DNA from: Moorena sp. SIO3H5
GTDB taxonomy: Bacteria; Cyanobacteriota; Cyanobacteriia; Cyanobacteriales; Coleofasciculaceae
Direction: 5' to 3'
NCBI RefSeq assembly: GCF_010692395.1
Contig: NZ_JAAHHS010000122.1
Coordinates: forward strand, 1-18,964
DNA length: 18,964 bases
Positions 1 through 18,964 of the stretch are shown in pieces. Position numbers and translations under genes: made by a program. The notes beneath the pieces were generated by a model. The model searched no databases, was not told the DNA's origin, and saw nothing but the letters and a program-made list of their open reading frames with translations. How positions within the stretch are numbered: the first letter of the stretch is position 1; the number at the start of each line of letters is the position of its first letter.

Positions 1-80
1 TCTCAAACCATTGAGCAATTCGTTATAATTATTTTTGTTGACCCTACTTGCCTTAAGCAGCTACATCACCCTATTCGCTT

Positions 81-551
81 ATGGAACTAGTAACACTCTC
101 AGCAACAGCGATCACTACTCTGGCTTTCAAGAAGTTTCTAGAAACTGGCGCTGGGGAATTGGGCAAAAAGTTTACTGAAACAGCCATCACCAAGATGGAC
201 GAACTCCGTAACATGATCTGGGAAAAGTTACGGGGTAATTCTAAAGCTGAAAAAGCTCTGACAGCAGTTGAACAAGGATCTAACCAGGAATTAGACCGAC
301 TGGCTGTGTATGTGCAGGATGCGATGGAAGATGATCAGCAGTTTGCTTCGGAAATTAAGGCGATCGCTCAAGAAATCCATGCTGGCAAGATACAGGACAA
401 CAGCAGCAACATTATGAATGTTAATGACAAGGCTAAAGGTATACAAAACAATATTGAAAATATTGCTAAAGGTGTACAAAACATTGACACTATTAAGGGT
501 GATCACAATTATGTTGCTCAAGAGATGCACATTCATCAGGGGTCTGATTAG
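81..551 (+). CDS. 156-aa helical module with a hydrophobic N-terminal helix and an N/Q/G/I-rich tail. It is probably the original N-terminal domain of the downstream NB-ARC/TPR NTPase.
   Basis: ATG at 81, TAG at 549-551. It shares the reading frame of ORF 708..3104, and this TAG is the only stop between 81 and 3104. The sequence starts MELVTLSATAITTLAFKKFLETGAGELGKKF, continues with amphipathic helices (KAEKALTAVEQ...DDQQFASEIKAIAQEI), and ends in a tail with two 11-aa pseudo-repeats. Confidence 0.6.
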   Translation: MELVTLSATAITTLAFKKFLETGAGELGKKFTETAITKMDELRNMIWEKLRGNSKAEKALTAVEQGSNQELDRLAVYVQDAMEDDQQFASEIKAIAQEIHAGKIQDNSSNIMNVNDKAKGIQNNIENIAKGVQNIDTIKGDHNYVAQEMHIHQGSD

Positions 552-707
552 CTGAAGTCGTCCGACCGGGAACGGACAACGTTAAATCCCCCCAGTAACA
601 TTATCAATCGAGGCACTCCCTACTTTGTCGGTAGGGACCCTCAACTTGAGCAGCTCCATCAGGAATTTGAACAGACCGATCAATTAGCCATTTGTGCCAT
701 TGCCGGA

Positions 708-3104
708 ATGGGCGGTGTGGGCAAAACTGAGTTAGCTCTACAATATGCTCTGAAAAATCAGGATAATTACCCTGGTGGGTTGTGCTGGTTCCAAGTGCGA
801 GGGTTGGATCTCGGGACTCAAGTTGTCAATTTTGCCCGTACTAAATTAGGATTAACCATTCCAGATCAACTAGAGTTCAACCAACAAGTAGAATACTGCT
901 GGGGGCATTGGCCAGAAGGAACAGCATTGATCGTGCTGGATGATGTGCCTTCTTTCAGCAACGACTACAAACAAAGAATTCAGCCCTACTTACCTCCAGC
1001 CCAATCCCGCTTCAAAGTACTGGTCACCAGCCGTCAGCGTCCAGGGGCTTCTTACCGACGAATTGATTTGGATGTGCTATCCCCAGAGGCAGCATTAGAA
1101 TTATTGGAATCCCTTGTTGGAAAAGAGCGCATTGAGCAAGAACTAAATGAAGCACAAGCGTTATGTGAATGGTTGGGTTATTTGCCCTTAGGTTTGGAGT
1201 TAGTCGGACGATATTTAGATATACATCCAAGTTTAACTATCGCTAAAGTTCAGAAACGTTTAGAGAAAAAGAAATTAGCAGCTAGGGCATTACTTGACCC
1301 AACAGAACAAGGGGAGATCACAGCCCAGTTGGGAGTAGCAGCAGCCTTTGAGTTATCCTGGGAAGATTTGAAAGAGTCTCCAGAAGCCCAACAGTTGGGA
1401 TGTCGTTTGAGTCTGTTTGCTCAAGCTCCTTTTGATTGGTCACTGGTAGAGTCTTGTGTTATCGAAACTGACGATGAGGATGACTGGGAAGAAGAACAAG
1501 AAGACTTGGAAGAATTACGCGATCGCTATCTGGTCAATCGTAATCTCTTACAACTGACCGAACAGCAAACCTATCGACTCCATCAACTAATTCGAGAATT
1601 TTTCCTGACCAAGCTGGCTCAATTACCAGAGGCCGATAGCTACAAGGAAAGCTTTTGTAAGACAATGGTGGCTGTAGCAAAAAAAATTCCCGATACACCA
1701 ACTCAAGAAATTATTGCAGCAGTTAGCCCTGCCATCCCTCATTTAGTCAAAGCTGCCACAGTCCTAACTGACTGGCTCAGGGATGAAGATTTACCATGGC
1801 CCTTCACTGGCTTAGGAAGATTCTATAACGGTCAAGGTACCTATGACCAGGCTGAACTGTGCTCGAAGCAATGTTTAGAGATAACTAGAACCCGCTTCGG
1901 TGACGACCATCCCCATGTGGCCATCAGTCTCAACAACCTGGCATTACTCTACGACTCAATGGGGTCCTATGACCAGGCCGAACCCCTCTATCAACAGGCA
2001 TTGGAGCTGTTTAAGCAGCGGCTGGGTCACCACCATCCTTTGGTGGCCACCAGTCTCAACAACCTGGGTTTACTCTACAACTCAATGGGGCACTATGATG
2101 AGGCCGAACCCCTCTATCAAAAGGCATTGGAGCTGTTTAAGCAGCGGCTGAGTCACCACCATCCCGATGTGGCCACCAGTCTCAACAACCTGGCTGGACT
2201 CTACTTCTCAATGGGGCGCTATGACCAGGCCGAACCCCTCTTACAACAGGCATTGGAGCTGTTTAAGCAGCTGCTGGGTCACGACCATCCTTTGGTGGCC
2301 ACCAGTCTCAACAACCTGGCATTACTCTACTCCTCAATGGGGCGCTATGACCAGGCCGAACCCCTCTTACAACAGGCATTGGAGCTGTTTAAGCAGCTTC
2401 TGGGTAAAGACCATCCCGATGTAGCCACCAGTCTCAACAACCTGGCAGATCTCTACTCCTCAATGGGGCGCTATGATGAGGCCGAACCCTTCTTACAACA
2501 GGCTTTGGAGATGAGAAAGCAGCTGCTGGGTGACAACCATCCCGATGTGGCCACCAGTCTCAACAACCTGGCATATCTCTACAACTTAATGGGGCGCTAT
2601 GACCAGGCCGAACCCCTCTTACAACAGGCTTTGGAGATCAGAAAGCAGCGGCTGGGTCAAGACCATCCCCATGTGGCCACCAGTCTCAACAACCTGGCTA
2701 CACTCTACTCCTCAATGGGGCGCTATGATGAGGCCGAACCCTTCTTACAACAGGCTTTGGAGATCAGAAAGCAGCTGCTGGGTGACAACCATCCCGATGT
2801 GGCCACCAGTCTCAACAACCTGGGTTTACTCTACCAGTCAATGGGGCGCTATGACCAGGCCGAACCCCTCTTACAACAGGCATTGGAGCTGTTTAAGCAG
2901 CGGCTGGGTCACCACCATCCCGATGTGGCCATCAGTCTCAACAACCTGGCATATCTCTACTCCTCAATGGGGCGCTATGACCAGGCTGAACCCCTCTATC
3001 AACAGGCTTTGGAGATTGCAGAACAGAAGTTAGGGTCAAATCATCCTGACACTGTAAACATCCGTAAGAATCTAGAAAGTTTGCGCAATGATTTGTCACA
3101 GTAA
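708..3104 (+). CDS. NB-ARC (STAND/NLR-like) P-loop NTPase with a C-terminal TPR array. The only canonical start codon lies inside the Walker A motif, and the homologous frame continues upstream to 552.
   Basis: Walker A GMGGVGKT (705-728), Walker B LIVLDDV (927-947), VLVTSRQ, LGYLPLGLELVGRYL (GLPL-type motif) and YRLHQLIREF (MHD-like). These are followed by 9 x 42-aa units of the form DHPxVAxSLNNLAxLYxSMGRYDQAEPLxQQALE. Sense codons upstream read ...NRGTPYFVGRDPQLEQLHQEFEQTDQLAICAIAG directly before MGGVGKT. Confidence 0.9.
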   Translation: MGGVGKTELALQYALKNQDNYPGGLCWFQVRGLDLGTQVVNFARTKLGLTIPDQLEFNQQVEYCWGHWPEGTALIVLDDVPSFSNDYKQRIQPYLPPAQSRFKVLVTSRQRPGASYRRIDLDVLSPEAALELLESLVGKERIEQELNEAQALCEWLGYLPLGLELVGRYLDIHPSLTIAKVQKRLEKKKLAARALLDPTEQGEITAQLGVAAAFELSWEDLKESPEAQQLGCRLSLFAQAPFDWSLVESCVIETDDEDDWEEEQEDLEELRDRYLVNRNLLQLTEQQTYRLHQLIREFFLTKLAQLPEADSYKESFCKTMVAVAKKIPDTPTQEIIAAVSPAIPHLVKAATVLTDWLRDEDLPWPFTGLGRFYNGQGTYDQAELCSKQCLEITRTRFGDDHPHVAISLNNLALLYDSMGSYDQAEPLYQQALELFKQRLGHHHPLVATSLNNLGLLYNSMGHYDEAEPLYQKALELFKQRLSHHHPDVATSLNNLAGLYFSMGRYDQAEPLLQQALELFKQLLGHDHPLVATSLNNLALLYSSMGRYDQAEPLLQQALELFKQLLGKDHPDVATSLNNLADLYSSMGRYDEAEPFLQQALEMRKQLLGDNHPDVATSLNNLAYLYNLMGRYDQAEPLLQQALEIRKQRLGQDHPHVATSLNNLATLYSSMGRYDEAEPFLQQALEIRKQLLGDNHPDVATSLNNLGLLYQSMGRYDQAEPLLQQALELFKQRLGHHHPDVAISLNNLAYLYSSMGRYDQAEPLYQQALEIAEQKLGSNHPDTVNIRKNLESLRNDLSQ
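1905..3038 (+). repeat. Nine tandem 126-bp (42-codon) TPR-encoding repeats with very high nucleotide identity
   Basis: Units start at 1905, 2031, 2157, 2283, 2409, 2535, 2661, 2787 and 2913. Stretches longer than 60 bp recur exactly, for example atggggcgctatgaccaggccgaacccctcttacaacaggcattggagctgtttaagcag at about 2211, 2337 and 2841. Confidence 0.95.
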
Positions 3105-3172
3105 TCAGTAATATTATTCATTAATTAGTTAGAAATACTATATACTGACTTGGTCATACTTTTCCTAAGTGA

Positions 3173-4093
3173 ATGACTTACGATAGTACCCTAAAATATT
3201 TGGTTGAACAATATCCTCAAGCCTTTACCCGTTGGTTATTTAACCAAGAACCAGCAGAGGATATCGAAATTCTCAACACCGAATTGAGCACAGAACCAAT
3301 TCGGGCAGATGCCTTATTTTTTGTGCGAGTTGCTGATGCTATTTTGCATCTGGAATTTCAAACCCTACCCCAATCTGAACCTCCCTTACCCCTGCGGATG
3401 CTCGATTATTGGGTCAGGTTATATCGCCAGTATCGCTGTGATATTGAACAAGTAATAATTTTTCTGAAACCAAGCCGATTAGCGGGAGTATTTGTAAATC
3501 AATTTACCGAGAGGAACTTATCCTTCCGCTATCGGGTGATTCGGATTTGGGAATGTGATCCACAACCATTACTAACAACACCGGGGTTACTACCCTTGGC
3601 AGTATTAGCACAAACTGAAGTGCCAGAAACCTTGCTATCCCAAGTAGCAGCCAGAATCGATATGATTGAAGATAGACAACAGCAGCGTAACCTATCTGCT
3701 TGCGTGCAACTGTTGGCTGGGGTGAAATTTGATGAACAGTTAATTCAAGCTTATTTTCGGGAGGATATGATGCAGGAGTCAGTAGTTTATCAACGAATTA
3801 TTCGCCAAGGATTAGAACAAGGATTAGAACAAGGATTAGAACAGGGATTAAAACAAGGATTAAAACAAGGATTAGAACAAGGATTAGGACAGGGATTAGA
3901 ACAAGGAAAGCGCAATGAGCTTAATTTAATTATCCGTCAAATTAACCGTCGTCTAGGTCAGATAAATCCCCAATTACTTAATCAAATTGAGCAGTTATCC
4001 TTTTCCCAGTTGGAGGATTTAGGAGAAGCGTTGTTAGATTTTGAAACCGAAGTGGATTTGAGCAATTGGTTGAACCAGTTTAGGGATAAGTAA
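3173..4093 (+). CDS. Rpn-family recombination-promoting nuclease / putative transposase (PD-(D/E)xK core with a DUF4351-like C-terminus)
   Basis: The N-terminal core ...EPIRADALFFVRVADAILHLEFQT... has the D...E-x-Q nuclease-type motif. The tail ...LIIRQINRRLGQINPQLLNQIEQLSFSQLEDLGEALLDF... matches the DUF4351 tails I remember from cyanobacterial Rpn/YhgA-like proteins. Confidence 0.8.
   Translation: MTYDSTLKYLVEQYPQAFTRWLFNQEPAEDIEILNTELSTEPIRADALFFVRVADAILHLEFQTLPQSEPPLPLRMLDYWVRLYRQYRCDIEQVIIFLKPSRLAGVFVNQFTERNLSFRYRVIRIWECDPQPLLTTPGLLPLAVLAQTEVPETLLSQVAARIDMIEDRQQQRNLSACVQLLAGVKFDEQLIQAYFREDMMQESVVYQRIIRQGLEQGLEQGLEQGLKQGLKQGLEQGLGQGLEQGKRNELNLIIRQINRRLGQINPQLLNQIEQLSFSQLEDLGEALLDFETEVDLSNWLNQFRDK
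3806..3907 (+). repeat. In-frame 12-bp microsatellite (caaggattagaa, about 8.5 copies) encoding (QGLE/QGLK)n inside the Rpn-family CDS
   Basis: Units run from 3806 to 3907 with only A/G variants. They translate to QGLEQGLEQGLEQGLKQGLKQGLEQGLGQGLEQG. Confidence 0.95.
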
Positions 4094-4141
4094 AATCCCG
4101 TTAGGTTTAGCACTCAAAAGTAGTGCCATCGAGATCTGATT

Positions 4142-4170
4142 GAGTGGGTAAGGCAAATCCTTACCCACTC
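4142..4170. other. Perfect 12-bp-stem hairpin (gagtgggtaagg / caaat / ccttacccactc) in the convergent intergenic region
   Basis: The inverted repeat was read directly from the sequence. No U-tract follows on either strand, so it is not a classical intrinsic terminator. A second hairpin, gccgcgag/caatcc/ctcgcggc, lies at 4203-4224. Confidence 0.6.
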
Positions 4171-4244
4171 TACTATTGCCCAAAAATCCAGACGCCTCCA
4201 AGGCCGCGAGCAATCCCTCGCGGCTTGGGTCGCACCTGTAGAAT

Positions 4245-4334
4245 GGGCATCTTGCCGTGGAAGTGGCATCTTGCGTAGAACTGGCATCTTGCGTAGAACT
4301 GGCATCTTGCGTAGAACTGGCATCTTGCCAGTTT
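4245..4334. repeat. Five tandem copies of an 18-bp unit (ctggcatcttgcgtagaa), non-coding
   Basis: Units occupy 4245-4262, 4263-4280, 4281-4298, 4299-4316 and 4317-4334. The outer copies are degenerate. This repeat produces the artefactual KMPVLR repeats of minus-strand ORF 4114..4380. Confidence 0.9.
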
Positions 4335-4447
4335 CAATATATTTTCGAGCGGGCAGGATGCCCACTCTACTGCTATTCATTACTTCACTGACGGAACGCC
4401 CTTGATCCAGCTACTGCATCTTGACTCCCTACTCCCTACTAATTCCC

Positions 4448-5197
4448 TTAAAAGACACTAGAGCCGATAGCCCTCTTAACCACTAATCCTAAGCCCAGAA
4501 AGCCCAGAGCCAGTAGACCCTGAGATGACATCGGCTCAGGCACTGGCACTGCTAGAGGCAGTGGACCATTACCTGTCCCGGATTGGGTATCGTTCTTAGC
4601 AGTGAAGGTCCCAAATGGACCAATGGGAGGTTGTGTGGTTTGCCAAAAGAAGGAAATCGTTTCTGGAGTGTCGAAATTAGTACTCCAATCTGATCCACCG
4701 ACAACGCTCCAGACTAGACTGCCATCTTCCTCAAGCTTGATTGAAAACTCCCCACTGGAACCGAGTGCCTGCTTCGCTTCCCCAAAGCTATAGCCCGCAA
4801 CTCCTGTAAAGCCTTCAGCTTTGAACTCCAACTCGAACTGATTGACATCATCAAACGCAAGTAAACCATCCGGTTGAGGGAAGGGGGGATCGTTAGGAAA
4901 GTCTACACCAGGGGTAACTTTGTGTATATAAGTGTAGATGGTTCCCGCTGGATTTTGGGGCGGCACACAAGTCAGAAAACCAACAGGACAAGAAACGCTA
5001 CTGGTCAAGTCTCCCAAGCTGTTTCCGTCACCATTGATTAGGGATGCATCTACTGTCGGACCCACTGGTCCTGTGATGGTTGCTCCCAGAGTCAGGTCGT
5101 CAAGGTTGATCGGGGTAATCGACGCAGCACTAACCTCTTGTGCCGAAAGCTCAAAAACGCTAATTGCGATCAATGCGATCGCTAATTTACTAGTCAT
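4448..5197 (-). CDS. Secreted PEP-CTERM sorting-domain protein
   Basis: N-terminal signal peptide MTSKLAIALIAISVFELSAQEVSAAS. The C-terminus is VPEP followed by a hydrophobic helix (LLALGFLGLGLVV) and a basic KR, which is the PEP-CTERM architecture. Confidence 0.85.
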   Translation of the reverse strand: MTSKLAIALIAISVFELSAQEVSAASITPINLDDLTLGATITGPVGPTVDASLINGDGNSLGDLTSSVSCPVGFLTCVPPQNPAGTIYTYIHKVTPGVDFPNDPPFPQPDGLLAFDDVNQFELEFKAEGFTGVAGYSFGEAKQALGSSGEFSIKLEEDGSLVWSVVGGSDWSTNFDTPETISFFWQTTQPPIGPFGTFTAKNDTQSGTGNGPLPLAVPVPEPMSSQGLLALGFLGLGLVVKRAIGSSVF

Positions 5198-5406
5198 GAC
5201 TATTTTTCCTCAGTAAAATTTTCAAGTAAGCATTAGCTGATAGCTTAAAAATGTACTTATCTATTTCAACGTGATGGCTGATTTTTATTGCCAAGGGTAT
5301 TTTATCTGTAAATCCAGCAAGCTTTAGAACATTTAAAAAAAATTCATTAAACTCTGAATTATGTAAATGTTTAGCAAAGGAAATCGGAACTTCGGAGCAA
5401 GAAACT

Positions 5407-5895
5407 ATGCTTAATTTAAAAATAGACTACACTCACCTGAAGACTTTATTGATGAAAGTGAAGTGGAAAGCTGCTGATGCGGAAACCAATAAAATTGTAT
5501 TATCCATAGCTAAAACCCTTAGACAACAGCAGAAGGTTAGTAAAAAAGACCAAGAATGGCTTCAAGGGTTGAATTATCTCATAGAATCAGACTTAAGAGA
5601 GTTTCCCTGTGAGGATTTGCTAACACTAAATCAGCTTTGGGAGCAGTATAGTCAAGGTCATTTTGGATTTAGAATACAATCTCAACTGTGGCAGCAAGTT
5701 AGTCAAGATTATAATCAATTCGCCGATCTAGTAGGATGGCGCAAGGGTGATGCCGATTCTTGGCATTCTTATGCTCAGTTAACCTTTAGTTTAGACGCTC
5801 CTAAAGGTCATTTGCCCGCTGCGATATTTTATGCCGAAGAATCCCCTATTGGTTGGGCGGCAACTATTAAAAATAGATTGGATGAATGTTTTTGA
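5407..5895 (+). CDS. GUN4-domain protein
   Basis: FPCEDLLTLNQLWEQYSQGHFGFRIQSQLW...VGWRKGD...LTFSLDAPKGHLPA matches the GUN4 porphyrin-binding domain signature as I recall it. The exact start codon is uncertain. Confidence 0.75.
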   Translation: MLNLKIDYTHLKTLLMKVKWKAADAETNKIVLSIAKTLRQQQKVSKKDQEWLQGLNYLIESDLREFPCEDLLTLNQLWEQYSQGHFGFRIQSQLWQQVSQDYNQFADLVGWRKGDADSWHSYAQLTFSLDAPKGHLPAAIFYAEESPIGWAATIKNRLDECF

Positions 5896-5931
5896 TGGTA
5901 TAAACTATACTAAAACATTCAATTTGTTCCC

Positions 5932-6915
5932 TTGTCACCAATCCTAGACCTTCGTAATCTAGAAACACGCTTTTTCACCCCAGCTGGTACTGTCCATGCT
6001 GTCAATGGTATTTCCTTCCAGGTCAATCAAGGGGAAACCCTAGGGATTGTTGGTGAATCCGGTTCTGGTAAAAGCATCACCGCCCTGTCGATTATGGGAC
6101 TAATCCCGTCTCCTCCTGGAAAGATTACCAATGGTGAGGTCATTTTTGAAGGGCGTGACCTCCGAAAGCTTAGTGAGGGGAAAATGCGGAAAATCCGGGG
6201 TAACCGTATCGCTATGATTTTTCAAGACCCCATGACTTCCCTTAACCCAGTACTAAAGGTAGAAAGGCAAATTACTGAAGCGCTACGGTTACACCAAGGG
6301 ATGAGCCGAGAGCAAGGACGATCTAGGGCGATTGAACTCTTAGAATTAGTGGGAATTCCAGCTGCAGCGGAACGGATTAGTAACTATCCCCACCAATTTT
6401 CTGGAGGGATGCGCCAGCGAGTCATGATTGCCATGGGATTAGCCTGTAATCCCCAGTTGCTGATTGCCGATGAACCTACCACTGCTTTGGATGTGACCAT
6501 CCAAGCCCAAATTGTAGAATTAGTCAAGAAACTGCGCCAGGACATTGGGATGGCCGTGATTTGGATTACCCATGATTTGGCGCTATTGGCGGGATTAGCG
6601 GATCGGATTTTAGTGATGTATGCCGGTCAAGTCGTAGAACAAGCATCGGTGATGGAAATCTATAAAAATCCTCGCCATCCCTATACTATTGGTTTACTCA
6701 ACAGTATTCCCCGTCTGGATGAACAGCGCCAAGAGCGTTTGCAGACCATTGAAGGGTTACCACCAGATTTAACTAATTATCCCCAAGGTTGTCCCTTTGC
6801 GGCTCGTTGTCCTTTCGTGATTGATAAATGTTGGCAGAACGATCCCACCTTGGAATTAGTAAGTGTTGACCATAAAGTGGCTTGTTGGGTAAAGCCAGAG
6901 TTGAATAGCAGGTAA
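5932..6915 (+). CDS. Oligopeptide/dipeptide-type ABC transporter ATP-binding protein (DppD/OppD-like)
   Basis: Walker A GESGSGKS, signature FSGGMRQR, Walker B LLIADEPTTALD and H-loop ITHD. A C-terminal Opp/Dpp-type extension carries the Cys cluster CPFAARCPFVIDKC...ACW. The start codon is TTG, and no permease or binding-protein gene is adjacent. Confidence 0.9.
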   Translation: MSPILDLRNLETRFFTPAGTVHAVNGISFQVNQGETLGIVGESGSGKSITALSIMGLIPSPPGKITNGEVIFEGRDLRKLSEGKMRKIRGNRIAMIFQDPMTSLNPVLKVERQITEALRLHQGMSREQGRSRAIELLELVGIPAAAERISNYPHQFSGGMRQRVMIAMGLACNPQLLIADEPTTALDVTIQAQIVELVKKLRQDIGMAVIWITHDLALLAGLADRILVMYAGQVVEQASVMEIYKNPRHPYTIGLLNSIPRLDEQRQERLQTIEGLPPDLTNYPQGCPFAARCPFVIDKCWQNDPTLELVSVDHKVACWVKPELNSR

Positions 6916-6945
6916 GCAGTCAGCAGTCAGCAGTCAGCGGTCAGC
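6915..6945. repeat. Heptanucleotide tandem array (agcagtc x4, STRR-type)
   Basis: agcagtcagcagtcagcagtcagcggtcagc overlaps the ABC ATPase stop codon (6913-6915) by 1 nt and runs downstream of it. Confidence 0.9.
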
Positions 6946-6961
6946 TTAAAATAAACCTTCC

Positions 6962-7153
6962 CTATGATTCCTCCAAGTATTTTAGTGCGGCTTCACGGTC
7001 TAACAAAGGAGTTAGCTTAGCCTCATCCATCGCTTGGTTAAGACAATAATCTTCTAATCTTTCTGATAACTCATCTAAAGCAATATTTTCTTCTGGGAAT
7101 AACTGTCGCCACACTTCAATTGATTTAAAAATGCTATATATAGAGATAGTCAT
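6962..7153 (-). CDS. Small hypothetical protein (63 aa) with an antitoxin-like acidic helical C-terminus
   Basis: The ORF is bracketed by heptamer arrays. The tail LDELSERLEDYCLNQAMDEAKLTPLLDREAALKYLEES resembles C-terminal segments of small type II antitoxins, but I cannot assign a family. Confidence 0.4.
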   Translation of the reverse strand: MTISIYSIFKSIEVWRQLFPEENIALDELSERLEDYCLNQAMDEAKLTPLLDREAALKYLEES

Positions 7154-7188
7154 AGTAATAATGTACAGATAGTTTTTTATCTTAATTC

Positions 7189-7215
7189 TTCCCTGTTCCC
7201 TGTTCCCTGTTCCCT
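7189..7215. repeat. Heptanucleotide tandem array (ttccctg x about 4, STRR-type)
   Basis: ttccctgttccctgttccctgttccct lies between ORF 6962..7153 and the DUF433 gene. Confidence 0.9.
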
Positions 7216-7239
7216 AAAATAATAATTGTCTGGGGCATC

Positions 7240-7542
7240 TTACTGCTTTAACTTTTGCTGAACCAAGGACGGTGTTTTTTCTTGCATATCACGGGCAAAT
7301 TCTTCATCTTCAAGAATCTGTTGCCTGATTTCCTCAAAATGGTCATGATAATAGGCTAAAGCAGCATAGACATCTGCTAAGGTAATGGTAGGGTATTGTG
7401 AAACAATTTCATCCGGCGACAATCCTATTCTTTCGTGCCAAATGACAATATCTTCAACCCGAATACGATGACCGGCAATGCGAGGTTTGCCACCACAAAC
7501 CCCTGGTGTAATTTCAATATGCTTTGATATGACACTACTCAT
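7240..7542 (-). CDS. DUF433 domain protein (antitoxin-like, HTH)
   Basis: ITPGVCGGKPRIAGHRIRVEDIVIWHERIGLSPDEIVSQYPTITLADVYAALAYY is the characteristic DUF433 core. Confidence 0.8.
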   Translation of the reverse strand: MSSVISKHIEITPGVCGGKPRIAGHRIRVEDIVIWHERIGLSPDEIVSQYPTITLADVYAALAYYHDHFEEIRQQILEDEEFARDMQEKTPSLVQQKLKQ

Positions 7543-7598
7543 GTTGTCTCCTATTTATACACTGGTTTTACCATTATATCTCACAATAATATCTAAAT

Positions 7599-8204
7599 TC
7601 AACTGGATGCAAAAATCTGGTTAGCAGTTAAACTAAGCTCCGGAAAGACTTTGGAAACAAGACCATCATCATTTCGGAACAATTGTTTTTGATACTCATC
7701 ATCTACCAAAGTGCAAATTGTAATTGTTGGTTGTTTAGGTTTACCAATATAATCTCTACCACCAATGCCTAGATAATCGACAATCCAGTATTCAGGTACA
7801 CCTAGTATGGCATAATCTTCAACCTTACGAGCATAATCGTTCTGCCAATTGGTGCTAACAACTTCAACAACAAGCTTGATTGAGGTTCCCAACGTAATCA
7901 CAGGCTCTTTTTGCCATAAAGGTTCATTTACTAGCCGAGTTCTATCTAATACAATCACATCAGGACGAAAAGCTGTTTGAGTTCCTAAAATTTTGATCAG
8001 ACATCGGTAGGGAATCAGATAATCTGGGTATCCTCGGTCAATCTCCACATTTAACTTCCGTCCCACAAACCCTGCTACTTCCTCATCAGGTCCAGTAGCT
8101 TCCATGTCAATTAGTTCCCCATCGATTAGTTCATAGCATTCGTTGTCACCATACTGGGTAATAAACTGATCAACAGTTATAAAAGTTGGTAAAGCTTGAA
8201 GCAT
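7599..8204 (-). CDS. Uma2-family (DUF820) PD-(D/E)xK endonuclease
   Basis: YELIDGELIDMEATG...FRPDVIVLDR...LVVEVVS...DYARKVEDYAILGVPEYWIVD matches the Uma2 pattern. I prefer the ATG at 8204 (MLQALPTF...) over 8264 because an AAGGAG sits 10 nt upstream of it (8215-8220, minus strand). Confidence 0.85.
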   Translation of the reverse strand: MLQALPTFITVDQFITQYGDNECYELIDGELIDMEATGPDEEVAGFVGRKLNVEIDRGYPDYLIPYRCLIKILGTQTAFRPDVIVLDRTRLVNEPLWQKEPVITLGTSIKLVVEVVSTNWQNDYARKVEDYAILGVPEYWIVDYLGIGGRDYIGKPKQPTITICTLVDDEYQKQLFRNDDGLVSKVFPELSLTANQIFASS

Positions 8205-8316
8205 TACAATCGCACTCCTTATCAGGATAAAATCATGCTGGTAGTGGTAAGCTGCTATTATCAATACTTAAATCTTAACGGTCAATCGTGTTAGATAAAA
8301 AATATAATGAATCAAA

Positions 8317-8556
8317 ATGATTTTATGTAAAATCAAAAGCATCATGACACAACCCACCTTTTCAGAAATATTAGAAGCAGCAGCGCGACTTTCCTTAGAC
8401 GATCAAGAAAATCTAATTAATAGTTTAATAAATCGCCTTCGCTCTCGGCGAAGAGCCGAGAGAATTAGAGATGTTAAAGAAGCTCAACAAGAGTTTGCTG
8501 AAGGAAAATGTCAACCCGTTACTCCTGAACAGCTCACATCGGAAATTCTCTCGTAA
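8317..8556 (+). CDS. Small hypothetical protein, antitoxin-like (79 aa, or 70 aa if it starts at ATG 8344)
   Basis: TFSEILEAAARLSLDDQENLINSLINRLRSRRRAERIRDVKEAQQEFAEGKCQPVTPEQL resembles small cyanobacterial addiction-module-type proteins. No toxin-sized ORF follows it. Confidence 0.45.
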   Translation: MILCKIKSIMTQPTFSEILEAAARLSLDDQENLINSLINRLRSRRRAERIRDVKEAQQEFAEGKCQPVTPEQLTSEILS

Positions 8557-8573
8557 CGTTTTACCGATTACCC

Positions 8574-10364
8574 TCAACTCATCTTGACCAAAGATGCCCC
8601 TAACCACCCAGAAAAATTCTGCTGCTGGGCATTGGTAGGATTCTTGACTGGCATAACGTGGTAACGACTGGGTTGAGATTTCCCTAATGTAATCGGTAGA
8701 GTAACCAATTGATCCTGATGGAATACACTAAGCTCGATCACATCACCAGCTTCGTAATCTTTTAAGCGATCGCATAATTGATCCCCCTTGACTCGCAACC
8801 CATCAATAGCCAGTAACTGATCACCAGCATCCACTCCTGCCACTGCTGCAGGAGAATCCATCTCCACAAACTGGATCCAGTCCTGACCATTGTCAGTCCT
8901 CACCTTCACCCCCAAGTAAGGCACAGATTCTTCATCCACGGCCACCACTTGTAAGCCAAAGGGTTTGAGATACTCATTGAAGGGCAATTCCTCCTTACCC
9001 TCAATAGTCTTAGAGAAGAAGTTACTTAAATCTAGCTCTGCTACGGATTCTATTACCTCTCGCAGTTGTTGGGGAGTAAAGCCAATTTCCCCTTTACCAA
9101 ACTGCTCCCACATCTTCCTGATCACATCATCAAGGGATCGCTTATTTCCATGGCGCTCCCGGATTAACAAATCCAGCAATAATGACACCATTTCCCCTTT
9201 CAAATAATAGGAAATTTGGTTATTATCACTGTTAGCATCCCGTCGATAAAGCTTAATCCAAGCATCAAAACTCGACTCATCCAGGGGCTGCACCTTACGT
9301 CCTGGTGTAGTTAAAAACCGAGTAATCTCTTTACTCAAATTTTCTAACAACGTCTTAGCATCATAGATACCAGCCCGTTGGGGAATTAATAAGTCATAGT
9401 AACTAGTTGTTCCCTCAGAAAACCACAACGATGTCGTATAGTTTTCCTTTTCATAGTCAAAGGTTTCTAGGGCTAATGGTCGAATCCGCTTAACATTCCA
9501 CAAGTGAAAGAACTCATGAGCCACCAGTTGCAAGAAGCGATTATACTTATCCTTTGCCCGAAAACCAAAGCGTGAGTAAATTAACGAACAACTATCCTTA
9601 TGTTCCAATCCCCCAAAGCCACTAGCCGTTAGATAAAGCAAGAACAAATAGTGATCATAAGGTAAACCTCCAAAAAGCTCAGCTTCTACCTTGATAATCT
9701 TCTTAGTATCCTCAATAATCCGCTTTGGGTCAGCATTCCCCTCTCCCCAGATGGCCAATTGATGGGGTTTGCCCAAAACCTCAAACTCATAGAGCTTATG
9801 ATCACCAATTTCAAACGGACTATCGACTAAGGTATCAAAATCCCTGGCCTCAAAGGTATTAAATTTGCCTGACACTGCTGGTAAAGGTGTGGTCACCCGC
9901 CAATTGGGATGAGGTGGCGCGATAGTAATTTGGCAAGGGTGTTGTTCAAATCCTGGGATGAAGAAGAACAGAGCAGCACCATTAAAATAACCGTGGGTAG
10001 CATCTAGGTGATTAGTGCGTACCGTTAATTCATTAGCAAAGATACGATAACGCACAGTGATAGCCGACGCATCACCAGTTTCCACTAGCCAATGATTCTT
10101 GGCCAGTTTCCGCCACGGTAAAGACTGGGTAGGATTACCGGTATCCGCAGAGAAATCTTGTAAATGTCGAGCATACTCCCGCACTAAGTAAGAGCCTGGA
10201 GTCCAAACAGGCATCTTTAAATCTAACAAAGGGGCTTCCCAGCCTTCGACTTGTAGCGTTACCTCAAACAGATGGGATTGAGGCTGAGGCATAGCGACAT
10301 GGTAGTGAATAGCTAGGGTACTAGTGGCTGTGCTGCTCCGAAAAATAGTTCTTGCTTCAGTCAT
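8574..10364 (-). CDS. M61-family metallo-aminopeptidase (glycyl aminopeptidase-like) with a C-terminal PDZ domain
   Basis: HExxH zinc motif within VAHEFFHLWNVKRIRP. The PDZ-like segment is AAVAGVDAGDQLLAIDGLRV. Length is 596 aa. Confidence 0.9.
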   Translation of the reverse strand: MTEARTIFRSSTATSTLAIHYHVAMPQPQSHLFEVTLQVEGWEAPLLDLKMPVWTPGSYLVREYARHLQDFSADTGNPTQSLPWRKLAKNHWLVETGDASAITVRYRIFANELTVRTNHLDATHGYFNGAALFFFIPGFEQHPCQITIAPPHPNWRVTTPLPAVSGKFNTFEARDFDTLVDSPFEIGDHKLYEFEVLGKPHQLAIWGEGNADPKRIIEDTKKIIKVEAELFGGLPYDHYLFLLYLTASGFGGLEHKDSCSLIYSRFGFRAKDKYNRFLQLVAHEFFHLWNVKRIRPLALETFDYEKENYTTSLWFSEGTTSYYDLLIPQRAGIYDAKTLLENLSKEITRFLTTPGRKVQPLDESSFDAWIKLYRRDANSDNNQISYYLKGEMVSLLLDLLIRERHGNKRSLDDVIRKMWEQFGKGEIGFTPQQLREVIESVAELDLSNFFSKTIEGKEELPFNEYLKPFGLQVVAVDEESVPYLGVKVRTDNGQDWIQFVEMDSPAAVAGVDAGDQLLAIDGLRVKGDQLCDRLKDYEAGDVIELSVFHQDQLVTLPITLGKSQPSRYHVMPVKNPTNAQQQNFSGWLGASLVKMS

Positions 10365-10456
10365 TACTCAACTTTAGGGATTACCATTTAGCTTTAAGGG
10401 TAGCAATCCTCTGACCAGATAGCATTTTCATTTGAGATGTAAACATAGAGAGAATC

Positions 10457-10512
10457 GGGAATAGGGAGCAGGGAATAGGGAATAGGGAACAGGGAGCAGG
10501 GAGTAGGGAATA
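10457..10512. repeat. Eight tandem GGGARYA heptamers (left arm of an inverted pair)
   Basis: The array reads gggaata gggagca gggaata gggaata gggaaca gggagca gggagta gggaata. Confidence 0.95.
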
Positions 10513-10727
10513 GTAGGAAAGAGAGGAGAGTTTTTAGTGTTATGATCAATCAGCTTTGGCTTGATGGAATTATAGACACCGAAGATAGATTTTTATTTTT
10601 TTTATTTACTAACTAAATTAATATTCAATTTTTATATGCAGTAATTAAAAATATTTACTCTTTGGTAATATCTAATTTTAGATACTTATGATACAGCGTT
10701 TTTGATAACTATAAAGTAACAATATTT

Positions 10728-10790
10728 TTCCCCTGTTCCCTGCTCCCTGCTTCCTGTTCCCTATTCCCTGTTCCCTATTCCCTGTTCCCA
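10728..10790. repeat. About nine tandem heptamers of the complementary type (gttccct / attccct / gctccct), forming the right arm of the inverted pair
   Basis: ttcccctgttccctgctccctgcttcctgttccctattccctgttccctattccctgttccc is the reverse complement of the repeat type at 10457-10512. Confidence 0.95.
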
Positions 10791-10946
10791 TTACTAAATC
10801 TTGAATCCTCGACCTGTCCAAAACCATTGATAATTAACTTGGGTAATGTCGATGTCTCCCGACCCTGACAACAGCGGTAGAGAGAGACTTATAACATCCC
10901 CCAAGCGTCCACCACTAGTTAAACCGAAAGCCCCAGCGCTGATTTT

Positions 10947-13193
10947 ATGGATTTACAGATTATCGAACGAGATGGTAGACGATACCTTCCTACCGAGCAG
11001 TTGTCGATGACCGAATGGCCTCGGCTCACCACAAACCAACCTCTACCAACCCTTCCTCTCAAAGTAGATGACCTGTTTTTAATCACAGATACCCTAGGGA
11101 ATATTTCGGGCAACTTAGAAAACGAAACCACCAGCGCAACCGGGTTATTTTGTCAAGATACCCGCTTTCTCTCTCGCTTAGAGTTACAAATTGAAGGGCA
11201 ACTCCCCATTCCCCTTAGTAGCAGTGCTGAGGAAGGATTTGTCCTATCGGTCATGTGTTGCAATCCCCGTTCACCTAATCTTCCCCCAAAAACCCTAGGC
11301 ATTCAGCGGCAGCTAGCCCTCCATGGTGGCTTATGGGAAGAAATTGTAATCACCAATTACGACACTCAACCCCTTAACTTCAGCGTCAGCCTCAGTTTTG
11401 ATGCCGATTTTAAAGACTGGTTTGAAGTCCGGGGTCATCAGCGACAGCAACGGGGAACTCTGCTGCGTTCACTACCCCCTGATATCGATATCGATTTAGA
11501 TACCCTGCTAACCCTAACTGAGTTCAACACCAATACCATCAACCTAGCTTACCAGGGACTCGATAACTCCCTGGTTGAATCTCAGATTTACTTTATGCAC
11601 CGTCTCCCAGACACCTACAAAGGGGACACAGCAGTTTGGGACTTGTGCCTTAAGCCTGGCGCTACGGAAACCTTAGGCTATCAACTAGAAATGGTCACCC
11701 ACAAAGCCCGAATCACTACAGCTAACATTCCCACCACCCTTGAAGAAGCTAAGACCGCTAACTTACTCCAAAACCAGGAATGGTATAAACAGATAACTCA
11801 CATTAGCTCGGATAATGAAACCCTTAACCAAGTGATTTCTCGGGCAATACGAGACATCTTTTTACTAAGGCAGACTATTAATGGCTGCACATTTCTGTCT
11901 GCAGGAGTACCTCGGTTTTCCACCTTGTTTGGACGAGATTCCTTAATTGCTGCCTCACAAACCTTAATCCTTGACCCTACTATCGCCAAAGGGACTCTGG
12001 AAATTTTAGCCCAGTACCAAGGCCAAGAGGATAACCCATCGCGGGATGAGCAACCAGGTAAGATTTTGCATGAACTACGGGTTGGGGAATTGGCTCGCTG
12101 TCGGGAAATTCCTCATACTCCCTACTACGGTACAGTTGATGCTACCCCACTCTGGCTAGTGCTCTATGCGGATTACTATGCTTGGACAAATGACACCACT
12201 ACCCTAGACCAGCTCTGGCCTAATGCTTTGGCTGCCATGGATTGGATTGATAGTCAATCTCAGGAAAACGGCTATCTCTGTTATCAGCGCCAATCCAAAA
12301 AGGGTTTGCGTAATCAAGGGTGGAAGGATTCCGGTGATTCCATGGTCACTCGTGATGGTTCCCTAGCAACGGGAGCGATCGCATTATGCGAAGTCCAAGC
12401 TTATGTCTATGGCGCTAAAGTTAGGCTAAGTCATCTGGCCAGGATCAAGCAGCGAATTGATTTAGCCGAACGTTGGGAAAACCAAGCCCAGGAACTCAAG
12501 CAACGCTTCAATCAGGATTTTTGGCTAGACGACCTAGACTTCTGTGCCTTAGCACTAGATGGAGAAAGAAAACTAGTAGATAGCATAACCTCCAATCCTG
12601 GCCATTGCTTGTCTTTGGGCATTTTTACTCCAGAAAAAGCAGCTAGTGTAGCAAAGCGGCTGTTAGAACCAGATATGTTCAATGGTTGGGGGATTCGTAC
12701 CCTCAGTAATCAATCCGCTGCTTACAACCCGATCAGCTATCACGTCGGATCAGTTTGGCCCCACGAAAATTCCTTGATTGCAGTAGGATTGCGTGCGGTC
12801 AATCAAGTGGATCAAGCCTTAGAAATTGCCAAAGGTATGATTGACATGACCGTTGAGCAACCCTACTATCGTCCTCCAGAACTCTTCTCTGGTTACCAGC
12901 GCACTCCCAACAGCTCTCCGGTCAAGTATCCAGGAGCCTGTCCTCTGCAAGCCTGGGCAACTGGCAGTATTTTCCAACTGCTGCAAATGATGGTGAATTT
13001 GCAATCGGATGCTCCAGGAAACAATTTACATATTTTCAAACCAACTTTACCAAAGTTTATCAATCAACTCTTAGTTCGTAACTTGCGGATTGGGTCAACG
13101 GTGCTAGACTTGCAATTGGAACGAGCTGACACAACCACCACCTGTAAAGTGGTGAAGAATTCCGGTAACCTCACGGTTGTGATCGAAAGCTAA
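10947..13193 (+). CDS. Amylo-alpha-1,6-glucosidase / glycogen-debranching-type (GDE-like) protein
   Basis: 748 aa with motifs VPRFSTLFGRDSLI, GKILHELRVGE, YYGTVDATPLW, NQGWKDSGDS, EVQAYVY and SYHVGSVWPHEN, typical of the bacterial/archaeal GDE_N plus (alpha/alpha)6 GDE_C family. The start could instead be the internal Met at 11007. Confidence 0.88.
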   Translation: MDLQIIERDGRRYLPTEQLSMTEWPRLTTNQPLPTLPLKVDDLFLITDTLGNISGNLENETTSATGLFCQDTRFLSRLELQIEGQLPIPLSSSAEEGFVLSVMCCNPRSPNLPPKTLGIQRQLALHGGLWEEIVITNYDTQPLNFSVSLSFDADFKDWFEVRGHQRQQRGTLLRSLPPDIDIDLDTLLTLTEFNTNTINLAYQGLDNSLVESQIYFMHRLPDTYKGDTAVWDLCLKPGATETLGYQLEMVTHKARITTANIPTTLEEAKTANLLQNQEWYKQITHISSDNETLNQVISRAIRDIFLLRQTINGCTFLSAGVPRFSTLFGRDSLIAASQTLILDPTIAKGTLEILAQYQGQEDNPSRDEQPGKILHELRVGELARCREIPHTPYYGTVDATPLWLVLYADYYAWTNDTTTLDQLWPNALAAMDWIDSQSQENGYLCYQRQSKKGLRNQGWKDSGDSMVTRDGSLATGAIALCEVQAYVYGAKVRLSHLARIKQRIDLAERWENQAQELKQRFNQDFWLDDLDFCALALDGERKLVDSITSNPGHCLSLGIFTPEKAASVAKRLLEPDMFNGWGIRTLSNQSAAYNPISYHVGSVWPHENSLIAVGLRAVNQVDQALEIAKGMIDMTVEQPYYRPPELFSGYQRTPNSSPVKYPGACPLQAWATGSIFQLLQMMVNLQSDAPGNNLHIFKPTLPKFINQLLVRNLRIGSTVLDLQLERADTTTTCKVVKNSGNLTVVIES

Positions 13194-13246
13194 ATCCAGT
13201 TAATAGCAAAGGGAAAAGACAAAGCATAGCGCTATAAATTTGTCCG

Positions 13247-13294
13247 GCGCTTAGTGGTAAGGCTTTCATACAATTGACCCTTACCACTAAGCGC
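13247..13294. other. Perfect 16-bp-stem hairpin (gcgcttagtggtaagg ... ccttaccactaagcgc, 16-nt loop)
   Basis: The inverted repeat was read directly from the sequence, 54 nt downstream of the GDE stop codon. Confidence 0.8.
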
Positions 13295-13299
13295 TGATC

Positions 13300-13371
13300 T
13301 CCCACGCACTTCCTTTATACTTGCGCTCGTGCCGATGATCGGCAAGCTGTATTGACCATTAGTGCGTGGGA
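13300..13371. other. Perfect 11-bp inverted repeat (tcccacgcact ... agtgcgtggga) enclosing the palindrome gccgatgatcggc
   Basis: Read directly from the sequence. It immediately follows the 16-bp hairpin. Confidence 0.7.
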
Positions 13372-13433
13372 ATTTAAACCTATTGTTCAGGGTGTTTGAG
13401 TGTAGGTGGGGTATCGGCAGGTGCGCACCAAAG

Positions 13434-13470
13434 GGCGAATTTAATTCGTCATGGGTCAAGGGCACCTAAA
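13434..13470. repeat. Copy 1 of a 37-bp direct repeat with a palindromic core, cgaatt-t-aattcg
   Basis: ggcgaatttaattcgtcatgggtcaagggcacctaaa is identical to 13615-13651. Confidence 0.9.
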
Positions 13471-13614
13471 AAAATTATTTTAATCATAATTAAAAGCTTA
13501 ATTGTTTCCATGTATTTTCCAACTGCCTTGTCGATCTAGGGGAATCATGTAAATATGGCGGTTGCTTACTTAAAGCTTGGCACACCCCGCCCTAATTCAA
13601 AAGGTGTGACCCGT

Positions 13615-13651
13615 GGCGAATTTAATTCGTCATGGGTCAAGGGCACCTAAA
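13615..13651. repeat. Copy 2 of the 37-bp direct repeat, 145 nt upstream of the sucrose synthase start codon
   Basis: Identical 37-mer. The two copies are offset by 181 bp. Confidence 0.9.
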
Positions 13652-13795
13652 GATAGTGGGGTAAGCTATTGCCCCACTGCCAGAAGATCCCAAGGAGTGA
13701 GCCAATCTCCCACGACAATCCTACTTCCTGCTAGCCAAGGGCAAAGCGCGGGAGTAGGTTACAGACCCACCATGGACAAGACACGCTAAGTTACT

Positions 13796-16216
13796 ATGTC
13801 TAGTTTGTTACGAGCTGTTCTCCAAAGTAACGAGAAAGCTGATTTGCGTCAGTTTATCAGCCAACTGCGATCTGAACAAGAGCGGTACTTTCTAAGGAAT
13901 CAGATTCTGCAAGCGTTTGATAATTACTGCACTACTCATGACAAGCCTGCTTATTTTAAAAGAACTTCCTCTATCGCCGAACTACTGAACTATACCCACG
14001 AAATTATTCTGGAAGAGAAAAACCTTTGGCTTCTTCTGCGGACAAGGGTTGCTTCTCAAGAAATCTATCGGCTGGCAGCGGATTTGAGCAGTTTTGAACC
14101 AATGCCAGTGGAGGAGTTACTAAGCTTACGCGATCGCTGGGTTAAGCGCTACTTCCCAGAAAAAGGGGGTCTGCTAGAAATTGATGTTGGTCCGTTTTAC
14201 AAAAATACTCCTACAATTCGTGACCCAAGAAAGATTGGCAATGGGCTGGAGTTTCTTAACCGTTACCTATCTAGCCAATTATTTGCTGATTCTGAGCAAT
14301 GGCTAGAAGAGCTGTTGAAAAACTTACGAGCACACCACTACGACCAGACACAATTACTGCTCAACAACCGAATTGACTCAACTACCCAACTATTTGACAA
14401 GCTTAAGGAAGCACTAAAATTAGTCGGGGATCTACCAGCTCACACCCCCTATGAAAAGTTTCGCTTCGAGCTTCAAGTTCTCGGTTTTGAAGCAGGTTGG
14501 GGTAACACTGCTGGTCGAGTGCGCGAAACCCTAGAACTCCTTGAGCGGTTAATGGACGCTCCTGATCATGCAGTCCTCGAAGCCTTTATTTCTCGTATTC
14601 CCCTAATCTTTCGGGTTGTTCTGGTTTCCGTTCATGGCTGGGTTGGTCAAGAGGGAGTCTTGGGTCTTCCCGAAACCGCTGGTCAAGTGGCATACGTCAT
14701 CGACCAAGCCAGTAGCCTAGAAGAAACAATCCAAAACAATATTAAACTCTCAGGTCTTGACGTTCTGGGCGTCGAACCAAAGGTGATCGTTCTGACTCGC
14801 CTAATTCCCAACTGTGAAGGTACCCAGTGCAATCTACGCCTAGAAAAAATCCAAGGCACCAGCAACGGTTGGATTTTGCGGGTTCCTTTCCAGGAATTTA
14901 ACCCAAACGTCACCGACAACTGGATTTCCAAATTTGAGATCTGGCCCTATCTCGAATCGTTTTCCTTAGATGCAGAAAAAGCGCTGCTAGAAGAATTCCA
15001 GGGTAGTCCAGACTTAATTGTCGGAAACTATTCCGATGGGAGTTTAGTTGCGTTTCTGCTGGCGAGACGCCTAAACGCTATCCATGGCAGTATTGCTCAC
15101 ACCATGGAAAAGCCTAAATATCTGTTTAGTGACCTCTACTGGAAAGACTTTGAGTCCCAATACAACTTCTCCATACAATTCACCGCTGATTTAATTGCGA
15201 TGAATTCAGCGGATTTCATTCTGACCAGTACCTATGAGGAGCTTGTGGGAACACCAAACAGTGTAGGCTACTACGAGTCTTACAAATCTTTCAGTATGCC
15301 CGAACTGTATCATGTGGTGAATGGGATTGAGTTATTCAGCCCCAAATTTAATGTGGTACCACCAGGGGTCAACGAAAAGATTTTCTTTCCCTACACTCAG
15401 ACATCAGACCGGATTGACGACGACAGTGAACGGGTTAAAGACTTGCTGTTGACCAAGGAAGACCCGGAAATTATCGGCTATCTCAACAGTCCTAACCAGC
15501 GCCCGATTCTCAGCATTGCGCCCCTCACCTCAATTAAGAATCTGAGTGGCTTAGTGGAATGCTTTGCCAGTTCAAAAGAACTTCAGGAAAAGTGCAACCT
15601 AATTTTAATCACTAGCCATGTCAGAGTTGAGGACGCCACTGATCCAGAAGAGAAAGGGGAAATCGAGAAGCTCAACCAGCTAATTAACCAATTCCATCTT
15701 CAGGGCAAAATTCGATGGATTGGACTACGTCTGACCACCCCCGATATCGGTGAATCCTACCGAGTGATTGCTGATTTGGGAGGAATTTTAGTCCATCCTG
15801 CTCGCTTTGAAGCCTTTGGTCTCACCGTTTTAGAAGCCATGATCTCCGGTTTACCAACATTTGCCACTCAATTTGGTGGACCATCAGAGATTATTCAAAA
15901 CGGCGATAATGGGTTTCTCATTAATCCCACAGACTTGAAAGAGACTGCGGAAAAAATCCAGCAATTTATTTCAAAGTGCGAACACACCCCTGACTACTGG
16001 CAGAAAATTTCTCAAGCAGGTATCAAGCGAGTTCGGGATAAATACAATTGGCAGTTGCATAGCAAGCAGCTGCTCTCACTCGCCAAAATTTACGGATTCT
16101 GGAGTGAAACCTCTAAAGAAAGCCGAGAAGCTCTACTGCGCTACTTAGAAGCTTTGTTCTATCTGATTTACAAACCTAGAGCGACAAACTTACTAGCCAA
16201 GCATAGCTCGCGTTAA
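13796..16216 (+). CDS. Sucrose synthase homologue (GT4 family, 806 aa)
   Basis: The length and collinear motifs fit sucrose synthase: GWGNTAGRVRETLELL, VLVSVHGWVGQEGVLGLPETAGQVAYVIDQA, IAHTMEKPKY, QFTADLIAMNSADFILTSTYEE, KFNVVPPG and the E-x7-E motif PARFEAFGLTVLEAM. Confidence 0.9.
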   Translation: MSSLLRAVLQSNEKADLRQFISQLRSEQERYFLRNQILQAFDNYCTTHDKPAYFKRTSSIAELLNYTHEIILEEKNLWLLLRTRVASQEIYRLAADLSSFEPMPVEELLSLRDRWVKRYFPEKGGLLEIDVGPFYKNTPTIRDPRKIGNGLEFLNRYLSSQLFADSEQWLEELLKNLRAHHYDQTQLLLNNRIDSTTQLFDKLKEALKLVGDLPAHTPYEKFRFELQVLGFEAGWGNTAGRVRETLELLERLMDAPDHAVLEAFISRIPLIFRVVLVSVHGWVGQEGVLGLPETAGQVAYVIDQASSLEETIQNNIKLSGLDVLGVEPKVIVLTRLIPNCEGTQCNLRLEKIQGTSNGWILRVPFQEFNPNVTDNWISKFEIWPYLESFSLDAEKALLEEFQGSPDLIVGNYSDGSLVAFLLARRLNAIHGSIAHTMEKPKYLFSDLYWKDFESQYNFSIQFTADLIAMNSADFILTSTYEELVGTPNSVGYYESYKSFSMPELYHVVNGIELFSPKFNVVPPGVNEKIFFPYTQTSDRIDDDSERVKDLLLTKEDPEIIGYLNSPNQRPILSIAPLTSIKNLSGLVECFASSKELQEKCNLILITSHVRVEDATDPEEKGEIEKLNQLINQFHLQGKIRWIGLRLTTPDIGESYRVIADLGGILVHPARFEAFGLTVLEAMISGLPTFATQFGGPSEIIQNGDNGFLINPTDLKETAEKIQQFISKCEHTPDYWQKISQAGIKRVRDKYNWQLHSKQLLSLAKIYGFWSETSKESREALLRYLEALFYLIYKPRATNLLAKHSSR

Positions 16217-16761
16217 TCAGAGATTATGGGCTATAAAAAAGTGAGTAGGGGGAGCAGAAAGCATCACAACTGAATGGTTGAGCTGACTGTTTCTAAAGTA
16301 ATGCTTAAAAGCATTTAAATTCTACTGATTTTAAGCTAATAAGAACTCACTCTTAGTTAATTCCCTCGTAATTTCCGGTGAATCTGGAATTTGCTAGCTA
16401 AGATGCACCGCAATGGACATTAGTCCGCTCGTTGTAATGGTTACGACACCTACGAATGACCGCCAGCTCGTAGCCCTGTCGCTAGTAGTTAAAGTGAGGG
16501 AAAAATGTGCTGCTAGCCCAACCAGCCTTTACAACATTCCCGTTCGCGGAAGCGGAACTAAGTCCGACAAACGTTACTCCTAATCGGAGTTGTAGAAAAC
16601 TAATGCAACGATGGAGGCTGATTCTAGAAATTACTCGTTATAGAAATTACTAGTTATTAAGCTTCCTATCGTTAACTGACCTCAACTGATTCTTCCATGT
16701 CGGCTACCAACAGCTAACCAAAGATTTGTTGATATGTCAGTTAATGCGGAAATCGCATAAA

Positions 16762-16781
16762 AATTAGTGAATTCACTAATT
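16762..16781. other. Perfect 20-bp palindrome aattagtgaattcactaatt in an ORF-free spacer
   Basis: Read directly from the sequence. It is preceded by the small hairpin atgcg/gaaat/cgcat (16744-16758). Confidence 0.8.
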
Positions 16782-17053
16782 ATGGGCAATCTGCCTGAGC
16801 CAATAACTATTTCAATTAATTGCTAGTAGCCTTCCCTTGACAGCAGGGGTTTAGATTGTCGGGTATGGGGTATGGGGAAAATATGGTGTTAGTGATCCCA
16901 GTTTTAAGGGTGGCGTTGTGCCATCTTCTGTTCACAGCCCCATTACCCCTATTTCCCACTCCCTAAACCCTAGACCCGTTTGCTTCACAAGCGCAGGGAA
17001 GCGTTTGACCTCACTCAAGGAATCACCCACCACAGCAACACTAACGACTAACT

Positions 17054-18964
17054 ATGGATGCCAAAGTATCGTCCCCATCTAGCTCTAACCACATCTACAC
17101 CGACTGGACAGTAACTGAGACCAAGTTTGATCCGACTCAATTGCACTACAAGGAAACCGTTTTTACCATTGGCAATGGTTACCTCAGTACCCGAGGTAGC
17201 TTTGAGGAAGGGTATCACGCTGCATGGCCAATGACATTGATTAATGGTGTCTACGACGATGTGCCAGTTGTCTATACTGAACTGGCTAATTGTCCTGATT
17301 GGCTACCTATAGTGATAGTTGTAGAAGGTGAACGCTTTCGTCTTGATCAAGGCGAGATCTTGCACTACGAACGTCAACTTGACCTGCGTCGAGGCAAGCT
17401 AACTCGTGATGTGCGTTGGCGTACTCCTGGTGGTAAAACTATCGATATCCATATCGAGCGTTTTGCCAGTATGGCTGATGACCATTTATTAGCCCTTCGC
17501 TGTCAAATCACTCCGGTGGATTTCGATGGGACAATCGAAATTCAAGCCAGCATCAATGGTTACCCAGATAACCAAGGGGTGCTCCACTGGGAATGGTTGA
17601 AACAGGGTCAGATTTCAACTGGAACTAACCAGACATCCGAAGGAAATATCTGGTTACACGTTCGCACCCGTCATACTGCGATCGAACTGGGTATGGCTTC
17701 GAGAGTCAGTGTAAGTGGTGTTGATGATGCTGAAATACAGCTAAAGGGCTGTGAAGGTCACCCCACCTTAGCCACTACCTTACAAGTGCGCTCAGGCCAG
17801 CTGGTCACCCTGGATAAAGTAATTAGTGTGTTCACATCCCGGGACACCGAAACCCCAGAAAAGGTAGCCCAGGAACACCTGGTCAACCAACCTGATTATC
17901 TAACCCTATTCTCTCGACATGAGGCAGCTTGGGATAAGATTTGGCAAGATAGCGATGTTGTCATTGAAGGGGACCTCAACGCTCAGATTGCTATACGCTA
18001 CAATTTGTTCCAACTGTTCATTTGTGCTCCCCGTCATGATGACCGGGTGAATATTCCCGCTAAAACCCTTTCTGGTTTTGGCTATCGGGGTCACGTTTTC
18101 TGGGACACAGAAATTTTTATACTGCCGCTGATGATCTTGACTCAGCCCCAGATCGCGAAGAATTTGCTGACCTACCGTTACCATACTTTACCTGGGGCAA
18201 GGCGTAAAGCTAAGCTTCAAGGTTATCCGGGAGCCGTTTACGCCTGGGAAAGTGCTGCAACCGGTGACGAAGTAACCCCTCGCTGGGTTCTCTCTGCTGA
18301 GAAAGATGGAGACCCAGTCCGAATTTGGTGTGGCGATCGCGAACTCCACATCACTACTGATGTAGTCTATGGTATCTGGAAATATTGGCAAGCTACCGGT
18401 GATGATGACTGGGTGCTACGCTATGGTGCTGAGATTATCCTAGATACAGCTGTATTCTGGGGAACTCGGGTTGAGTGGAATGGTAAACGGGAGCGCTATG
18501 AACTCCGGGATGTGATTGGTCCCGACGAATACCATGAAGGGATAGACAACAATGCCTTCACCAACCGCATGGTTCAATGGCACCTAGAGACTGCTCAGTT
18601 TGTCCTAGACTGGTTGCGCCGGGAACATCCACAGAAAGCTAAAGAACTCGAAGAAACACTGGAGCTAACCCCAAGCCGAGTTAGTCTGTGGTCTGAAATT
18701 ATCCGTCGGATGTGGATACCCTATGACCATGAAAAGAACTTAATCGAACAGTGTGAGGGGTTCTTCCAAATTGAAGACATCAACCTGGAAGATTATGAGC
18801 CACGTACCCGTTCCATGCAGGCTATCCTTGGCATTGAAGGAGCAACTAAAAAGCAAGTACTCAAGCAGCCAGATGTCTTGATGTTACTATACCTGATGCG
18901 GGAGCAGTACGGCGTAACCTCTGATCCCGAGAAATACCGGGAAATTTTGCAACGAAGTTGGGAC
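17054..18964 (+). CDS. Glycoside hydrolase family 65 protein (maltose/trehalose/kojibiose phosphorylase-like), 5' partial, running off the window end
   Basis: I translated the frame by hand from ATG 17054 and it stays open for 637 codons to 18964. It is absent from the ORF track because it has no stop codon in the window. Supporting motifs are ETVFTIGNGYLSTRGSFEEGY, SGFGYRGHVFWDTEIFILP and VIGPDEYHEGIDNNAFTN (the general-acid Glu region). Confidence 0.9.
   Translation, partial: MDAKVSSPSSSNHIYTDWTVTETKFDPTQLHYKETVFTIGNGYLSTRGSFEEGYHAAWPMTLINGVYDDVPVVYTELANCPDWLPIVIVVEGERFRLDQGEILHYERQLDLRRGKLTRDVRWRTPGGKTIDIHIERFASMADDHLLALRCQITPVDFDGTIEIQASINGYPDNQGVLHWEWLKQGQISTGTNQTSEGNIWLHVRTRHTAIELGMASRVSVSGVDDAEIQLKGCEGHPTLATTLQVRSGQLVTLDKVISVFTSRDTETPEKVAQEHLVNQPDYLTLFSRHEAAWDKIWQDSDVVIEGDLNAQIAIRYNLFQLFICAPRHDDRVNIPAKTLSGFGYRGHVFWDTEIFILPLMILTQPQIAKNLLTYRYHTLPGARRKAKLQGYPGAVYAWESAATGDEVTPRWVLSAEKDGDPVRIWCGDRELHITTDVVYGIWKYWQATGDDDWVLRYGAEIILDTAVFWGTRVEWNGKRERYELRDVIGPDEYHEGIDNNAFTNRMVQWHLETAQFVLDWLRREHPQKAKELEETLELTPSRVSLWSEIIRRMWIPYDHEKNLIEQCEGFFQIEDINLEDYEPRTRSMQAILGIEGATKKQVLKQPDVLMLLYLMREQYGVTSDPEKYREILQRSWD

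Follow-up and report, generated by a model that had tools for sequence, protein, structure and literature searches.

The window analysed here comprises 18,964 nucleotides of a contig from the cyanobacterium Moorena sp. SIO3H5. At 81-3104 it holds a gene for a small putative effector, directly followed by the coding region of an NLR with NB-ARC and TPR parts (Table 1). The effector ORF starts with ATG 81 and its product has 156 aa. A sequence check showed that ORF 81..551 and ORF 708..3104 share one frame, that this frame of 1008 codons contains a single internal stop, and that codons 552-707 are in frame, stop-free and translate to LKSSDRERTTLNPPSNIINRGTPYFVGRDPQLEQLHQEFEQTDQLAICAIAG, directly followed by MGGVGKT at 708. 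Scanning these 52 codons revealed no in-frame ATG, GTG or TTG. A start of its own for the NLR upstream of the nucleotide-binding domain was not found: the first ATG, GTG or TTG past 551 is ATG 708 (codon 52), within the Walker A motif GMGGVGKT. The initial annotation had described precisely this single frame with one TAG and an open, start-free 552-707, as well as a sole canonical start inside the P-loop, and is confirmed here.

Its view that the NB-ARC/TPR part, an NLR-like STAND NTPase, is intact also stands. Pfam family PF00931 matches residues 31-242 of the translation from 552 (E = 2.5e-14, 53.6 bits against a cut-off of 23.5), the Walker A motif is complete, and TPR_12 (E = 6.4e-187) and TPR_10 matches cover 9-10 units. 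The TPR repeats are near-identical at the DNA level, with a period of 126 nt, 8.9 copies and 87% matches over 1899-3014 according to Tandem Repeats Finder. Comparison of the NLR part with PADLOC 2.0 gave matches limited to generic TPR and candidate (PDC) models. Cyanobacterial genomes and metagenomes yielded 64 distinct junctions with the same arrangement; judged from sequence, such stop-split sharing of a frame is far beyond chance.

Table 1. Features of the effector-NLR locus, with positions in the window
Feature	Position	Strand	Details
N-module, helical part	81..398	+	residues 1-106; Bell-type putative membrane-targeting cell-death domain
N-module tail	399..548	+	residues 107-156; disordered, N/Q/G-rich; divergent BASS9 motif
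Conserved in-frame stop	549..551	+	TAG here, TGA in most relatives; C at 552
Post-stop codons	552..707	+	52 codons: linker LKSSDRERTTLNPP and pre-P-loop NB-ARC part (FVGRDPQLEQL...AICAIAG)
Spacer, stop to pseudoknot	552..559	+	8 nt, CTGAAGTC; consensus CTNNAGTC
Stem 1 hairpin	560..577	+	GTCCG (560-564) pairs with CGGAC (573-577); loop 565-572 ACCGGGAA
Stem 2	568..590	+	loop bases GGGA (568-571) pair with TCCC (587-590)
Loop 3	578..586	+	A-rich, AACGTTAAA, crosses stem 1
NB-ARC domain	642..1277	+	Pfam PF00931; Walker A GMGGVGKT 705-728
TPR sensor array	1899..3104	+	about 9 units of 42 aa; TAA at 3102-3104 ends the ORF

The effector module and its tail

The N-terminal module (N-module) begins with MELVTLSATAITTLAF, which provides a hydrophobic helix 1 and an acidic residue at position 2. 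Both are marks of Bell-domain effectors, short proteins (about 120-140 aa; here 156 aa) whose first helix is hydrophobic and whose second or third residue is acidic; their fold is a helical bundle with helix 1 cupped by four others. The family consensus begins MEPVTLTAxAIATLAF, comparable to the 'MEPIS' motif of Bell/HeLL/Avast2. All of the 61 close homologues are stand-alone proteins, of 102-156 aa. The family tail consensus QDNSxMTQNNYDNARGWQTKVEGGTAYIGEIHIH corresponds to bass_09 as listed by Dyrka et al. (2020, Table S2), with motif MTQNNYDNARGWQTKVEGGTAYI of the family consensus agreeing with the bass_09 rows. In the window the tail, NDKAKGIQNNIENIAKGVQNIDTIKGDHNYVAQ, is a BASS9 motif that has diverged and is duplicated in part.

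An AlphaFold2 model based on a 54-sequence alignment has helices at 8-20, 27-30, 33-50, 54-64, 68-84 and 86-101 with a pLDDT of about 90, and a tail with pLDDT < 50. The model is all-helical over residues 8-101. A structural counterpart was not obtained: Foldseek gave no significant match in the PDB (best E = 1.5). Sequence searches gave no match in Pfam or PADLOC, and a sequence profile search of the PDB returned nothing relevant. Based on the Bell-like N-terminus and the BASS9 family tail, the N-module is a putative Bell-type cell-death domain from a family that carries a BASS9 amyloid-signalling tail. This agrees with the earlier proposal of a Bell/HeLo-type effector domain and supplies the named family that had not been recognised.

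Conservation and context of the stop codon

Stop identity across the 64 junctions, which share ancestry and are not phylogenetically independent, is TGA in 55, TAG in seven, TAA in two and TGG in none, although TGG was permitted at the stop position in both junction searches. The base at +4 is C in 58 of these 64 related junctions and the stop is TGA or TAG in 62, the latter compared with a background of 60%. Among 377 long ORFs of the same loci, 31% end with TGA, 41% with TAA and 18% have C at +4. The codon following the stop is CTA, CTG, CTC, CCG or CCA. Known leaky termination contexts include C at +4 and UGA-CUA (PMC7026636). By sequence context, the junction stops are weak or leaky: UGA or UAG followed by C, with UAA nearly absent. 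No Shine-Dalgarno-like conservation was seen in the 12 nt preceding the stop.

The stop is found across cyanobacterial orders and in many genera, and three Moorena relatives (L001, L149 and L150) have an identical stop and pseudoknot. A fresh nonsense mutation, very recent decay or a consensus error had been suggested initially, and a recent mutation, a pseudogene or a sequencing or assembly error in this contig would fit a 1008-codon frame that is otherwise intact. Since the stop is conserved across orders and interchanges between TGA, TAG and TAA without ever becoming a sense codon in the 64 junctions, these explanations are ruled out for practical purposes; that all 61 close homologues end here points the same way, and the remaining chance of an accident is negligible.

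A conserved pseudoknot downstream of the stop

Eight bases past the stop lies a conserved H-type pseudoknot (560-590), predicted from aligned sequences and supported by covariation, which we consider real. The spacer measures 8 nt in all cases. Two alignments were used, A2, which is unguided, and A4, registered by hand with five indel classes. On A4, 97.4% of the cells of stem 1 are paired with double compensatory changes in two of five pairs, and 96.7% of those of stem 2 with such changes in all four pairs. Stem 2 is short (4-6 bp) and occurs as GGCA/TGCC, GGTA/TACC, CCGGA/TCCGG, GGGAGC/GCTCCC and GCGA/TCGC. The whole pseudoknot has 97.1% of A4 cells paired vs 79.8 +/- 1.2 in shuffles, and 50 compensatory cells vs 9.4 +/- 2.7, with double changes in six of nine pairs; slid controls on A4 were 33-56% paired. 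On A2 the values were 79% vs 71% of cells paired and 22 vs 8 compensatory cells. Stem 1 was predicted independently by RNAalifold and holds on the unguided MAFFT alignment.

Conservation extends beyond pairing needs at several spacer and loop-3 positions, and C16, T17 and C23 are kept in at least 90% of the rows of A2. Hits of a covariance model for the pseudoknot were confined to such stops, with 41 in 713 kb and 59 in 408 kb. Folding of the single sequence, by software that cannot model pseudoknots, was no better than that of shuffles (z = -0.07). Rfam 15 contained no matching family, cmscan of window positions 400-800 at E <= 10 giving two chance matches (a snoRNA and a lncRNA). No T run was found after the pseudoknot, which is therefore not an intrinsic terminator. 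The pseudoknot takes up about 31 nt, or about 45 nt with the stop included.

Coding signature downstream of the stop

In 57 of the 64 junctions frame 0 runs without a stop for 48 codons or more, or as far as the contig ends; the two other frames contain a mean of 2.2 and 3.2 stops in that span. The seven short downstream frames are pseudogenes or assembly errors. Among relatives, the stretch from the pseudoknot to the first start differs at 538/339/698 sites by codon position, an excess at the third position, with a pooled dN/dS of 0.41. Codons 1-15 after the stop have no such periodicity (208/184/206). In 32 of 44 loci the conserved NTPase motif [FW]xGR comes before the first canonical start. 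In 10 of the 44 a TTG or GTG occurs 17-25 codons past the stop and before the GR motif, which makes independent initiation conceivable there. These signatures indicate that frame 0 downstream of the stop is translated, ahead of any canonical start.

Relatives with and without the pseudoknot

In relatives that lack the pseudoknot, effector and NLR form a normal two-gene pair: the NLR carries a separate start and, at its N-terminus, a second copy of the tail motif. Loci with the pseudoknot have neither, and in the window no copy was found in the 24 residues LKSSDRERTTLNPPSNIINRGTPY between stop and FVGR motif. Since the tail motif is duplicated on the NLR where the pseudoknot is missing, read-through would be functionally necessary here. 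The possibility of orthologues forming two genes with a proper start, raised initially, holds for the stop, which the orthologues possess, and fails for the start, which they lack too. Neither the pseudoknot at 560-590 nor the duplication of the tail motif on the NLRs of pseudoknot-less relatives had been part of that first description.

Protein P0084 is a stop-free Bell-BASS9-NB-ARC-TPR protein and at locus L085 GAG occupies the position of the stop; as far as sequences can tell, an effector-NLR fusion protein is viable. Locus L035 continues in frame past TGA-C and its pseudoknot is degenerate. The junction of stop and pseudoknot is also found downstream of other Bell families, of a TIR domain (L110) and of alpha/beta-hydrolase-like domains (L128, L123), and it sits ahead of NB-ARC or NACHT NTPases. 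By this distribution it is modular.

Proposed read-through mechanism

The reading that we favour, with a probability of roughly 0.65, is that programmed read-through yields plenty of free effector and a small amount of effector-NLR fusion to nucleate it. Read-through had been one of several options listed initially, and the conserved stop context, the pseudoknot and the frame-0 coding signature now speak for it. Positions 81-3104 would then be transcribed and translated as one unit that contains a programmed leaky stop, at which the majority of ribosomes would end the 156-aa Bell-type effector with its BASS9-family tail, and a minority would probably pass to produce a 1007-aa Bell-BASS-NB-ARC-TPR protein. 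Weak stop type and context, the conserved 8-nt spacer and the compact H-type pseudoknot may each favour read-through, the pseudoknot being presumably placed at the mRNA entry channel when the stop codon occupies the A site. The combination of stop and pseudoknot resembles a read-through signal of the retroviral type. We are not aware of any earlier case in which a pseudoknot stimulates read-through on bacterial ribosomes, and this step accordingly rests on analogy.

By analogy with HET-S/NWD2 and bacterial Bell/BASS-NLR pairs, detection of a trigger by the TPR array would lead to oligomerisation of the NB-ARC domains, the gathered tail motifs of the fusion proteins would form an amyloid seed, and this seed would convert the abundant free effector, whose Bell domain could then damage the membrane. 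The leaky stop would thus replace the second, NLR-side motif copy of ordinary two-gene pairs and fix the ratio at many effectors per sensor, comparable to the pseudoknot of murine leukaemia virus (MuLV) and the Gag:Gag-Pol ratio.

Rather unlikely in our estimate is a version in which the pseudoknot acts as a regulated switch instead of at a fixed rate, with fusion synthesis, and with it the arming of amyloid-driven death, induced at the decoding of the stop. Pseudoknot stability, or the competition of release factor and tRNA at UGA-C, might then respond to a signal such as infection, translational stress, temperature or a small ligand, and the junction would be a portable one, common to Bell, TIR and hydrolase effectors and to NB-ARC and NACHT sensors.

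Alternative explanations

Two separate proteins could be made without any fusion if the pseudoknot retained or recruited ribosomes, which would resume without a start near the next codon and produce an NLR from about LKSS... onwards. The loci are bicistronic in every annotation, pseudoknots are able to hold ribosomes, resumption at the very next codon would make the shared frame automatic, and a TTG or GTG precedes the GR motif in the ten loci mentioned. This explanation is nevertheless unlikely. The post-stop codon is no conserved near-cognate start, CTA and CCN differing from AUG at two positions, the Shine-Dalgarno-like conservation is missing, and the weakest stop context and the avoidance of UAA would be left unexplained. 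The NLR would also lack a tail motif for signalling to the effector, which every pseudoknot-less relative possesses. To our knowledge no bacterial mechanism exists for resuming translation without a start codon. Quite improbable, too, is a chiefly regulatory pseudoknot (a ligand-, protein- or temperature-responsive element, an RNase site or an attenuator) acting on NLR output, with read-through incidental or absent. Small riboswitch pseudoknots such as preQ1-I are similar in size and layout to the 5-bp stem, 8-nt loop and A-rich 3' strand found here, and conservation of spacer and loop-3 positions beyond pairing would suit such an element. Against it stand the missing Rfam match at E <= 10 and the missing T run, as well as the open frame 0 from the stop and the coding evolution before any start, neither of which regulation requires.

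It is very improbable that the stop is a selenocysteine or pyrrolysine codon and the hairpin a SECIS- or PYLIS-like element. As in bacterial SECIS elements, an in-frame UGA (TGA being the commonest stop, 55/64) has a conserved structure no more than about 10 nt downstream, still within the coding sequence. Unlike there, the stop varies: the window and six other junctions have TAG and two have TAA, and each of them carries this element. The structure is a pseudoknot, Rfam gives no SECIS match, and the site is a poorly conserved linker and not a redox site or catalytic Sec context. No tRNA gene lies within the window.

Comparison with known systems and implications

Reportedly, Ibarlosa et al. 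described in 2024 Bab/Agp, a Bell-domain/BASS pair next to an NLR. Filamentous bacteria have Bell/BASS gene pairs beside NLRs, according to Dyrka et al. (2020, bioRxiv 10.1101/2020.01.06.895854), whose study makes no mention of stop codons or read-through. The locus in the window shares with such pairs a protein of about 140 aa with hydrophobic helix 1, helical bundle and C-terminal N/Q/G-rich motif, encoded, in multicellular cyanobacteria, immediately before a collinear NB-ARC/TPR NLR. Published pairs have abutting or overlapping ORFs and an NLR equipped with a start codon and an N-terminal motif copy; the NLR in the window lacks both, and a single frame is divided there by the conserved stop with its RNA pseudoknot. 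All-in-one Bell-NLR proteins such as P0084 have the domain order Bell, BASS9, NB-ARC, TPR of the predicted read-through product; their genes are without stop and without pseudoknot-encoded linker, which makes a free effector pool impossible.

The bipartite MuLV gag-pol signal (Wills 1991 and Feng 1992, cited in PMC7026636 and PMC13517186) consists of UAG, an 8-nt spacer and an H-type pseudoknot. It has in common with the junctions a leaky stop, a sequence-conserved 8-nt spacer, a compact H-type pseudoknot and a downstream ORF in the same frame, and gives much of a short product and little of a fusion, the outcome predicted here. That signal is eukaryotic and viral, used by 80S ribosomes with eRF1, and its pseudoknot has about 60 nt, while the present candidate element has about 31 nt, mostly follows UGA-C and belongs to genes on bacterial chromosomes. 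Context-only UGA read-through in bacteria is exemplified by Q-beta coat/A1 (3-5%) and cases in B. subtilis (PMC13517186). The proposed mechanism shares with these near-cognate decoding in a weak context, leading to a minor extended protein of distinct function. We know of no dedicated downstream RNA structure and no conserved chromosomal gene families among such context-only cases.

No report of structure-linked stop read-through in bacterial chromosomal genes was found in Rfam 15, 7.7 million PMC papers or bioRxiv. If confirmed, read-through here would be, within the literature searched, the first conserved case of programmed stop read-through linked to a structure in such genes, and a small 3' pseudoknot could steer bacterial ribosomes as retroviral signals steer eukaryotic ones. 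It would also add a third NLR-to-effector architecture beside 'all-in-one' proteins and two-gene amyloid pairs, in which one gene supplies seed and substrate and would thereby ensure a perfect motif match and a stoichiometry set by decoding. The switch version, if true, would amount to a natural bacterial device for conditional read-through. Being compact (about 45 nt), the element is easy to test and could be used as a part to tune protein ratios in bacteria. Searches for amyloid motifs on the NLR side would miss the whole pseudoknot class, and dozens of cyanobacterial NLR genes now annotated from internal starts would be affected. Some pipelines render the TGA as Trp, as in P0184.

Data sets and alignments

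The genome set comprised 79 loci out of one-genome-per-species cyanobacterial assemblies; metagenomes were scanned with a pattern independent of the N-module, the product of the ORF that ends at the in-frame stop (61 matches, ~52 of them genuine). Taken together, the two sources yielded 64 distinct junctions, i.e. in-frame stops with the adjoining spacer and RNA element, and TGG was permitted at the stop position in both searches. Junctions were aligned without guidance by MAFFT (A2) and by means of a first covariance model (A3); the covariance model rests on stem 1. Since A3 and MAFFT shift the loop-9 class by one base, an N-padded alignment of 38 loci was registered by hand (A4), with five indel classes and the padding confined to loops.

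One frame, one stop

The initial annotation had described the locus as one frame with one stop, in which the NB-ARC/TPR part (hereafter NLR) finds a start only inside its Walker A motif, and this proved accurate upon re-inspection of the sequence. The 52 codons that follow the stop keep the frame of ORF 81..551 and contain neither a stop nor an ATG, GTG or TTG, and the first canonical start would open the NLR within Walker A. The translation of 552-3101 scores 53.6 bits for NB-ARC (cut-off 23.5) and continues with 9-10 TPR_10/12 units (Pfam). The TPR-coding DNA is a tandem array of 8.9 copies of 126 nt with 87% identity (1899-3014, plus strand) and is likely a site prone to assembly collapse. 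Strong internal repeat conservation is reported for fast-diversifying NLR sensor arrays.

Features of the locus in the window, and modules found on either side of the junction in other loci
Feature	Position or locus	Strand	Remark
N-module ORF	ATG 81 to TAG 549-551	+	156 aa
Open stretch	552-707	+	translation LKSSDRERTTLNPPSNIINRGTPYFVGRDPQLEQLHQEFEQTDQLAICAIAG, then MGGVGKT directly at 708
Stem 1 (predicted)	560-564 with 573-577	+	
Stem 2 (predicted)	568-571 with 587-590	+	
Loop 3 (predicted)	578-586	+	
Upstream module: several different Bell families			some with BASS5-like tails (KLADKIV..)
Upstream module: TIR_2 domain protein	L110		E = 3.8e-16
Upstream module: alpha/beta-hydrolase-like proteins	L128, L123		matches under Pfam cut-offs
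Downstream module: NB-ARC/TPR			
Downstream module: NB-ARC + APAF1_C helical domain			
Downstream module: NACHT	L142, L023, L030		

Identity of the N-module

AlphaFold2 models the N-module as a confident helical bundle (residues 8-101) with a disordered tail (107-156). Searches of Pfam and PADLOC gave no matches, a sequence-profile search of the PDB nothing relevant, and comparison of the model with the PDB by Foldseek insignificant helical-bundle matches (best E = 1.5); matches to NRG1 CC-R and BAX, with E of at least 6, were discounted as evidence. The N-module is like Bell, a putative cell-death domain (Dyrka et al. 2020), in its size, hydrophobic first helix and acidic second residue; its family consensus starts with MEPVTLTA, which recalls the N-terminal 'MEPIS' motif of Bell, HeLL and Avast2. 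The tail consensus of the family, MTQNNYDNARGWQTKVEGGTAYI, is the published bacterial amyloid-signalling motif BASS9 (Table S2, Dyrka et al. 2020), of which the N-module in the window carries a divergent, partly duplicated version.

Conservation and context of the stop

A search of 5.8 billion proteins identified 61 N-module homologues, all of 102-156 aa and none fused to another domain. A same-frame NB-ARC/TPR gene lies next downstream in Moorena producens, three Richelia sinica records and two further Moorena isolates; for P0007, a second paralogue from Moorena sp. SIO3H5, no locus was on record when looked up. Among the 79 genome loci, ~37 distinct ones have an open frame of 430-1270 codons directly after the stop, with the P-loop 49-62 codons and the first canonical start 18-62 codons past it.

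The stop is TGA in 55, TAG in 7 and TAA in 2 of the 64 junctions, with TGG in none; the +4 base is C in 58 and the next codon CTN in 57. The background, determined with 377 long ORFs of the same loci, is TGA 31%, TAA 41%, +4 C 18% and stop+CT 5%. Stop-codon context has described effects on termination strength (PMC7026636), and the comparison with background therefore points to the weakest stop placed in the weakest known context and to avoidance of the strongest stop. The -1 base is T in 50/64 junctions (window 537-551; A2 column 12), giving U-UGA-CU. This is similar to the core (CUU-UGA-C) of the frameshift site in prfB, although here the downstream frame is 0 and not +1. At one locus (L124, 4637-4706, minus strand) a second in-frame stop stands one codon on (TGA CTG TAG) and the pseudoknot is intact; at a Dapis sp. 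locus (L035, 5412-5481) TGA-C and the common frame are kept and the pseudoknot is degenerate, stem 1 pairing at 2/5 positions.

The RNA element

Placed side by side, the junctions show nucleotide conservation beyond what the encoded peptide accounts for. An 8-nt spacer (CTNNAGTC) precedes a 5-bp stem with an 8-11-nt loop, of which 4-6 bases form pairs 8-11 nt 3' of the stem, over an A-rich linker (AAAGTTAAA); judged from these pairings the stop-proximal element is a predicted H-type pseudoknot. Compensatory variants occur in stem 1 (GTCCG/CGGAC, GCCCG/CGGGC, GTCAG/CTGAC, GCCTG/CAGGC, GTCTG/CAGAC) as well as in stem 2 (GGGA/TCCC, GGCA/TGCC, GGTA/TACC, CCGGA/TCCGG, GGGAGC/GCTCCC, GCGA/TCGC), and the encoded residues vary so that pairing holds (SSDRERT, SPERERA, SSDSAPD, SPVPVQA).

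On A4, 97.1% of the cells are paired versus 79.8 +/- 1.2 in shuffles, and 50 cells are compensatory versus 9.4 +/- 2.7, with double changes in 6/9 pairs; slid controls are 33-56% paired. The unguided A2 gives weaker values than A4 that lie above every shuffle (79% vs 71% paired, 22 vs 8 compensatory cells), and RNAalifold independently recovers stem 1. The covariance model has 41 matches in 713 kb of genome loci, each at the stop that closes an effector-type ORF upstream, and 59 in 408 kb of metagenome loci, with none among chance pattern matches. The RNA element is almost certainly real. A scan of the junction with Rfam 15 gave no matching family. The single-sequence MFE fold of 549-596 is not above shuffles (z = -0.07), and the alternative nested fold that it proposes was rejected as lacking support in the alignment.

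Coding after the stop

In 57/64 junctions frame 0 meets no stop for at least 48 codons or until the contig ends, the same span holding on average 2.2 stops in frame +1 and 3.2 in frame +2. In the stretch from the pseudoknot's end (codon 16) up to the first canonical start, differences among related loci are distributed 538/339/698 by codon position with a pooled dN/dS of 0.41; the median dN/dS of codons 16-50 is 0.32. Differences in codons 1-15, corresponding to the pseudoknot, are flat (208/184/206), as expected if the constraint there is RNA pairing rather than peptide. The [FW]xGR motif with which the NTPase domain begins is found at codon 24-28, ahead of the first canonical start in 32/44 loci. 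These computations show frame 0 to be coding right from the stop.

The Trp at the stop position of protein record P0184 (L084, 488-1648) was rejected as evidence for an inserted residue: the DNA carries TGA, hence the W is an artefact of the public gene call. Family 'fusions' in databases can thus be gene-calling artefacts and need a check at the DNA level.

Modularity and distribution

The predicted domains on either side indicate that the junction is modular (see table). All element-bearing genome records are cyanobacterial, ranging from Pseudanabaena to Nostocales, with loci of this kind in, for instance, Moorena producens, Scytonema hofmanni UTEX 2349 and Fischerella PCC 9431; viral contigs scanned with the element pattern gave no matches. 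Three contigs carry two junctions a few kb apart (L087, 3992-4061 and 9636-9705; L097, 6318-6387 and 10396-10464; L145, 5174-5243 and 8101-8170), which suggests tandem arrays or islands of effector-NLR units. In L030, where a NACHT-type NTPase lies downstream, two copies of the tail-motif region (NEGGTNFVGGNHYHGNPP) in different frames precede the stop and pseudoknot (5200-5900); they reflect local duplication or else an artefact of assembly.

Two-gene pairs and fusions

Pseudoknot-free relatives are canonical two-gene pairs: the NLR has its own start near the stop, and its N-terminus bears a copy of the tail motif. L060 is an example, with an effector ending ...NQDNAKGWQTKVEGGTVYQGEINIH and an NLR starting MNQSNQDNAKGWQNKVEGGIVYQGDISIY; L006, L008, L033, L034, L036, L037, L039, L046, L047, L063 and L064 are alike. 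At pseudoknot loci the NLR side has neither start nor tail motif. According to the published Bell/BASS model, the effector-side motif is seeded by the NLR-side motif (Dyrka et al. 2020); with the NLR side devoid of the motif, read-through would be the sole way to put it N-terminal of the NTPase.

P0084, verified on DNA, is a stop-free fusion with the domain order that read-through would give, and in metagenome locus L085 GAG stands where the stop would be; an unbroken polypeptide across the junction is therefore tolerated. All 64 NLR junctions retain the stop, suggesting a need for both products or for keeping the fusion rare. P0084 lies in an island (L148, 46-5874) with a PNP_UDP+TIR protein, a TIR protein and another pair, a 150-aa gene and an NB-ARC gene in common frame with 6 nt between them; the covariance model found no pseudoknot at this locus. 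The L085 protein (P0074, 3001-4182) combines a Bell N-module, a TM segment and a GUN4 domain and passes through the pseudoknot-encoded linker, hence GUN4-like domains may be another partner of the junction. A stand-alone GUN4-like protein (PF05419, E = 3e-33) is encoded in the window at 5407-5895 (plus strand), 2.3 kb 3' of the NLR.

Proposed read-through and its alternatives

We infer, with a probability of about 0.65, programmed ribosomal read-through. Ribosomes would pass the stop at a fixed low rate; with the stop in the A site, the 8-nt spacer would bring the pseudoknot to the entry channel for mRNA. Two products would arise: free Bell-BASS effector and, in small amounts, a Bell-BASS-NB-ARC-TPR sensor, which would seed the effector once activated. 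Frameshift stimulators have the same pseudoknot-at-entry-channel geometry. The same arrangement of spacer and pseudoknot is seen in the MuLV gag-pol signal (PMC7026636, PMC13517186).

Resumption or non-canonical initiation, yielding two separate proteins, is an unlikely alternative. Somewhat less likely still is a mainly regulatory RNA. Insertion of Sec or Pyl at the stop is very improbable; the window contains no tRNA genes. Frameshifting and hopping were rejected, since the downstream domain is in frame 0 and the junctions offer neither a slippery heptamer nor a matching pair of take-off and landing codons; CTA directly follows the TGA stop in 26/64 junctions, where the +1 frame stops at once (GAC TAG). 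The fresh or very recent nonsense mutation considered in the initial annotation has to be dropped, with 61/61 homologues unfused and the stop kept at 64/64 distinct junctions, and such a mutation or a sequencing error now has a negligible chance of being the explanation.

As to the novelty of the arrangement, Bell/BASS-NLR pairs and NB-ARC/TPR proteins are already known, as is pseudoknot-dependent read-through in retroviruses. No stop and pseudoknot junction in bacterial NLR loci is described in Rfam 15, the Bell/BASS paper (Dyrka et al. 2020) or the full-text literature searched, from which most subscription journals are absent. Bacterial or NLR read-through pseudoknots were not found in the literature searched, and a paper surveying prokaryotic genes for in-frame stops mentions neither cyanobacteria nor pseudoknots nor these genes.

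Other genes in the window

Directly 3' of the NLR gene, 3173-4093 (plus strand) encodes a protein of 306 aa that has a DUF4351 domain at its C-terminus (E = 3.8e-21) and, internally, a series of tetrapeptide repeats (GLEQ/GLKQ). Neighbouring DUF433 (E = 7e-22) and Uma2 putative endonuclease (E = 9e-28) genes are located at 7240-8264 on the minus strand; both families are frequent in cyanobacteria, and the two genes appear unrelated to the junction.
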